From an uncultured Dehalococcoidia bacterium (lineage in GTDB: Bacteria > Chloroflexota > Dehalococcoidia > DSTF01 > RBG-16-68-14), in assembly GCA_964406605.1 (NCBI GenBank), contig CAYOSF010000001.1, positions 212,303 to 276,302 on the forward strand: a DNA stretch of 64,000 nt. The letters run 5' to 3'. Positions within the stretch are counted from its first letter, which is position 1, and each line of letters starts with the position of its first letter. This document shows, in pieces, positions 1 through 64,000 of this stretch. The position numbers and the translations under genes were made by a program. Below the pieces are notes generated by a model that ran no database searches, was not told the DNA's origin, and worked only from the letters and a program-made list of their open reading frames with translations.

Positions 1-627
1 GAGCAGCGCGTTCGCGGAGTACTTGGCTAGCTCGGCGGAGCGCCGGGAGCACGTAAAGATAGGCGCTTCCAGCGGTTCGTACAGCGCTGCGACCTTCGCG
101 GCGGCCTCCTCCGATGAAGCGCCGATGACGATTCGGTCCGGACGGAGGAAGTCGTGAACCGCTGATCCCTGGCGCAAGAACTCGGGATTGGACACGATCT
201 CCGCGTCCTTCCCAGAGCGGGCGACGAGGCGCGCGATCTCATCGCCGGTGCCGACCGGCACGGTGCTCTTCACCACGATTACCAGTCCAGGCGGGGCATG
301 CTCGACAATTGAGCCGACGGCGCCGAACACGTAACTTGTGTCGGCCTCTCCATCGGGACCGGGAGGCGTGTTGACGGCAATGAACACGAACTGTGACTGG
401 GAGAGGGCCGCTCCGTCGTCGTTGGTGAAGCGCAGCAGCCCCGCCGCCCTCGTTGCCGCCACCAAGTCGTCGAGATCGGGCTCGCGCACCGGCAGCTCAC
501 CGCGCCTGAGGGATGAGAGCCGGTGAGGGTCGACTTCCAGGCAAGTGACGCAATGTCCCATCTTTGCCAAACAGGCGGCAGCGACGAGGCCGACGTAGCC
601 GGCTCCCACGACTGCTATTCTGGTCAT
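1..627 (-). CDS. ugd: UDP-glucose/GDP-mannose 6-dehydrogenase, N-terminal part; the gene continues past the window start, so the C-terminus is missing
   Basis: The reverse-complement translation from the ATG at 627 reads MTRIAVVGAGYVGLVAAACLAKMGHCVTCLEVD, a Rossmann GxGxxG N-terminus. It ends in-frame at position 1 with SAELAKYSANALL, the typical dehydrogenase AELxKYxxNAxLA helix. It is absent from the ORF track because there is no stop codon inside the window. Confidence 0.75.
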   Translation of the reverse strand, partial: MTRIAVVGAGYVGLVAAACLAKMGHCVTCLEVDPHRLSSLRRGELPVREPDLDDLVAATRAAGLLRFTNDDGAALSQSQFVFIAVNTPPGPDGEADTSYVFGAVGSIVEHAPPGLVIVVKSTVPVGTGDEIARLVARSGKDAEIVSNPEFLRQGSAVHDFLRPDRIVIGASSEEAAAKVAALYEPLEAPIFTCSRRSAELAKYSANALL

Positions 628-975
628 TCTGGCTTTCTCCTGGCGTTTGTTGGGGAGGCCGACTGTCTTTGTCCTACTCTTTGTCCGACGGAGGTCGGTG
701 GTTTCTTGTCCTTCCGCGGGTACCGAAAGGTGTCTATGCCTAACGGGTTGCGTCGGCCCGCTGGCTCGTCACTCCCCGGCGAGTGGTCCGAAGGCATGTG
801 TCCGGAAGCCCCGCCGCCGTCATCGTTGCCGCTGGCACCCGGACGCGTGTCGCCGGTAGCCGTCGCATTATCGGGCGCGCCGGTGTCGCCCCGCTGCGCC
901 TTAGCGCCCGGTGTGGCGTGGCCGCTAGGGGTACCTGGGCGGCCTTTGACGTGGATCGGCGGTCTGCGCACTAGG

Positions 976-1009
976 CTAGACATAAGACGCTAAGAAACTA
1001 GACATAAGA
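976..1009. promoter_or_regulatory. 12-bp direct repeat pair CTAGACATAAGA spaced 22 bp apart in an AT-richer intergenic stretch
   Basis: The plus strand reads gCTAGACATAAGAcgctaagaaaCTAGACATAAGAt. This spacing of two helical turns is typical of response-regulator-type direct-repeat sites. It lies upstream of the minus-strand ugd region. Confidence 0.25.
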
Positions 1010-1940
1010 TACTGGTCCTTACTGTGGCGGACAGCGATGGCACCGCTGGCGAGCAGAGCGAGCGTAGCCAAACACCGGGCCGCGTGCGCTGACGGTTGGC
1101 GATACATTCAACTCCGCAGGCGGCGTGCAGAGTTAGAGTGGAGCTGCGAGTTGCGCGGGCGGGGAGAGCGCTTTCGGATGCTCGAAAAGTAGTATAGAGT
1201 CAAATCTTTCATAAGTCAAGCCTTATGGATTGCCAATCGGAGTCAGCGGAGCGCTGGGAGTAGAAGGTTCTTCCGAAACAGGGCAAGGACACCGACTATC
1301 GTGGCGTCGGCAGCAGTGACAGCACCGAACCGCCGCAAGCTCGCTCGGGCGCGCGATCCTATAGAACTCAGTCGGTGTGGTTTTCCCCGCTGCGGACAGC
1401 CCCTCGCGTCCGGCGACGCTTCACGGGACCGTCTCACCAGCTAGCGTCCTTCCCGATCATGTTACCATAACTCCTCGTTACTTGACAGTGTCGGGGCGCC
1501 AGTGCCGGGGTCACGTTCCAGTTATCTCTTGGCTTAGCACTGCTGCAACCAGCAGCGCCACCAGCGGATCTAGGGCTATGCAGCCTAAGTGAGTGCGTTC
1601 CAGACAGTCTACGCCGTCTTCCTCGCCGTCCTTCTCCTCTCTTGGACGGCATCCCAACTTGACGCCGCTGCCGCCAGGCGAGTAGTACGCATTGACGGTG
1701 GCTTCGCTTGGCTCGTCCCTGACACCCAGTCCGCCCAAGAGATGACGCAGTCAGACGTCGACGGCGTGGAGCGCATCACTTGCCTGGACAAAGATGTCGA
1801 ATCGCCGCCTGCAGCCGCGCCTACGCCGAGTCCCGCGCCAGAGCCCCAGGTCGCGGTGTACACACGTCCCGGAAGCACGCCCCGGAGAACGGGTTGGCTG
1901 GATGCCCACCCGCGCCCGAGCGAAGCGTTGGCGCAAACAG

Positions 1941-3524
1941 CTAGACCGCGATGCCCAGCGGCGCCTTGACGTCGCGCCAGGCCTGGCGCTCCTGACCGTG
2001 GGGGTCGTGATCGAGCCGGCATTCGCCGCGATCGAAGACCATGGTGGCGCGCTCTTCGAGGGAATAGGCGGGCCACTGCGGTAGGCCGGCATGCCCGGGG
2101 TTGCCGCCGCGGGCGAACGCGATCCATGCCTCGCTCATCTGCGCCGCGAGCGTCGCCCGGCTGGCGGACTCGTTCATGATCGGGGGATGGACGTTGTCGA
2201 ATACGAATGGGATCTCGAAGCCGTGCGCGGAGCCCAGCGGTCCGGCCGCCCAGACGAAGTAGTACATGAATACGGGCGCCTTTCCGCCCGCGAGCTTGCG
2301 CTCGGCCAGGTTGATCGAGGGGATGCGCATCATACGGTCGCTCTCGATAGCGATCAGGAGATCGCGTGGCGACGCGTCGGGGCGGCCCTCGCGGTAGGCG
2401 GCGACGATCGGCGCGGCGTCGTCGCCCAGCGCCGCGAGCCGGTGGAGGAGCCCATCGCCTTCGAGGGCCTGGTCATCGCCTGGTGCGGGGTTCATGGCCA
2501 GGAAGAGCGACGCCTCGTCGCGGTTGCAGCCGATGAGCATCGGGACGTCCGGCGCGATGCCGTCGGCCAGCGCGATCTCTGGATGGTTGGGCGCGACGAC
2601 GCCGTCGAGGACCGGGGCGTAGGCCATGACCGCGGGGCGATCGCCTCGCCGCCCGAGCGCGGCATGCGCGGCGAGGAGGCGGTCCGCAGGCAGGGATTGC
2701 AACTCGTCGATCCGGTCTGTCTCGAGGTCGAGTGCGGCGAACGTTCGCTCCGCGACCTTCGTGGCTTCCGGGACGGCGCGGAGGCGCAGGGAAGGTCCGC
2801 TTTGGACGACCGCCCGGTGGAAGAGCCCGCGTGTGGCCGGCATCGCCAGCAGCGTGCAGATCTTGGCGCCGCCGCCCGACTCGCCGAAGACCGTGACGTT
2901 GCCGGGGTCGCCGCCGAACGCCTCGCTGTTGTCGCGCACCCACTCGAGCGCCGCGACCAGATCGAGCATCCCCGCGTTGCCCGAGGATGCGAACCGAGGC
3001 CCGGCCAGCTCCCCGAGGTGCAGGTAGCCGAAGATGCCGAGGCGGTGGTTGAGCGTGATGACCACCACATCACCGCGCCGGGCCAGCGCCGCACCGTCGT
3101 AGAGCGGCCAGGACCCGGAGCCGATGCTGAAGCCGCCTCCGTGAATCCACACCATGACCGGGCGGCGCGCGCCGCCGGCGGTACCCGGCGTCCACACGTT
3201 GAGGACGAGGCAGGCCTCCGATTCCGACGCCTCCGGCCACCAGCCCGGCGGACGCTCGGGCGGTTGCGGGCACGAGGGACCGTACTCGAACGCGTCCCGC
3301 ACGCCCGACCATGGCTCCGGCGGCGCCGGAGCGAGGAAACGCCGGGAGCCGGTCGGAGGCGCCCCGTACGGGATGCCTTTGAAGACGGACACCCCATCAT
3401 GCGCCTGGCCGCGCACCTTGCCGGCCTTCGTCTCTACGGTAGGATCGCTCACGTCGGACCTCCTTTCCGGCAGCCCGAGGGTCTGCCCGGCGGCAGCGCC
3501 ATCGGACAACGCGGAACGCTGCAA
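1941..3524 (-). CDS. type-B carboxylesterase/lipase (para-nitrobenzyl esterase-like)
   Basis: The 527-aa ORF contains HGGGF and GESGGG, which match the oxyanion-hole and nucleophile-elbow GESAG-type motifs of COesterase-family enzymes. The start may be at an internal Met. Confidence 0.85.
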
Positions 3525-3754
3525 GGATCAATAATAACCCAACAGGTGACGCGCCGCTGCCCGGGTACGGTGCTGGGCCCCGCGCGTGCTGCGCCTAGAC
3601 GTTCTGCGAGTCCACGTTCATGAGCCGCCGGCCGGCGTCGACTTGCGAGCGTGTCGCGAGCCGGCATGACGGGAACACATCCCCTCGCCTGTGGTACAAT
3701 CCGCCCGCCGGTCGGTATGCGATCGGGTTCTGAAATGCGAGATAGGGACCATGG

Positions 3755-4669
3755 TTGATTTCTCGCTCTCCGCAACGGGGAGTAGACCAGGCGAGGGTCG
3801 TGGCTAGGGCGACAACGAGGGCAGTCGTCATCACCGGCGCGTCGTCCGGCATCGGCGAGGCGTGCGCCTTGCGTATGGACCGGCTGGGGTACCAGGTATT
3901 CGCGGGCGTGCGCAAGGAGGCCGACGGTAAGGCGCTGAGACAGAAGGCGTCAGACCGGCTCGCTCCCATCATGCTCGATGTCACCGACGGGGCGCAGATC
4001 GAGTCAGCGGCGCAGGCGGTGGACGCCGCTGTCGGTGATGCGGGGCTGGCCGGTCTGGTGAACAACGCCGGGATCAGCGTCGCCGCGCCGCTGGAGTTCG
4101 TACCGCTCGATGACCTGCGCAGGCAGCTAGAGGTGAACGTGGTCGGGCAGGTCGCTGTGACTCAGGCGTTCCTGCCCATGGTCCGGCGGGGGCATGGGCG
4201 CATCGTCAATATCAGTTCGTCCAACGGCAGGCTGGCCGTTGCCTTCCTGGGCCCGTATTGCGCGTCGAAGTTCGCGATGGAGGCGGTGACGGACTCGCTA
4301 CGACAGGAGCTGCGGCCCTGGGGCATCCCGGTCTCGAGCGTGCAGCCCGGCAGCATCGACACGCCGATCTGGGACAAGGGCCAGGCGGCGGCAGACGAGC
4401 TGGAAAAGGCGCTTCCGCAGCCGGCGCACGAGCTGTACGGCGCGGCGATCCCCGCGGTGCGCGAGGCGGCCAGGCGTGAGGCGGCAGGCAGTATCCCCGC
4501 GGATGAAGTTGCGAAGGCGGTCGCCCATGCCCTGACCGCCAAGCGGCCGAGGGTCCGGTATCTTGTCGGGCGGGACGCTCAGATCCAGGGCGCGCTGGCG
4601 TTGCTGGTTCCCGACCGGATCCGCGACTGGCTCGTCACGCGCCAGTTGGGCCTGCACGACAAGACATGA
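3755..4669 (+). CDS. short-chain dehydrogenase/reductase (SDR) family oxidoreductase
   Basis: TGASSGIGEA (TGxxxGxG), NNAG and the YxxxK region are present. The true start may be the GTG near 3800 (VARATTRAVVITGASSGIG). Confidence 0.8.
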   Translation: MISRSPQRGVDQARVVARATTRAVVITGASSGIGEACALRMDRLGYQVFAGVRKEADGKALRQKASDRLAPIMLDVTDGAQIESAAQAVDAAVGDAGLAGLVNNAGISVAAPLEFVPLDDLRRQLEVNVVGQVAVTQAFLPMVRRGHGRIVNISSSNGRLAVAFLGPYCASKFAMEAVTDSLRQELRPWGIPVSSVQPGSIDTPIWDKGQAAADELEKALPQPAHELYGAAIPAVREAARREAAGSIPADEVAKAVAHALTAKRPRVRYLVGRDAQIQGALALLVPDRIRDWLVTRQLGLHDKT

Positions 4670-4716
4670 GCGAGGAAACGGTGGACGACGAGACGGAACC
4701 CCATAGGAGGTGAGCG

Positions 4717-5154
4717 ATGCTCCTGAGGCGCCGGTCACAGAAGGTAGATGTGCTGAAAGGCGTGCCCTTGTTCGGCACGCTGAGCCGCCGCCAGCTAGAC
4801 GCCGTTGCGCGCGAGGCCGACGAGCTGCAGGTAGGCGCCGGCAGGGTACTGGCCCGGGAGGGCACGCTTGGCCGCGAGTTCCTCTTGATCCTGGAGGGCA
4901 CCGCTCGCGTTGAGCGCGGCGGGAAGGTCATCGCCCGTCTGGGCCGGGGCGACGTCATCGGCGAGATGTCGATCATCGATGGGAAGCCGCGCAGCGCGAC
5001 CGTGATCGCCGAGAGTCCCTCCTCGGTGCTGGTCGTGGAGAGGCGTTGCTTCGTGGGTCTTCTCGATACCGTGCCCGGGCTGCAGAGGAAGCTCCTGGAG
5101 AGCCTGAGCGAGCGGCTGCGCGCGGCCGACGACGCTCTTGCCTCAACGAACTGA
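4717..5154 (+). CDS. cyclic nucleotide-binding domain protein, Crp-like effector domain without an HTH
   Basis: The protein reads LKGVPLFGTLSRRQLDAVAREADELQVGAGRVLAREGTLGREFLLILEGTARVERGGKVIARLGRGDVIGEMSII. This is a cNMP-binding fold that ends with the dimerisation helix. A GGAGGTGA Shine-Dalgarno sequence lies upstream of the ATG. Confidence 0.75.
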   Translation: MLLRRRSQKVDVLKGVPLFGTLSRRQLDAVAREADELQVGAGRVLAREGTLGREFLLILEGTARVERGGKVIARLGRGDVIGEMSIIDGKPRSATVIAESPSSVLVVERRCFVGLLDTVPGLQRKLLESLSERLRAADDALASTN

Positions 5155-5225
5155 CCGGGCCGGGCCAGCGTTCCGAGGGGACGGCCGTCGAGGACTGAAG
5201 AGAGCACGCCCCCGAGGCGCATCGC

Positions 5226-5708
5226 GTGGAAGCCGAACTGGAGAACTACCGGAAGGAGATCGTCCTCCTCCTCGGCCGTCTCGCCAGGCTGCTGGACGGG
5301 CTTGGCGAATCCGAGCTGAACTGGCGCCCACCCGCTCCGGAAACGAACAGCCTGTACGTCATCGCTTCCCACGTCTTGGGCAACTCGGAGGCGTGGGTGC
5401 TTGGCATCGTTTGCGGTCAGGACGTGCACCGTGACCGCGACGCTGAGTTTGGGAGCAGTGGACCCGATCCGGCGGTGTTGATCGAGCGCGCTCAGCGTTT
5501 GGCGAGCGAGATGTCCACAGCGTTGGAGGCGCTTCCTCCCTCCGCACTGGACGAGACCCGACACCCCAGGCGTCCCCTGCTAGGGTTAGGTCCCGCTGAC
5601 GAGTTGACCGTGCGCCAGGCTCTGATGCGGGTTCTGGTCCATGCGCTGATGCACATCGGGCAGATGCAGATCACTCGGGACCTTGCCCTTGCGCGCACGA
5701 CGGACTAG
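5226..5708 (+). CDS. DinB/YfiT-like (DinB_2 superfamily) metal-dependent four-helix-bundle protein
   Basis: The protein contains WRPPAPETNSLYVIASHVLGNSEAW and the C-terminal VHALMHIGQMQITR, matching the H-x-H pattern of the DinB_2 / mycothiol-dependent isomerase N-terminal-like fold. The start is a GTG. Confidence 0.6.
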   Translation: MEAELENYRKEIVLLLGRLARLLDGLGESELNWRPPAPETNSLYVIASHVLGNSEAWVLGIVCGQDVHRDRDAEFGSSGPDPAVLIERAQRLASEMSTALEALPPSALDETRHPRRPLLGLGPADELTVRQALMRVLVHALMHIGQMQITRDLALARTTD

Positions 5709-5789
5709 ACGGTCCGCCCCGAGACACGTTCTGCATCCTTGTGGACGCGCTCGGGTGAACGGCGGCAGGATCGTGGCGGTGACGGTGGA

Positions 5790-6380
5790 ATGAATCCGCT
5801 CGCGCACGTGACCGTCGGCTGTGGGGTGGTCTGGCTGGGCTCGCGGATCGCGGAGCGGGCACTCTACGAGCCAGCCCGCCCGGAGATCGAAGACGGCCAG
5901 GCGGAGCCATACCCACCGCCTGCCGGCGCCGAGGCGGTCGCGACTCCAACGCTCTCCGATAGGATCGACTACCGCCTCGTGGCAGTGGGCGCGTTGTTGC
6001 CGGATCTCGTCGACAAGCCTATCGGCAAGATCTTGTTCCGCGGCCCTCTCGAAGACAACGGTCACGTGTTTGGGCACACGCTTCTCTTCACGCTGGCGAT
6101 CTTGCTGCCGGGCATCTACTTGCTCGCCCGCGCGGGTGACCCACGGTTGCTTGCGGTGGCGGTTGGCTCGCTGAGCCATATCGCGATTGACCCGGTGAAC
6201 CACGCTCCCCGAACGCTCTTCTGGCCGCTGCTCGGGCTTGGATTCCCGCACGTCTCGTTTCTTGACGTGCGCGCGACGATCATCACCGAGGCCGGGGCCG
6301 GCCTGATGCTGCTCGTGGCCGCGGTCGCGCTTCAGCGCCGGGGGCGGCTTGGGCGACTCGTGCGGGAAGGAAGGCTCTAG
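5790..6380 (+). CDS. membrane-bound metal-dependent hydrolase, YdjM/DUF457-like
   Basis: The protein starts MNPLAHVTVGCGVVWLG and has conserved His residues in the hydrophobic segments (HTLLFTL, SHIAIDP). Its C-terminus, REGRL, is shared with the downstream paralog. Confidence 0.6.
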   Translation: MNPLAHVTVGCGVVWLGSRIAERALYEPARPEIEDGQAEPYPPPAGAEAVATPTLSDRIDYRLVAVGALLPDLVDKPIGKILFRGPLEDNGHVFGHTLLFTLAILLPGIYLLARAGDPRLLAVAVGSLSHIAIDPVNHAPRTLFWPLLGLGFPHVSFLDVRATIITEAGAGLMLLVAAVALQRRGRLGRLVREGRL

Positions 6381-6407
6381 CCCGCCGGAACGGCGAGGAA
6401 GGGGACC

Positions 6408-6995
6408 GTGTACCCTCTGGGACACATGACGTTCGCCTGCGGAGCGGTCTTCGTCGGAGTCCGCCTCTTGGACAAGGTGCGGGTCGGCGGTGAGGTGGCG
6501 CCGAAGGGGACCGCGGGACCACCACGGGCACGGCCGGCATCAGAGGGCTCGCGCGAAGGACGGCGTCGAATCGCTGATGTCGTCGACTATCGCTTCGTGG
6601 CGCTCGGTGCCGTGCTGCCTGACGTGATCGACAAGCCGCTGACGTGGGACTTCGCGGCCTGGAGGCTGGAATCGGGAGGACACCATCTCGCTCATGGGCT
6701 GCTCTTCGGATTCCTGTTGATCGTCGCCGGCAGCGCTCTGGCCGTCCGGGGCGATCCGAGGGTCTTGCTGGTTGCTGTGGGCGACGTGCTGCACGTGTTG
6801 TCTGATTCCGTGAGCCACGTGCCACACAGCCTCCTCTGGCCGTTTCTGGAATTGGACGTCCCGCGTAACGCTGTGTTTCTCCGGGCGTCGAACATCGGCT
6901 GCGAGTTGGTCGCGGCCGTGATCATCTATCTCGCGTGGCGGACACTCCGGCGAGAGGGTCGCCACAAACGTTTCCTTCGGGACGGACGGCTGTAG
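6408..6995 (+). CDS. membrane-bound metal-dependent hydrolase, YdjM/DUF457-like; tandem paralog of the 5790-6380 gene
   Basis: The protein starts MYPLGHMTFACGAVFVG and contains DYRFVALGAVLPDVIDKP and a C-terminal FLRDGRL. All three are collinear with the upstream paralog (DYRLVAVGALLPDLVDKP and LVREGRL). Confidence 0.6.
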   Translation: MYPLGHMTFACGAVFVGVRLLDKVRVGGEVAPKGTAGPPRARPASEGSREGRRRIADVVDYRFVALGAVLPDVIDKPLTWDFAAWRLESGGHHLAHGLLFGFLLIVAGSALAVRGDPRVLLVAVGDVLHVLSDSVSHVPHSLLWPFLELDVPRNAVFLRASNIGCELVAAVIIYLAWRTLRREGRHKRFLRDGRL

Positions 6996-7107
6996 GTTCC
7001 TGACCCGGACGCGGGGCACTCAACTCCGGCTGGCTGGACGGAGGTGTCGATTCTCCGTACGATGGGCTATCGAGAGACAACCACGGTAGAAGAGAGAGCG
7101 AACCCCC

Positions 7108-8388
7108 GTGCTGGACATGGACTTCGTCGTGCAGAACCCGGACGTTGTCAGACGTGCCGCGGAGGTGAAGGGCGTCGACCTCGACCTGGACGCCATTCTT
7201 CGGCTGCACGATGAGGTGAAGACGCTGCTTGGCCGGGTGGAGGAACTGCGCCACGAGCGGAACGTCATCTCCAAACAGACCGCGTCCGCGCCCAAGGACG
7301 AGCGCGCGGAGCTGATTGAGAGCAGCCGGCGCGTGGGCCAGACGCTGAAAGAGTTGGAGCCGGCGCTGCGCGAGAAGCAGGAGCGTCTCCATGAGCTCCT
7401 CCTGCTGATACCCAACATTCCCGGGCCTGACGAGCCAGTGGGCAGTGATGAGGAAGACAACGTCGAGCTGCGTCGGTGGGGGGAACCGCCGGAGTTCTCC
7501 TTCCAGGCGCTGGACCACGTCGAGCTGCTGGAACGCAACGACTGGGCTGACCTGGGACGCATCGGCAAGGTGGCGGGTTCGCGAACGTTCACGCTCAGAG
7601 GTGAGATGGTGCTGCTGGAAATGGCCATCTGGCGGTTCGCCGCGGACTTCATGCGAGAGCGAGGTTTCACTCTCATCGATCTCCCGTCTCTGGCGCGCGA
7701 GGAGGCGTTCGTGGGCACGGGTCACTTCCCCAGTGGGAAGGACGACGTGTACCGGCTGCCCGACGACGACCTGTACCTCTCGGGGACAGGAGAGGTGGGA
7801 CTGACCTACCTGCACAGCGGTGAGATCCTCGCCGAGTCGGAACTGCCCGTGCGCTACGCCGGCATCTCGGCCTGCTTTCGCCGGGAGTCCGGGGCCGCGG
7901 GGCGTGATGTGAGGGGCCTGTTGCGGGTGCACCAGTTCTTCAAGGTGGAGCAGTACGTTATCTGCGCCGCCGACGGGGAGGAATCGGGCCGCTGGTTCGA
8001 TGCGCTGCTTGAGAATGGGGAGGCGTTGGTGCAGGGGCTGGAAATCCCCTATCGGGTGGTGCGCACGTGCACCGGTGAGATGGGCGTGGCGAAGGTTCGC
8101 ATGTGGGACATCGAGTGCTGGCTCCCAAGCCAGCAGCGGTATCGCGAAACGCACTCGGTCTCTGAGTTGCATGATTGGCAGGCGCGGCGCGCGGATCTGC
8201 GATACCGGGGCGATGACGGCAAGGTGCGACACGCATACACGCTGAACAACACCGCCATCGCGACGCCCAGGATCCTGGCGCCGCTGCTGGAGGTGCACCA
8301 GCGGGAGGACGGGACCGTGCGCGTTCCGGGGGCGCTACGGCCCTATCTCGGCGGCGTCGAGGTGCTGGGGACGGCAAAGGCCGGCTGA
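7108..8388 (+). CDS. serS: seryl-tRNA synthetase
   Basis: The N-terminal coiled-coil arm reads MLDMDFVVQNPDVVRRAAEVKG. The class-II core motifs are FRRE, GLLRVHQFFKVEQY and TLNNTAIATPRILAPLLE. Confidence 0.9.
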   Translation: MLDMDFVVQNPDVVRRAAEVKGVDLDLDAILRLHDEVKTLLGRVEELRHERNVISKQTASAPKDERAELIESSRRVGQTLKELEPALREKQERLHELLLLIPNIPGPDEPVGSDEEDNVELRRWGEPPEFSFQALDHVELLERNDWADLGRIGKVAGSRTFTLRGEMVLLEMAIWRFAADFMRERGFTLIDLPSLAREEAFVGTGHFPSGKDDVYRLPDDDLYLSGTGEVGLTYLHSGEILAESELPVRYAGISACFRRESGAAGRDVRGLLRVHQFFKVEQYVICAADGEESGRWFDALLENGEALVQGLEIPYRVVRTCTGEMGVAKVRMWDIECWLPSQQRYRETHSVSELHDWQARRADLRYRGDDGKVRHAYTLNNTAIATPRILAPLLEVHQREDGTVRVPGALRPYLGGVEVLGTAKAG

Positions 8389-8473
8389 GCGAGGTCCGGT
8401 GCCGGGCCCGCACGGGCTCATCACCGCGCTTGGGCCGGCTGGGACGCCCGGGTGGCGTGCAGGCGAAAACCAG

Positions 8474-9214
8474 CTAGCGCGCGTAGTCGATGCCCTTGCG
8501 AACGGTGACGCGCATGACGGCGCCCGCGCGCGAATCGTCTCGGATCAGTTCCAGCACACCTTCCGCCACCTGCTCCGGCTTCAGGATTCCCCCCACTTCC
8601 CGCTTCATGAATTCCATGGCCGCCTCTCCCCCGGCCTGCACGAGCGGTGTATCGGTGTAGGTCGGGCAGATCGCATTGACCCGGATGCCCTCCCCGGCGA
8701 GGTAGGCGAGGGACCTGCTGAACTGAATGACCCCGGCCTTGCTCGCCGCGTAGACGGGATTGGTAGGCATCGGCACTAGACCGCCCATGGACGCGGTGTT
8801 GACGATCACGCCGCCGCCGCCCTGCCGGCGCATGTGCTGCACCTCGAGCTGCGTGGCCTCGATTACGGCCTGCAGGTCGATCAGCAGCGTCTTCTTCCAG
8901 CCGTCGCCTGCCGATGCGAAGAAGTCTCCTGGCTCGGAGACGCCTGCGTTGTTGTCGATGATGTCGACGCGACCAAACTGTTGTGTGGCGAAGTCCAACA
9001 TGGCCTGCAGGTCTTCGCTCTTCGTCACATCGGCGTGGACAAATCGGGCTTCGGCGCCGGTGCCTCGGATCTCTTCCGCAGCCTTCTCACCGAGATCGGA
9101 TTGGAGGTCGGCGATCACCACGCGAGCGCCGTTGCCCGCCAGGAGTCTCGACGTTGCCAGGCCTATGCCGGAAGCGCCGCCGGAGATGATTGCGACTTTG
9201 TCCCTTGGGTCCAT
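8474..9214 (-). CDS. SDR family oxidoreductase
   Basis: The protein contains ISGGASGIGLAT, NNAG and YAASKAGV, which are the classic SDR cofactor-binding and Y-x3-K active-site motifs. Confidence 0.85.
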   Translation of the reverse strand: MDPRDKVAIISGGASGIGLATSRLLAGNGARVVIADLQSDLGEKAAEEIRGTGAEARFVHADVTKSEDLQAMLDFATQQFGRVDIIDNNAGVSEPGDFFASAGDGWKKTLLIDLQAVIEATQLEVQHMRRQGGGGVIVNTASMGGLVPMPTNPVYAASKAGVIQFSRSLAYLAGEGIRVNAICPTYTDTPLVQAGGEAAMEFMKREVGGILKPEQVAEGVLELIRDDSRAGAVMRVTVRKGIDYAR

Positions 9215-9460
9215 GCTCGTTCCGCACTCCTATTCCCGGCGGCCGGCTACGGCTTCCGTCTCCGCATCGCTTGCCGTGCGCCGGGGCGCGCCGCAGGCAC
9301 CATCATAGCGGATGCGCCTGCGACCTACCACCTAGGCGGCACACCGAACAGGGACGTGCGGGTGGCCGGGATTTTGTTGAGAATATGGCGTCATGAGGCT
9401 GGGAACGTGGTATAATAGGTTTGCCCGGCGGATCGTGAGATCCGCCGGGCTGCTAGGTGC

Positions 9461-9537
9461 GGCTCCGTGGTGTAGTGGCCTAACACGCCTCCCTGTCAAG
9501 GAGGAGATCGGCGGTTCGAATCCGCTCGGAGTCGCCA
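9461..9537 (+). tRNA. tRNA-Asp (anticodon GTC)
   Basis: There is a manual cloverleaf. The acceptor stem GGCTCCG pairs with CGGAGTC, followed by discriminator G and an encoded CCA. Position 8 is U. The anticodon stem CCTCC/GGAGG carries the loop CTGTCAA, and the T-arm is GGCGG-TTCGAAT-CCGCT. A TGGTATAAT extended -10 element lies at about 9408-9416 upstream. Confidence 0.85.
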
Positions 9538-9551
9538 ACGATCATGCGAGA

Positions 9552-9585
9552 GGCCCGGCGTTCTCGCCGGGCCTTCTGTTTGTCT
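9552..9585 (+). terminator. rho-independent terminator after tRNA-Asp
   Basis: The sequence GGCCCGGCG-ttct-CGCCGGGCC forms a 9-bp GC stem and is followed by TTCTGTTTGTCT. Confidence 0.65.
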
Positions 9586-9646
9586 AATCGGCGGGATCCG
9601 CGGTGATCCTGCGGGCCGCCGTTGTGCTGCCGGCTAGGCCGGACGC

Positions 9647-10174
9647 TCAAGGCGCGGGGGCCGGCTGCTCCTGGACGAACGTGCTGATGTGACGAAAGAC
9701 GTCTTGGATGGAGACCACGCGTGTAACGCCGCCGTCCGTCACCACCGGGATGTGTCGGAACTCGCCCACGGACATCTTGTGGAGCGCCACGGCCAGCGTG
9801 TCCTGCTCGTGAAGTACGACCGGATCGGCTGACATGATGTCGCCTACGGCTATGGCGTTGAGATCAACGTTGTCGCCGGCGGCCTTCAGGAGCACGTCGC
9901 GCTCCGTGAGAATGCCGACAAGCTCGCCCCCTTCCTTCACCAACACGCAGCCCGTCTCGCCCCGCTGCATGATGTGGATGGCGTATCCGAGCGGGTCTCC
10001 CGGCGCGACGGGAGGCGGCTCCTTCGTTGCGAGATCGGCCAGACGGTCATTCATGAGGTGGTGCGTGAACTGGTCTTCGGCAGTGGGAAGGTCGAAGCAG
10101 TGTAGATCGCCGTGACAGTTCCAACAGTAGTCGACGCCGGCGATGTTCTCGGCCTTGCAGTCAGGACAGATCAT
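9647..10174 (-). CDS. CBS-domain pair protein with an N-terminal zinc ribbon
   Basis: The N-terminal zinc ribbon reads MICPDCKAENIAGVDYCWNCHGDL, a CxxC...CxxC arrangement. It is followed by two CBS motifs (VGILTERDVLLKA and VVTDGGVTRVVSIQDV). The gene lies 19 nt downstream of korB. Confidence 0.75.
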   Translation of the reverse strand: MICPDCKAENIAGVDYCWNCHGDLHCFDLPTAEDQFTHHLMNDRLADLATKEPPPVAPGDPLGYAIHIMQRGETGCVLVKEGGELVGILTERDVLLKAAGDNVDLNAIAVGDIMSADPVVLHEQDTLAVALHKMSVGEFRHIPVVTDGGVTRVVSIQDVFRHISTFVQEQPAPAP

Positions 10175-10193
10175 CTCACGTACTCAGCGAAGG

Positions 10194-11222
10194 TCACTCG
10201 ACCGTCCATGTATCACCCTCGGCGAACAGCGCCTCCAGATCGCCCTCGCCCTGCTTGGCCACGGCTTCCCGTATCTGGTCTTCCATGAGGTCATCATAGG
10301 GGGGACGCTGAACGGCCCGCAAGACGCCCAGAGGCACCGGAAACTCCGGGTATTCCATCCTGCCCAGGATGGAGGCAGTGGTTGGGTCTTCCAGAGTCTC
10401 ATCGTGAACCAGGATGTCGTCCTCCGTCACGCCGTTTCCAAGTTCCACGACCTCGGGCGTCGTGCAGTCGAGCCGGATGCCCCGGTCGCGGTCCTTGCCG
10501 AAGATGAGTGGCTTGCCGTGCTCGAGGGCGACGGTGCGGTCGGGCCGCACCGCCTTGTCGCCGAACTCCATGAACGCCCCGTCGTTGAACACCCGGCAGT
10601 TCTGATACACCTCGACGAACGACGTTCCTTTGTGGCGGGCCGCTCGCTCCAGCGTCGCCACCAAGTGGTGCACGTCGACATCAATCGAGCGCGCGACAAA
10701 CGTTGCGCCCGCGCCGAGCACTAGGGAGACCGGGTTCAGCGGGTAGTCTATCGTCCCGGTGGGTGAGGTCTTCGTCACCATGCCTTGCTTGGACGTGGGG
10801 GAGTACTGACCCTTCGTGAGGCCGTAGATACGGTTGTTGAACAGGACGATGACTACGTCGACGTTCCGCCGGATGATGTGGAGAAGGTGGTTTCCGCCGA
10901 TACTGAGCGCGTCCCCGTCGCCGGTGGTCACCCACACCTGCAGATCCGGTCGGGACAGCTTCAGGCCTGTAGCGATGGCGGGCGCCCTCCCGTGGATCCC
11001 GTGGAAACCATAGGTGTTCATGTAGTAGGGGAAACGACTGCTGCAGCCGATGCCGGAGATGAAGACGATGTTCTCCTTGGGGATGCCCAGCTCCGGCATG
11101 AGCCTCTGGGTCTGGGCCAGAATGGCATAGTCGCCGCAGCCGGGACACCAGCGCACCTCCTGGTCGGAGACGAAATCCTTGCGCGCCAGCGGCGGTTGCT
11201 CGACGGGGGCCCCGGAGGTCAT
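10194..11222 (-). CDS. korB: 2-oxoglutarate/2-oxoacid:ferredoxin oxidoreductase beta subunit (TPP-binding)
   Basis: The protein starts [32 protein letters not shown], followed by the GDGD thiamin-pyrophosphate motif. The tracked ORF is over-extended upstream. The real ATG at 11222 overlaps the korA stop as ATGA. Confidence 0.9.
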
Positions 11223-13075
11223 GCGACGCTCACCTCCCGGCGAACCAGCTCTCTGATCTTCTCCTCGATGCGGGCCACCTGGAACGGCCTCCCCGTAACC
11301 TCGTTCAGGCCTACGGCATCGACCAGGTAACGGGCGCGGACGAGCATCCGGAGCTGGCCGAGGTTCAGCTCGGGGACCAGCACTCTCTTGAAGCGCGACA
11401 GGACGGTGCCTAGGTTCTGCGGGAAGGGATTGAGGTAGCGCAGGTGGGCGCAGGAGACCTGCAGGCCGCTGGACCGCGCCCGCTGGACCGCCGAGACGAT
11501 CGCTCCGTACGTGCTGCCCCAGCCGAGCACCAGCAACTCCCCCTCCGGCTCCCCTATGACTTGGAGGTCGGGGATATTCTTGGCGATTCTCTCCACCTTC
11601 TGAGCGCGGTAGGCCACCATCCGCATGTGGTTCTCGGGATCGTAGCTGACCTCGCCCGTGACGTCGGTCTTCTCCAGCCCGCCGATGCGGTGCTCGAGGT
11701 CGGGTGTGCCCGGGATCGCCCACGGGCGGGCCATCGTTTCCTCGTCTCGGGCGTAGGGTTGGAACGTCTCCGGATCGGTGGCGAAGTTGACCTCGATCTT
11801 TGGCAGCTCGTCGAGCGACGGAATCCGCCAGGGCTCCGACCCCATGCCCAGGTAGGCGTCCGAGAGAAACACGGTCGGTACCATGTGGCGGACGGCGATG
11901 CGAAACGCCTCGATGGCCATGTCGAAGCAGTCGCCTGGGGTGGCGGGCGCGATGATGGCGACCGGCGATTCGCCGTTTCGACCGAACATCGCCTGGAGCA
12001 GATCCGCCTGCTCGGTCTTCGTCGGCATCCCGGTGCTGGGCCCCGAGCGCTGGATGACGGCGATCACCAGTGGCAGCTCCGTCATCACGGCGAGCCCGAT
12101 GCCTTCGCTCTTGAGCGCGAGCCCGGGACCGCTGGTCGCGGTCAGGCCCAGCGCCCCTCCGAAGGCAGCGCCGATGGCGGCACCCACGGCAGCTATCTCG
12201 TCTTCGGCCTGGAGCGTCTTCACGCCGAAGTGCTTCAATTTCGCCAGCTCCTCCAGGACGTCGCTGGCAGGTGTGATTGGATAGCTCGCGCAGAACAGCG
12301 GTCTTCCCGCCTGGCGGGATGCGCTGAGGAAGCCGAGGGCGGTGGCCTGGTTGCCCGTGATGTTGCGGTACTTGCCGGGCGCCAGATCCGCCTTCGGCAC
12401 GCGGTAGTGGACCGGGAGCAGCTCGGTCGTCTCACCGAAGTTGCGGCCTGCTCGCAGGGTGGTGGCGTTGGCGTCGGCAACGGCAGGGTTCTTGGCGAAC
12501 TTGGCCCGTATCCAGCGCAGCGTTGGCTCCATCGGCCGCTCGTACAGCCAGAACATCAGGCCGAGGGCGAAGAAGTTCCTCGACCGGTCGACCTGCTTCG
12601 GCGCCAGTTTGCTGTCTTTGAGCGCGTCGGCGTTGAGCTTGGTGATGGGCACGGGGATCAGCCGGTAGTCCGCAAGGCTGCCGTCCTCCACGGGGTTCGC
12701 CTCGTACCCCGCTTTGTGCAAGTTGCTCTCGGTGAACTCGTCTGTGTTGACGATGATCGTGGCGCCCTTGGGCAGGTCGGGCAGGTTCACCTTGAGAGCC
12801 GCCGGGTTCATTGCCACCAAGACATCCGGGGCATCGCCCGGCGTGTAGATCTCGGTGCTGGAGAAGTTGATCTGGAACGCGCTCACGCCCCCCAGAGAGC
12901 CGGCCGGGGCGCGGATCTCAGCGGGGAAGTCCGGCAGGGTACTGATGTCGTTGCCGAAGAGTGCGGAGGTGTTGGTGAACTGGAGTCCCGCAAGCTGCAT
13001 CCCGTCGCCGGAGTCGCCGGCGAAACGGATGGTGACTCGGTCCAGCTCTTCGACGCGTCCGTCTCGGCCTTTCAT
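11219..13075 (-). CDS. korA: 2-oxoglutarate/2-oxoacid:ferredoxin oxidoreductase alpha subunit (fused gamma and alpha domains)
   Basis: The 618-aa protein contains [15 protein letters not shown] and the pyruvate-flavodoxin-oxidoreductase core, with an alpha-subunit C-terminus. Confidence 0.9.
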
Positions 13076-13092
13076 CCGCCGCTCCGGGTCGC

Positions 13093-13551
13093 CTAGGCTC
13101 CCTCAGGCGTCTTCATGGTCTGATCCGGCCTGGGCGGCAAGTTGATGACCTGGTCGGGGAAGGATTCCGCGAAGTAGTCGATGACATCTCGCACTCTCAA
13201 GAGCGCGATCGGCTCGGCAGTCACGGGATCGACGACCGGGACGTCTCGAAAGCCCTCCGCGGTCATGAGACTTATCGCCTCGCCGATCGTCTGATGCAGC
13301 GTTACTGCCCCGGGGTTTGGGCTCATGAACTTGTCCACGGGCTCGTCGTAGTTCACGTCGCGCGCCACGACCTTCATGAGCACATCCCGCTCCGTCATGA
13401 TGCCGAGGAGACAGTCCTCGTCACAGATCAGCACGGAGCGCATCCGATGCTGCTGCACCGTTTCGATGACGTCTCGCACGCTGGTTCCACTTTCGACGCA
13501 CGGGGGAGGCCGCAGATTCAGGGTGCCGATTCTCGTGCTCAGTAGCGTCAT
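13093..13551 (-). CDS. CBS-domain pair protein
   Basis: There are two CBS motifs ([14 protein letters not shown] and [22 protein letters not shown]). The gene lies immediately upstream of korA, with 18 nt between them. Confidence 0.75.
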
Positions 13552-13801
13552 GGCTCAATCGCCTTCGGATCTGCGCCCGACCGACGCCCGGCGGCCACCG
13601 TATGATTGACGTTCTGGTGGACAGGCGCTATTCTCAACTTTTCCATTCTATATTGTAGCAAAATCAGTCGGCCGACCGGGACGGTCACTTGTCTGGCCCG
13701 GCCGGGAAAGCGGGAGCTCGTCTGCTCTGGCGCTCGCTTGTTGAACAGAACCGCTGGTGAACAGCAGCATGTCGTGGCCGGTCTCAATTAGACCCCGAGG
13801 G

Positions 13802-13879
13802 TGGTCGGGGTGGGCAGATTTGAACTGCCGACCTCTTGGTCCCAAACCAAGCGCTCTAGCCTGGCTGAGCTACACCCCG
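13802..13879 (-). tRNA. tRNA-Pro (anticodon TGG)
   Basis: The reverse complement is CGGGGTGTAGCTCAGCCAGGCTAGAGCGCTTGGTTTGGGACCAAGAGGTCGGCAGTTCAAATCTGCCCACCCCGACCA. The acceptor stem CGGGGTG pairs with CACCCCG, followed by A and CCA. The anticodon loop is TTTGGGA. Confidence 0.85.
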
Positions 13880-13960
13880 ACGCCTCCACGTTAGCCAGCG
13901 CCGCTCGTCGCCGTCAAGGTGACGGCGAGGCCGGCGGTCGCGAGGGAACGCGGTCGGGCA

Positions 13961-14893
13961 TCAGGCCGACCGCGGGAGATGCGCGGCGCCGATCAGGTCT
14001 TGCACGTCCGCTGTGCCTTGCTCGTCCATGTAGCGGCGGATGCCCTGCTGCACCTCCAGCGGCGCCGTCGGGTTCACCAGCGTCGCGGTCCCCACCTGCA
14101 CCGCCGTTGCTCCCGCCAGCAGGAACTCGACCGCGTCCGTTCCGCTGGAGATGCCGCCGCAGCCAATGAGGGGCACGTCGACGGCGGCAGCCACCTGGTA
14201 GACCATGCGCAGGGCCACCGGTTTGATGGCCGGGCCGGAAAGACCGCCGAAGACGCTGGAGAGCACGGGCCGCCTCGACTGGCTGTCGATGGCCATCGCC
14301 TGGAGCGTGTTGATGAGACAGAGGGCGTCGGCACCGGCTGCGACGACGGCGCGCGCTATCGCCACGATGTCGGTCACGTTGGGGGTGAGCTTGACGATGA
14401 CAGGGAGACTGGTGCGGCGCGTCACGGCTTCGGTGACTTCTGCCGCGGCCTCCGGCTCCTGGCCGAACTGCATGCCACCGCGCTTGGCATTAGGACTGGA
14501 GATATTGACTTCTATGGCGCTCACGCCCGCCACGCCCTCCAGGCGCGCCGCGACCCGGCCGTACTCCTCCGCGGTCGCTCCGAGGATACTGACGACGACC
14601 GGTACCCGCCAGCGCGCCCAGCGCGGCGCCATCTCACGGACGACGACGGCCACACCGGGGTTCTGGAGACCGATGGCGTTGAGCATGCCGGCCGGCGTCT
14701 CCGCGGTGCGCTGCTGCGGATTGCCGGCCCGGGGACGGAGGGTGATGGTCTTGGTGACCACCGCCCCCAGATCCTGCACGTTGAAGCCGTGACCTCTGTC
14801 CAGGCCGAAGCTGAACGTCCCTGCGGCCGTCATGACGGGATTCGTTAGAGTGAGGCTGCGCTTGCGACCGGGCAGCTCGACCTGGAGGTTCAT
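13961..14893 (-). CDS. pyrD: dihydroorotate dehydrogenase, class-1 catalytic subunit
   Basis: The protein starts MNLQVELPGRKRSLTLTNPVMTAAGTFSFG and contains the GGISSG FMN/phosphate-binding motif. A GAGGAG Shine-Dalgarno lies 9 nt upstream of the ATG at 14893. The tracked ORF is over-extended. Confidence 0.85.
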   Translation of the reverse strand: MNLQVELPGRKRSLTLTNPVMTAAGTFSFGLDRGHGFNVQDLGAVVTKTITLRPRAGNPQQRTAETPAGMLNAIGLQNPGVAVVVREMAPRWARWRVPVVVSILGATAEEYGRVAARLEGVAGVSAIEVNISSPNAKRGGMQFGQEPEAAAEVTEAVTRRTSLPVIVKLTPNVTDIVAIARAVVAAGADALCLINTLQAMAIDSQSRRPVLSSVFGGLSGPAIKPVALRMVYQVAAAVDVPLIGCGGISSGTDAVEFLLAGATAVQVGTATLVNPTAPLEVQQGIRRYMDEQGTADVQDLIGAAHLPRSA

Positions 14894-15015
14894 GCGGGCC
14901 CGCTCCTCGGTTGAAGTCTGAGTCATTATAGGCCGGGCCACGGCCGCGGGCGAATAGAATGAGGAACGGGGGCCCGCATGGACCCCCGCACGGTAGGAGG
15001 CTGCGGGCCACCGCG

Positions 15016-15279
15016 TCAGGATTCTTGGGCGACCTCTTCGTCCACGATGCTCACCTCTGAGGGCCTGGCCACGGGCCGACGCGTCCACCAGCGTCCGACG
15101 GTACCGGCATCCGGTTCCCAGAGTGCGTCTTCGGCGGCGTTCGGGAAGCGGCGCGTGGAGCCGCACCGCTTGCAGTACCCGCGGCTCGTAGCGCCGTTCG
15201 GCGTTTCGATGATCCAGTGATGCCGGCAGTTCTTTGCTCGGCCCTTCTGTTCCTTCTCAACAGCGAGTCTCTCGCTCAT
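15016..15279 (-). CDS. small Cys/His-rich (zinc-ribbon-like) hypothetical protein upstream of pyrD
   Basis: The protein starts MSERLAVEKEQKGRAKNCRHHWIIETPNGATSRGYCKRCGSTRRF, a C-x-HH...C-x2-C arrangement. A GAAGAGG Shine-Dalgarno precedes the ATG at 15279. Confidence 0.4.
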   Translation of the reverse strand: MSERLAVEKEQKGRAKNCRHHWIIETPNGATSRGYCKRCGSTRRFPNAAEDALWEPDAGTVGRWWTRRPVARPSEVSIVDEEVAQES

Positions 15280-15848
15280 TGTTCGCCTCTTCTTCACTAC
15301 TTGGGCTCAATGCCCTGCCCCCCTTATTTCAATCTATTGAACACCCATCGCATCCCCGGTTTCAGTAACCTAGGACACATTTTCACCTTCTGCGGTAGGT
15401 GGGTTCTCCTGCGTCCAGTTCCCAACTGCGCACTGCGAACACCGCAGAAGAAAAAACTAGCACACTTTTTTTGCTCTGTCAAGGTTACGACGCTAAAATC
15501 ATGACCTGCTTCTGTAATCCATTGTTCAGGCGGTGCGCATACGGTATATTCGAAGTGATGAGACCGCGCAGGGCACATGCTGTCACCGCGTCATGACCGA
15601 AAAGGCGGAAGTACCCAGGCTATTAAGCCGAAATGGCGACGAGGGTATCGCTCAACCGACCGAGATCCTCCGCTTGAGCCCCTTCCTAGCTGGCAGCGCC
15701 GCACCCATGCGGAGCATCGTGGGCTCGTACTCGGCACGCGCACGGGGAGTGCTGCGCGGATACCTGTGATGTGTTCCGGCTCGGCAGACTGGCGCATACG
15801 GCAACGTTCGCCCGTCGTTGGTGAGTTGCCGAGCCGGCCAAGGAAGGG

Positions 15849-16916
15849 ATGAACATGCCCGACGAACAGGAGATCCTGGAGGCGCTTAAGCAGGTCGAGG
15901 ACCCGGACCTGCACCGCGATATCGTTTCTCTTGGTTTCATCAAGGATGTGGTGGCCAAGGATGGGCGCGTCAGCCTTCGAATCGTGCTCACCACGCCGGC
16001 CTGCCCCGTCCGGGACCAGATGAAGGCACAGGTGGAGAAGATCCTCCTGGGGCTGCCGGGTGTGAAGGAGACCGATGTCACCCTGGATGCCGAGGTGCGC
16101 GTCGGCAGGCCCCCCGGGCACCCGAGGCCGGTCGAAGGGGTGCGGAACATCATCGCCGTCGCGAGCAACAAGGGCGGCGTGGGCAAGTCTACGGTTGCCG
16201 TGAATCTGGCAGTGGCCCTGGCCAAGCGGGGCGCCCGTGTCGGGTTGCTGGACGCGGATGTTACGGGTCCCAACATTCCGATCATGATGGGTTTCCAGGC
16301 AGGTTTTATGGCCGAGGACGACCGTGGCTTGAGGCCTGTCGAGAAGTTCGGCGTGTCGGTCATCTCGCTGGGGTTCGTGTTGCCTCGGCTTTCGCCCGTG
16401 GTGTGGCGCGGCCCGCTGGTGGGAACCGCGATCCGGCAACTGCTCCATGACATCAGGTGGGGAGAGCTGGACTATCTGCTGATCGACCTGCCGCCCGGAA
16501 CGAGCGACGCGTCTTTGAGCACTGTGCAAGAGGCGCCGGTGTCCGGTGTGGTCATCGTCAGTACTTCCGCGGACGTGGCGTGGGAAGACGCCAGCAAGGC
16601 GGTGGCGATGTTCGAGAAGCTCGATGTGCCCGTCTTCGGCGTCATCGAGAACATGAGCTACTTTCTGTGCCCCCACTGCGGAGAACGAACGGAGATCTTC
16701 GGCTCCGGAGGAGGAAGGAAGGCCGCCGAAGAGTTGGGGCTGGAGTTCCTGGGAGACATCCCTCTCGACGCGAAGACGCGCGAAGCCGGCGACAAAGGGG
16801 TGCCCATCGTGGAGTCGGAGCCGGATTCGCCACAGGGGCAGACGTTTCTGCGCGTGGCGGAGCAGGTGGCAGCGCGCTGTAGCACTCTTCAGCTAGCCGC
16901 GTCTGGTGTAGAATAG
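15849..16916 (+). CDS. apbC: Mrp/NBP35 (ApbC) Fe-S cluster carrier ATPase
   Basis: The N-terminal DUF59-like segment reads LKQVEDPDLHRDIVSLGFI. The Walker A motif is SNKGGVGKST, and the CPHCGE motif is also present. Confidence 0.9.
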   Translation: MNMPDEQEILEALKQVEDPDLHRDIVSLGFIKDVVAKDGRVSLRIVLTTPACPVRDQMKAQVEKILLGLPGVKETDVTLDAEVRVGRPPGHPRPVEGVRNIIAVASNKGGVGKSTVAVNLAVALAKRGARVGLLDADVTGPNIPIMMGFQAGFMAEDDRGLRPVEKFGVSVISLGFVLPRLSPVVWRGPLVGTAIRQLLHDIRWGELDYLLIDLPPGTSDASLSTVQEAPVSGVVIVSTSADVAWEDASKAVAMFEKLDVPVFGVIENMSYFLCPHCGERTEIFGSGGGRKAAEELGLEFLGDIPLDAKTREAGDKGVPIVESEPDSPQGQTFLRVAEQVAARCSTLQLAASGVE

Positions 16917-16920
16917 GCTC

Positions 16921-17868
16921 GTGACACTACGCTTCTTCCGCCGAAAGCCCGGAGCGAGCCGGCCCTCCGCCGAGGAATCGGAAGTCGAGAAGCCCCAAGC
17001 GTCGAACAACCCCACTCGCAGGCGTCGCAGCGGTGCGAGTTCGTCTGGTCGCGCGAGATCGACAGAAACGACATCCCCTGAGAAGAAGGATGCCGTTGCG
17101 GCCAAGCCTTCCTCCGGCAGAAGCCGCCGCGGACGCCGTGGAGGCTCCGCTCGCAAGGCCACGCAGGCTGCGGCCGAGGAGCGGCCCGCAGCGCCGGAGA
17201 GTGCCCCGACCACGCCTGCAGGCGTCGAGCCCGACATGCTGAAGGCCCTTCTTGCGAAGCAGGAGACGACCCTGGAGCGTTTTGCCGAGACCCAGGGAAC
17301 GGCCATGAAAGGTGTGCAGGGGTCGCTCTCCGCGATCGAGAACCGCCTGGCCGGGATGAGCCGGCTGGCGACGGAAGGACCGCGCGTGGGCATCTTCGTG
17401 GACGTGCCAAACGTAATGTACGCGGCCGAGCGCCAGCGGGTCACCCTCGACTTCAGTAAGTTGCTGGATTTCATCGTGCGCGGCCGGGAGCTCGTGCGGG
17501 CGAGTGCCTACGCTCCCATCAGCGACGATCCCAAGGAAAAGCTGGACGTGCAGAAATTCGTGCACCCGTTCGTCGGCCTTGGCTATAGGCTCGTCATCAA
17601 GCCGCTGAAGCGATACGCGGACGGCTCGATGAAGGCGAACTTCGACGTGGAACTGGCCATCGACGTGCTAACGATGTCAGACCGGCTGGATATCGTCACC
17701 CTGGTGTCAGGAGACGGGGATTTCCGCCGGCTAGTCGAGCTGGTGGCGAGCAAAGGGGTGCGGGTGGAGGTGGTGGCCTTCGGCGAGAGTACGGCCGCCG
17801 AGCTGAAGGCGGTCGCCGACGAGTATGTGGACCTGAACGACCACCTGACGGAACTCCGCGCCAAGTGA
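16921..17868 (+). CDS. NYN-domain (LabA/PIN-like) protein with an approximately 150-aa basic Ser/Arg-rich disordered N-terminus
   Basis: The C-terminal half contains GIFVDVPNVMYAA, DVELAIDVLTMSDRLDIVTLVSGDGDF and VRVEVVAF, which is the NYN/LabA nuclease-like fold. Confidence 0.75.
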   Translation: MTLRFFRRKPGASRPSAEESEVEKPQASNNPTRRRRSGASSSGRARSTETTSPEKKDAVAAKPSSGRSRRGRRGGSARKATQAAAEERPAAPESAPTTPAGVEPDMLKALLAKQETTLERFAETQGTAMKGVQGSLSAIENRLAGMSRLATEGPRVGIFVDVPNVMYAAERQRVTLDFSKLLDFIVRGRELVRASAYAPISDDPKEKLDVQKFVHPFVGLGYRLVIKPLKRYADGSMKANFDVELAIDVLTMSDRLDIVTLVSGDGDFRRLVELVASKGVRVEVVAFGESTAAELKAVADEYVDLNDHLTELRAK

Positions 17869-18269
17869 CGATGTCTGACGCTCCCACCGTCCTCGTTGCC
17901 GAGGACTACCCCGACTTCCGCGCCCGTCTCCTCGGTCTGTTGGAGCCGCTCGATCTCAGTTGCATCCCCGTGGGCAACGGCCGCCAGGCGATCGAGGTGC
18001 TAAGGGACGGCTCGCAAGAGCTGCACCTCGTTATCACCGATATGGACATGCCGGTGAGCACGGGTTGGGACGTGATCGAGGCGACGCGGGAGCATCGCGG
18101 CGCCGACCTCCCCATCATCATGCAGACGGGTGAGGCGAAGTACACCTACGTCCGGCGTCGCGCGCAGGAGCTAGGCATCGTCCTGATCGACAAGACCGAC
18201 GTCGACGACCATTTGGTGCCCGCCGTGCGCAAGGCGCTACGGCTCTCCCGCGACGGCGGGGGTGAGTAG
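17865..18269 (+). CDS. single-domain response regulator (CheY-like receiver only)
   Basis: The protein reads VLVAEDYPDFRARLL...HLVITDMDMP...IIMQTGEAKY, which contains the acidic pocket, the phospho-acceptor Asp and the conserved Thr and Lys positions. Its start overlaps the stop of the NYN gene, with GTGA or ATG alternatives at 17865 and 17871. Confidence 0.85.
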   Translation: MTMSDAPTVLVAEDYPDFRARLLGLLEPLDLSCIPVGNGRQAIEVLRDGSQELHLVITDMDMPVSTGWDVIEATREHRGADLPIIMQTGEAKYTYVRRRAQELGIVLIDKTDVDDHLVPAVRKALRLSRDGGGE

Positions 18270-18312
18270 GAACCTCTTCCGAGTCCCCTCCGATATGCGA
18301 GCCGGCGTCCGG

Positions 18313-19101
18313 CTAGGCTGATGGAACGCTCGAAGCCGATTGCACCCGCCTGGCGGCGGCCTTCGCGTACTCAGGGACCGCCTCGATGAGGACCCAGCGG
18401 CGCCCGTGTCGCCCGGCGGCGACAGCGGACGTTCCTGCCCCGCCGAAGGGGTCGAGCACCAGCTCTCCGGGCTGGGACGCCAGGAGGACCGCCCGCTCAA
18501 CCAGGGCCAGTGGCTTCTGCGAAGGGTGCGCGCCGTCGATCCGTTCCCGTCGCGGTGTCACAGGGAATTCCCACAGGTTACGCATCTGCTTGCCGCCGTT
18601 CATCTCTTTGGCGTCCCAGTAGTTGAAGGTCCATTTCTTTGCCCGCTTGGGCGTCTCGTTGACGGCCCAGATGATCTGCTCGGTGCTCTCGGTGAGGGTG
18701 CGGGCGGTGATGTTGGGCTGGGCGTTGGGCTTGAACCAAACGATGGAGTTGAGGATCCGTCGCTCCAGCACCTGGCTGAGCAGGAACCCGAGCAGGTAGA
18801 TGTTGTGAAAGGTGCCGAAGACCAGCAGGTTGCCGTTGGGCCTCACGACACGGCAGACCTCGCGCAGCCAGTCCAGACTGAAGCGAAAGTACTCGTCCTC
18901 GGTGAACTGGTCCCATGTCTCCTGCATGGTGACGTGCGACGAGAATGCCCAAGCCAGGCCGCCCTTGCTTCGGCGGCCGCGGCCGGAAGCGATGCCGAAG
19001 GGCGGATCGGCGATGCAGTGGTCGACGCAACCGTCCGGCCAGGAGCGCATCACCTCCAGGCAGTCGCCCGTGTAGATGTGGTTTGGAATCGGGTCGGGCA
19101 T
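18313..19101 (-). CDS. beta-class N6-adenine or N4-cytosine DNA methyltransferase, apparently orphan
   Basis: The catalytic motif IV is DPPF (IADPPFG), followed later by the HPSQKP and DPFGGAGTS (FxGxG) motifs. The order IV...I is typical of the beta-class. An ATG near 19101 has an AGGTGA Shine-Dalgarno 8 nt upstream. A GTG at 19113 is an alternative start. Confidence 0.8.
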   Translation of the reverse strand: MPDPIPNHIYTGDCLEVMRSWPDGCVDHCIADPPFGIASGRGRRSKGGLAWAFSSHVTMQETWDQFTEDEYFRFSLDWLREVCRVVRPNGNLLVFGTFHNIYLLGFLLSQVLERRILNSIVWFKPNAQPNITARTLTESTEQIIWAVNETPKRAKKWTFNYWDAKEMNGGKQMRNLWEFPVTPRRERIDGAHPSQKPLALVERAVLLASQPGELVLDPFGGAGTSAVAAGRHGRRWVLIEAVPEYAKAAARRVQSASSVPSA

Positions 19102-19118
19102 GGAACTGATCACCTGCT

Positions 19119-19147
19119 ATAGTACGTTTATCGATCCCGGCCGTCAA
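19119..19147 (-). promoter_or_regulatory. putative sigma70-type promoter for the methyltransferase
   Basis: On the minus strand the sequence reads TTGACG, then a 17-nt spacer, then TACTAT, and then AGGTGA and the ATG. It lies in the 58-bp gap after the kinase gene. Confidence 0.4.
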
Positions 19148-19171
19148 GGTCAGGATCTTGTCGCGTGCCGC

Positions 19172-19696
19172 CTAGAGCGCATCCGTCTTCCCGACAGTAT
19201 CCGCTCCCAGGTATTCCAGAGCCAGCGCCAGGCAGCGCTCCAGGGGTTGCGTCGTATCGACTCGCAGGTACGCGCCCGCGGGGGCCACCGTCTCCCTCTC
19301 ATCGATGCTATCCGGCTGGCTGGGCATTCGGGGTCGCTTGGTCAGGCGGCCCGCCAGCACCTCCGGATCGGAGCAGGCACACTCGATGAAGTAGTAGGGG
19401 ACGTGGCGGCGGGCAGCGATTGCCGCGCCCTTCGCCGGGATCGTTTCGTAGTAGGACGGGCTGTCGAGGATGACGCTCCATCCCTGTCCCAGCAGGTGAT
19501 CGGCGAGCGCGAAGAACGCGTCGTAGGCGATGCCCCCGGCCAGGGAGTCCTGGGCGCCGGCCTCCAGCGCCGCCGTCTTGAGCACGTCCTTGTCGATGAC
19601 GACAGCCCTTGTGCGATGGCCGATGACTCGCGCCAGCGCGCTCTTGCCTGAGCCCGGCGCACCGGCCATCTGGAGGAGGAAGAGTGTGCCGGACAT
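19172..19696 (-). CDS. P-loop kinase/ATPase (AAA_33 / zeta-toxin-like fold)
   Basis: The Walker A motif GAPGSGKS lies near the N-terminus of a 174-aa protein. The family cannot be narrowed further from sequence alone. Confidence 0.6.
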   Translation of the reverse strand: MSGTLFLLQMAGAPGSGKSALARVIGHRTRAVVIDKDVLKTAALEAGAQDSLAGGIAYDAFFALADHLLGQGWSVILDSPSYYETIPAKGAAIAARRHVPYYFIECACSDPEVLAGRLTKRPRMPSQPDSIDERETVAPAGAYLRVDTTQPLERCLALALEYLGADTVGKTDAL

Positions 19697-19749
19697 GAGG
19701 ACTCCTACAGTTCTGGGGGTTGCAGCCCGCAGCTTCTACGGCTGTGCAC

Positions 19750-20562
19750 CTAGAAGACGTCCCGTAGCTCGAACCGAGGACCGTCCCTGCAGACGAGCTG
19801 CATGCCCTTTCGCGTCTCGACGGCGCAGCCGTAGCACAGGCCGGTGCCGCAACCCATATGCTCCTCCAGCAGCACCTGCACCGGCCGCCGGACGTGCGAG
19901 CGGCGCATCGACTCCGACATCGCCTGGAACATGGCGTTGGGCCCGCAGGCGAAAGCCTGATCGCACCACTCCAGGTGGTCGGCGAACGCCTCCGTCGCCA
20001 GGCCGCGCCGGCCCAACGAGCCGTCCTCGGTGGTGACCACAACCTCGACCTCGGGCGGAAGGAGGGATGCGGGGAAGATCTGGTCGGCGGTGCGGCCGCC
20101 GACGATGAGCGTGACGCTCTTCCCCTCAGCGACCGCGTCGTCCGCGAGCCATACCAGCGGGGCGGCGCCGATGCCGCCCGCCACCAGCAGAAGGTGCCTG
20201 GACGTGTGGCGCACGGTGTAGCCGTTGCCGAGTGGCCCCCAGGAGAAGACGAGGTCGCCGGGCCGTCGTGAGGCCAGCCAGGCGGTGCCGCGGCCGACGA
20301 CGTCGTAGAGGATCGACCACTCCTTGCCGTCCGGGCCCTGCCGCACGCGGTGGAGGCTCATCGGACGGGGCAGCAACGGGTCGTCGGGCAGAGGCGCCGC
20401 GGGCGCCGGGACGTCGTCCTGTGGTTTCGGCTCGACGCAGCGCAGCATGACGAACTGGCCGGGCACGGCGCTCCGCACCAGCTCCGGCGAATCGAACCAG
20501 GTGATGTGGGTGCTGCCGTAGAGGCGTTCAGTGCCGGCGACTCGCGCAAACGCGGTTTTCAT
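19750..20562 (-). CDS. pyrK: dihydroorotate dehydrogenase electron-transfer subunit (FAD/NAD and 2Fe-2S)
   Basis: A C-terminal CGTGLCYGC cluster motif follows a ferredoxin-reductase-like fold. The gene overlaps the carB stop by 4 nt. Confidence 0.9.
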
Positions 20563-23500
20563 GTCCGGAGGTATGCCCTCAGCGGCTGGATCGTGTAGGT
20601 CTGCGCTCCGGCGAGGAGCGCGTCCGCGGCGGCGCGGGCGGTATCGAGGCTGGTGAAGCAGGGTATCCGCTGCTCCGCCGCCGCGCGGCGGATGTGGAAA
20701 CCGTCACGCAGCGTGCCGGTCACCCGGCCCTCCGGGATGTTCACGACGCCGTGAACCGTGCGGTCGCGGATGACGTCGACCACGTTGGGATGGCCTTCGC
20801 TCAGGCGCTTGGTCACCTGCTCGACGGGCAATCCCAAGGCGGCAATCATGCTCGCGGTGCCCTCGGTCGCGTACAGGCGAAAGCCTGCCTGGGCGTACTG
20901 GCGGATGATCGGCTCAGCCTCCGGCTTGCACCCATCCGCGATGCTGAGCAGGATGCCGCCGCTTGGGGGGAGCGCCAATTCCGCCGAGAGGAGCGCCTTT
21001 GCCAGGGCGGCCGGAAAAGCGCGGTCCACGCCCATGACCTCACCCGTCGACTTCATCTCAGGCCCGAGGTAGGTGTCGACGCCGATCAGTTTCGACATCG
21101 AAAAGGCGGGTGCCTTTACGGCGATCAATTGCTGCTGGGGCCACAATCCGCCTCCGTATCCCTGCGCGTTCAGCGATCGACCCAGCATGACGTGTGCTGC
21201 CAGGCGCACCAGGGGCACGCCCGTCACCTTCGAGATGAACGGCACCGTGCGGCTGGACCGTGGATTGACCTCCAGGACGTAGACCGAGGAACCTTCGTCG
21301 GAGCGGACAATGACGTACTGGACGTTCATGAGACCCTGGACCTGGAGGGCCAGGCCGATGCGTTGGGTGTAGTCTACGACGGTCTCGATCTCGATGTCCG
21401 TCAGGTTGATCGGTGGATAGACGGCCATCGAGTCGCCGGAGTGGACGCCGGCCCGCTCGATGTGCTCCATGATGCCTGGGATGAGCACTTGCTCACCGTC
21501 GCAGACAGCGTCCACCTCCACCTCGCGCCCCTCCAGGTACTTGTCGATGAGGATCGGCTTGCCGGGGCCGGCTTGGGCGGCGGCGGTGACGTACTGGGCG
21601 AGTTCGTCGGCGTTCTGGACAATCTCCATTGCCCGGCCGCCCAGGACATAGCTCGGCCGGACCAGGACCGGGTATCCGATGACCCGCGCGGTGTTGACGG
21701 CCTCCTCGATACTTGTGACGGCCGCGCCGGGCGGCTGCGGCACTCCCAGCTTGGCCAGGAACTCCTCGAAGCGGCGGCGGTCCTCCGCCATGTCGATGGC
21801 TTCGGCGCTGGAGCCGAGGATGGGCATGGCTGCCACGTGGAGAGGGGCGGCGAGGTTAATTGCCGTCTGTCCGCCGAACTGGACGATCGAGGGCGGCGCT
21901 TGCCCGTTCGCAAGCCGCGCCGGCTCGCCGGGCTTCACCAGGATGGGCTCGACCACACCGGCTTCGTTTTCCAAGATATCGCGCACCGACTCCTCGTCGA
22001 GAGGCTCGAAGTAGAGACGGTCCGAGGTGTCGAAGTCGGTCGATACGGTCTCCGGGTTTGAATTGGCGATGAGAGCGCGATAGCCCGCCGCCTGGAGAGC
22101 CCAGGCGGCATGCACCGAGCAGTAGTCGAACTCGATCCCCTGGCCGATACGGATCGGTCCGCTGCCGATGACCAGCGCGCTCTCTCCCTCCAGCGGTTCG
22201 GCCTCGTTCTCCTCCTCGTAGGTGCTGTAGAAGTACGGCGTCGCGGCGTCAAACTCGGCGGCGCACGTGTCCACCATCTTGTAGACGGGCCGGATGCCCC
22301 ATTCGAGACGCCTCTGGCGCACTCTCTCGGGCAGCCAGTCCGCCAGGGCGCCGACCTGCTCGTCGCAGAAACCGAGGCGCTTCGCCTCTCGCAGCAGGTC
22401 AGGCGAAAGCGGCTCCGCCAGGAGTCTTCGCTCCATGGCGACGATGTTCGTCAGCTTGTGGAGGAACCACGGGTCGACGCCGGTCTTGCGCGCCAGGCTA
22501 AGGGGGTCGGCGTCCCGGCGGAGCGCGGCCATCAGCCGCCAGAGACGGTCGTCCGTGGGAGGAACAGGTCCCGCGCAGAAGTCGATATCCTGCCACGCCG
22601 GGTCCTCCCACAGCAGCGAGCGGCCGCCCTGTTCGAGGGACCGCACCGCCTTCTGCACGGCGGCCTCGAACGTGCGGTCGATCGCCATTACCTCACCGGT
22701 CGCCTTCATCTGCGTGCCCAAACCCCGTTCACCGAGGGGGAACTTGTCGAAGGGCCAGCGCGGGATCTTGACCACGACATAATCCAAGGCCGGCTCGAAG
22801 GCGGCCGTGGTCATTTGGGTCACGGCGTTCGGGATCTCGTCCAGCCGCTTGCCGACGGCGATCTTCGCCGCGACCCGCGCGATTGGATAGCCGGTCGCCT
22901 TCGAGGCGAGCGCGGAGCTGCGCGAGACGCGGGGATTGACCTCAATGACATAGTACGGAGGGTCGCCCTCGTCCTCAGGCGCCTCCCAGCCCGCGATCTC
23001 CCGGCGGGGAGCCAGGGCGAACTGGATGTTGCAGCCGCCCTCCACGCCCAGGGCGCGAATGATGCGCAGGCTGGCCGAGCGCAGCAGCTGGTATTCCTTG
23101 TCGGAGAGCGTCTGGCTGGGCGCTATCACGATGCTGTCGCCCGTGTGGACGCCCATCGGGTCGAGGTTCTCCATGTTGCAAATGGTGACGCAGGTATCGG
23201 CTCCGTCCCGCATCACCTCGTATTCGATCTCCTTCCAGCCCAACAGGCAGCGCTCCAGCAGCACCTGCTCGATCGGGCTGGCCGCAAGCCCTCCCGCTAC
23301 GATCCGCTCCAGCTCCTCCGAAGTCGAGGCGACTCCGCCTCCCGTACCGCCCAGCGTGTAAGCCGGGCGCACCACCAGGGGCAGGCCGATTCGGTCGGCC
23401 ACCTCCCTCGCGGCGCTCAGAGACGTGACGGTGGCGCTCTCCGGGGACGGCTCGCCGATCTCGGCCAGGAGCTGCCGGAAGAGCTCGCGGTCCTCCGCCT

Positions 23501-23864
23501 TGCGGATCGTCTCCAGGGGAGTGCCCAGCAACGCGACACCGTTCTGTTCCAGGACGCCTGCGTCGGCCAGTGCGACGGCCAGGTTGAGGCCGGTCTGACC
23601 GCCCAGGGTGGGCAGCAGACCTTCCGGTCGCTCGCGCTCGATGATGCGGGCCAGCGCCTCGACCGTCAGAGGCTCGATGTAGACGATATCGGCCACGCCC
23701 TCGTCGGTCATGATGGTCGCCGGATTGGAGTTCACCAGGACGGAGGTGACCCCCTCCTCGCGCATCGCCTTGCAGGCCTGGGTGCCGGCGTAGTCGAACT
23801 CCGCAGCCTGTCCGATGATGATGGGGCCGGAACCGATGATGATGACCTTCGACGGTCTACTCAT
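20559..23864 (-). CDS. carB: carbamoyl-phosphate synthase large subunit
   Basis: The 1101-aa protein has duplicated ATP-grasp halves, starting [27 protein letters not shown] and then [17 protein letters not shown], and ends in an MGS-like C-terminus. Confidence 0.95.
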
Positions 23865-23903
23865 GGCGTGGGACGGGGGAACTGATCTGTCCTTTCACCA
23901 GTG

Positions 23904-24371
23904 TCATCGCTGCCTAACCAGACGCGGTCGCGTTCTCCGCTTGCCGGCCTTGGTCCGCGCCCCGGGCAGCCAGCCCGCCACCCCGAAGCCGGCGACGAAG
24001 GTCGCGGCCAGCGGGACGATCACAGCGACGTAGAGGGGAACAGGAGTCGCGAACGCCATGAACGCCATCAGCGCGAGACCCGCCCCGCCCGTTACGAACC
24101 CTCCCGCGTAGCCGTGCCATTCGGTGATCCAATCCGACGCGAACGGCCACCCGACGTAGGCGCCTACCAGGAACAAGAGCCCAGCGCCCACGGCGGCGGC
24201 CCAGCAGAGGAGCCAGACCACAAGGGCTCTCCCCATGTCGCCGTCAATCCAGCAAACGATGCCCGCTATTACTCCAGCGACGGCGAGCACGGGTACCGCC
24301 ACCCCGGCCATGCCGGTGAGGCAGAGGACTCCGTATGCCGCGCGTCCAAGGGGGTCGATGCCACGGATCAC
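23904..24371 (-). CDS. hypothetical membrane protein (4 predicted TM segments)
   Basis: The 155-aa protein is hydrophobic and is embedded between carA/GNAT and carB. Confidence 0.45.
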   Translation of the reverse strand: MIRGIDPLGRAAYGVLCLTGMAGVAVPVLAVAGVIAGIVCWIDGDMGRALVVWLLCWAAAVGAGLLFLVGAYVGWPFASDWITEWHGYAGGFVTGGAGLALMAFMAFATPVPLYVAVIVPLAATFVAGFGVAGWLPGARTKAGKRRTRPRLVRQR

Positions 24372-24380
24372 CGGTCGTTC

Positions 24381-24848
24381 CTACGCCTCCTCCTCATAGA
24401 GCGGCAGTTCGAAGATCGCCTCCGGGTTGTACATGGGCACGAGCGCGCCGATGCCCGAGAGGAAGCTCAGGGCAGGCTGGTTGCGCTCCGGCAGGCGGCC
24501 CCGAATGCGCTTGAAGCCCTTGTCACGCGCGAATCCCAGCGCGTACTCCGCGAGGGCCGTGCCGAGCCCCTTGCGGCGGTGCTTGGGTAGCAGCCACACG
24601 CCGAGGATCGCGGTGTCCGGGCGTTGGGTGTCGAAGTCGAGAGCGCTGAAGCCCACGGAGTTGCCGTCGACGAAGCAGAGGAAGATCCCACCCTCGTCGC
24701 CCAGACGAGCGAGCCACGTCTTCACCTGGTCGGCCGTTGTCGGTCCCTCGAAGCCCACCGGGTCAGGTTCTTCGACGACCTGGTTGATGATGCCGGCGAT
24801 CGCGTCCGCATCACGAGCTGTCGCCTGGCGGAAGGTGGGCTCGCTCAT
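24381..24848 (-). CDS. GNAT family N-acetyltransferase
   Basis: The protein starts MSEPTFRQATARDADAIAGI and contains VWLLPKHRRKGLGTALAEYAL, a motif A Q/RxxGxG/A-like segment. Its ATG overlaps the carA TGA stop as ATGA. Confidence 0.75.
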   Translation of the reverse strand: MSEPTFRQATARDADAIAGIINQVVEEPDPVGFEGPTTADQVKTWLARLGDEGGIFLCFVDGNSVGFSALDFDTQRPDTAILGVWLLPKHRRKGLGTALAEYALGFARDKGFKRIRGRLPERNQPALSFLSGIGALVPMYNPEAIFELPLYEEEA

Positions 24849-25936
24849 GCGCGGCTGCCTTCCTCTACCAGTTCGAGGAAGCGCTCGAACAGATAACGGT
24901 TGTCTTGCGGTCCGGGCGACGCCTCCGAGTGGTACTGGATGGTGAACACCGGCAGCTCGCGGTGGCGCAGGCCCTCGCACGTGCCGTCGTTCAGGTGGAT
25001 GTGGCTCACCTCCACCGCGGAAGGCAGACCGTCGGGGTCGATTGCGTAGCCGTGGTTCTGAGCGGTTATCGAGACGCGCCCGGTCGCCGCTTCGCGCACG
25101 GGATGGTTCGCTCCGCGATGGCCGAACTTGAGCTTGTACGTGCGGGCGCCCCAGGCGCGCGCCAGCACCTGGTGCCCGAGGCAAATGCCGAAGATCGGGA
25201 CCTTTCCCAGCAATCCTTCCGCAGTGTGGACCGCATAGTCGAGGAGGGCCGGGTCGCCCGGGCCGGGTGACATGACGATGCCTTCCGGCTTCAGCGAAAG
25301 GATGTCATCCGCGGTCGCTGCGCAGGGGACCGCGGTGGCGCGGCAACCCAAACGGCGGAGGATGCGCAGTATGTTGTGTTTCACTCCCAGGTCCAGCACG
25401 GCGATGTGTCGTTTGGGACGGTCGGGCTCGCGCCAGTCGAAGGGCTCGTCGGTGCTCACCTCCTGGACGAAATCGGTGCCGTCGTAGCGGGGAAGATCGC
25501 GCAAACGTGCGAGCGCGCGTTCCGGCGATTCCTCGCGAGTGATGACACCCATCATCACCCCTGCCGAACGGAGGCGGCGGGTAACGGCGCGAGTGTCGAC
25601 GCCCTCGATGCCGGGTACCCCGGCCGAGGCGAGGTACTCGTCCAAGGTGCCCTCGTTGCGCCAGTGTGACGGCACGTCGCAGGCCTCCCGGACAACGAAG
25701 CCGCGCACCTGCACGCGGCGCGACTCCACATCGAACCGGCTGACGCCGTAGTTTCCTTGCAGGGGGAAGGTCATGGTCAGGATCTGGCCGGCGTAGGAAG
25801 GGTCTGTGAGCGCCTCTTGATAGCCGGTCATCGAGGTGGTGAAGACCGCCTCACCGTGTGCCTCGACGTCCGCGCCGAAGGGCCGTCCGGCGAACACCGA
25901 GCCGTCCTCCAGCACGAGGTAAGCTCGGTCGGTCAT
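24845..25936 (-). CDS. carA: carbamoyl-phosphate synthase small (glutaminase) subunit
   Basis: The protein starts MTDRAYLVLEDGSVFAGRPFGA and contains the GICLGHQ catalytic Cys triad motif. The start at 25936 overlaps the stop of the upstream hydrolase gene. Confidence 0.9.
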   Translation of the reverse strand: MTDRAYLVLEDGSVFAGRPFGADVEAHGEAVFTTSMTGYQEALTDPSYAGQILTMTFPLQGNYGVSRFDVESRRVQVRGFVVREACDVPSHWRNEGTLDEYLASAGVPGIEGVDTRAVTRRLRSAGVMMGVITREESPERALARLRDLPRYDGTDFVQEVSTDEPFDWREPDRPKRHIAVLDLGVKHNILRILRRLGCRATAVPCAATADDILSLKPEGIVMSPGPGDPALLDYAVHTAEGLLGKVPIFGICLGHQVLARAWGARTYKLKFGHRGANHPVREAATGRVSITAQNHGYAIDPDGLPSAVEVSHIHLNDGTCEGLRHRELPVFTIQYHSEASPGPQDNRYLFERFLELVEEGSRA

Positions 25937-26829
25937 GGTCCTGAGGCTCCACGAACGGCGGTGTGCTCCTCGGCGATCCTCCAGAGGAATCCAACCACGG
26001 CGTCCTGCGCGTCGATATGGTCCAGGATCATGTGGCCGGCGTTGGGGATCGTCACGAGCTCCGCGTGAGGAATGTGGCCTGTTATCTCCTCCGATCCGCT
26101 TGCCGGCACGACGGTGTCGGTTTCGCCGTGGACCAGCAGGACAGGGCATCTGATCTCAGCGAGCCGCGAAGCGAGGTCGACGTCCATGTACGCCCCGCAC
26201 GTGCGTAGCTCGGCGGCGTGGCGGCTGATCTGCTCCTGCCGGGGAACCGCGGCAGCCAGGCGCGCCAGATCGCCCTCCTCATCCACCGACTGCTGAAGCC
26301 AGCCGTGCACACCGGCGTCCGGCCAGCGCCAGAGCGGCTCCAGCGAGTAGCGGACGTAGTCCGGCCTCCGCTCGAACGCCGCCTCGGGGCCCTCGGTCGC
26401 CAGAACGGCGATCAGCTCTCGCACGAACGCGGCCGTATCGTCCTGAAGCCACAGCGTTGTGCTGGTGTTGGCCAGGGCAAGGGCGAGGACGCGCTTGGGC
26501 TCCTCCAGCGCGAGCTGCAGAGCGATCGGGCCGCCGGCAGACGTGCCGAGCACGGCGCAGCGTTCGACGCCCAGGTGGTCGAGCAAGTCCCTCGCGTCTG
26601 CGGCGAAGGTGGCCAGATCGTAGCCTGTCTCCGGCGCATCCGATCGGGCGAAGCCGCGCCGGTCGTAGAAGACGAAGGTGAACCCGCCGATGGCCTGATC
26701 TGAGGCGTCCCAGGGGTACCTCACCAGCGAGCGGACACCTCCCATGCCGCCGTGAATGAAGAGGACGGGGAGGCCCTCACCGTGGACCTCGTAGTACATC
26801 TGAAAGCCGTTGACCTGGGCGTGCGGCAT
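25933..26829 (-). CDS. alpha/beta-hydrolase fold protein
   Basis: The protein contains LFIHGGMGG, GTSAGG (G-x-S-x-G) and a C-terminal HG..D...H arrangement. It is inserted between pyrC and carA. Confidence 0.8.
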   Translation of the reverse strand: MPHAQVNGFQMYYEVHGEGLPVLFIHGGMGGVRSLVRYPWDASDQAIGGFTFVFYDRRGFARSDAPETGYDLATFAADARDLLDHLGVERCAVLGTSAGGPIALQLALEEPKRVLALALANTSTTLWLQDDTAAFVRELIAVLATEGPEAAFERRPDYVRYSLEPLWRWPDAGVHGWLQQSVDEEGDLARLAAAVPRQEQISRHAAELRTCGAYMDVDLASRLAEIRCPVLLVHGETDTVVPASGSEEITGHIPHAELVTIPNAGHMILDHIDAQDAVVGFLWRIAEEHTAVRGASGP

Positions 26830-26830
26830 G

Positions 26831-28165
26831 CTAGCTCACCGCTGCGGTTTCCTCCGCCCGCACCACCCGGCCACCGCAGACCGTGGCGGCAACGCGGCCG
26901 CGAAGCGTCCGGCCCGCAAGCGGCGTGTTCTTGCCTTTCGAGGCGAAGCGCTCCGGCTCCACCGTCCACTCCGCTTCGGGGTCGAGTACGGTGACATCCC
27001 CAGGAGCGCCGTCGGCCAGGGAGCCGATGCCGGGCACCACGCGCTGCAGGCCGAGCGCCCGCACCGGGCCCGCCGTTAGCCGCTCGATGAGCGTCGAAAG
27101 CTCCAGGGCGCCGGTTTCGACCAGGGTCATGCAGAGGCCGAAGGCGGTCTCAAAGCCGCTGATGCCGAACGCCGCCTCGTCGAACTCGCAGTCCTTCTCG
27201 TAGTCGGCGTGCGGTGCGTGGTCGGTCGCAACGGCGTCGATCACGCCGGTCCGCAGGCCGTCGACGCAGGCGGCCACGTCGTCGCGGCTACGCAGCGGGG
27301 GATTCACCTTGGCGCGGGTATCATAGGCCATCATTCCGTCGCCGTTCGTCGAGAAGGCGACGGCGTGGTGGGTCAGGGTGAGGTGGTGCGGGGTCACCTC
27401 GGCGGTCACCGCCAGACCGCGTTCCTTCGCGGCGCGGACGAGGTCGACGCTGCCACGGGTCGACACATGGGCGATGTGGATCGGGGCGCCCACCTGGGCG
27501 GCGACAGCGATGTCGCGGGCGACGGCCGCCTCCTCGGCCGCGGCGGGCTGGCCGCGCAGGCCGAGCCGCGTCGCCACCCAGCCCTCATGCATGACACCGC
27601 TGTCGGAGACCTCAGGGTCTTCGCAGTGGTCGATGATCGTCTGGCCGCTGATGAGCGCGTACTCCAGGGCGTGGCGCAGCAGTGCACCGTTTGCGATGGG
27701 GGAGCCGTCGTCGCTGAACGCGACGCAGCCGGCCTGCGCCAGGTCGGCCAGCTCCGCCATGTCGCCGCCGGCCCGCCCCTGGCTGACGCAGCCGATGGGG
27801 AGCACTCGGGTGGAGGCGGTCGCCTCTGCCGTCTGGAGCACGTACTCCACCGTCGCTTGGGAGTCGATGGGCGGTTTGGTGTTCGGCATGCAGCAGACGG
27901 TGGTGAATCCGCCGCGGGCGGCGGCGAGCGTGCCGGTGGCGATTGTCTCCTTGTACTCGAAGCCGGGGTCGCGCAGATGGCAGTGGATGTCCACGAAACC
28001 CGGACAGACCAGGAGGCCGGAAGCGTCGATGACCTCAGCGCCATCGCCCGCTAGTCCTGGGCCGAGGGCCGCGATCCGTCCGTCGGCGACGAGCACATCG
28101 CCGACCAAGTCGATGCCGGAACCGGGGTCAAGAATGTGGCCGTTGCGTATGAGTACGGTAGACAT
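26831..28165 (-). CDS. pyrC: dihydroorotase
   Basis: The protein starts MSTVLIRNGHILD and contains DIHCHLRDPG (HxH metal ligands) and the FTTVCCMPNTKPP motif. A GTGAGGAG Shine-Dalgarno precedes the ATG. Confidence 0.9.
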   Translation of the reverse strand: MSTVLIRNGHILDPGSGIDLVGDVLVADGRIAALGPGLAGDGAEVIDASGLLVCPGFVDIHCHLRDPGFEYKETIATGTLAAARGGFTTVCCMPNTKPPIDSQATVEYVLQTAEATASTRVLPIGCVSQGRAGGDMAELADLAQAGCVAFSDDGSPIANGALLRHALEYALISGQTIIDHCEDPEVSDSGVMHEGWVATRLGLRGQPAAAEEAAVARDIAVAAQVGAPIHIAHVSTRGSVDLVRAAKERGLAVTAEVTPHHLTLTHHAVAFSTNGDGMMAYDTRAKVNPPLRSRDDVAACVDGLRTGVIDAVATDHAPHADYEKDCEFDEAAFGISGFETAFGLCMTLVETGALELSTLIERLTAGPVRALGLQRVVPGIGSLADGAPGDVTVLDPEAEWTVEPERFASKGKNTPLAGRTLRGRVAATVCGGRVVRAEETAAVS

Positions 28166-28186
28166 AACGCTCCTCACTGTCGCTTC

Positions 28187-29281
28187 CTAGGATGGTTTCT
28201 CGCCGCGCAGCAGCAGGTACAGGACGGCCATGCGCACGGCCACACCATTGCTGATCTGCTCCTCGATGACGGAGCGGGCACCGTGGGCCAGCTCCGCTGA
28301 TATCTCTACACCCTCGTTGATGGGACCCGGGTGGAGGACGAAGGCGCCGGGCTTCGCGCGGGCCATGCGCCGGCTGGTCACCTGGTAGAGCCGCGAGTAC
28401 TCACGCAAGGACGGAAGCAGTCCCGAGTGCATGCGCTCGCGCTGGAGTCGCAGCGTCATGACCGCGTCTGCGTCCTCGATGGCGTAGTCGAGGTCGTGTT
28501 CGACGCGAACGGGCGGCAGGTCGCGTTCCTCAGCTTCGTCTCTTTGTTCCTGGCCGTTCAGGCCGACGGGGAGGAGCGTCGGCGGTCCGCAGAGGACAAC
28601 CTGTGCGCCTAGGGCCGTGAGTCCCCAGAGATCGGAGCGTGCCACGCGGCTGTGGGTGATGTCGCCTACGATGACTATCTTCCGGCCTCGAACGCCGCCC
28701 AGATGGGAGCGGATGGTGTAGGCGTCCAGCAACCCCTGTGTGGGGTGGGCGTGCCAGCCGTCGCCAGCGTTCACCACGCGGAAGTTCGCCTCCCGGGCGG
28801 CCACATACGGAGCTCCCGAGGCGCTGTGCCGCAGCACCAGCACGTCCGCGCCGATGGCCTGCACGGTTCGCACCGTGTCGACCAACGATTCCCCCTTCTG
28901 CACGCTGCTGGTCTTGGCCGAGATATTGATCACGTCGGCGCCCAGCACCTTGCTCGCCAGCTCGAACGAGGAGCGTGTGCGCGTGCTGTCCTCGTAGAAC
29001 AGCGTGATGACGGTGGTGCCGCGCAGAGCCGGCACGCGAGGCACCTCTCGCGCCAGCACCTCCTTCATCACGTCGGCCGTATCCAGCACGAGTTCCATTT
29101 CGGCCGCAGAGAAGTCATCCAGGTCGAGCAGGTGACGCCGGCGCCAGACGCCGCTGGGCGAAAGACGCTCTGCGGGCGTCTGCTCGGTGGATACCGCCTC
29201 GGCCGCCAGATCGAGCTCTTCGGCCTGAGTCACGGCGCTGGAAGCTCGGCTGCGCCGGACACTTGTCGCGTTCTTGGCCAT
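28187..29281 (-). CDS. pyrB: aspartate carbamoyltransferase catalytic subunit, with an approximately 50-aa N-terminal extension if the first ATG is used
   Basis: The protein contains STRTR, HPTQ and HPLP-type motifs (STRTRSSFE, HAHPTQGLLD). The start is uncertain. Confidence 0.9.
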   Translation of the reverse strand: MAKNATSVRRSRASSAVTQAEELDLAAEAVSTEQTPAERLSPSGVWRRRHLLDLDDFSAAEMELVLDTADVMKEVLAREVPRVPALRGTTVITLFYEDSTRTRSSFELASKVLGADVINISAKTSSVQKGESLVDTVRTVQAIGADVLVLRHSASGAPYVAAREANFRVVNAGDGWHAHPTQGLLDAYTIRSHLGGVRGRKIVIVGDITHSRVARSDLWGLTALGAQVVLCGPPTLLPVGLNGQEQRDEAEERDLPPVRVEHDLDYAIEDADAVMTLRLQRERMHSGLLPSLREYSRLYQVTSRRMARAKPGAFVLHPGPINEGVEISAELAHGARSVIEEQISNGVAVRMAVLYLLLRGEKPS

Positions 29282-29283
29282 CG

Positions 29284-29823
29284 TTAGTCCCTCCGTTCAG
29301 TCACAAGTACCTGGTCAGTGCCGTCGGTCTCTTCAAGCTGGACCGCCACCTCATCCTCTCGGGAAGTTGGGATGTTCTTACCCACGAAGTCGGCGCGAAT
29401 TGGCAGCTCCCGGTGCCCTCGATCCACCAGCACCGCGAGCTGGATCCGCTGGGGCCGACCGTAGTCGATGAGGGCGTCCAGCGCGGCTCGGATGCTGCGC
29501 CCGGTGAAGAGCACATCGTCCACCAGGACCACTCGCTTGTCGGCGATGTCCTCGGGAAGCTCGCTCGGCTGGATGTTGACGCTGGTGCCGCGCGCCGGCA
29601 GGTCATCGCGATAGAGGCCGATGTCCAGTGCCCCGACGGGCACGTCCTCGCCCTCGAAGTCGCGAATCGCGGCGGCGAGACGCTGGGCGAGAGGAACGCC
29701 GCGGGTCCGCATGCCGACCAGCATCAGGTCCTGGCAGCCCCGGTTCTGTTCAACCACCTCGTGGGCGACGCGGACGATGGCGCGGCGCACGTCCTCAGAA
29801 GACATAAGGATGTTGTCAGACAT
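29284..29823 (-). CDS. pyrR: bifunctional pyr operon regulator / uracil phosphoribosyltransferase
   Basis: The protein starts [23 protein letters not shown] and contains the PRTase motif [18 protein letters not shown]. Confidence 0.9.
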
Positions 29824-29858
29824 AAGAAAACCCCCTCCCCGCTTCGGGCGGGCAGGAG
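29824..29858 (-). terminator. pyr leader attenuator terminator
   Basis: The minus-strand RNA reads CCUGCCCGC-CCGAA-GCGGGGAGG, a 9-bp stem with one mismatch, followed by GGGUUUUCUU. It sits directly 5' of the pyrR ATG. Confidence 0.65.
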
Positions 29859-29908
29859 GCCCGGTCGACCCCGTCGCACAGTGTGGTTGGTGGGTGTTTG
29901 TGCCCCAC

Positions 29909-29940
29909 GCTCTGCCCCTTCCCGGTCTCACCGGACCGAA
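29909..29940 (-). promoter_or_regulatory. PyrR-binding loop (anti-antiterminator) in the pyr leader
   Basis: The minus-strand RNA reads GGUCCGGUGAGACCGGGAAGG. This matches the conserved PyrR binding-loop core RUCCNGNGAG and the downstream AAGG seen in Bacillus-type pyr attenuators. Confidence 0.55.
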
Positions 29941-30065
29941 TTAAAGGTGCTCGCTTCGAACCTACTATAGCACCGGCATGCTGGCGTGGCAAGCGAATCG
30001 TGGTTCTGCTCCCTCACCTAGGCAGTGCTATACTGCTTGATGCGAAACGACAGAGGAGCCAGGCA

Positions 30066-30989
30066 TTGCGCGGCCGCGATCTCATCTCGATTGCAGACTT
30101 GAGCGCCGACGAGCTAGAGGCCGTCCTTTCGACGGCGGCCGACCTGAAGCGCGACGGCTATCCGTCCGTCCTGGAGGGACTGACCCTGGCGCTGCTCTTC
30201 GAAAAGCCGTCGTTGCGCACCCGGGTCAGCTTCGACGTGGCGATGCAGCAGTTGGGCGGCCATACCGTGTACCTCCCCCAGAGCGAGGTCGGACTGGGAC
30301 AGCGGGAACCGGTGACCGACGTTGCGCGCGTCCTAAGCCGGTACGTCCACGGCATCGTCGCTCGGACGTACTTCCAGCAGACGCTGACCGACCTGGCCAC
30401 CCACGCCACGGTACCCATCATCAATGCGCTTTCGGACGAGCAGCATCCTTGTCAGGCGCTGGCCGACTTGTTGACCATTCGCGAACGGAAGGGCGATGTG
30501 CGCGGCGTGCGTATCGCCTTCATCGGGGATGGGAACAACGTCGCCGCATCTCTCGCGCAGGCGGGTGCCCTGGCCGGCGCCCACGTCACCATTGCTTCGC
30601 CGCCCGGGTATCTCCTGCCGGAGCAGGTGATGATCGAAGTGGAGGAGTTCGCGCACGCATCGGACGGCAGCTTCCGGAGCATTGAGTCGCCTCAGGAGGC
30701 GGTGGAGGGCGCCGACGTGGTCTACACCGACGTATGGACCAGCATGGGCCAGGAGGAGAGCCAGCAGCAGCGGGAGCGCGCTTTCGCCGCCTACCAGGTG
30801 ACGCCCGAGCTCATGGAGCTGGCCCAGCCGGATGCGATCTTCATGCACGATCTACCTGCCCACCGTGGTGAGGAGACGGTGGACGAGGTGATCGAGGGAC
30901 CTCAGTCCGTGGTCTTCGATCAGGCGGAGAACCGCCTGCATGCCCAGCGGGCGGTTCTCTTCCTTCTGCTGGGCGACGAGCGAGAGTAG
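30066..30989 (+). CDS. argF: ornithine carbamoyltransferase-family transcarbamylase
   Basis: The protein contains STRTR, HPCQALAD and DVWTSMG motifs. An AGAGGAG Shine-Dalgarno lies 7 nt before a TTG start. The usual HCLP motif reads HDLP here. Confidence 0.8.
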   Translation: MRGRDLISIADLSADELEAVLSTAADLKRDGYPSVLEGLTLALLFEKPSLRTRVSFDVAMQQLGGHTVYLPQSEVGLGQREPVTDVARVLSRYVHGIVARTYFQQTLTDLATHATVPIINALSDEQHPCQALADLLTIRERKGDVRGVRIAFIGDGNNVAASLAQAGALAGAHVTIASPPGYLLPEQVMIEVEEFAHASDGSFRSIESPQEAVEGADVVYTDVWTSMGQEESQQQRERAFAAYQVTPELMELAQPDAIFMHDLPAHRGEETVDEVIEGPQSVVFDQAENRLHAQRAVLFLLLGDERE

Positions 30990-30994
30990 GGGCG

Positions 30995-31789
30995 ATGGAC
31001 CGGTTCCAGGATGAGATCCAGAGCATCCTGGATCGGGCTCATCCTGTTGATGCCCTGGATGTATTCCTCATCGCCCTCATCGTCTACTGGGCGTTCCTGC
31101 TGTTCCGGGGTACGGCCGCGATGACACTGCTGCGGGGAGCGGCCATCATACTGGTGGGGGCCGTCATGCTGGCTCAGGTCTTGGACTTGCGGGTGCTGGA
31201 CTTCGCCATTCGGAACTCTCTCACCGGCTTGATCATCGCCGTGCCCATCATCTTTCATCCCGAGATCAGGCGCGCGCTGGAGCGCGTGGGACGCACGGGT
31301 TTCCGCGTGTGGGCCCGTCCTGCGTACGACAGCTTGATCGACACTGTCAGCGACAGTGCGAAGGAGCTGGCAAAGCAGCATCACGGGGCCCTGATCATCT
31401 TCGAGCGGGAGACGGGGCTCCAGAGCTACATCGAAACCGGCGTCGCGCTTGATGCGGTCCCTTCCGTCGAGCTGCTGGAGGGCATCTTCTACCCGAACGG
31501 ACCGCTACACGACGGCGCCGTCATTCTGCGGGAGAATCGACTCGTGGCCGCCGGATGCACCCTGCCGCTCTCCGAAACACGGTTGCCGGGGGAGATGGGC
31601 TTGCGGCACCGGGCCGGCCTGGGCGTTACGGAGAGAACGGATGCGGTCTCGCTCATGGTGTCGGAGGAAACGGGTCTGGTCGCGGTCGCCGCGGATGGTA
31701 GACTCTATGCCCGCTTAGACGAGACCCGCCTGCGCGCTCTGTTGGCGCGTCTGCTGAACTCATCGCGAGACGAGGAGGCTGAAGGGTAG
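30995..31789 (+). CDS. cdaA: diadenylate cyclase (c-di-AMP synthase)
   Basis: Three TM helices are followed by a DAC domain containing GALIIFERE, DGAVIL, RHRAGLGVTERTDAVSLMVSEETG. Confidence 0.9.
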   Translation: MDRFQDEIQSILDRAHPVDALDVFLIALIVYWAFLLFRGTAAMTLLRGAAIILVGAVMLAQVLDLRVLDFAIRNSLTGLIIAVPIIFHPEIRRALERVGRTGFRVWARPAYDSLIDTVSDSAKELAKQHHGALIIFERETGLQSYIETGVALDAVPSVELLEGIFYPNGPLHDGAVILRENRLVAAGCTLPLSETRLPGEMGLRHRAGLGVTERTDAVSLMVSEETGLVAVAADGRLYARLDETRLRALLARLLNSSRDEEAEG

Positions 31790-31796
31790 GCCGACT

Positions 31797-33062
31797 GTGG
31801 ACCGTGCGCTCGCCAGGTTGTGGAACGCACTCGTTACGACCGGACTCATCGCGAGACAGGCCGCAGGCTCACTGCGCCACAACTGGGGACTCGGTATCCT
31901 CTCGGTCGTGCTGGCAGCCAGCTTCTGGGTCTACGTGACAGAGCGCGAGGATCCGGAACGGACCGGACGAGTGCCCGGTTGGGTGCCCATATCCGCGATC
32001 AACTTGCCGCAGGATCAAGCGGTTGCGTCGCTGTCTGAGGACGTGGTCGCGGTGAGCGCTCGCGCGCCGAAGAGCGTCTTGGAGAAGCTGGAAGCCGATG
32101 ACTTCAGGGCGACGGTGGACCTATCGGAGATGACAGCGCAGCAGGCCAGCGTGGCCGTCCGAGTTGAATCACAGGAGTCACGGGCCGAAGTGGTGGATTT
32201 CTCGCCGTCTGAGATAACGGTGAATCTGGAGCCGCTTAGCTCGCGGACGGTACCGGTGCAGGTGCAGGAGTCGGGCGGCCTGCCCCGAGGGGTCAGCTTA
32301 GGACAGATTCAGGTGGACGTCGAGGAGGCAGTAGTAACCGGCCCCGATCGGTTGGTGCAGCAGGTCGAGGTGGCTCAGGCGGATGTTGATCTGAGCGACG
32401 CCAATGCGAGCTTTGAGCAGCGTGTTCCCCTGCAGGCCCGCACGGAAACGGGTGCCCCCATCCAGAATGTGGATCTGACGCCGGACAGTGTGGTGGTGCA
32501 GGTCGAGGTGATCCAGACGGAGTTCAGCGCGTCCTTTGTCGTTGTGCCTGACGTTAGCGGTGAGCCGGCAAGTGGTTACAACGTGACCGGGATCGAGGTT
32601 GACCCGCCGTTTGTCATCGTGTCCGGTCCGGCGGAGGTGTTCAAAGACATCGATCGTATGGCAGGGATCATGACCGAACCTGTGCGCATCGGGGACGCCA
32701 CAGACCAAGTCGTTCGCTCTGTGGCGCTCCGTCTGCCGGAGGGGGCCAGCGCGGAGCCGGCCGGGGTCACGGTGCGGATCGACATTTCGCCCGCGGAGGG
32801 TAGCTACAGTTTCAACGTCGTTCCTCAGCTCACCAATGTCGGCGCAGGTCTGTCCGCTACACTGGAGCAGCCCACGGTTCGGGTGGTGCTGGCCGGTACC
32901 GTACCAGACCTGGAGGCGATTGATCCGTCGACGATCGTGGCGACGCTCGACCTCCAAGGGCTGAAGGCCGGCGAGCACGCGGTGCCCTTGCACGTGGGTG
33001 GCCCGCCGGGTACCACCGTGGATGCTGCCACGCAGGCCGACGTGGCCGTGACGCTGCGGTAG
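31797..33062 (+). CDS. cdaR: CdaA regulatory protein (YbbR-like repeat protein)
   Basis: The protein has an N-terminal TM segment followed by repeated YbbR-like beta modules. It lies immediately downstream of cdaA. Confidence 0.75.
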   Translation: MDRALARLWNALVTTGLIARQAAGSLRHNWGLGILSVVLAASFWVYVTEREDPERTGRVPGWVPISAINLPQDQAVASLSEDVVAVSARAPKSVLEKLEADDFRATVDLSEMTAQQASVAVRVESQESRAEVVDFSPSEITVNLEPLSSRTVPVQVQESGGLPRGVSLGQIQVDVEEAVVTGPDRLVQQVEVAQADVDLSDANASFEQRVPLQARTETGAPIQNVDLTPDSVVVQVEVIQTEFSASFVVVPDVSGEPASGYNVTGIEVDPPFVIVSGPAEVFKDIDRMAGIMTEPVRIGDATDQVVRSVALRLPEGASAEPAGVTVRIDISPAEGSYSFNVVPQLTNVGAGLSATLEQPTVRVVLAGTVPDLEAIDPSTIVATLDLQGLKAGEHAVPLHVGGPPGTTVDAATQADVAVTLR

Positions 33063-33064
33063 AC

Positions 33065-34420
33065 ATGAGCGCACCGCCAGCAGCGAAGACTGAACGCCCT
33101 ACCGCTGGTGTCGCCAGACCGGTCGTCGCGATCGTGGGTCGCCCGAATGTGGGCAAATCGGCCATCTTCAACCGCATGGTGGGCCGCCGGCAGGCCCTGG
33201 TCGAGGAGGTCCCGGGGACTACGCGCGACCGCGTCTACGGAGACGTTGCCTGGCGAGGGGAGAGTTTCCAGCTGGTCGATACGGGCGGTTTGGACCCGAA
33301 AGCGGAGGCCGGGTATCCGGAGCTGATCCGGGAGCAGGTAGAGGTCGCGGTGGCGGAGGCGTCGGCGCTTCTGTTCGTTGTGGACGCCAAAGACGGACTG
33401 CTCCCATCCGATGAGGAGGTGGCGGAGGTGCTCAGGCGTGCCGACAAACCGGTTTTCCTGCTGGCCAACAAGGCGGACAACGAGGCCCGGCGGGAGGCAG
33501 CTACTCAGTTCTACGAGCTCGGTCTGGGAGAGCCCATACCTGTTAGCGCCCAGCACGGCATCGGCATCTCGGACGTGCTGGACCGTGTGCTGAAGGGCCT
33601 GCCGCCGGCACCGGAGGAGCCCGCCGCGGCTCTCCCACGGCTCGCCATCGTAGGTCGGCCGAACGTGGGCAAGTCGATGCTTCTGAACGCGGTACTGGGT
33701 GAGGAGCGGGTCATCGTTTCGGAAGCGCCCGGCACTACCCGAGATGCCATCGATACCACGTTCGAGTCTTGTGGCCGTCCGCTGGCGTTGGTGGACACGG
33801 CAGGGGTGCGCCGGCCGGGAAAGGTGGGGGCCGGTCTGGAACATCACGCGGCCCTGCGCTCCCGCCACGCCTTGGAGCGGGCCGACGTCGCGCTGGTCCT
33901 CTTCGATGCGAGCGAGGGGCTGACGGCGCAGGACCTCCGGATCGTCCGACTCGCCCTCGAGGCGAGGACGGGGCTGGTGGTGGTGGCCAACAAGTGGGAC
34001 CTGATGAGCGGCGCGTCCCTTGCCGACTTCGAACAGGAGACGCGGCGACGGCTGCGATTCGCGCCCTGGGCATCGTTCGTCATCATTTCCGCCAAAGAGG
34101 GAGCCGGCATCAGTCCGTTGCTCCAGGAGGCGCTGCGTCTGTGCGACGAGCGGCGCCGGCACGTGGACACGGGTCCTCTCAACGCCCTCATCCAGAGGGC
34201 GGTAGCAGACCGGCCGCCCCCGACGGTACGCAACCAGCAACTGAAGCTTCTCTACGTGAGCCAGCCGGAGGTGGCCCCGCCTACCTTCGTCTTCTTCGTC
34301 AACGACGCCTCGCTGGTGCACTTCGGCTACCGGCGCTACCTTGAGAACGTGATCCGGAACCGGTACGGCTTCGATGGTGTCGCTCTGCGCCTGTCGTTTC
34401 GGAGCCGGAAGGAGCGATAG
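33065..34420 (+). CDS. der: ribosome-biogenesis GTPase Der (EngA), double GTPase
   Basis: There are two G-domains (GRPNVGKSAIFN and GRPNVGKSMLLN, each followed by DTGG) and a KH-like C-terminus. Confidence 0.9.
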   Translation: MSAPPAAKTERPTAGVARPVVAIVGRPNVGKSAIFNRMVGRRQALVEEVPGTTRDRVYGDVAWRGESFQLVDTGGLDPKAEAGYPELIREQVEVAVAEASALLFVVDAKDGLLPSDEEVAEVLRRADKPVFLLANKADNEARREAATQFYELGLGEPIPVSAQHGIGISDVLDRVLKGLPPAPEEPAAALPRLAIVGRPNVGKSMLLNAVLGEERVIVSEAPGTTRDAIDTTFESCGRPLALVDTAGVRRPGKVGAGLEHHAALRSRHALERADVALVLFDASEGLTAQDLRIVRLALEARTGLVVVANKWDLMSGASLADFEQETRRRLRFAPWASFVIISAKEGAGISPLLQEALRLCDERRRHVDTGPLNALIQRAVADRPPPTVRNQQLKLLYVSQPEVAPPTFVFFVNDASLVHFGYRRYLENVIRNRYGFDGVALRLSFRSRKER

Positions 34421-34423
34421 GCG

Positions 34424-35065
34424 ATGTGGTGGCACTTCCTGGTGGGCGCTGCCGTTGGGTACTTGCTTGGGTCGATCCCGACCGGGCTCCTGGTTGGGCG
34501 CGTTGCGCGCGGCATCGACATCCGGGAATATGGCAGCGGCAAGACCGGATTCACCAATGTGGTGCGCACGGCCGGGGTGCGCTGGGCGGCGGTGGCGTTG
34601 GTCGGCGACCTGGCCAAGGGCGTGATCCCGGTGCTGATCGCGCGGCTGATATCGGACGAGCCATATGTGCTAACGGTGGCCGGGCTCGCGGCTGTTGCCG
34701 GCCATGACTGGCCTGTCTACGCTGGATTCAGGGGAGGACGAGGCGTCGCCACTTCCTTCGGGGCGGCGCTGGCGATGAACCCCATCGCAGCAGCGGCGAT
34801 GATCCCGGTTGGTGTGGGGCTGGTTGCGGTGACCCGCATCATGTCCGTGATGTCGGTGGGGATGGCGCCCGTGCTCGCGGTTGTCTTCGTCGTTCTGGCG
34901 GCGGTCGGCATCCACCCCTGGGCCTACGCCGTCTACACGATCGTCGCGGCGGCCTTGATCGTGGTGTTGCACCGTGAGAACGTCAAGCGGCTCATCGCCG
35001 GCACGGAGCCGAAGCTCGGGAGGGGCGGTGAGCGTCGGGCAGACGCGGTCCAGCCCGATCCGTGA
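34424..35065 (+). CDS. plsY: glycerol-3-phosphate acyltransferase PlsY
   Basis: The protein contains GSIPTG, YGSGKTGFTN and GGRGVATSFG, which are PlsY signature motifs. Confidence 0.9.
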   Translation: MWWHFLVGAAVGYLLGSIPTGLLVGRVARGIDIREYGSGKTGFTNVVRTAGVRWAAVALVGDLAKGVIPVLIARLISDEPYVLTVAGLAAVAGHDWPVYAGFRGGRGVATSFGAALAMNPIAAAAMIPVGVGLVAVTRIMSVMSVGMAPVLAVVFVVLAAVGIHPWAYAVYTIVAAALIVVLHRENVKRLIAGTEPKLGRGGERRADAVQPDP

Positions 35066-35197
35066 GACGCGTTCAGAATCGACTGACCGATTCGGCGCCC
35101 GGCTCCCCGGGCAGTCTGCCCGGTGCGGCGGGCTTCGTTTGACAGGCCTTTTCCGCCGCGCCTACACTTCCCTCATGCGGTAGGAGTTGAGCTACGC

Positions 35198-36121
35198 ATG
35201 AGTTCCAACGAGTTCCTCCGGGCACTGGCAGATCCGTCGAGCGAGCTGGTGGCCTCGGGACTGACCAGCCTCTCCTCGATGGCGCCCGAGGAGGCATCGC
35301 TGCTCTCCGAGATGTGGGCCGACATGGACCTTCGGAGACGGCAACGGCTCCTTGCCATGCTGACAGAGCTGGCCGAGGACAGCGTGGAGCTGGACTTCGA
35401 CGCGGTCTTCCTGATCGCCTTGGCCGACGCCGATCCAGCGGTGCGGCGGAGCGCGGTGAGAGGCCTCTGGGAGCACGGAGGGAGCGGGCTCATCGATTCT
35501 CTCGTCGAGCTCCTTGAGCGCGACCCTGATGCCTCGGTGCGGGCGGAAGCGGCGCTGGCCTTGGGCCGCTTCGTTCTCGAGGTGGAATTCGGGAACGTGC
35601 GGGGCGCCCCCGCCCGCCGTATCGAGGAAGTGCTGCGTCGCGTGGTGGGCGACAGCCGTGAGGTGATGGAGGTGCGCGGACGGGCGCTGGAGTCCGTTGG
35701 CGCCCGCAGCCGGACGTGGGCCCGGGAGCTGATACAGGAGGCATTCGAGGATTCCGATCGGCGTCTTCGGCTGAGCGCCGTCCACGCGATGGGACGCAGT
35801 TGCGACGCCGCCTGGCTGCCGGACGTGATCGCAGAGCTGGAGAGTGATGACGCCGAGATGCGATTTGAGGCGGCGGGGGCGTGCGGCGCCATTGCGGACG
35901 AACGGGCCACGAGCCATCTGCTGCGGCTGCTGGAGGACGATGATCCAGAGGTACAGGACGCCGCCATCGGCGCCCTGGGCGAGATCGGCGGCGCGGAGGC
36001 CAAGGAAGCGCTTCACCGTCTCCTTGACGGCGCGGACGAACGGACGCGAGAGGCGGCCGTGTCCGCGCTGGCGGAGATCGATTTCGCAGAGGACCCGCTT
36101 TCGTTCCAGGTACGAGGATAG
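35198..36121 (+). CDS. HEAT-repeat (PBS-lyase-type) protein
   Basis: The protein contains repeated DxxVRxxAxxALG-like units. An AGGAG Shine-Dalgarno lies 11 nt before the ATG. Confidence 0.7.
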   Translation: MSSNEFLRALADPSSELVASGLTSLSSMAPEEASLLSEMWADMDLRRRQRLLAMLTELAEDSVELDFDAVFLIALADADPAVRRSAVRGLWEHGGSGLIDSLVELLERDPDASVRAEAALALGRFVLEVEFGNVRGAPARRIEEVLRRVVGDSREVMEVRGRALESVGARSRTWARELIQEAFEDSDRRLRLSAVHAMGRSCDAAWLPDVIAELESDDAEMRFEAAGACGAIADERATSHLLRLLEDDDPEVQDAAIGALGEIGGAEAKEALHRLLDGADERTREAAVSALAEIDFAEDPLSFQVRG

Positions 36122-36230
36122 CTTTGGTGACCGGCGAAGCGGCCGCTGTGAATCACGGGCTTGTGGTCTGGCTGGACGCGCGGGAAACGGTGCGGACGGT
36201 CGAGCGTTTAGTGCAAGAGCGAGAGGTACG

Positions 36231-36818
36231 ATGACCACACTCGTGCAGGGAGAGGTAGTCCGTGGTGCGCGCGTCGTTCTGCGAGAGAAGCGGCTGAGCG
36301 ACGCGCCGGACGACTATCGTTGGCGGAGCGACCCGGAGTTGAGCCGCTATGACGCCGCCCGCCCGCTGATCATGGGCTACCAGGAGTACCTGGCCATCTA
36401 CCGGCAGGAGCTGCTCTATCCTTCCCACCATCGCCGGAGCCTGGCGATTGAGGACGAAACAGGGTGTCACATCGGGAACGTCATGTACTACAACGTCGAG
36501 GCGATGCGGCGGCAGGTCGAGTTGGGGATCACCATCGGCGAGCGGGAGTATTGGGGGCGCGGCTACGGTGTTGAGGCCGTCCGTTTGCTCGTCGAGTACC
36601 TGCTGGGCAAAATGAGATTTCGTCGCGTCCATCTGAAGACGCTGACGTGGAACGAGCGGGCCCGCCGCTGCTTCGAGAAGGCCGGCTTCGTGGAGTGCGG
36701 GCGCGCCCGTCGTAGCGGCTACGACTTCATTCTTATGGAGTTCCGCCATGAATGGCTGGCGAGGCCGAAGCAGCCGCGCGACGGCGGAGAGGCAGGCAAG
36801 GAGAAGCCGGGCGCCTAG
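36231..36818 (+). CDS. GNAT family N-acetyltransferase (RimJ/RimL-like)
   Basis: The protein contains YWGRGYGVEAVRLLVEYL (motif A) and has a GAGAGG Shine-Dalgarno. The tracked ORF is over-extended upstream. Confidence 0.8.
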   Translation: MTTLVQGEVVRGARVVLREKRLSDAPDDYRWRSDPELSRYDAARPLIMGYQEYLAIYRQELLYPSHHRRSLAIEDETGCHIGNVMYYNVEAMRRQVELGITIGEREYWGRGYGVEAVRLLVEYLLGKMRFRRVHLKTLTWNERARRCFEKAGFVECGRARRSGYDFILMEFRHEWLARPKQPRDGGEAGKEKPGA

Positions 36819-36871
36819 GCCTGTCGGCCCGGCGCCCAGCGTTGGTCCTTCGTTCTGGATCCCGAAGACGT

Positions 36872-37846
36872 CTAGCCCGGAGTCGGGGACTTGGCGGGCC
36901 TGCCCGGGATCTCGAGGTCGGGTGGCGGCGGCGCGGGGTTGGGGAGGCCGGCCATCAGGCGCGTTGGCACCAGTTCCCGCAGTTCGTCCACCGTCCACAT
37001 CCCGTTCTTGGTGATGGTGCGCATCGGCACCTCTTCCTCCAAGAGGGAGACGGTTCCTCCGCCGACAGCGAATATCTTGCCGTTGATGTTCCACGCTTCG
37101 TCGGTGCAGAGGAAGACTGTCATCGGCGCCACGTACTCCGGCGCCCTCATGGCGGCCGTGAGGGATTGTCGGGGCGCTCCTCCTGGGGTCTGTATGCCTG
37201 CCATCGCTCGGAGCTGGCGGGACGAGTCCGGCACCGACGCCGTCATGCGTGTGGCGGCGACGGGCGAGATGGCGTTGCAGGTGACGCCGTAGCGGCCCAG
37301 GTCCCGCGCGACGACCCGCGTGAAGCCGGCGACGCCCGCCTTGGCCGCGCCGTAGTTGGCCTGGCCCGGGTTGCCGTTGAGGCCGGACCCGGACGAGAAA
37401 TTGATGATGCGTCCGCCGCGTTGCTGTCTCATCAGGACGGCGGCGGGCTTCGTGGTGCAGTAGTGGCCCTTCAGATGAACCGCGATGACCTCATCCCATT
37501 CCTCTTCCGACATGTTGAAGATCATGCGGTCGCGCAGGATGCCCGCCACGTTGATCAGGATATCCAGCTTGCCGAACGAATCGATTGCCGTCTGGACCAT
37601 CTTCTCTCCACCTGCCACGGTAGCGACGGTATCGAAGTTGGGGACGGCGTTGCCGCCTGCCGCCCTGATCTCCTCAACCACGTCGGCTGCCGGTCCCTCC
37701 GTGGGCTCCGTGCCGTCTACGGCGACGCCGTAGTCGTTGACCACGACATTGGCCCCCTCGGCCGCTAGGAGCAGGGCAACGCCACGCCCGATGCCCCGGC
37801 CGGCGCCGGTGACGATCGCTGTTCGGCCCTTCAGTCGCTCTCCCAT
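36872..37846 (-). CDS. SDR dehydrogenase of the MFE-2 (3R-hydroxyacyl-CoA dehydrogenase) type, with a C-terminal extension
   Basis: The protein contains VTGAGRGIGRG, INVAG and YGAAKAG. It is about 60% identical by eye to the adjacent paralog. Confidence 0.8.
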   Translation of the reverse strand: MGERLKGRTAIVTGAGRGIGRGVALLLAAEGANVVVNDYGVAVDGTEPTEGPAADVVEEIRAAGGNAVPNFDTVATVAGGEKMVQTAIDSFGKLDILINVAGILRDRMIFNMSEEEWDEVIAVHLKGHYCTTKPAAVLMRQQRGGRIINFSSGSGLNGNPGQANYGAAKAGVAGFTRVVARDLGRYGVTCNAISPVAATRMTASVPDSSRQLRAMAGIQTPGGAPRQSLTAAMRAPEYVAPMTVFLCTDEAWNINGKIFAVGGGTVSLLEEEVPMRTITKNGMWTVDELRELVPTRLMAGLPNPAPPPPDLEIPGRPAKSPTPG

Positions 37847-37857
37847 CGCCGTTCCTC

Positions 37858-38859
37858 CTAGCTCCGGCCGCCGGCGGTGTCCGATCCCTCGCTTTGCGCT
37901 GGCGGACGGCCGGGGATATCCAGATCGGGCGCGGGGGGCGCCGGGTTGCGGACGCCCGCCATGAGGTCGCGGGGCACCGCCTCGACGAGCTCATCGATGG
38001 TCCACATGTCCGGTTTCCAGACGGTGCGCATGGCGGTGGGATGGTGGGTGACGGAAACAGTGCCGCCGGCGACGGCGAAGATATAGCCGTTGATGTTCCA
38101 GGCGTCGTCGCTGGCCAGGTATGCGACCATCGGCGCGATCATGTCCGGATCGCGCGCCGGGGCCGCGGCCGGCGTCGCGCTCACCCCCGGCTGCCCGCCC
38201 GGACCGCTGATGCCGGCCCGAGATCTGAGCTGCCTCGCGGAGTCGGGCACCGTGGCCGTCAGCCGGGTGCTCGCCCCGGGGGAGATCGCGTTGCAGGTGA
38301 CCCCGTAACGGCCGAGATCGCGCGCAACGACGCGGGTGAAGCCGGCGACCCCTGACTTGGCCGCGCCGTAGTTGGACTGGCCCGGTATCCCGACCAGGCC
38401 GGACACAGAGGTGAAGTTGATGATGCGTCCGCATCGCTGTTGCCGCATGAGGACGGAGGCGGGCTTGGTGCAGCAGTAGTGGCCCTTGAGGTGGACCGCG
38501 ATGACCGCGTCCCACTCCTCCTCCGACATGTTGAAGATCATCCGGTCTCGCAAGATGCCGGCGTTGTTGACGAGGATGTCCAGCTTGCCGAACGAGTCGA
38601 TGGCCGTCTGGATGATCTTCTCGCCGCCCTGTACGGTTGCGACGGATTCGTAGCACGGGACGGCCTCGCCGCCCGCGTCCTTGATCTCCGCCACGACCTC
38701 GTCTGTGGGGCTGGCGTCCTGGCCGGTGCCGTCTTCCTTACCGCCGGGGTCGTCGACGACCACCTTCGCGCCTTCCTTGGCGAAGAAGAGGGCCATACCC
38801 CGGCCGATGCCCCGGCCGGCCCCGGTTATGACCGCGACTTTCCCTTCGAGCGCTCCCAT
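37858..38859 (-). CDS. SDR dehydrogenase of the MFE-2 type; tandem paralog
   Basis: The protein contains ITGAGRGIGRG, NNAG and YGAAKSG. It is collinear with the 36872-37846 gene, including the C-terminal AWNINGxIFAVxGGTVS segment. Confidence 0.8.
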   Translation of the reverse strand: MGALEGKVAVITGAGRGIGRGMALFFAKEGAKVVVDDPGGKEDGTGQDASPTDEVVAEIKDAGGEAVPCYESVATVQGGEKIIQTAIDSFGKLDILVNNAGILRDRMIFNMSEEEWDAVIAVHLKGHYCCTKPASVLMRQQRCGRIINFTSVSGLVGIPGQSNYGAAKSGVAGFTRVVARDLGRYGVTCNAISPGASTRLTATVPDSARQLRSRAGISGPGGQPGVSATPAAAPARDPDMIAPMVAYLASDDAWNINGYIFAVAGGTVSVTHHPTAMRTVWKPDMWTIDELVEAVPRDLMAGVRNPAPPAPDLDIPGRPPAQSEGSDTAGGRS

Positions 38860-38868
38860 GTCCGCCTC

Positions 38869-39300
38869 CTAGTTCTTGGCGGGGAGCGTCACAACGGCGG
38901 TGCCGGGGCTGGTCTTCCTGCCCTCGGGGTTCTCCGTCCAGATGTCGAGATCGACGACATTCTGGTCGCCTTCCTGGCGCTTCTTGTTGATGACGCCCTT
39001 GCAGACGATGTCCTGGTTCGGCTCATCCATGCCGCGATAGCTGCAGCCGAACTTCTTGATCGAGCCCTTGTCGCCCACCCAGTCATGCAGGAGCTGCCCC
39101 AGGAAGGCGTTCTTCAAGGCCCCGTGGACGATGATGCCCTTGAGGCCGGTGGACTGGGCGAAATCCTTGTCGTAGTGGATCTGGTAGAAGTCGCCCGAGC
39201 CTGCTGCCCACAGGACGAGCTGCTGGGACGAGCAGTTCTTCTTGAGGGCCGGAATCTCGTCGCCCTCGTTCACATCCTCGAAATACACCTGTTCTGCCAT
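38869..39300 (-). CDS. MaoC-like (R)-specific enoyl-CoA hydratase (hot-dog fold)
   Basis: The hydratase-2 motif region reads QIHYDKDFAQSTGLKGIIVHGAL. Confidence 0.8.
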   Translation of the reverse strand: MAEQVYFEDVNEGDEIPALKKNCSSQQLVLWAAGSGDFYQIHYDKDFAQSTGLKGIIVHGALKNAFLGQLLHDWVGDKGSIKKFGCSYRGMDEPNQDIVCKGVINKKRQEGDQNVVDLDIWTENPEGRKTSPGTAVVTLPAKN

Positions 39301-39314
39301 GATCCCTCCTCGAC

Positions 39315-39812
39315 CTAGTACTGAATGGCGGTGCCGATCATCTTGGCGACCACCTTGCCGTCCTGGTTGGTGTAGGTCGTCTCCCGCGTGGTGATCAGCA
39401 TCGGCCCCAAGCTGGCCTTGCGCTCCTCGAAGCCACTGATCTTGGTGCGGGAGGTGAGCACGTCACCGGCACAGACCGTGTCGAGGTACTCGTATTCCGT
39501 GCCGCCGTTCAGCACCCGCTTGTACGGGATGCTGAAGCGCGGGCCCGCTACCTCGGCCGGGGCGCGCGTCCCGGCCGGATTGAACACCGGCGTGCCGAGG
39601 AAGCCCGGCGGCGCCACGATGCTCCGGTACCCTTTGCTCTTGGCGTATTCCTCGTCGTAGAAGATCTGGTCGGTGTGCCCGACGGCGCGGGCGAACATGC
39701 GGCAGCCGGTCTTGTCGACTTCCAGGGTCGTCGCCGCGCCCTCTTTGCCGATCGCCTGCCGCATCTCGTCCGTGACCACGGATTCGAAGTCTTGTTCCTG
39801 GGTCATCCCCAC
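39315..39812 (-). CDS. hot-dog fold partner subunit (MaoC N-terminal-like)
   Basis: The 165-aa protein contains QIFYDEEYAKSKGYRSIVAPPGF and has a 14-nt gap to the MaoC gene. It looks like the non-catalytic half of a split hydratase-2. Confidence 0.7.
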   Translation of the reverse strand: MGMTQEQDFESVVTDEMRQAIGKEGAATTLEVDKTGCRMFARAVGHTDQIFYDEEYAKSKGYRSIVAPPGFLGTPVFNPAGTRAPAEVAGPRFSIPYKRVLNGGTEYEYLDTVCAGDVLTSRTKISGFEERKASLGPMLITTRETTYTNQDGKVVAKMIGTAIQY

Positions 39813-40022
39813 CTCCTTGATCTGCCGGGGCGCCCAGCGGAACGGGAGGGCACCCCCTCACCTGCGCGTAATTCGATGAACGCGGCGACGTGAGGATACT
39901 ACCAACGTGGCGGCGCTGTCAATGAGATGCGCCCGTCCTTGGCCGGTGCGCCTGAGGTCCGAGCGCCGGGGCTGGGAACGATAGCTGTTCCAAGCGTGGG
40001 CCCGGCGCTCAAGCGGCGTCGC

Positions 40023-41159
40023 TCATTCTGTTTGGGGGAGGCGGAACGCTACCTCGTACTTCTGGCATTTGTCCTCGTCGAGTTCGATGCCGAGGCCGGG
40101 CTTGTCGGGCAGCACGATGTCGCCATCGGAGTTGATCTCGATCGGCTCCGTGAGGATGAAGTCGCGGAACTCGGGAGTCCAGTTCGGCGGGTCGTAGGGG
40201 AACTCGATGAACGGGCAGTTGGGGACCGCCGCCGCCAGTTGGAGGTTCGCCATCAGGCCGATGCCGTTCGACCAGGTATGCGGCGAGAAGGCAAGACCGG
40301 CTGCCTGCGCCATGCCCGCTACCGCGCGGGCGGTGGTGATGCCGCCGGCGAAGGTGGCGTCCGGCTGGTAGACATCCAGGCAGCCGTGCCGCAGGTAGTC
40401 GCGGAATTCGTGCAGGCCCAGGTTCAGCTCGCCGCCGGCGATGCGCGTGCTGGTCCCCCTCCTCAGCTCAGCCAGCCCGTCATGGTCGTATGCCCAGAGC
40501 GGCTCCTCCAGCCAGTAGACGTCGAACTGCTCCATGGCGCGGGCCATGTCTAGGGCAGTGCTCGCGTCCCAACGGTAGGGCGACGCATCTCCCGGGTAGC
40601 GCCACGCCTGGTTCGCGTCAACCATGATCTTCATGGAATCTCCCACCGCCTCTCGCACCGCCTCCAACGTGGGCATGTCGTCGCGGGCATTGGGGCTGTG
40701 GAAGCGCAGCTTGACGGCGCGAAAGCCCTCGTCGCGGATCTGCAGCGCGTCCTCGACGCGCTGCTCCTTGGGGCGCAGCTCTCCGGTGGAGGCATAGGCG
40801 GCCACCCGGTCGCGGCTCCCACCCAGGAGCTTGTACAACGGCAGGCCGGCGACCTTACCGGCGATATCCCAAAGCGCGATCTCGATCGGCCACGGACGCC
40901 CAACGAAATACGCAGCGTTCCGGAGCGTCTCGATGTGCTGCTCGATAGCGAGCGGATCGCGGCCGGTGAAGAGAGCGGGAACGGTGTTCACGGGTGTGAG
41001 CACGCCGCCAGAGCCGATGCCGGTGATCCCCTCGTCTGTGTGCACCTCCACCACGGTCGCGCGATGGGTGGCGCTGGGGAAGGGCTGCCAGGTCGGGCTG
41101 AAGACGTGGTCTTGGTGTGGGAGGTCGAAGGTGCGGGTGCGGACGTCTGTGATCTTCAT
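40023..41159 (-). CDS. enolase-superfamily enzyme (mandelate racemase / muconate lactonizing enzyme family)
   Basis: An N-terminal capping domain is followed by a TIM barrel, with the IMVDANQAW (KxD metal ligand) and EEP motifs. Confidence 0.85.
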   Translation of the reverse strand: MKITDVRTRTFDLPHQDHVFSPTWQPFPSATHRATVVEVHTDEGITGIGSGGVLTPVNTVPALFTGRDPLAIEQHIETLRNAAYFVGRPWPIEIALWDIAGKVAGLPLYKLLGGSRDRVAAYASTGELRPKEQRVEDALQIRDEGFRAVKLRFHSPNARDDMPTLEAVREAVGDSMKIMVDANQAWRYPGDASPYRWDASTALDMARAMEQFDVYWLEEPLWAYDHDGLAELRRGTSTRIAGGELNLGLHEFRDYLRHGCLDVYQPDATFAGGITTARAVAGMAQAAGLAFSPHTWSNGIGLMANLQLAAAVPNCPFIEFPYDPPNWTPEFRDFILTEPIEINSDGDIVLPDKPGLGIELDEDKCQKYEVAFRLPQTE

Positions 41160-41345
41160 GGGGCTATTCTATCGGCAAAGGAGCGAAGCGGAACAGAGAA
41201 GGGACGAAGGCACGCGATTCCCGCGCCCGCCCTGCCGCCATCGCCCGGTTTGGGATAGGATAGCTCCGGGACACACTGCGCCCGCCTGTCTCTCGCGGAC
41301 ACGAATCGCGTACAAGGAGGGCGGGCCCGCTGGAAGGAGCTGACC

Positions 41346-44045
41346 GTGACTACTGCCAACCTCGATAGCTTCGGGAGCCGCGCTGCGCTCCGCGTCGGCG
41401 ACGCGGAGTACCAGATCCACCGGCTGGACGCGCTGGAGCGCTCCGGCGTCGGGCACGTGGACCGACTTCCCTTCTCGCTCAAGGTCCTGCTGGAAAACCT
41501 CCTGCGTCGAGAGGACGGCCGAGCGGTATCGGACGAGGACATCCGAGCCCTCGCCGGATGGACGCCGGGCGAGAGCGAGGAACGGGAGGTCGCCTTCATG
41601 CCGGCGCGAGTCCTGCTGCAGGACTTCACCGGCGTACCGGCCGTCGTCGACCTGGCGGCGATGCGCGACGCGATGCGCGACCTGGGAGGGGACCCGAAGC
41701 GCATCAACCCCCTGCAGCCCGCCGCGCTCGTGATAGACCACTCAGTCCAAGTCGATCACTTCGGCTCTACTGAGGCCTTCGCCCTGAACGCGAACCTGGA
41801 AATGGAGCGGAACAGGGAGAGGTATGCCCTGCTCCGTTGGGCCCAGCAAGCCTTCACCGACTTCCGGGTGGTGCCGCCGGACATGGGCATCGTTCATCAG
41901 GTGAACCTGGAGTATCTGGCGCAGGGCGTGTTCTCCAGGAGCAACGGAGGCGTCTTGGAGGCGTATCCGGACACACTGGTAGGCACTGACTCGCACACGA
42001 CGATGATCAACGGACTGGGCGTCCTGGGCTGGGGGGTAGGCGGCATCGAGGCGGAGGCGGCCATGTTGGGCCAGCCGATCTCGATGCTCATCCCGGACGT
42101 GGTGGGCTTCAAGCTCACGGGCCGGCTGCCCGAGGGGGCGACCGCAACCGACCTGGTCCTCACGGTCGTTCAGATGCTCCGGCAGAAGGGGGTGGTCGGG
42201 AAGTTCGTCGAGTTCTACGGGCCCGGCGTCGGAAGCCTGCCGCTGGCGAACCGGGCCACGCTCGCCAACATGGCGCCCGAATACGGCGCCACATGCGGGT
42301 TCTTCCCGGTCGACGACGAGACGCTCGCGTACCTGAGGCTCACCGGGCGGGGCGAATCGCTCGTTCGTCTGGTCGAGGCGTACTGCAAGGAGCAGGGGCT
42401 CTTCCACAAGGAGGACACGCCCGAGCCGGTATTCTCCGACACCCTGAGCCTGGACCTCTCCACCGTCGAGCCGAGCCTGGCCGGCCCCAGGCGACCCCAG
42501 GACCGGGTGCCTCTCTCGTCGGTGAAGGAGTCGTTCCGGCAGGAGCTCGCGGCCATGCTGGAAGGGGAGGACGCAAACGCGATCGACAAGCGCGTCTCCG
42601 TCACGATGGAGGGCGAGACGTTCGATCTGAGCCATGGGTCGGTGGTCATCGCCGCCATCACGAGCTGCACCAACACGTCGAATCCGGAGGTCATGGTGGG
42701 GGCCGGATTGTTGGCCAAGAAGGCCGTCGAGCGAGGGCTGGAGCGGAAGCCGTGGGTCAAGACAAGCTTGGGACCGGGGTCCAAGGTGGTCACCGATTAC
42801 CTCCAGGAGGCGGAGTTGCTGCCGTACCTGGAGCGCTTGGGGTTCTATGGTGTGGGCTACGGCTGCACCACGTGCATCGGCAACTCCGGCCCGCTGCAGG
42901 AACCGATCCGGCAGGCGGTCGACGAGCAACGGCTGGTGGCCGCCGCGGTCCTCTCCGGCAACCGCAACTTCGAGGGGCGGGTCAGCCCCCACGTTCGCGC
43001 CAATTACCTGGCGTCGCCTCCGCTCGTAGTCGCCTACGCGATCGCGGGCCGGATGGACGTGGATCTGCACAGTGAGCCGCTGGGGAACGACAGCGAGGGG
43101 AAGCCGGTCTATCTGCGCGACATCTGGCCCTCACAGGCGGAGATCCAGCAGGCCGTGCAGAAGATCCGCTCAGACATGTTCGGCCGGGAGTACGCCTCGG
43201 TGTTCGAGGGGACGGACGAGTGGAAGGCGCTGGAGGTGCCCACGGGCGACCATTTCGTGTGGGACCCGGCCTCCACCTATGTGCGCCTCCCTCCGTTCTT
43301 CCAAGACCTGCCGCCCGAGCCGACACCGGCCGGCGATATCGAGGGCGCCCGGGCGCTGGCCGTGCTCGGTGACTCGGTAACGACCGACCACATCTCGCCG
43401 GCGGGTTCGTTCCCTGCGGACGGCCCGGCAGGGCGCTACCTGGTCGAGCATGGAGTCGATCCGAAGGACTTCAACTCCTATGGGTCGCGTCGTGGCAACC
43501 ACGAGGTGATGATGCGGGGCACGTTCGCCAACGTTCGCCTGCGGAACCGGCTGGCGCCGGGAACGGAGGGGGGCTGGACGCAGCACCTGCCCGACGGCGA
43601 GCAGATGTCGATCTACGACGCGTCCCTCAAGTACCGGGAGGAGGGCGTGCCGCTCGTCGTCCTGGCCGGCAAGGAGTACGGCTCAGGCTCGTCCCGTGAC
43701 TGGGCGGCGAAGGGCCCGGCCCTTCTGGGCATCCGGGCGGTGATCGCTGAGGGCTTCGAGCGCATCCACCGGAGCAACCTGATCGGCATGGGCGTGCTCC
43801 CGCTTCAGTTCGAGTCCGGCCAGTCGCTGGAATCGCTGGGGCTGGGCGGTCGAGAGCGCCTGGATGTCAGGGGCATCGCGGGGGGCCTGGAGCCGGGCAA
43901 GAAGCTCATGGTGCACGCGACGGCCGATGGTGGGGAGAAGGTCGAGTTTTCCGTTGTCGCGAGGCTGGATACTCCCGTCGAGGTGGACTACTTCCGGCAC
44001 GGCGGCATCTTGCCGTTCGTCTTGCGGCAGCTCGCGCGAGGGTAG
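41346..44045 (+). CDS. acnA: aconitate hydratase A
   Basis: The 899-aa protein has a GTG start and reads [27 protein letters not shown]. The cluster-ligand region contains the CTNTSNP and CTTCIGNSG motifs. Confidence 0.95.
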
Positions 44046-44142
44046 CCGTCGGTGCGGGGCAGTACTAGAGAATTGACCCTCGCGTACCGGAAGCTCTCTT
44101 AGGCCGGCGGTCGCGCCCCGACGCGAGCCCCGCGGAGAGCAG

Positions 44143-45225
44143 CTAGGCCGTCCTCTCGGTCCGCCCTTCCCGGGGATCGGGCTCCCTCGTGCGGCCGAGC
44201 TCCTCCATATCCCCCTGGTTGCTGAGCAGCATGAGGCGGTCGCCCGGGCGCAGGACGCTGGAGCCACGAGGACCGGCAAGCAGTTGCCCGTCCGGGCGCT
44301 GGATCGCCAGCAATGTGGTGTTCTTGCAGCGGCTCATCACCTCTTCCACGGAGTGCTCTGCGATGAGCGACTCCCCGGAGACCACGACTTCTCCGAGGAG
44401 CTGTTCCCCCTGCTGGCCCGACGCCAGCACGTCGATGAAGTCGACCGTGAGGGGCTGCAGGGCGGAGAGGGCCATCCGCCGTCCCGCGAGCACGTACGGT
44501 GAGATGACCCTGTTCGCTCCGGCCTGGAGCATCCGGGACTGGCTGGCCCGCTGCCTCGCCCGCGCCACGACGAAGAGCTCGGGGTTCAGCGCGTTGGCCG
44601 TCAGAACGATGTAGGTGTTGCCCGCGTCGGAGTCGGAAGCCGCCATCAGAGCCCGGGCGCGCTCTATCCCCGCTTTCTGAAGGGCGGCCTCCTGCGTGGC
44701 GTCGCCGTCGACCAGGAGGTAGTCCCCGGCCCGCGCTATGGCCTCAGGGTTGTTCTCCACGATGACGAACGGTACGCGGTGCTCCGCGAGCTCGTGTGCG
44801 ATCTCCTGTCCCACACGGCCGAAGCCGCAGATGATGCAGTGGTCCCGGAGCGCTTCGATTCGTCCTCTCATTCGCCTCACTCCTAGGGCCTGGGCCAGCT
44901 CGCCTTCGATTACCTCCTGCACCACGGTAGTCAGGATGTACAGAGCGACGCCCACGCCGAACAGTACTACGAAGATGGTGAAGATCCGGCCGGCCTGGCT
45001 CAAGGGCTGAACCTCGCGGAAGCCAACCGTCGTGACCGTCGTGACGGTCATGTAGAGGGCGTCCAGAAAGGACCAGCCCTCGATCAGGATGTAGCCCACA
45101 ATGCCGAAGGCAAGCAGCCCGAACAGCGCCAGGACGTTCTGCGCGAGCCGACGCCAGGGAGCGCTGGGGTCTCGCAGTCGGTCTCCTGCGACCCGCAGGG
45201 TGTGGTCCGGGCTCAGTTCAGGCAT
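44143..45225 (-). CDS. 2-TM potassium-channel-like protein with RCK (TrkA-N and TrkA-C) domains
   Basis: The protein has a TM1 and a pore helix, followed by TVTTVGFRE in the selectivity-filter position and a TM2. It continues with ICGFGRVG (Rossmann) and a C-terminal TrkA-C domain. Confidence 0.75.
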   Translation of the reverse strand: MPELSPDHTLRVAGDRLRDPSAPWRRLAQNVLALFGLLAFGIVGYILIEGWSFLDALYMTVTTVTTVGFREVQPLSQAGRIFTIFVVLFGVGVALYILTTVVQEVIEGELAQALGVRRMRGRIEALRDHCIICGFGRVGQEIAHELAEHRVPFVIVENNPEAIARAGDYLLVDGDATQEAALQKAGIERARALMAASDSDAGNTYIVLTANALNPELFVVARARQRASQSRMLQAGANRVISPYVLAGRRMALSALQPLTVDFIDVLASGQQGEQLLGEVVVSGESLIAEHSVEEVMSRCKNTTLLAIQRPDGQLLAGPRGSSVLRPGDRLMLLSNQGDMEELGRTREPDPREGRTERTA

Positions 45226-45531
45226 GCCGCTTCGGTCCCTCGTGCGCCTGGTCTGCTACCTCCAGGGTGTTGGTCATGGACACCAGTGTACCGCTGACCG
45301 GCGCTTGACCGTCACCCGCGGTGTACTAGGTGGGTGCGCGTGCCTCCTTCTTTCAGTGTGGCTGCCGTGCGTGTCGCGTTCAATCGGGCAAAACACCACG
45401 TCGCGCGTCTCCCCAGATTCGAGACCGGGAGTCGACTATCGTCATGCATCCGGGCCACCGATCATCGCAGGCTCACTCTTCTTCTGCATCCTCCGCGATT
45501 TCACGCTCGTGCGGGGCAATCCCGTTCGCAC

Positions 45532-46881
45532 TCACCTACGCTGAGACTCTCGGACCTGGTCGACGGCAACGTCGATCGACTCCTCCAGCACGCCGGCGAG
45601 CATGTCGATTTCGTCCTCGCTGATGATGAATGGCGGTCCGATCAGGACCGCGTCCTGGACCGGGCCCGATCCGCCGGGATAGAAGAAGACGCCGCGCCCC
45701 AACCCCGCCACGACAGCCCTCATGGCTACATGATCCGATGCGGGGAACCGTTCCAGCGTTTCCCGGTCGCGCACCAACTCGATGCCCCACAGAAGGCCCA
45801 GTCCTCGGACCTGTGCGACGTTCGGGTGTCCTTCCAGCGACGAGAGACGGGCCCGGAGCACCTCTCCCATGGCTGCCGCTCGGGCCACCAGGTCCTCTCG
45901 TTCGAGGATTTCCAGGACTTTGTCAGCGACCGCGCACGCCGCCGAGTGTCCCGCGAAGGTGTAGAACATGGGGTCCTGCCCCTGCTCGGCGAGCGGGGCA
46001 ACCACACCGGCCGTCGCGTAGATCCCGCCGATGGGGGCGTAGCCTCCGGCAAGGCCCTTGCCTCCGACGATGATGTCCGGCACCACACCCCAGTGGTCGA
46101 CGCCGAACCGTCTGCCGGTCCGGCCGAAGCCGGTCATCACCTCGTCGGCGATGAGCAGCACCCCGTACCGATGGCAGATCTCGGCGACCCGCGGCCAGTA
46201 GCTTTGTGGAGGCACGAGCACACCGCCGGCGGCGCCCACGACGGGCTCGGCGATGAACGCGGCGACGGTGTCAGGACCTGCCTGCACGATCGCCTCCTCG
46301 AGCCCGTCCGCGGCGCGTTCCAGGCAGCCATCGGCGTGCTGGCCAAGGGAGCAGTCGAGGCAGTAGTGGGCGGGCGCTTTGGGGAAGTCGACGAGCAGCG
46401 GCTCGAACCCTTTCCGTCGGGACGCGTGCCCCCCTGCCGCGAGCGCGCCCAAGGTGATTCCGTGATAGGACAGCTCGCGGCCGATGACCTTCCAGCGCTC
46501 CGGCCTTCCCGCGGCGAGATGGTGTTGGCGCGCAAGCCGGATCGCCGCGTCCACGGATTCGGAACCTCCGCTGGTGAAGCCGACCCGGGTGAGGCCCTCC
46601 GGTAACCACCGGTCCACGAGGCGTTCGACCAACCGCACGCGCGCTTCGGTGGCGAAGGGCGGCACGACGTAGTCGACCTCGGCGAGGGCTCGCCCGGCCA
46701 CCTCCGCCACTTCGCTCCTGCCGTGCCCGATGTTGGAGACTATGGCGCCGCCCGCAGCATCGAGGATCTGCCGTCCGTCCGGCGTGATCAGGTAGACGCC
46801 TTCTCCGCTCTGGATGGCGAACGGAGGGCCGCTGCCGGGCACGAACGACATGCGGCGAAGACGCTCTGGATCCAAGATCAT
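45532..46881 (-). CDS. class-III (omega) aminotransferase, PLP-dependent
   Basis: The protein contains DEVMTGFGRTG and GGKGLAGG. The likely start is MILDPERL. Its ATG overlaps the amidase stop as ATGA. Confidence 0.85.
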   Translation of the reverse strand: MILDPERLRRMSFVPGSGPPFAIQSGEGVYLITPDGRQILDAAGGAIVSNIGHGRSEVAEVAGRALAEVDYVVPPFATEARVRLVERLVDRWLPEGLTRVGFTSGGSESVDAAIRLARQHHLAAGRPERWKVIGRELSYHGITLGALAAGGHASRRKGFEPLLVDFPKAPAHYCLDCSLGQHADGCLERAADGLEEAIVQAGPDTVAAFIAEPVVGAAGGVLVPPQSYWPRVAEICHRYGVLLIADEVMTGFGRTGRRFGVDHWGVVPDIIVGGKGLAGGYAPIGGIYATAGVVAPLAEQGQDPMFYTFAGHSAACAVADKVLEILEREDLVARAAAMGEVLRARLSSLEGHPNVAQVRGLGLLWGIELVRDRETLERFPASDHVAMRAVVAGLGRGVFFYPGGSGPVQDAVLIGPPFIISEDEIDMLAGVLEESIDVAVDQVRESQRR

Positions 46882-48377
46882 TGGCCGCCTCCTCGGTCGG
46901 TCTGTTCCTTTCCGGCCGGTGCGCTCTCCTTGGCCAGCGGCGGCCACCGGCCGGCCCAGGGCCGCGCCTCCTCAATCGCGGCGGACATGCGGAGGACGCC
47001 GACGTCATCTCCCAACCGCCCGACGATCTGGACCGCCAGCGGCAGACCGTTGCTGTGGAACCCGAACGGCACGGATGCCGCCGGGTTGCCGCTCGCGTTG
47101 AAGATGGGCAGGAAGCTACCCGGCCAGGGACGGCCTTCGCCGAACCGACGCCGCTCGTCGCAGCGAGGCGCGGTCAGCGCCATGACCGGCGCGAGCAGGA
47201 AATCGTGGTCGTCGAACCAGCGGTGGGTCGCTGCCGCCCACGCCTCACGAGCGCGGACAGCCAGGCTGTACTTCCAGGCCGGCGTGGCCGGGGCAGGCTC
47301 GATGATTCGCCTCGCATACCCGGTCAGCTGGTCGAAATGCTCCGGCAGATCGGGCCTGAGATGGACGGCCCAGGCGTACTCGTCCGGGCCCGTGGTGTCT
47401 GCGGTGCCTTCGATGGGCTCTAGCTGCGGAGGATTCGATTCCTTGATTTCGCAGCCGAAGTCGCGGAGCAGGTCGCTCGCGGCCAGAACCGCCTGCCCGA
47501 TCTCCGGGTCCGGCTCAATGTAGCCGTAGTCGAGGCTGAGGGCGACCCTGGTGCCCTGGAGCGACTGCGGTTCCAATGCGGCGAGGAAGTCCGGTGGGGT
47601 CTCAGTCATGGAGAGCGGGTCTCGCTCATGGGCGCCGGACGCCGCCTGCATGATGAGCGCAGCGTCGCGCACGGTCCGCGTCATGGGTCCCTGGTGCGAC
47701 GTGCGGGGGGCGCCTTTCCAGCCGTCGTGCGGGATCCGGCCAAAGGTCGGCTTCAGGCCGTAGATGCCGTTGTAGAACGAGGGAATCCTGATCGACCCGG
47801 CGCCATCCGTGCCGATCGCCAGGGGCCCAAGACCGGCCGCCACGGCCGCGCCGGCGCCGCCGCTGGAACCTCCGCAGGTATGGTCGAGGCTCCAGGGGTT
47901 GCGGCCATCGTTGCCCAGCTTGTTCATGGTCATGTCGATCAGGCCGAACTCCGGCGTATTGGTCTTGCCAAGGACGATCGCTCCCGCGGCCTGCACGCGC
48001 TCGACGACCGGCGCGCTATGGGACGAATAGTAGTCCTTGAATAGAAGAGAGCCGAAGGTGGTGGGCAGCCATGAGGTGTAGATCAGGTCCTTGATCGAGA
48101 TGGGCACTCCGCAGAGGAGAGGCTTCTCGCCAGGCTGGGCCCAGGTGCGCTCGGCCTCTTGCGCGGCCGCCATCGCGCCGTCGTGGTCGACCGCCAGGTA
48201 GGCGTTCAGTTTGGGGTTGAGGCGGGCTATCCGTTCCAGCGTGACGGCGGTGACTTCTGTAGGCGAGATCTCCCGCCGGCCGTACGCCGACATGAGCTCA
48301 GCGGCGGACAGGAACGCCACTTCTTCGGTCGACATGCTGTCTCCTCCCTTCGCCTCGGGTGGGCGAGCGGTTGTCAT
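46878..48377 (-). CDS. amidase-signature family amidase
   Basis: The protein contains GGSSGGAGAAVAAGLGPLAIGTDGAGSIRIPS (amidase signature) and the Ser-cisSer-Lys catalytic-triad context. An alternative start is at M15 (about 48335). Confidence 0.85.
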   Translation of the reverse strand: MTTARPPEAKGGDSMSTEEVAFLSAAELMSAYGRREISPTEVTAVTLERIARLNPKLNAYLAVDHDGAMAAAQEAERTWAQPGEKPLLCGVPISIKDLIYTSWLPTTFGSLLFKDYYSSHSAPVVERVQAAGAIVLGKTNTPEFGLIDMTMNKLGNDGRNPWSLDHTCGGSSGGAGAAVAAGLGPLAIGTDGAGSIRIPSFYNGIYGLKPTFGRIPHDGWKGAPRTSHQGPMTRTVRDAALIMQAASGAHERDPLSMTETPPDFLAALEPQSLQGTRVALSLDYGYIEPDPEIGQAVLAASDLLRDFGCEIKESNPPQLEPIEGTADTTGPDEYAWAVHLRPDLPEHFDQLTGYARRIIEPAPATPAWKYSLAVRAREAWAAATHRWFDDHDFLLAPVMALTAPRCDERRRFGEGRPWPGSFLPIFNASGNPAASVPFGFHSNGLPLAVQIVGRLGDDVGVLRMSAAIEEARPWAGRWPPLAKESAPAGKEQTDRGGGQ

Positions 48378-48575
48378 TATATCTCTTGACTCCCGCGCGT
48401 GCGGGGGTTGGCGTGCCTCTGCCGGACCGAGCCGCGTGTCGGGCCTGCCTGCTGGACAATGCCGGCAGCGCGTGATGAGAGGAGCGGTAGCCCATCAGCA
48501 CCGCTTCCTGTAGGCTGGGACTACGGTTGTCGATCGGCCGAAGACAGCAGGGAGACGAGCGACTTGGACAAGCAG

Positions 48576-49808
48576 ATGTTGCAGCGGGTGGACCTCGGGC
48601 CAAAGTCGCTTGGCCGCTACGAATCTGTCATCGGCTCAGAGGCCGTCGATGAACTGAGAGAGCTGGCGTCGCCTCTGCGCGGGGCGCGGCTCGCTCAGAT
48701 CAACGCGACATCGTATGGGGGCGGCGTCTCCGAGCTGCTGCGCTCCTTGGTACCCCTCTATCGCGCCCTGGGTCTGCAAGCTGAGTGGCTGGTCATACCT
48801 GGAAGCACGGAGTTCTTCACCATCGCGAAGGGCATCCACAACGCTCTCCAGGGCGCTGACTTTGACCTGACGGAGGAGGCCAAGGACATCTATCTGAAGC
48901 ACAAGGAGATGGTGGCCGGATCCTTCGAGGACTCCTACGACTACGTGATCGTGCACGACCCCGAGCCGGTCGGCCTGCGAGAGCTCCGCGGACGCGATGA
49001 GGCGCGCTGGATCTGGCGCTGTCACGTAGACGCTTCCGAGTCCAACCAGGAGGTACTAGCATTCCTCCTGCCGTTCATCGCCCAGTACGACGCCCTGGTG
49101 TTCACGATGGAGGAGTTTGTACCCGAGCAGCTTCGCGACCGGAAGCCCGTGATCATGCCACCCGGCATCGATCCGCTGAGCCCGAAGAACGTTGCCCTGC
49201 GTATCGACCTATGCCGGCAGATCCTGGAGTGGACGGGCGTCCGCCTGGACAAGCTGCTCATCACGCAGGTCTCCCGCTTCGACCCCTGGAAGGACCCGAT
49301 GGGCGTCATCGAGGTCTACCGCCACGTTCGCGAGGAGGTGCCCGACACCCAGCTAGCGCTCCTTGGCCAGATGGCGCTGGATGACGCGGGTGGATGGGAG
49401 ATGTACCGTGAGATCGTGGGGGAGACGTCCGGCGATCCTGATATCCACGTACTCACCAACTTCACCGGCGTCGGAAACGCGGAGGTGAACGCCTTCCAAT
49501 CGTCCTCTCAGGTGGTCCTGCAGAAGTCGATCCGGGAAGGATTCGGTCTTGCGGTGTCAGAGACGCTCTGGAAGGGCACGCCGGTCGTGGCGGGCCGGGC
49601 GGGAAGCATACCGCTGCAGATGCCCGAAGGCGTCGGCGGGTATCTCATTGACGACAACGACGACTGCGTGCAGAAGACTGTGCGGCTACTGCGCGATCCC
49701 AGGGAAGCGCGGGAGTTGGGCGTGGCGGGCCGGGCCCATGTACGGGAGCATTTCCTGATCACCAGGCTGCTTGCAGACGAACTTCGGCTTCTGGCGTCCC
49801 TCCGCTAG
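48576..49808 (+). CDS. GT4 (group 1) glycosyltransferase, TreT / sucrose-synthase-like
   Basis: The C-terminal motif reads EGFGLAVSETLWKGTPVVAGRAGS (E-x7-E). The N-terminal domain reads INATSYGGGVSELL. Confidence 0.8.
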   Translation: MLQRVDLGPKSLGRYESVIGSEAVDELRELASPLRGARLAQINATSYGGGVSELLRSLVPLYRALGLQAEWLVIPGSTEFFTIAKGIHNALQGADFDLTEEAKDIYLKHKEMVAGSFEDSYDYVIVHDPEPVGLRELRGRDEARWIWRCHVDASESNQEVLAFLLPFIAQYDALVFTMEEFVPEQLRDRKPVIMPPGIDPLSPKNVALRIDLCRQILEWTGVRLDKLLITQVSRFDPWKDPMGVIEVYRHVREEVPDTQLALLGQMALDDAGGWEMYREIVGETSGDPDIHVLTNFTGVGNAEVNAFQSSSQVVLQKSIREGFGLAVSETLWKGTPVVAGRAGSIPLQMPEGVGGYLIDDNDDCVQKTVRLLRDPREARELGVAGRAHVREHFLITRLLADELRLLASLR

Positions 49809-49965
49809 CGCTGCGACGGGTGATGCCGTAGGCTTCTGACGCGGCTGCCGCCGGCGTCGCCGATGGCGGACGCGCACCGCCTGTCCCGGACGTTCGCTCA
49901 CTGTTCAACTGATGGTGGGAATCGCTGCGACGCCACAGGCGCCCCGAGGATTCGCCCCCGATCCT

Positions 49966-50016
49966 TTGACGCGCCGGCCGGCCCGCGCTATAGTTATTAT
50001 GAACACTGGTTCATAA
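49966..50016 (+). promoter_or_regulatory. strong sigma70-type promoter carrying a GAAC-N4-GTTC (Cheo/LexA-type) operator at the predicted transcription start
   Basis: The promoter is TTGACG (49966-49971), a 17-nt spacer, and TATAGT (49989-49994). It is immediately followed by the perfect palindrome TTATGAAC-ACTG-GTTCATAA (49997-50016), inside a local AT-rich island. Confidence 0.45.
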
Positions 50017-50275
50017 CTTAACAGAGCAACAGGGCGGGACCGTAGAAGCGCCGATGAGTGGTCAATGTCTCACGGGTCTTGCCGAATGGAGAAGTCAAGC
50101 AGCCAGCGACGGGTAGGACCGGCGGCGCCACGAGCCGGATCTTCCGAGCCGAGTGGCTGCCACGTGGTCGCGACCGACCCGGAGGAGGAGCCCGAGACGG
50201 CCGACGAAGAGGACGGCGCGAATGGCGAGCAGCGGCCGCACACCGCTGCCCTGAGACGGCTGCGGAGGTGAAGAG

Positions 50276-51943
50276 ATGATGTCAGAGCCGACGGTCGATG
50301 AGGAACTCGGTGTCGCAGTCGCCCAGCCGCCCCCCTGCATAGCTACGAGCCTGCGCGACATCGGCCGGGTGCGGGCGCAGCTCGCCGACCTGCACCCGGC
50401 GCGGTTCATGCCGCTGCCATACCCCTACAACACCCCGGAGGACCAGTTCTCGATCAAGCCCTTGACCGAGAGCGCGCGGCAGAACTTGGAGTGCGACCTG
50501 GACGGCACGTGCGCCATCCAGATCCCCAGGCCGAGCAGCAGGGCGCAGGAAGAGGAGTTGGTCCGGAAGTTCATCAACGGGCTGAGGAAGCTATTCTCCG
50601 CCGACGACAACTGGACCTTCCTGGGGCCGCTGATGCTCCGGCTGGACTACTGCGCCAAGTGCCAGACGTGCGCCGACGCGTGCCCGGTCTATGTTTCGAG
50701 CGGCCGGGAGGAGATCTACCGGCCGACGTACCGGTCGGAGATCTTCCGGCGGATCGTGAAGAAGTATGTGATGCCGGGGGGATTCCTGAGCGGGCTGACG
50801 GTCGGGGACATCGACCTGAACTGGCAGACACTGGCCCGGCTGGCGGAGCTGTCATATCGCTGCACCGTCTGCCGTCGCTGCGCCAAGGTGTGCCCTCTGG
50901 GCATCGGCAACGCCATGATCACTCGTGAGATCCGGAAGGTATTCAGCCAGGAGTTGGGGATAGCACCTGACGAGCTGCACCGGCTGGGCACGGTCCAGCA
51001 ACTGGAGACCGGCTCGAGCACGGGCATGATACCGGCGGCGTTCGCGGACACGGTGGAGTTCATGGAGGAGGACGTGGAGGATCGGGCGGGGATGAAGTTC
51101 AAGTGGCCGGTGGACAAAGAGGGGGCGGATGTGCTGCTGATCCACAATGCGGGCGAGTTCCTGTCGTGGCCGGAGAACGCGGAGGCGTTCGCGATCATTT
51201 TGGAGGCGGCGGGTGTCAGCTACACGCTCTCCAGCGAGCTTCTGGGATACGATTCTGTCAACTATGGCGTCTGGTACGACGATTTCCAGTTTGCGCGCGT
51301 GGCGCTGAAACACGCGGAGGTCGCGAAGAAGCTGGGCGTGAAGAAAATCGTCATAGGAGAGTGCGGCCATGCTCACAAAGCGCTTGCCGTCGTAGCGGAC
51401 CGAGTGCTGCCGCCCGAGCTGAACATCCCACGAGAGAGCTGCTTCACGTTCCTGGAGGACATTGTCGAGAGCGGCCGCTTGAAGCTGGACCCGGAGCGGA
51501 ACAACTTCCCCGTGACCCTCCACGACCCCTGCAACATCGTGAGACTGATGGGTGTGGTGGAGCCGCAGCGGAGGATTCTGCGCAAGATCGCGCCCCAGTT
51601 CCGGGAGATGTACCCGAACCGGACGGAGAACTACTGTTGCGGCGGCGGCAGCGGGTTCGCAGTCATCCAGGGACTCAACTTCCCGGACTGGCGGTCGGCA
51701 ATCGGCGGGAGGATGAAGTTCAAGCAGGTGCTGGAGGCATTCCAGGACACCAGGATTGACGATGAGTCCGTCGCCAAGTACGTGTGCTCACCTTGCTCCA
51801 ACTGCAAGGGTCAGTTCAGAGGCATCTACGAGTACTTCGATGCGACGAACAGGTGCGGTCTCCAGTACGGCGGCCTGGTGGAGTTGATCGTCAACGCCAT
51901 GGTGGACATGCCGAAGCCGTTCATGGAGTGGCAGCAGGAGTAG
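50276..51943 (+). CDS. Fe-S oxidoreductase of the HdrD/GlcF/GlpC family (two 4Fe-4S ferredoxin motifs and two CCG domains)
   Basis: The protein contains CAKCQTCADACP, CTVCRRCAKVCP and two Cys-rich CCG-type repeats (CGHAHK, CCGGGSG, CSPCSNCKGQ). A GGAGGTGA Shine-Dalgarno precedes the ATG. Confidence 0.8.
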   Translation: MMSEPTVDEELGVAVAQPPPCIATSLRDIGRVRAQLADLHPARFMPLPYPYNTPEDQFSIKPLTESARQNLECDLDGTCAIQIPRPSSRAQEEELVRKFINGLRKLFSADDNWTFLGPLMLRLDYCAKCQTCADACPVYVSSGREEIYRPTYRSEIFRRIVKKYVMPGGFLSGLTVGDIDLNWQTLARLAELSYRCTVCRRCAKVCPLGIGNAMITREIRKVFSQELGIAPDELHRLGTVQQLETGSSTGMIPAAFADTVEFMEEDVEDRAGMKFKWPVDKEGADVLLIHNAGEFLSWPENAEAFAIILEAAGVSYTLSSELLGYDSVNYGVWYDDFQFARVALKHAEVAKKLGVKKIVIGECGHAHKALAVVADRVLPPELNIPRESCFTFLEDIVESGRLKLDPERNNFPVTLHDPCNIVRLMGVVEPQRRILRKIAPQFREMYPNRTENYCCGGGSGFAVIQGLNFPDWRSAIGGRMKFKQVLEAFQDTRIDDESVAKYVCSPCSNCKGQFRGIYEYFDATNRCGLQYGGLVELIVNAMVDMPKPFMEWQQE

Positions 51944-52266
51944 GAGGCCGCTGCAAACGGGAGCGAGAATGATGCCACCACGGCATGGATGTCTCGCTCA
52001 CCATCCACTTCGGCGCGGGGCTGTCGGACAGCTTGCCGCGGCCGGACTCGAACGGTGAATAGCGGGCCGGCGGTCCTTGCCCGCGCCTGCCGATCATGTG
52101 CTACAGTCGTCGCTGACCGGCCAAGGAGCCTTTCCGGGCGGTTGACGTTGGGCGCCTGGGGCTAGAAGGGAGTGGCCTGGCTTCCTGCAATGCCTAGTGA
52201 CGCCGGCACGCAGGATGACAGGTTGTGATGGGTTCAGATGGTCTGTTGCGCCCAAGGAGGTGGAGC

Positions 52267-53745
52267 GTGACCGCGAGACACTTGGTGGCCCTCGCTGCTC
52301 TGGCACTCACGCCTGCCGTGATCGTTGCGTCGGCTTCGTTGTGGCTGGGACCCGCCGCGGCGACCGGGGGCAACGCCATCGAGTCGCCGGACACCGCGGG
52401 CTTCGTCGGCTTCTTCAGCTCGGTGGCGCTCGACGAGATGGGCTACCCGGTCGTCAGCTACTACGACATGACGAATGGTGATCTGAAGGTCCTGCACTGC
52501 AACGATGCGAATTGCAGCGGCGGCGACGAGACCATCACCTCGCTCGACACGGACGGTGACGTGGGCCAGTACACCTCGCTGGCACTGGACGGGAGCGGCT
52601 ACCCGGTCGTCAGCTACTACGATGCCAGCAATGGAGACCTGAAGATGCTGCACTGCAACGACCCGGATTGCAGCGGCGGCGACGAGAGCGTCACCTCGCC
52701 CGACACAGGCGGTGACGTGGGCCAGTACACCTCGCTGGCGCTGGACGGGAACGGAAACCCGGTCGTCAGCTACTGGGACGTCGCGAACGGTGACCTGAGG
52801 GTGCTGCACTGCAACGACCCGGACTGCAGCGGCGGAGACGAGAGCACTACGTCGCCCGACACCGTGGGCGTTGTCGGCTGCTTCACCTCGCTAGAGCTGG
52901 ACGCGAGCGGCCACCCAGTCGTCATCTACCGAGACGGCAGCAATGTGGATCTGAAGGTTCTGCACTGCGACGATCCGAATTGCGGCAGCGGTGGCGACAG
53001 CATCACGTCGCCCGATACTGTCGGCTACGTCGGCTACTCGGGCTCACTTGAGCTGGACGCGAGCGGCAACCCGGTGGCCAGCTACTACGACGGCACCAAC
53101 GGCGACCTCAAACTGATGCACTGCAACGACCCGAACTGCAGCGGAGACGATGAGAGCATCGTCTCACCGGACACAGGAGGGGACGTGGGCATGTTCACCT
53201 CGCTGGCGCTGGACGCGAGCGGCAACCCGGTCGTGGGCTACTACGACGCCACGAACGAGGATCTGAAACTGCTCCACTGCGGCGACGCCGATTGCACCTC
53301 ATCCAACACGCTGGTCTCACCGCACTCGGCCGGCTCCGTGGGCCAGGATACGTCTCTCACCCTGGATGGGAGCGGCAACCCAGTGGTTACGTATCATGAC
53401 GCGCCTGACTTCGATCTGTGGGTCCTTCATTGCGGCAACCCTACCTGCACGAAGGAGGCAGCCACACCCAGCCCGACCCCAACGTCCACCCCGACGCCGG
53501 CACCCGGCGGCGACGTGAACTGCGACGGCGGCGTGAACAGCATCGATGCGGCCCTTGTCCTCCAGTATGACGCCGCCGTTATCGGTTCGCTGCCCTGCCA
53601 AGAGGCCGCCGATGCAAGCCGGGACGGCGTCATCAATAGCATCGATGCCGCACTCATCCTGCAGCTTGAGGCGGGACTGATACCATCCCTGCCGTCGCAG
53701 AGAGGCGGGTCGACCGTGGCCGGCGAAATGCAGCGACGACCATGA
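52267..53745 (+). CDS. secreted repeat protein with a signal peptide, seven ~52-aa Cys-paired repeats (a putative beta-propeller), a Pro/Thr linker and a C-terminal dockerin domain
   Basis: An AAGGAGG Shine-Dalgarno lies 6 nt before a GTG start (MTARHLVALAALALTPAVIVASASLW). The repeat unit is VGxxTSLALDxSGNPVVSYYDxxNGDLKVLHCNDPxCSGGDExxTSPDTxGD, and the DNA periodicity is about 156 bp across roughly 52375-53455. A PTPTSTPTPAP linker follows. The end of the protein carries two dockerin-like Ca-binding segments, DVNCDGGVNSIDAALVLQ and DASRDGVINSIDAALILQ. Confidence 0.7.
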   Translation: MTARHLVALAALALTPAVIVASASLWLGPAAATGGNAIESPDTAGFVGFFSSVALDEMGYPVVSYYDMTNGDLKVLHCNDANCSGGDETITSLDTDGDVGQYTSLALDGSGYPVVSYYDASNGDLKMLHCNDPDCSGGDESVTSPDTGGDVGQYTSLALDGNGNPVVSYWDVANGDLRVLHCNDPDCSGGDESTTSPDTVGVVGCFTSLELDASGHPVVIYRDGSNVDLKVLHCDDPNCGSGGDSITSPDTVGYVGYSGSLELDASGNPVASYYDGTNGDLKLMHCNDPNCSGDDESIVSPDTGGDVGMFTSLALDASGNPVVGYYDATNEDLKLLHCGDADCTSSNTLVSPHSAGSVGQDTSLTLDGSGNPVVTYHDAPDFDLWVLHCGNPTCTKEAATPSPTPTSTPTPAPGGDVNCDGGVNSIDAALVLQYDAAVIGSLPCQEAADASRDGVINSIDAALILQLEAGLIPSLPSQRGGSTVAGEMQRRP

Positions 53746-55502
53746 CCAGCGAGGCCGGTCAGCAAGCGGCCTGGAGAAGGCGTTTTCTCGCGCCGGAGAT
53801 ATCCGTGCCCTTGTGGGCGCGGGACGAGCCGGACCGCTTGCTCTACTCGTCGAACGAGAGCGGCAAATGGGAGCTCTACGCCTGGGATCACAGGACGGAT
53901 AGCCACCGGCAGGTCACTGATCGGCCTGAGGGTACCCATCTTGGACGGCTCGACCCCGCGGGCGAGCGGATCTGGTGGTTCGACGATGAAAGGGGAAGCG
54001 AGTTCGGGCGGTGGGTGGTCGAACCATTCGAGGGAGGCGAACGCCGGACCGTCGAATTGCCGGCTGCCTACGAGGCCGGGCTGGCCATCGCGAGCTCCTT
54101 TGCCGTCGTCGGCTTGTCGAATAGTGACGGCAGCACAGTTCATCTCGTTCGAGAGGGCGGGGCTCCTCGAACGCTGTACCAGCATCGGGAGGACGCCCAC
54201 GTGGTTGGGTTATCCCGGGACGAGTCGCTCCTGTGCATCAATCACTCGGAGCACGGCGATAGCCGTCATCCGGCACTGCGGATGCTGAACCTGGACGGCG
54301 AGGCCGTCGCGGAACTCTGGGACGGTCCGGGCAAAGGGCTCTGGGGCGTCCGTTGGTCGCCGGTTGCCGGCGATCAGCGGATACTGATCATGCACGAGCG
54401 GCAGGGTCTGCGTCGCCCGCTCGTATGGACACCCAGCAGCGACGAGGTGCTCGAACCCCATATAGACCTGCCCGGAGAGGTGGCGGCCGGCTGGTACCCG
54501 GACGCGTCGGCCCTGCTGCTGACTCACCGTTACCGCGGTCGAGACGAACTTTATCGCCTGGACTTGGAGAACGGCGGCACGGAGCAGCTCAGGATCGAGC
54601 CGGGTGCTGCTGCCTCTGCCAGGGTGCGACCCGACGGTGAGATCTGGTACTCGTGGTCGAGCTCCGCGGCACCGCCGGAAATGCGGGCGGGCGCCCGCGT
54701 CCTGCTCCACCCGCCGGGCGAGCCTGCGCCAGGAGGTGTTCGCTACTCCGATCATGACGTCGATGGAGTGCACTTCTTCCTGGCGGAGCCGGGGCGGCCC
54801 AGACCGCATCCGACCATCTTCGTCGTCCACGGCGGTCCCGCGGGTGTGGACTGGGACGCGTTCTCGCCGCGCAACCAGGCCTGGGTCGACCACGGCTTCG
54901 CAGTGGTGCTGGTCAACTACCGGGGGAGCGGCGGGTACGGGCAGGCATGGCGCGATGCGCTGGAGGGCAACCCCGGCCTTACGGAGCTGGAGGACATCGA
55001 CAAGGTGCACGACTGGGTCGTTGCCAATGGGATGGCCGAGCGGGAGCGGGTTGTTCTTGCCGGAGCGTCCTGGGGCGGGTACCTGACGCTGCTGGGCTTG
55101 GGCACCCAGCCCGAGCGGTGGTCGCTCGGGATCGCCGTCGTGCCGGTGGCCGACTACGTGGCGGCCTTCGAGGACGAGATGGAGCCGCTGAAGGCCTTCG
55201 ACCGGGCGCTGTTCGGCGGCTCGCCGGAAGAGATCCCGGACGTGTACAAGGAGCGGTCGCCCATCACGTACGTGGACCGCGTGCGGGTGCCGGTGCTGAT
55301 CCTCGCGGGTGAGAACGATCCCCGCTGCCCGGTCCGCCAGATCGATAACTACATCGCAAGGCTGGCGGAACTGGGCAAGCCGCACGAGGTCTATCGGTAC
55401 GAGGCCGGCCACGGTTCGCTGGTGATGGAGGAGCGGATCCGGCAGGTGGAAGTGCAGCTTTCCTTCGCCGCGCGGCATCTCGGTACGCGGCCGCCGCAAT
55501 AG
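53742..55502 (+). CDS. S9-family serine peptidase (prolyl oligopeptidase / acylaminoacyl-peptidase-like) with an N-terminal beta-propeller
   Basis: The protein contains GASWGG (G-x-S-x-G) and shows a downstream Asp and a His (EAGHGS). It overlaps the upstream gene's stop as ATGA. No signal peptide is evident. Confidence 0.85.
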   Translation: MTSEAGQQAAWRRRFLAPEISVPLWARDEPDRLLYSSNESGKWELYAWDHRTDSHRQVTDRPEGTHLGRLDPAGERIWWFDDERGSEFGRWVVEPFEGGERRTVELPAAYEAGLAIASSFAVVGLSNSDGSTVHLVREGGAPRTLYQHREDAHVVGLSRDESLLCINHSEHGDSRHPALRMLNLDGEAVAELWDGPGKGLWGVRWSPVAGDQRILIMHERQGLRRPLVWTPSSDEVLEPHIDLPGEVAAGWYPDASALLLTHRYRGRDELYRLDLENGGTEQLRIEPGAAASARVRPDGEIWYSWSSSAAPPEMRAGARVLLHPPGEPAPGGVRYSDHDVDGVHFFLAEPGRPRPHPTIFVVHGGPAGVDWDAFSPRNQAWVDHGFAVVLVNYRGSGGYGQAWRDALEGNPGLTELEDIDKVHDWVVANGMAERERVVLAGASWGGYLTLLGLGTQPERWSLGIAVVPVADYVAAFEDEMEPLKAFDRALFGGSPEEIPDVYKERSPITYVDRVRVPVLILAGENDPRCPVRQIDNYIARLAELGKPHEVYRYEAGHGSLVMEERIRQVEVQLSFAARHLGTRPPQ

Positions 55503-55510
55503 CGCGGGGT

Positions 55511-58500
55511 CTACCGGAAGCTGTGCGTGCGCTCGTGGGGCACGCGGGCGTCATCGAGCGGCAGCCGCTCCATGCGCTGCGTGACGACGTTGACCGCGCG
55601 CTCCTGCCGCTCGATGTGGCCGTGGACGATGAGGGCGCCCGCCTCGGTGACGAGCTGCTTGTAGCGCCGGACCAGGCCCGGGTTGGTGATGACGTTGATC
55701 AGCCCGTAGCGGTCTTCCAGCGTGTGGAAGACGAATCCCTTCGCGGTCTCCGGCGCTTGGCGGACGGCGACGAAACCGGCGACCGTCACCTTCGTTCCGT
55801 GTTCGAGCCGCTCGACGATGTGGCTGGGCGTGATGCCTTCGTGCAATGCGCCCGTGGCCAGGTCCGTGATGTGGCCGCGCGTGGAGACGGCGCCCTCCGT
55901 GAGGACGAGGTCCTCGCGCACCCGCTCGCCGTCGTTCATCTCCAGTAGCGTCACCATCTCGGCTTCGTAGGGGAGAGCGAGGGGAGACTGCGCGCCCAGG
56001 GGCTGGTAAAAGAGACCGAGCTGCCAGAGCAGCTCTCGCTCGTGGAGTCCGGTGAAGGCGAAGGCGCCGAGACGGATCAAGTGTTCGATCGGCTCCCGGG
56101 GGAGGCGGGTGCGATGCCAGAAGTCCCAGAGGGAGAGGTAGAGGCCCCGATCTGAGCTTGCCGAACCGTTGTGTCCCGGCGGAGTGTAGTGGGTGCTCTG
56201 GGCAGCGGGCTCCTCCGTCATTCTGAGCGCCAGCGAAGGATCCGGCCTTTGTGGAGAGGAGGCTTTCGAAGGGCTAGACCCTTCGCTTCGCTCAGGGTGA
56301 CCGAGGGTTTGATGCGCCTCCTCGTCCAATCGCTTGAGGGCCGCCTCGCCGATTCCCTTGACATAATTGAACCCGAGACGGATCGCATCATCTTTCCCCT
56401 CGGCGGGCGGGCTCTCGATGATGCATTCCGAGCGGCTGCGGTTGACGTCGACGCCCAGGATCTCGACGCCGTTGCGGCGCGCCTCGTTGACGACGACGCC
56501 GGGGCTGTAGAAGCCGAAGGGCCACTCGTTGAGCCAGGCGCAGTAGAACTCCAGTGGGTAGTAGCGCTTCACCCAGGCGAGCTTGCCGGCCGTCTCCGCC
56601 ATCGCCGCGGCGTGCGCCTTGGGGAAGCCGAACTCGGCGAAGGCGAGGATCTTGCCGAAGATGCGCTGGGCCGTCGCCTCGTCCACCAGGCCCTTCTGGC
56701 GGGCGCTCTCCAGGAACGTCTCCCGCAGCCGCTCCATCTCCTCCCGCGAGCGCTTGCGACTCATCGCGCGGCGCAGGCTCTCGGCCTGGCCCGCCGTGAA
56801 GCCGGCGACGGCCATCGCTACCTCCAGGACCTGCTCCTGGAAGACGATGACGCCTTTGGTCTCGCTCAAGATCGGCTCCAGGCACTCGTGGTCATAGGTG
56901 ACCGGCTCCGCGCCCTGGCAGCGCAGGATGTAGGGGTTGACGGCGCCGCCCTGGATGGGACCAGGCCGGATGAGGGCGACCTGGATCACCAGGTCCTCGA
57001 TGGAGCTGATCTTGAGGCGCAGGATCGCCTGGAGCTGGGCGCGGCTCTGGATCTGGACGATACCCAGGATGTCGCCGCGCTGGATCATCTCATAGACCTG
57101 CGGGTCGTCGAGGGGGACGCGCACGGGGTCGATGCGGCGGCCGTGGCGCTCCTCGATGAGCTGGAGGGAGCGGTAGAGGTGGCCCAGGCTGGGGTAGCCG
57201 AGGAAGTCCATCTTGATGAAGCCGGCGTCGGCCACGGAGTCCTTGTCCCACTGGCAGATGTAGCGGCCGTCCATAGCCGAGGGCTGGACCGGCACCTGCT
57301 CGACGATCGGGGTGCTGGAGATGATGACGCCGCCGGAGTGCTGGCTGAGGTGGCGGGGCTTGCCGCGCAACTCCTCTACCAACCGCACGAACTCGCGCCA
57401 GACCGGCGCGTGCATCCGGCTCCGGAACTCAGGCATCGCCTGCATCTCCTCGACCAGGGAGTGAGCGAAGCGACGCCGCATCCGTTTGGCCAGCTTGTCG
57501 ACGTCGGCCTCCGGCAGCCCCAGGGCTTTGCCCACGTCGCGGATCGCCATCGGGTAGCGATAGGTGATGACGTTGGCGACGAGCGCCGCCCGCTCCGTGC
57601 CGTAGGTGGCGAAGACGTGCTCGAACATCCGCTCGCGGGCGTCGCGGGCGAAGTCGAGGTCGATGTCGGGCACGTCCTCCTTCTGGCGGGCTTCATTGAG
57701 GAAGCGGCCGACGAAGAGATCGTACTTGATCGGGTCGATGCCGGAGAGTCCCAGCAGGTAGCAGACCAGAGACCCGACGGAGGAGCCCCGGCCCCGGGCC
57801 GGCAGCTCGTGTTCGTGGGCGTAGCGCATCAGCTCCCAGTTGCGCAGGAAGAAGCCGGCCTGGCCGGCCTGCCGGATCAGGTCCAGCTCGTGGCGGAGTC
57901 GATCTTTCACTTTGGGCGCGGCCCAGCCGTAGAGCTCGCGGGCGCTGGCGAGGCAGACCTCCTCGAGGAACTCGTCGGCTGTCCTGCCCGCGGGCGCTTC
58001 GAAGTCGGGAAAGCGATAGGTCAGGTCGCGGGTGAGGTCAAAGCCCTGCCCTGAGCTTGTCGAAGGGGCCTGGGGCGCGCCCTGAGCGAAGCCGAAGGGC
58101 GGCTGGTTGTTATTCTCTGGGGTGGGGTTGGCGCTGTAGGGGCCGGATTCTTCGCTTCGCTCAGAATGACAGTTGGGAACGCAGCGCTCGGCGATGACGA
58201 GGGTGTTGCTGATCGCCTCCGGCAGGTCGGCGAAGAGGGCGGTCATCTCCTGCGGCGGCTTCAGGTAGAACTCCGCGTTCTTGCGACGCAGCCGCTCCGA
58301 GGCGTCCAGCGTGGTGCGGTGGCGCACGGCCACCAGCACGTCCTGAAGTCGATGGCGGGCGCGCTCGTGGTAGTGGACGTTGTTGGTGGCGACGACGCCC
58401 AGGCCGAGATCCCGGGCCAGCGCCACGAGGCCCCGGTTGCGGGGCCGGTCGCCGTAGACCAAGTTGTCCTGGAGCTCGATCCAGAAGCCCTCCCGGCCGA

Positions 58501-59002
58501 ACAGATCCAGGTAGCGGCCGGCGGCCCGGTGCGCGCCTTCGATGTCTCCGGCGGCGACGAGGCGGGGCACCTCGCCCTGCCGACAGCCGGAGAGGGCGAT
58601 GAGCCCCTCGGTGTGTCCGGCGAGGGCTTCCGGGTCGAGGACGGGCTCGTCACGCGGGCTGGAGAGATGGGCCTGCGAGAGGAGGCGGCTCAGGTTGGCG
58701 TAGCCGCGCGGCGTCTCAGCGAGCAGAGTGAGGTGATGACTTGTAGGGGCGCACGATTGTGCGTCCCTACCTGGCGATGTGCCACCACGAAGGGTCACCT
58801 CGGCGCCGATGATCGGGCGGACGCCCCACTCCTTGGCCGCCTGGGCGAACTCCATTGCGCCGGCCAGGCCGTCGTGGTCGGTGAGCGCAAGCGCCGGGTA
58901 GCCGAGCCGGCGCGCCTCGAGCACCAGTTCGAGCGGCGTGGAGGCGCCTTCCCGGAAGGAGAAGCAGGAATGGCAGTGGAGCTCAACGTAGGATGTGTTC
59001 AT
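55511..59002 (-). CDS. dnaE2: DnaE-type DNA polymerase III alpha subunit, probably the error-prone DnaE2/ImuC type, carrying two in-frame repeat-element insertions
   Basis: The PHP domain reads MNTSYVELHCHSCFSFREGASTPLELV, followed by the pol-beta-like and finger regions and an OB-fold near the C-terminus (HTLEDRYGLINVITNP). The protein ends about 20 aa after the OB-fold with no tau-binding tail. Its native length after removing about 100 inserted residues is about 1060 aa. A catalytically dead imuB-type Y-family polymerase gene lies 2.3 kb away. The DnaE2 assignment is inference with confidence about 0.6; the DnaE-family call is solid. Confidence 0.85.
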   Translation of the reverse strand: MNTSYVELHCHSCFSFREGASTPLELVLEARRLGYPALALTDHDGLAGAMEFAQAAKEWGVRPIIGAEVTLRGGTSPGRDAQSCAPTSHHLTLLAETPRGYANLSRLLSQAHLSSPRDEPVLDPEALAGHTEGLIALSGCRQGEVPRLVAAGDIEGAHRAAGRYLDLFGREGFWIELQDNLVYGDRPRNRGLVALARDLGLGVVATNNVHYHERARHRLQDVLVAVRHRTTLDASERLRRKNAEFYLKPPQEMTALFADLPEAISNTLVIAERCVPNCHSERSEESGPYSANPTPENNNQPPFGFAQGAPQAPSTSSGQGFDLTRDLTYRFPDFEAPAGRTADEFLEEVCLASARELYGWAAPKVKDRLRHELDLIRQAGQAGFFLRNWELMRYAHEHELPARGRGSSVGSLVCYLLGLSGIDPIKYDLFVGRFLNEARQKEDVPDIDLDFARDARERMFEHVFATYGTERAALVANVITYRYPMAIRDVGKALGLPEADVDKLAKRMRRRFAHSLVEEMQAMPEFRSRMHAPVWREFVRLVEELRGKPRHLSQHSGGVIISSTPIVEQVPVQPSAMDGRYICQWDKDSVADAGFIKMDFLGYPSLGHLYRSLQLIEERHGRRIDPVRVPLDDPQVYEMIQRGDILGIVQIQSRAQLQAILRLKISSIEDLVIQVALIRPGPIQGGAVNPYILRCQGAEPVTYDHECLEPILSETKGVIVFQEQVLEVAMAVAGFTAGQAESLRRAMSRKRSREEMERLRETFLESARQKGLVDEATAQRIFGKILAFAEFGFPKAHAAAMAETAGKLAWVKRYYPLEFYCAWLNEWPFGFYSPGVVVNEARRNGVEILGVDVNRSRSECIIESPPAEGKDDAIRLGFNYVKGIGEAALKRLDEEAHQTLGHPERSEGSSPSKASSPQRPDPSLALRMTEEPAAQSTHYTPPGHNGSASSDRGLYLSLWDFWHRTRLPREPIEHLIRLGAFAFTGLHERELLWQLGLFYQPLGAQSPLALPYEAEMVTLLEMNDGERVREDLVLTEGAVSTRGHITDLATGALHEGITPSHIVERLEHGTKVTVAGFVAVRQAPETAKGFVFHTLEDRYGLINVITNPGLVRRYKQLVTEAGALIVHGHIERQERAVNVVTQRMERLPLDDARVPHERTHSFR
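56217..56301. mobile_element. MITE-like palindromic element (copy B) inserted in-frame in dnaE2
   Basis: The plus-strand sequence is GTCATTCTGAGCGCCAGCGAAGGATCCGGCC...CCCTTCGCTTCGCTCAGGGTGAC. The terminal inverted repeats are about CCCTGAGCGAAGCGAAGG. The element is read through as HPERSEGSSPSKASSPQRPDPSLALRMTEE in the polymerase. Confidence 0.6.
58045..58172. mobile_element. MITE-like palindromic element (copy A, opposite orientation to B, with a partial extra TIR copy) inserted in-frame in dnaE2
   Basis: The coding-strand sequence is GTCATTCTGAGCGAAGCGAAGAATCCGGCC...CCCTTCGGCTTCGCTCAGGG. This gives about 85% identity to copy B over the ends. It is read through as CHSERSEESGPYSANPTPENNNQPPFGFAQGAPQAPSTSSG, between the conserved AERC and FDLTRDLTYRFP segments. 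Confidence 0.6.
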
Positions 59003-59067
59003 CGGTATACAGTGATGCCGATCTGGTATATACTAATGGTGACCTTGTATTAACTGAGAGGTGCATC

Positions 59068-59343
59068 GTGGCTATCGCAACTATCTCTGCCAAGGGGTGG
59101 GTCGTCATCCCGCAGGAAATCCGCAAGCGGTACGGCCTGAAAAAGGGCGACAAGGTTCATATCATCGACTACGCCGGGCGTATCGCCATCGTCCCTGCTC
59201 TCAAGGACCCGGTCCGACAAGCACGAGGGATGCTCAGGGGTGGGCCCTCGCTGACAAAGGCGCTGCTGGAGGAGCGTCGCTGGGAGCTGGAGAAGGAAGA
59301 GCGGAAGCTCCAGCGCTGGTCGGGCGATGCCAAGGCACAGTAG
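59068..59343 (+). CDS. vapB: AbrB/MazE/SpoVT-type antitoxin (VapB-like)
   Basis: The protein contains VAIATISAKGWVVIPQEIRKRYGLKKGDKVHII (looped-hinge helix swapped-hairpin fold). It is 4 nt upstream of a PIN-domain gene. Confidence 0.7.
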   Translation: MAIATISAKGWVVIPQEIRKRYGLKKGDKVHIIDYAGRIAIVPALKDPVRQARGMLRGGPSLTKALLEERRWELEKEERKLQRWSGDAKAQ

Positions 59344-59347
59344 TCCC

Positions 59348-59767
59348 ATGCCGGTCCGATTTGTGCTGGATTCTTTCGCGGTAATGGCGCTCTTGCTGGA
59401 CGAGCAGGGAGCGGCCAGAGTCGAGGAGCTGCTAGAAGGGGCTGGCATGGGAGAGCATGAACTATACATAACGGTCGTCAATCTGGGGGAGGTTCTCTAC
59501 ACGTTCGAGAACCGACGCGATATGGAGGCCGCTCAGGAGGCGCTGGCCTTTGTTGACCAATCGCCTATCGAGATCGTAGAAGTCGATCGATCTCTGGCCC
59601 TGAACGCGGCACGGCTGAAGGCGACGACGGGGATGGGCTACGTCGACTGTTTTGTCGCGGGCTGCGCTCAGCGCCTGGATGCTGCCGTCGTCACCGGCGA
59701 CCCTGACTTCCGGCGAGTCGAGGATCTGGTGGCCATCGAGTGGTTGCCAGGGGCTGAGGAGGAGTAG
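59348..59767 (+). CDS. vapC: PIN-domain ribonuclease toxin (VapC-like)
   Basis: The protein starts MPVRFVLDSFAV (first acidic residue) and contains ...GEVLYTFE..., VDCFVAGCAQRLDAAVVTGDPDF, in the pattern of conserved PIN acidic residues. Confidence 0.75.
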   Translation: MPVRFVLDSFAVMALLLDEQGAARVEELLEGAGMGEHELYITVVNLGEVLYTFENRRDMEAAQEALAFVDQSPIEIVEVDRSLALNAARLKATTGMGYVDCFVAGCAQRLDAAVVTGDPDFRRVEDLVAIEWLPGAEEE

Positions 59768-59924
59768 TGGCTCTCGCAGGAGACCCAGCGGTGTCGAGGC
59801 GTTCTGCCAGAGGGAGAAGCAGCGGCAGTGAAGTTGGCCGTAGGTCACGGATCAATGATAGCGAACACATGTTCTATCCGCAACCCCGACGGGACGGCAT
59901 TGCAGTAGGGGATACCGCTCAGCC

Positions 59925-60605
59925 ATGGCCCGCCTCCGGACGCTGAGGGAAGCCTTTCTGGCCGGTCTCTTCGTGGTGTTCCTGGCCGGCACCCTGTTCG
60001 GCTCGGCCGGCCGCGTCGACTGGCCGATGGCGTGGGCCTACCTCGCCGTCTACCTGGCGTTCACCGTGGGCGCCTTCTTCGTCCTCGACCCGGAGCTGAT
60101 CCGGGAGCGCGGTAGGGCGGAGAGCGGGATCGAGCGAAGGGACGCGGCGCTGGCGAGCTTCGCCTTCATCTGGCTGTATCCGTTGCCGCTCATCGTCGCG
60201 GGGCTGGACACTGGTCGCTACGGCTGGTCGCCGGACATTCCGTTGGCGGCGCAGGCGGCGGCTCTGGCGATCTTCGCGCTCGCGCTCGGCTTCGCGTTCT
60301 GGGCGATGATGGTCAACCGGTTCTTCTCGACGTTCGTCAGGATCCAGAGCGAGCGCGGGCACCACGTCGTGACCGGCGGGCCCTACGCGTACGTCCGTCA
60401 CCCGGGCTACAGCGGCACCATCCTGTCGACGGTTGTGCTGCCCATCGCGCTTGGGTCCTTGTGGGCGCTCATCCCCGCGTGCATCGGGGGGTTCCTGTTC
60501 GCCGTTCGCACGCAGCTCGAGGACAGGACGCTACAGGAGGAACTGACCGGGTATCGCGAGTACGCGGCGAACGTCCGCTGGCGTCTGCTTCCCGGCGTGT
60601 GGTGA
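59925..60605 (+). CDS. isoprenylcysteine carboxyl methyltransferase (ICMT/PEMT) family membrane methyltransferase
   Basis: Multiple TM segments are followed by the C-terminal VVTGGPYAYVRHPGYSG...FLFAVRTQLED...EE SAM-binding signature. Confidence 0.75.
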   Translation: MARLRTLREAFLAGLFVVFLAGTLFGSAGRVDWPMAWAYLAVYLAFTVGAFFVLDPELIRERGRAESGIERRDAALASFAFIWLYPLPLIVAGLDTGRYGWSPDIPLAAQAAALAIFALALGFAFWAMMVNRFFSTFVRIQSERGHHVVTGGPYAYVRHPGYSGTILSTVVLPIALGSLWALIPACIGGFLFAVRTQLEDRTLQEELTGYREYAANVRWRLLPGVW

Positions 60606-60658
60606 CGGGCGGGGTACGTTGGCGGTGTCCCGGTGACGGAGTCTCCGCTTCCAGGTAG

Positions 60659-61042
60659 CTACGGCTTCGGCGGCGGCTCGTAGGAGAAGATCGTCTTCAC
60701 CGGCGGCAGCAAGAACGGTGGCGCGGTGGCCGAGACGTAGATGAGCGGCTCGTCGCCGGGGTTGTAGATGGCGTGGTCGGTCTTGGGCGGGACGAAGACC
60801 ATCGTGCCCGGCCCGACCTCCTCTTGCTCCTCTGCGACTTTCATCAGCCCGCGACCGCGGACGATGACGTAGACCTGCTCGTTGTCTGGGTGGGCGTGCA
60901 TGGCTTGCTCGCTGCCGGGCTCTCCCTCCACCCAGGTGATGGACATATTGGACGATCCGAACTGGCCCTTGGTCAGCAGGAGGTACGAGACCTGACCGCC
61001 GCGATGGTTGCGCGGGCTTTCTTCGATGGTCTGCGTGTGCAT
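60659..61042 (-). CDS. cupin-domain protein
   Basis: The protein contains HAHPDNEQVYVIVRGRG...GTMVFVPPKTDHAIYNPG (cupin motifs 1 and 2). The start is taken at the internal Met MHTQTIEE. Confidence 0.7.
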   Translation of the reverse strand: MHTQTIEESPRNHRGGQVSYLLLTKGQFGSSNMSITWVEGEPGSEQAMHAHPDNEQVYVIVRGRGLMKVAEEQEEVGPGTMVFVPPKTDHAIYNPGDEPLIYVSATAPPFLLPPVKTIFSYEPPPKP

Positions 61043-61119
61043 CTGGGTTCCTCCGTCCCCATTGGCGTCCTTCGTTGCTGAGGGCGAGTGTAGCACGGGC
61101 GGGTGGGGGAGCTAGGGAC

Positions 61120-61410
61120 TCACCCATACCGCTGCTCCCACCACGATCCCTTGATCTCGTCTCGGAACGCGGTCACCACGCGACCGTCCTCCAGCAGCAG
61201 CTCGTAGTAGGTGCGGGAGACGGGCTCCGCCGTCCACCAGCGGTCGTCCGTCCGGTAGCGGTCCAGCACCTCGTCCACCCCTAGCCAGCGACCGTTGCGC
61301 AGGAGCGCGCTCGGGGCGCCGTCGACGCCCGCGCGCACCTCGACCTGCCGGGGAGCGTTCAGGCGTCGTAGGGTAGGAGGGCGTTCCGCTCCTCCGGGTG
61401 TCGGGACCAC
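61120..61410 (-). CDS. small Trp-rich ORF overlapping the imuB 3' end by 52 nt; probably the detached C-terminal domain of ImuB (frameshift or split gene)
   Basis: The 96-aa ORF lies in a different frame and ends in ...RWWTAEPVSRTYYELLLEDGRVVTAFRDEIKGSWWEQRYG. The ImuB-like ORF is about 100-130 aa shorter than typical ImuB proteins. A GTG start is also possible just after the imuB stop. Confidence 0.4.
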   Translation of the reverse strand: MVPTPGGAERPPTLRRLNAPRQVEVRAGVDGAPSALLRNGRWLGVDEVLDRYRTDDRWWTAEPVSRTYYELLLEDGRVVTAFRDEIKGSWWEQRYG

Positions 61411-62531
61411 GGGTCCACCTCCTCGATGCGCCAGATCATCGGCCGGCCGTAGCGGGCGCGGAGCTGCCGGATGGCCTCGGCGATCTGGTTGAGGTTCTGC
61501 TTCGTGTCGTTGAAGAGCTTGGCCTGCTTCGCCACCTCCCGGCCGATACCGGTCAGGGTGACGGTGACGGTATCGACGGCCTGGGGCAGCTCCAGCAGCG
61601 CCAGGCGGGTCTTGAGCACGAGTGTCATGAGGCGCTCGTCCCCGGTGGGCTCCCGGAACGTCTCGAACCGCTCCCAGACGATGCGCTCCTCGGCCAGGAG
61701 CTGGACGTGCATGCGGCGCGCCGTGCGCCCTCGCAGGCGGCGGACCAGGCGCGCCAGGAGCTGCCGGCCGGCCATCGTCAGCGCCTCCGTCGTCGCCACG
61801 GGAGCATCGAAGCTCAGCCGGTCGCTGAGCGCCTGCTGGCGCTTGCGGGGGTGGAGCGGCTCCTCATCGATGCCGCTGGCCAGCTCCCAGAGGCGCTTGC
61901 CGGCGCGGCGGAACTGCGCCTCGACGGACGGCTGGGGCAGGGCGGCGACGTCGCCCAGCGTGCGTAGGGCGAGCAGATCGAGTCGTTGTATGACATCCAG
62001 ATCGAAGGGGAGGAGGGAGACGTCCTTGTCCTGAAGGAACTCCTGCTCGTGGCCTTTCGGGACGACGCCGGCATCGCCCGGAGGGGTGATGGACGCGGCG
62101 GCCCAGGCGACGAACTTCCCTTCCGCGATGCCGGTGCCGGCGAGCAGGCCCGTCGCCCGGCGGGCCGCTTCGACCAAGTCTCCGGCCAGGACGAACTCGT
62201 CCTCGTAGTGGCCCTGGAGCCCTTGTATGTCGGCGTAGGCGCAGCCGAGCCCGGCGGGCTCGACCTGAGGAGCGACGTCCTCCAGACCGTCCAGCATCGC
62301 CTCGAACGCGGCGCGGTAGAGGGCGTGGTCGGCATCGATGAAGGCGGCGTGTGGGCAGAGGGCCTTCGCCTGCCGGAGCGGCAGCCCTTCGCAGACTCCC
62401 GCGGCGTCGGGCGACGCGTCGAGGACGGTGTGCCGGTCGTAGACGATGACCGGTCCGCCCGTGGTGGACGGGTCTCGCAGCGATTCCACCACGACGGCGA
62501 AGGAGGGGATGAGGACGCAGGCGATACGCAC
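61359..62531 (-). CDS. imuB: catalytically inactive Y-family polymerase, ImuB-like
   Basis: It has the Y-family fold. The N-terminal MRIACVLIPSFAVVVE replaces the DinB catalytic D-x-D (VDMDCFFAAVE). LGCAYADI replaces the S-(L/I)-D-E-A-Y-L-D acidic pair. A GTG start has a GGGAG Shine-Dalgarno. Confidence 0.75.
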   Translation of the reverse strand: MRIACVLIPSFAVVVESLRDPSTTGGPVIVYDRHTVLDASPDAAGVCEGLPLRQAKALCPHAAFIDADHALYRAAFEAMLDGLEDVAPQVEPAGLGCAYADIQGLQGHYEDEFVLAGDLVEAARRATGLLAGTGIAEGKFVAWAAASITPPGDAGVVPKGHEQEFLQDKDVSLLPFDLDVIQRLDLLALRTLGDVAALPQPSVEAQFRRAGKRLWELASGIDEEPLHPRKRQQALSDRLSFDAPVATTEALTMAGRQLLARLVRRLRGRTARRMHVQLLAEERIVWERFETFREPTGDERLMTLVLKTRLALLELPQAVDTVTVTLTGIGREVAKQAKLFNDTKQNLNQIAEAIRQLRARYGRPMIWRIEEVDPWSRHPEERNALLPYDA

Positions 62532-62569
62532 GGACGCTCCCTGGTACGCTCACAGAGGTGGCAAGGACG

Positions 62570-62598
62570 ATTATATCAGAACGAATGTTCCATAGCAA
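62570..62598 (-). promoter_or_regulatory. sigma70-type promoter with an embedded LexA-type Cheo box upstream of imuB
   Basis: On the minus strand the sequence is TTGCTA, then TGGAACATTCGTTCTGA (17 nt), then TATAAT. The spacer contains the palindrome GAAC-ATTC-GTTC (plus strand AGAACGAATGTTCC, 62578-62591). This matches CGAACRNRYGTTYC in 12 of 14 positions. Confidence 0.6.
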
Positions 62599-62611
62599 GA
62601 AGGACAGGGAA

Positions 62612-62637
62612 CTGACGCCGGCCCGCCCCGGCGTCAG
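62612..62637 (-). terminator. GC-rich hairpin; probable terminator of the upstream substrate-binding-protein gene
   Basis: The sequence CTGACGCCGG-cccgcc-CCGGCGTCAG has a perfect 10-bp stem. On the minus strand it is followed by UUCCCUGUCCUUCUUGCU. Confidence 0.45.
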
Positions 62638-62639
62638 CG

Positions 62640-62760
62640 TGCCTCAGGCGCCGGAGCGGCCGCGCGAAGCCCCTCCCTCACCCCGGCCTTCGGCCACCCC
62701 TCTCCCTCGTCCACGAGGGAGAGGGGCGAGGGTGAAGGGGTACCCGAAGCGACTTGGCGG
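62640..62760. repeat. structured palindromic (MITE/REP-like) element in the intergenic region
   Basis: Nested inverted repeats are present: CCCCTCTCCCT-cgtccacg-AGGGAGAGGGG, and outer arms CCCTCCCTCACCCC / GGGTGAAGGGG. Its translation gives a spurious Pro/Arg-rich ORF (62558-62791). Confidence 0.4.
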
Positions 62761-62787
62761 TTGGCTCCCAACCAAGCTGGGACAGCG

Positions 62788-64000
62788 CTAGCCGCCGATC
62801 CGCTCGTTGTAGTCGGCGATGGCTCTGTTTGACTCCTCCTCGGCCTGGCGCAACGCGTCCTCCGGAGATTGGCCCTGCAGGAGCATGCGCTCGATGGCCG
62901 TCGTGATCGCCTCCCGCACCTCGGCGTAAGGGCCCATAACGGGGCCGGCGCTGGCCACATTGGTGACACCCGACAGCAACTGGTCGTAGGCCACCTTGAA
63001 CTGGGGCCGCTCCGCCCAGAGTTCCGTCACCGGGGGCAGCTCAATCGCGGACTTCCGGATCGGAAGGTAGCCGGTCCCCGCGTGCCAGGTGGCCTGCTGC
63101 TCAGGCTCGTCCAGCCACTGGGCAAAGACGCGGGCGGCCTCCTGCTTCTCGGGGGACGAGTGGTTGGAGATCCAGAGAGAAGCGCCTCCAACGAGCACGC
63201 CACCCTCACCCTCGATGCCGGGCATCGGCGCCACACCGACTTCGACGTCGGGGAACTGGCCGCTCTCGAGCACCTGGTAGACCGAACCGAGGGCCGCCGA
63301 CGAGCCGATGGTCATGGCGGCGTCCCCGGCGGCGATGGCCAGGAGGTGGTCGGCACCGGAGGGGTTCCGGCCCACGTTCAGAGCGAGGCCGTCATCCACC
63401 ATGTCCTTGAGCCAGGTGAAGATCTCCAAGCCCAGGTCGTTGTTGAAGAGGACTTCGGTCGCGCGCGCATCCCGGCCGTTACCGTTGTTCACGTAGGGTT
63501 CGCCGGCCTTGGCGAACCACTGCTCCATGTACCAGGCGGACAACTCCATGGCCATGCCGTGATTGGCCGCACCCGAGTCCACAATGGCCTGCGAAGCCTC
63601 GCGCAGGTCCTCGAACGTGCGGGGCGGGTCCTCGGGGTCGAGGCCGGCCTTGGTGAACGCGGTCTTGTTGTAGTACAGCACCGGGTTCGAGACGTTGAAC
63701 GGCATCGGCCATAGGGTGCCCTCCACCGTGTAGAAGGCGATGACCCGGTCCAAGAAGTCCGACGTGTCGTAGCCCTCCGCATCGATACAGGCCTGGGCCG
63801 GGACGGCGCTGCCGCTATCGATCATGATGCGATTGGCGGTGTCCTCCAGTTGGGCGATGTCCGGCAGGGCGCCGCCTCGGAGGGCGGTGATGTACTTGTC
63901 CAGCGCCTCGCTGTAACTGCCCTGGAAGATGGCGTTAACGCGCACCTTGTCTTGGGAGTCGTTGAAATCGCTCACCATGCGCTGCAGCGTCTCCTCGCTG
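62788..64000 (-). CDS. ABC-transporter extracellular solute-binding protein (family 1, sugar/glycerol-phosphate type); the N-terminus lies beyond the window end
   Basis: The ORF is 396 aa or more with SBP_bac_1-like sequence (…VDSGAANHGMAMELSAWYMEQWF…). The reading frame continues to position 64000 without a start codon. Confidence 0.8.
   Translation of the reverse strand, partial: SEETLQRMVSDFNDSQDKVRVNAIFQGSYSEALDKYITALRGGALPDIAQLEDTANRIMIDSGSAVPAQACIDAEGYDTSDFLDRVIAFYTVEGTLWPMPFNVSNPVLYYNKTAFTKAGLDPEDPPRTFEDLREASQAIVDSGAANHGMAMELSAWYMEQWFAKAGEPYVNNGNGRDARATEVLFNNDLGLEIFTWLKDMVDDGLALNVGRNPSGADHLLAIAAGDAAMTIGSSAALGSVYQVLESGQFPDVEVGVAPMPGIEGEGGVLVGGASLWISNHSSPEKQEAARVFAQWLDEPEQQATWHAGTGYLPIRKSAIELPPVTELWAERPQFKVAYDQLLSGVTNVASAGPVMGPYAEVREAITTAIERMLLQGQSPEDALRQAEEESNRAIADYNERIGG

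What the first reader, a model, noticed from the sequence alone, without database searches (positions are those of the whole stretch)
62570..62598. Canonical promoter with an embedded GAAC-N4-GTTC LexA-type box driving the dead Y-family polymerase (imuB-like)
On the minus strand the sequence is TTGCTA, a 17-nt spacer and a perfect TATAAT -10. The palindrome GAACATTCGTTC lies inside the spacer, about 40 nt upstream of the imuB GTG and GGGAG Shine-Dalgarno. This is the architecture expected for an SOS-repressed mutasome gene. It suggests that the Gram-positive/Chloroflexi-type LexA motif (CGAACRNRYGTTYC) operates in this organism.
Basis: partly seen in the sequence, partly recalled or inferred. 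Interest (0 to 1): 0.7.

Follow-up and report, generated by a model that had tools for sequence, protein, structure and literature searches.

The report
SOS-repressed promoter of translesion polymerase operon
The flagged sequence is a real, evolutionarily conserved promoter with a LexA-type repressor site inside it; it switches on an error-prone DNA-repair polymerase operon after DNA damage in an uncultured Chloroflexota bacterium, and this is an expected arrangement, not a new one.

Summary
On the minus strand, TTGCTA (62598-62593), a 17-nt spacer and TATAAT (62575-62570, preceded by TG) enclose GAACATTCGTTC (62590-62579). This lies 39-59 nt upstream of the GTG of a 390-aa, catalytically dead Y-family polymerase gene.

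- In 21 distinct relatives' loci from Chloroflexota/Dehalococcoidia metagenome genomes (ImuB 55-92% identical), only the -35 TTG, a GnAC-N4-GTTC dyad and the start codon stay conserved in otherwise unalignable upstream DNA.
- A weight matrix built only from those orthologous sites picks out two sites in the 64-kb window. One is this box (20.2 bits). The other is a second box at 59863-59874 (18.6 bits).
- The same matrix scores 20-33 bits on the promoters of eight lexA genes of Chloroflexota (class Anaerolineae), which have the same layout.

Two refinements apply. The gene is the "split ImuB" variant: inactive polymerase, a separate 96-aa ImuB-C-like protein, and DnaE2, with no ImuA in the window or the related loci. 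No lexA or recA from this organism itself could be retrieved, so LexA binding is inferred.

It is a new member of a known kind and of low interest. The only modest surprise is the second boxed promoter, which faces dnaE2 across an antisense vapBC cassette.

The parts
62593..62598 (-). -35 hexamer TTGCTA of the imuB-like operon promoter
   Evidence: The TTG is conserved in the 19-sequence alignment (T43 is invariant); most orthologues have TTGACA.
62579..62590 (.). LexA-type operator (SOS box 1), GAACATTCGTTC, inside the 17-nt promoter spacer
   Evidence: Weight-matrix score 20.2 bits, top of the window. GnAC-N4-GTTC sits at the same place in all orthologous promoters, and the GTTC half is invariant.
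62570..62578 (-). Extended -10 element TGaTATAAT (TATAAT = 62575-62570)
62537..62541 (-). Shine-Dalgarno GGGAG, 5 nt before the GTG start at 62531
   Evidence: Orthologues start with ATG or GTG at the same aligned column.
62611..62638 (-). Hairpin with an 11-bp G+C-rich stem followed by a moderately T-rich run (UUCCCUGUCCUUCUU), just upstream of the -35. It is probably the terminator of the upstream solute-binding-protein gene and would insulate the promoter.
   Evidence: fold, z = -3.5 for the intergenic region.
61359..62531 (-). Inactive Y-family polymerase (iPolY, 'imuB-like'), 390 aa. It has a QAKLF clamp-motif-like sequence, a RecA-N-terminus-like motif and a conserved SRHPEER tail.
61120..61410 (-). 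96-aa Trp-rich protein, candidate standalone ImuB-C. Its ORF as listed (from the first in-frame start codon) overlaps the iPolY 3' end by 52 nt.
   Evidence: Syntenic in every related locus that extends past the end of imuB. 5 of 21 orthologues hit Pfam DUF6504, best E = 1.2e-5. The window copy alone scores only E = 0.028.
60659..61096 (-). Cupin-domain protein, 24 nt after the 96-aa ORF on the same strand; probably the third gene of the box-1 operon in this genome
   Evidence: In relative L150 the orthologous cupin gene has its own boxed promoter.
59925..60605 (+). ICMT/PEMT-family membrane methyltransferase, convergent with the cupin gene and divergent from the box-2 promoter
   Evidence: A 62%-identical orthologue sits next to the homologous promoter in L150.
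59855..59883 (-). Second SOS-type promoter: TTGCGG (59883-59878), 17-nt spacer containing GAACATGTGTTC (box 2, 59863-59874), then TATCAT (59860-59855). It points towards vapC/vapB (antisense) and dnaE2.
   Evidence: Weight-matrix score 18.6 bits, second best in the window. It is homologous to the L150 promoter TTGATA-ata-GAACATTAGTTC-ccc-TATAAT that drives cupin. No terminator-like site on the minus strand between it and dnaE2.
59068..59767 (+). vapB (AbrB/MazE-type antitoxin, 59068-59343) and vapC (PIN toxin, 59327-59767), on the opposite strand between the box-2 promoter and dnaE2
   Evidence: Orthologous vapBC sits at the same place in L007, L008, L010 and L011.
55511..59002 (-). dnaE2 (error-prone DNA polymerase III alpha homologue), 1163 aa, with two in-frame repeat-element inserts
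   Evidence: NCBIfam NF004225 'error-prone DNA polymerase' 946.6 bits against a cut-off of 939. Directly follows the 96-aa gene in L002, L005, L012-L016, L143 and L147.

Best explanation
The site is a sigma-70-type promoter whose 17-nt spacer is filled by a LexA operator of the Gram-positive/Chloroflexi type (GAAC-N4-GTTC).

Proposed mechanism: in undamaged cells a LexA dimer sits between the -35 and -10 hexamers and blocks RNA polymerase. After DNA damage, RecA-stimulated LexA self-cleavage frees the promoter. A short-leader mRNA (predicted start near 62563) is then made that encodes the inactive Y-family polymerase, the 96-aa ImuB-C-like protein and, in this genome, a cupin protein.

The catalytic partner dnaE2 was originally the third gene of this operon. 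Here it is cut off by inserted genes (cupin, ICMT, vapBC). It is most likely served by a second, homologous LexA-boxed promoter at 59855-59883 that reads through the antisense strand of vapBC.

Shown: the sequence elements, their conservation, their statistical distinctness, the inactive active site, the gene order, and the presence of the same promoter-operator design at lexA genes of the phylum.

Inferred: that LexA of this organism binds the boxes, the transcription start sites, damage induction, and read-through from box 2 into dnaE2.
For: Sequence and chance:
- Exact sequence and coordinates.
- The weight matrix from 16 orthologous sites ranks box 1 (20.2 bits) and box 2 (18.6 bits) far above everything else in the window (next 10.0; null maximum 16.1).

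Conservation:
- In the alignment of 19 orthologous upstream regions, invariant columns are confined to the TTG of the -35, G.A of the left half-site, GTTC of the right half-site and the start codon. Mean column identity is 39%.
- Further relatives L150, L151 and L152 show the same.

Other boxed promoters in the same clade:
- dnaE2 when it is detached from imuB: L003, and internal promoters in L001 and L006.
- An Rv2578c/PA0069-type radical-SAM 'splB' gene, a documented SOS gene class (PMC4951493).
- The cupin gene in L150.

Link to lexA:
- A metagenome scan for TTGACA-N2-4-GAAC-N4-GTTCTAT returned 120 loci, of which 102 have at least 300 nt downstream of the site. Across the 120, the gene immediately downstream is a LexA homologue in 21, a Y-family polymerase in 7, RecA-like in 2 and DnaE2 in 1.
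- Eight lexA loci related to proteins named 'LexA [Anaerolineae bacterium]' all carry TTGACA-N3-4-box-N2-3-TAtaAT plus a second box, scoring 20-33 bits with the imuB-derived matrix.

Literature: the GAAC-N4-GTTC LexA motif, its Chloroflexi variant and the core SOS regulon (PMC4951493); the iPolY/ImuB-C/DnaE2 cassette (PMC6511836, PMC12926913).
Against: - No lexA or recA gene of this organism or of its own Dehalococcoidia-type clade was seen. There is none in the window or in the related imuB loci L001-L017 that were searched (tblastn). The lexA evidence comes from a sister class.
- The left half-site is degenerate (GTAC, GCAC or GAAT) in 6 of the 16 genome-collection loci L001-L016.
- The invariant right half GTTCTA overlaps the -10 region, so part of its conservation could be due to the promoter alone.
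- The window's box departs from the 14-nt Cheo consensus at 3 flanking or spacer positions.
- No transcript or binding data exist.
- For box 2, the weight matrix slightly prefers the opposite orientation (18.6 against 16.4 bits). Loci that carry vapBC but lack the cupin/ICMT insertion have no second box. Its role for dnaE2 is therefore an inference.
Confidence: 0.85

Rival explanations
1. The palindrome is the operator of a different, non-LexA repressor (for example an XRE- or TetR-type regulator dedicated to the cassette) that happens to share the GAAC/GTTC dyad.
For: No LexA of this clade was recovered. The left half-site varies. A third perfect GAAC-N4-GTTC at 50001 lies in a different, larger palindrome next to a metabolic gene and does not fit the matrix. 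So not every such dyad need be a LexA site.
Against: The same dyad, spacing and promoter position occur at lexA genes themselves in the phylum. They are also strongly enriched upstream of lexA, Y-family, RecA-like and DnaE2 genes in metagenomes. The in-clade set of boxed genes (dnaE2, splB-type radical SAM) is an SOS set (PMC4951493). No regulator gene travels with the cassette.
Confidence: 0.07
2. The conserved bases are only promoter features (-35, spacer shape, extended -10). The promoter is constitutive and the dyad has no repressor.
For: The invariant GTTCTA abuts or overlaps the -10 element, and TTG is the -35. Promoter elements alone would give some footprint.
Against: Promoter spacers are normally not sequence-conserved. 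Here a dyad with fixed 4-nt spacing persists although its distance to each hexamer shifts by 1-2 nt between loci. The same dyad recurs as a second copy downstream of the -10 at lexA genes, where it cannot be a promoter element.
Confidence: 0.05
3. Chance co-occurrence of a promoter-like string and a 4+4 palindrome in an intergenic region.
For: GAAC-N4-GTTC is short. 0.73 copies are expected per window, and 3 of 100 shuffles reach the observed 3.
Against: It is conserved at the orthologous position in all relatives examined, and its matrix score lies beyond every simulated window.
Confidence: 0.01

Closest known systems
LexA-regulated imuA-imuB-dnaE2 (imuA'-imuB / dnaE2) mutagenesis cassette of Proteobacteria and Actinobacteria (Erill et al. 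2006 and Warner et al. 2010, as cited in PMC3919608, PMC4951493 and PMC6511836)
   Same: A damage-inducible operon pairs a catalytically dead Y-family polymerase with DnaE2. A LexA box lies in the promoter. The cassette can be contiguous or split, and the split parts can each keep a box.
   Different: No imuA/imuA' gene is next to the cassette. The polymerase homologue is 390 aa and lacks the fused ImuB-C domain, which is a separate 96-aa gene. In this genome vapBC, cupin and ICMT genes are wedged into the cassette.
Inactive PolY + standalone ImuB-C + DnaE2 (DnaE2X) putative mutasome, Kyrpidia tusciae type (Timinskas & Venclovas 2019, PMC6511836; PMC12926913)
   Same: Same three-gene composition and order. 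Inactive active site. A RecA-N-terminus-like motif near the C-terminus of the polymerase homologue. No imuA.
   Different: Those papers report that such operons often include lexA; here lexA is not linked. Chloroflexota are not mentioned in either text. Identity of the 96-aa protein with ImuB-C rests on synteny and weak DUF6504 matches only.
Gram-positive SOS box (Cheo box, CGAACRNRYGTTYC) of Bacillus and Mycobacterium, and the Dehalococcoides ethenogenes LexA site (Fernandez de Henestrosa et al. 2002, cited in PMC4951493)
   Same: GAAC-N4-GTTC dyad overlapping core promoter elements of DNA-damage genes. The phylum Chloroflexi is already reported to use this motif type.
   Different: The clade consensus here is (T/A)AGAAC-N4-GTTCTA, with a tolerant left arm (GAAC, GTAC or GCAC). 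The box is almost always placed inside the -35/-10 spacer. Binding has not been tested for this lineage.

Membership tests
LexA operator, Gram-positive/Chloroflexi type (GAAC-N4-GTTC) | Inverted repeat GAAC-N4-GTTC | tested here: met
   GAACATTCGTTC at 62590-62579. It matches 11 of 14 positions of CGAACRNRYGTTYC, including all 8 core bases.
LexA operator, Gram-positive/Chloroflexi type (GAAC-N4-GTTC) | Overlaps core promoter elements of a DNA-damage-response gene | tested here: met
   It lies within the 17-nt spacer of TTGCTA/TATAAT, upstream of the iPolY/ImuB-C operon.
LexA operator, Gram-positive/Chloroflexi type (GAAC-N4-GTTC) | Conserved at orthologous promoters (phylogenetic footprint) | tested here: met
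   All 19 aligned upstream regions plus L150-L152 carry it. The right arm is invariant. The left arm is GAAC in most of them and GTAC, GCAC or GAAT in 6.
LexA operator, Gram-positive/Chloroflexi type (GAAC-N4-GTTC) | Same motif upstream of lexA and/or recA in the same genome | not testable with these tools
   There is no lexA or recA in the window or in the imuB loci L001-L017. At phylum level it is met: 8 of 8 lexA loci of the Anaerolineae-type lexA family score 20-33 bits.
LexA operator, Gram-positive/Chloroflexi type (GAAC-N4-GTTC) | LexA binding and DNA-damage induction | not testable with these tools
   Requires a gel-shift or footprint assay and RNA data.
Sigma-70-type promoter | -35 and -10 hexamers at 16-18 nt spacing, at a suitable distance from the start codon | tested here: met
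   10 of 12 matches, 17-nt spacer, TG extension, -10 element 39 nt before the GTG. The transcription start is not tested.
Canonical ImuA-ImuB-DnaE2 cassette | imuA (RecA-like) gene in the cassette | tested here: not met
   No RecA-like ORF in the window or next to imuB in L001-L017. None is annotated in L143, L146, L147 or L150.
Canonical ImuA-ImuB-DnaE2 cassette | ImuB = inactive Y-family core fused to the ImuB-C domain (about 480-530 aa) | tested here: not met
   The protein is 390 aa in the window and about 386-402 aa in nearly all full-length homologues. The C-terminal module is a separate ORF.
Canonical ImuA-ImuB-DnaE2 cassette | Loss of catalytic carboxylates in the Y-family core | tested here: met
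   L7 (by extension of the alignment), P9, G96 and C97 occupy the positions of D, D, D and E in the alignment to Pol IV 7yll. G96 is invariant.
Inactive PolY + ImuB-C + DnaE2X variant (PMC6511836, PMC12926913) | Standalone ImuB-C gene between the polymerase homologue and dnaE2 | tested here: inconclusive
   A conserved 96-aa Trp-rich ORF sits in that position in every related locus that extends that far. 5 of 21 orthologues match Pfam DUF6504, best 1.2e-5; the window copy scores 0.028, below the cut-off. That DUF6504 equals ImuB-C was not verified here. The single-sequence structure model was unusable (pLDDT 44.7).
Inactive PolY + ImuB-C + DnaE2X variant (PMC6511836, PMC12926913) | RecA-N-terminus-like motif at the C-terminus of the polymerase homologue | tested here: inconclusive
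   IAEAIRQLRARYGRPMIWRIEE aligns with RecA residues 11-32, [22 protein letters not shown], and is conserved in the family. No significance test was made.
Inactive PolY + ImuB-C + DnaE2X variant (PMC6511836, PMC12926913) | DnaE2-type polymerase in the operon | tested here: met
   NF004225 'error-prone DNA polymerase' 946.6 bits against a cut-off of 939. It is contiguous with the 96-aa gene in 9 related loci. Assignment to the DnaE2X subgroup was not tested.

The most novel reading that the evidence does not exclude
The second LexA-boxed promoter (59855-59883) has been separated from the cupin gene it drives in relative L150. It now fires a damage-induced transcript that runs antisense through the whole vapBC toxin-antitoxin operon before reaching dnaE2. 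SOS induction would then switch on the mutagenic polymerase and, at the same time, interfere with vapBC expression. That would be a direct regulatory coupling between the SOS response and a toxin-antitoxin module, created by gene insertions into an ancestral mutasome operon.
Probability: 0.25. Interest if true: 0.5.

Novelty: new member of a known kind. Interest (0 to 1): 0.25.

Why it matters
It adds a well-supported SOS operator and promoter design for an uncultured, soil- or sediment-type Dehalococcoidia lineage of Chloroflexota.

It shows that the ImuA-less "split ImuB" mutasome (inactive PolY, ImuB-C, DnaE2) is under LexA-type control there. This fits the view that translesion synthesis is the ancient core of the SOS regulon.

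It also yields a usable weight matrix (consensus about TAGAAC-N4-GTTCTA inside TTGACA/TATAAT) for annotating SOS regulons in Chloroflexota metagenome genomes.

None of this overturns current knowledge.

Tried and rejected
(1) lexA/recA of the organism's own clade. tblastn with E. coli and B. subtilis LexA and E. coli RecA found none in the window or L001-L017. Two LexA protein searches returned only Anaerolineae-type LexA, and none came from the same assemblies as the imuB loci. Cluster look-ups gave no organism names.

(2) Frameshifted-ImuB idea. The 52-nt overlap between the 390-aa ORF and the 96-aa ORF first suggested a frameshifted ImuB. I rejected this because nearly all full-length homologues listed are about 386-402 aa. 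In L004 the 96-aa gene starts after the stop codon.

(3) Third GAAC-N4-GTTC at 50001. It scores below 8 bits with the clade matrix and belongs to a different 20-bp palindrome next to a metabolic gene. I did not count it as an SOS box.

(4) A plus-strand promoter for the ICMT gene around box 2. There is no TTG-containing -35 at the right distance. The minus-strand reading (TTGCGG-17-TATCAT) matches the clade geometry and the homologous L150 promoter. It is kept only as a minor alternative, because ICMT-like genes follow a LexA-like gene in L094 and L136.

(5) An own promoter for dnaE2 in the vapB-dnaE2 gap. The only shared motif (TAGTATA) reads as the vapB -10 on the other strand.

(6) Structure prediction of the 96-aa protein. 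pLDDT was 44.7, so no fold search was run.

(7) Canonical ImuB with a fused C-domain to test DUF6504 = ImuB-C. None was among the fetched loci.

(8) Erill 2006 (PMC1326238) and Fernandez de Henestrosa 2002 (PMC135389) are not held in the paper library. They are cited only through PMC4951493 and PMC3919608.

(9) The Rfam scan of the window found only two tRNAs.

Full report
1. WHAT IS IN THE SEQUENCE

On the minus strand the window reads cTTGCTAtgGAACATTCGTTCtgaTATAATcgtccttgccacctctgtgagcgtaccaGGGAGcgtccGTG.
- TTGCTA is at 62598-62593.
- The spacer is 17 nt.
- TATAAT is at 62575-62570 and is preceded by TG at 62578-62577, giving an extended -10.
- The dyad GAACATTCGTTC is at 62590-62579.
- GGGAG is at 62541-62537.
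- The GTG of a 390-aa ORF (61359-62531) is at 62531.

The consensus scan lists this as the strongest promoter-like site in 55000-64000: 10 of 12 matches, with 3 sites found against 0.6 expected.

GAAC-N4-GTTC occurs three times in the window, at 50001, 59863 and 62579, against 0.73 expected.

Directly upstream of the -35 lie a long hairpin and an 11-bp G+C-rich hairpin (62611-62638). The second is followed by a moderately T-rich run and looks like the terminator of the upstream solute-binding-protein gene. The promoter therefore stands alone.

2. WHAT THE GENES ARE

The 390-aa product matches Pfam IMS (5.8e-19) and, below cut-off, many DNA polymerase IV models. In the alignment to Pol IV structure 7yll, P9, G96 and C97 occupy three of the catalytic carboxylate positions, and L7 a fourth by extension of the alignment. 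G96 is invariant in 25 homologues. It is a dead Y-family polymerase.

Its C-terminus carries three conserved features:
- a QAKLF sequence;
- a stretch (IAEAIRQLRARYGRPMIWR) that aligns to the RecA N-terminus;
- a conserved SRHPEER tail.

Nearly all full-length homologues listed are about 386-402 aa, so the short length is a family trait and not a frameshift.

A 96-aa Trp-rich ORF (61120-61410) overlaps its end. It is present in every related locus that extends past the end of imuB. Five of 21 orthologues hit Pfam DUF6504, best 1.2e-5; the window copy alone gives E = 0.028.

The 1163-aa ORF at 55511-59002 is DnaE2 (NF004225, 946.6 bits against a cut-off of 939).

In nine related loci the three genes are contiguous. 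This is the "inactive PolY + standalone ImuB-C + DnaE2" variant that lacks ImuA, described by Timinskas and Venclovas (PMC6511836; "DnaE2X" systems in PMC12926913). It is not the canonical imuA-imuB-dnaE2 cassette. No RecA-like gene is in the window or next to imuB in L001-L017.

3. WHO IT IS

The closest database proteins and the 17 genome loci come from metagenome-assembled genomes labelled Dehalococcoidia bacterium or Chloroflexota bacterium. ImuB identity is 55-73% for these loci, and up to 92% in metagenome contigs. An independent assembly (Logan SRR14802572) reproduces the window's gene order exactly.

4. IS THE BOX FUNCTIONAL? COMPARATIVE EVIDENCE

Upstream of imuB, 16 genome loci carry TTGACA, 2-4 nt, G[A/T/C]A[C/T]-N4-GTTCTA, then a -10-like TATnnn. 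A 19-sequence alignment has 39% mean column identity. Its invariant columns are confined to the -35 TTG, G.A of the left arm, GTTC of the right arm, and the start codon. Closer relatives (L143, L147, L150-L152) show the same.

I built a 20-nt weight matrix from the 16 sites, leaving the window out, and scanned the window:

| Site | Score (bits) |
|---|---|
| Box 1, 62575-62594 | 20.2 |
| Box 2, 59859-59878 | 18.6 |
| Next best hit in the window | 10.0 |
| Highest in 30 simulated windows | 16.1 |

Within the clade the same promoter-operator module also precedes other genes:
- dnaE2 when it is detached from imuB (L003), and a second part of a split dnaE2 (L001, L006);
- an Rv2578c/PA0069-type radical-SAM gene (L009, L011), the "splB" class that PMC4951493 lists as a recurrent LexA target;
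- a capsid-like operon (L008, L010);
- the cupin gene of L150.

5. LINK TO LexA

A scan of metagenome contigs for TTGACA-N2-4-GAAC-N4-GTTCTAT stopped at its 120-locus limit. Of these, 102 loci have at least 300 nt downstream of the site. Across the 120 loci, the gene immediately downstream is:

| Downstream gene | Loci |
|---|---|
| LexA homologue | 21 |
| Y-family polymerase | 7 |
| RecA-like | 2 |
| DnaE2 | 1 |

Three of the Y-family loci carry the same iPolY/96-aa/DnaE2 cassette (L019, L048, L063). This is a very strong enrichment for a pattern derived only from imuB promoters.

A classic 207-aa LexA from one high-GC locus (L025) was used to collect relatives. Those carrying a source name are "transcriptional repressor LexA [Anaerolineae bacterium]". 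All eight lexA loci fetched (L025, L138, L141, L142, L148, L149, L153, L154) have TTGACA-N3-4-box-N2-3-TAtaAT followed by a second box about 20 nt downstream. They score 20-33 bits with the imuB-derived matrix. In five of the eight the first box runs GTTCtggTATAAT, which closely matches the window's GTTCtgaTATAAT.

PMC4951493 states three relevant points. GAAC-N4-GTTC is the LexA motif of Firmicutes and Actinobacteria. Variants occur in Chloroflexi, citing the Dehalococcoides ethenogenes study. And lexA, recA and the imuB-dnaE2 cassette form the core SOS regulon.

What I could not do is fetch lexA or recA from this organism or its own class. All capped searches that could reach them are spent.

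6. MECHANISM

A LexA dimer bound in the spacer would occlude both hexamers. Relief by RecA-stimulated autocleavage would give a transcript starting near 62563 with a leader of about 31 nt. The steps from "box present and conserved" to "LexA binds and represses" are inferred from family knowledge and the phylum-level lexA promoters. They are not shown for this organism.

7. THE SECOND BOX AND THE BROKEN OPERON

In this genome, as in L007, L008, L010 and L011, a vapBC pair lies on the opposite strand between the 96-aa gene and dnaE2. The window additionally has a cupin gene 24 nt after the 96-aa gene on the same strand, and a convergent ICMT-family gene. dnaE2 is therefore about 2.1 kb and two opposing transcription units away from box 1.

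Box 2 sits between the ICMT start and the vapC stop. Read on the minus strand it is TTGCGG-ata-GAACATGTGTTC-gc-TATCAT. This has the same geometry as the clade's imuB promoters.

In L150 (ImuB 76% identical) the orthologous ICMT gene (62% identical) is followed by TTGATA-ata-GAACATTAGTTC-ccc-TATAAT, which drives the orthologous cupin gene (85% identical). The two promoter modules align over about 60 nt, and both point away from ICMT. Box 2 is therefore a real, inherited SOS-type promoter. In the window it no longer faces cupin; it faces the antisense strand of vapC/vapB and then dnaE2.

The scan found no terminator-like site on that strand in between. I consider read-through into dnaE2 the most likely role, with probability roughly 0.5-0.6. 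It is unproven, for two reasons:
- loci that carry vapBC but not the cupin/ICMT insertion have no second box;
- ICMT-like genes follow a 195-aa LexA-like gene in two unrelated metagenome loci, so control of ICMT cannot be excluded.

8. COMPARISON AND NOVELTY

It works like the textbook SOS-repressed mutasome promoter. It passes the testable membership criteria for a Gram-positive/Chloroflexi-type LexA operator and for a sigma-70 promoter. It fails two defining features of the canonical ImuA-ImuB-DnaE2 cassette (no imuA, no fused ImuB-C). It fits the published ImuA-less variant, with the ImuB-C assignment still inconclusive.

Everything is of a known kind. The specific lineage, the clade consensus (about TAGAAC-N4-GTTCTA with a tolerant left arm) and the rearranged second promoter are new instances.

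Interest is low (0.25). A specialist would expect exactly this, and no open question becomes newly testable, apart from the possible SOS-antisense-vapBC coupling.

Noticed in passing
window 49962-50016: A strong promoter-like TTGACG-17-TATAGT is followed at the predicted start site by a perfect 20-bp palindrome, TTATGAAC-ACTG-GTTCATAA. It lies about 260 nt upstream of an Fe-S/CCG-domain oxidoreductase gene (50276-51943). It contains GAAC-N4-GTTC but scores below 8 bits with the clade SOS matrix, so it is probably the operator of another regulator.
   Followed up: partly
window 58031-58171 and 56129-56302 (inside dnaE2): Two in-frame inserts in DnaE2 are made of a short palindromic repeat element (GTCATTCTGAGCGAAGCGAAGAATC type, translated as CHSERSEES / GHPERSEGS ... 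DPSLALRMT). Orthologues without them are about 1040-1070 aa. L008, L010 and L017 carry other inserts, with a duplicated about 70-nt element in L010 at 12758 and 12995.
   Followed up: partly
L001 10140-15688; L006 7624-11991: dnaE2 is split into an N-terminal PHP part and the remainder, separated by 1.2-1.5 kb. A second LexA-boxed TTGACA promoter sits immediately before the second part (L001 12655, L006 9730; 31-33 bits).
   Followed up: no
L008 3386-4975; L010 5968: A LexA-boxed promoter precedes a coiled-coil protein and an HK97/gp7-type major capsid protein (NF045672, 1.5e-48) a few kb upstream of imuB. This may be a damage-inducible prophage remnant or an encapsulin-like system.
   Followed up: partly
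L138, L141, L142, L148, L149, L153, L154: The Anaerolineae-type lexA gene is consistently followed by an FtsK/SpoIIIE-family ATPase and small proteins, one with a faint DUF6504 match. L149 and L154 have two tandem lexA genes.
   Followed up: no
L026, L054, L067, L075, L082, L084, L094 and others: A distinct 195-aa LexA-like family starts only 11 nt after the TTGACA-box-TATA module, so it has a near-leaderless transcript. It is often followed by an active-looking DinB gene. In L094 and L136 an ICMT-like membrane methyltransferase lies downstream.
   Followed up: partly
L033, L040, L070, L080, L097, L117, L130, L131 and others: At least ten of the 120 pattern loci have a 130-140-aa protein with a C-terminal LuxR-type helix-turn-helix directly after the LexA-boxed promoter. 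This gene class is not usually listed in SOS regulons.
   Followed up: no
window 59068-59767; L007, L008, L010, L011: The gap between the ImuB-C-like gene and dnaE2 holds an orthologous vapBC pair, always on the opposite strand, in the window and four related loci. L008 also has a 36-aa fragment of the ImuB-C-like gene between vapB and dnaE2.
   Followed up: partly
L143 12527-13210: An SRAP (SOS-response-associated peptidase) gene lies tail-to-tail with dnaE2. No box of at least 11 bits was found near it.
   Followed up: partly
window 62697-62745: The long perfect hairpin CCCCTCTCCCTCGTGGACGAGGGAGAGGGG, flanked by GGGGTGAGGGAGGGG, lies in the intergenic region. It resembles the repeated G/C-rich palindromic elements common in this kind of genome. 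No second copy is present in the window.
   Followed up: partly
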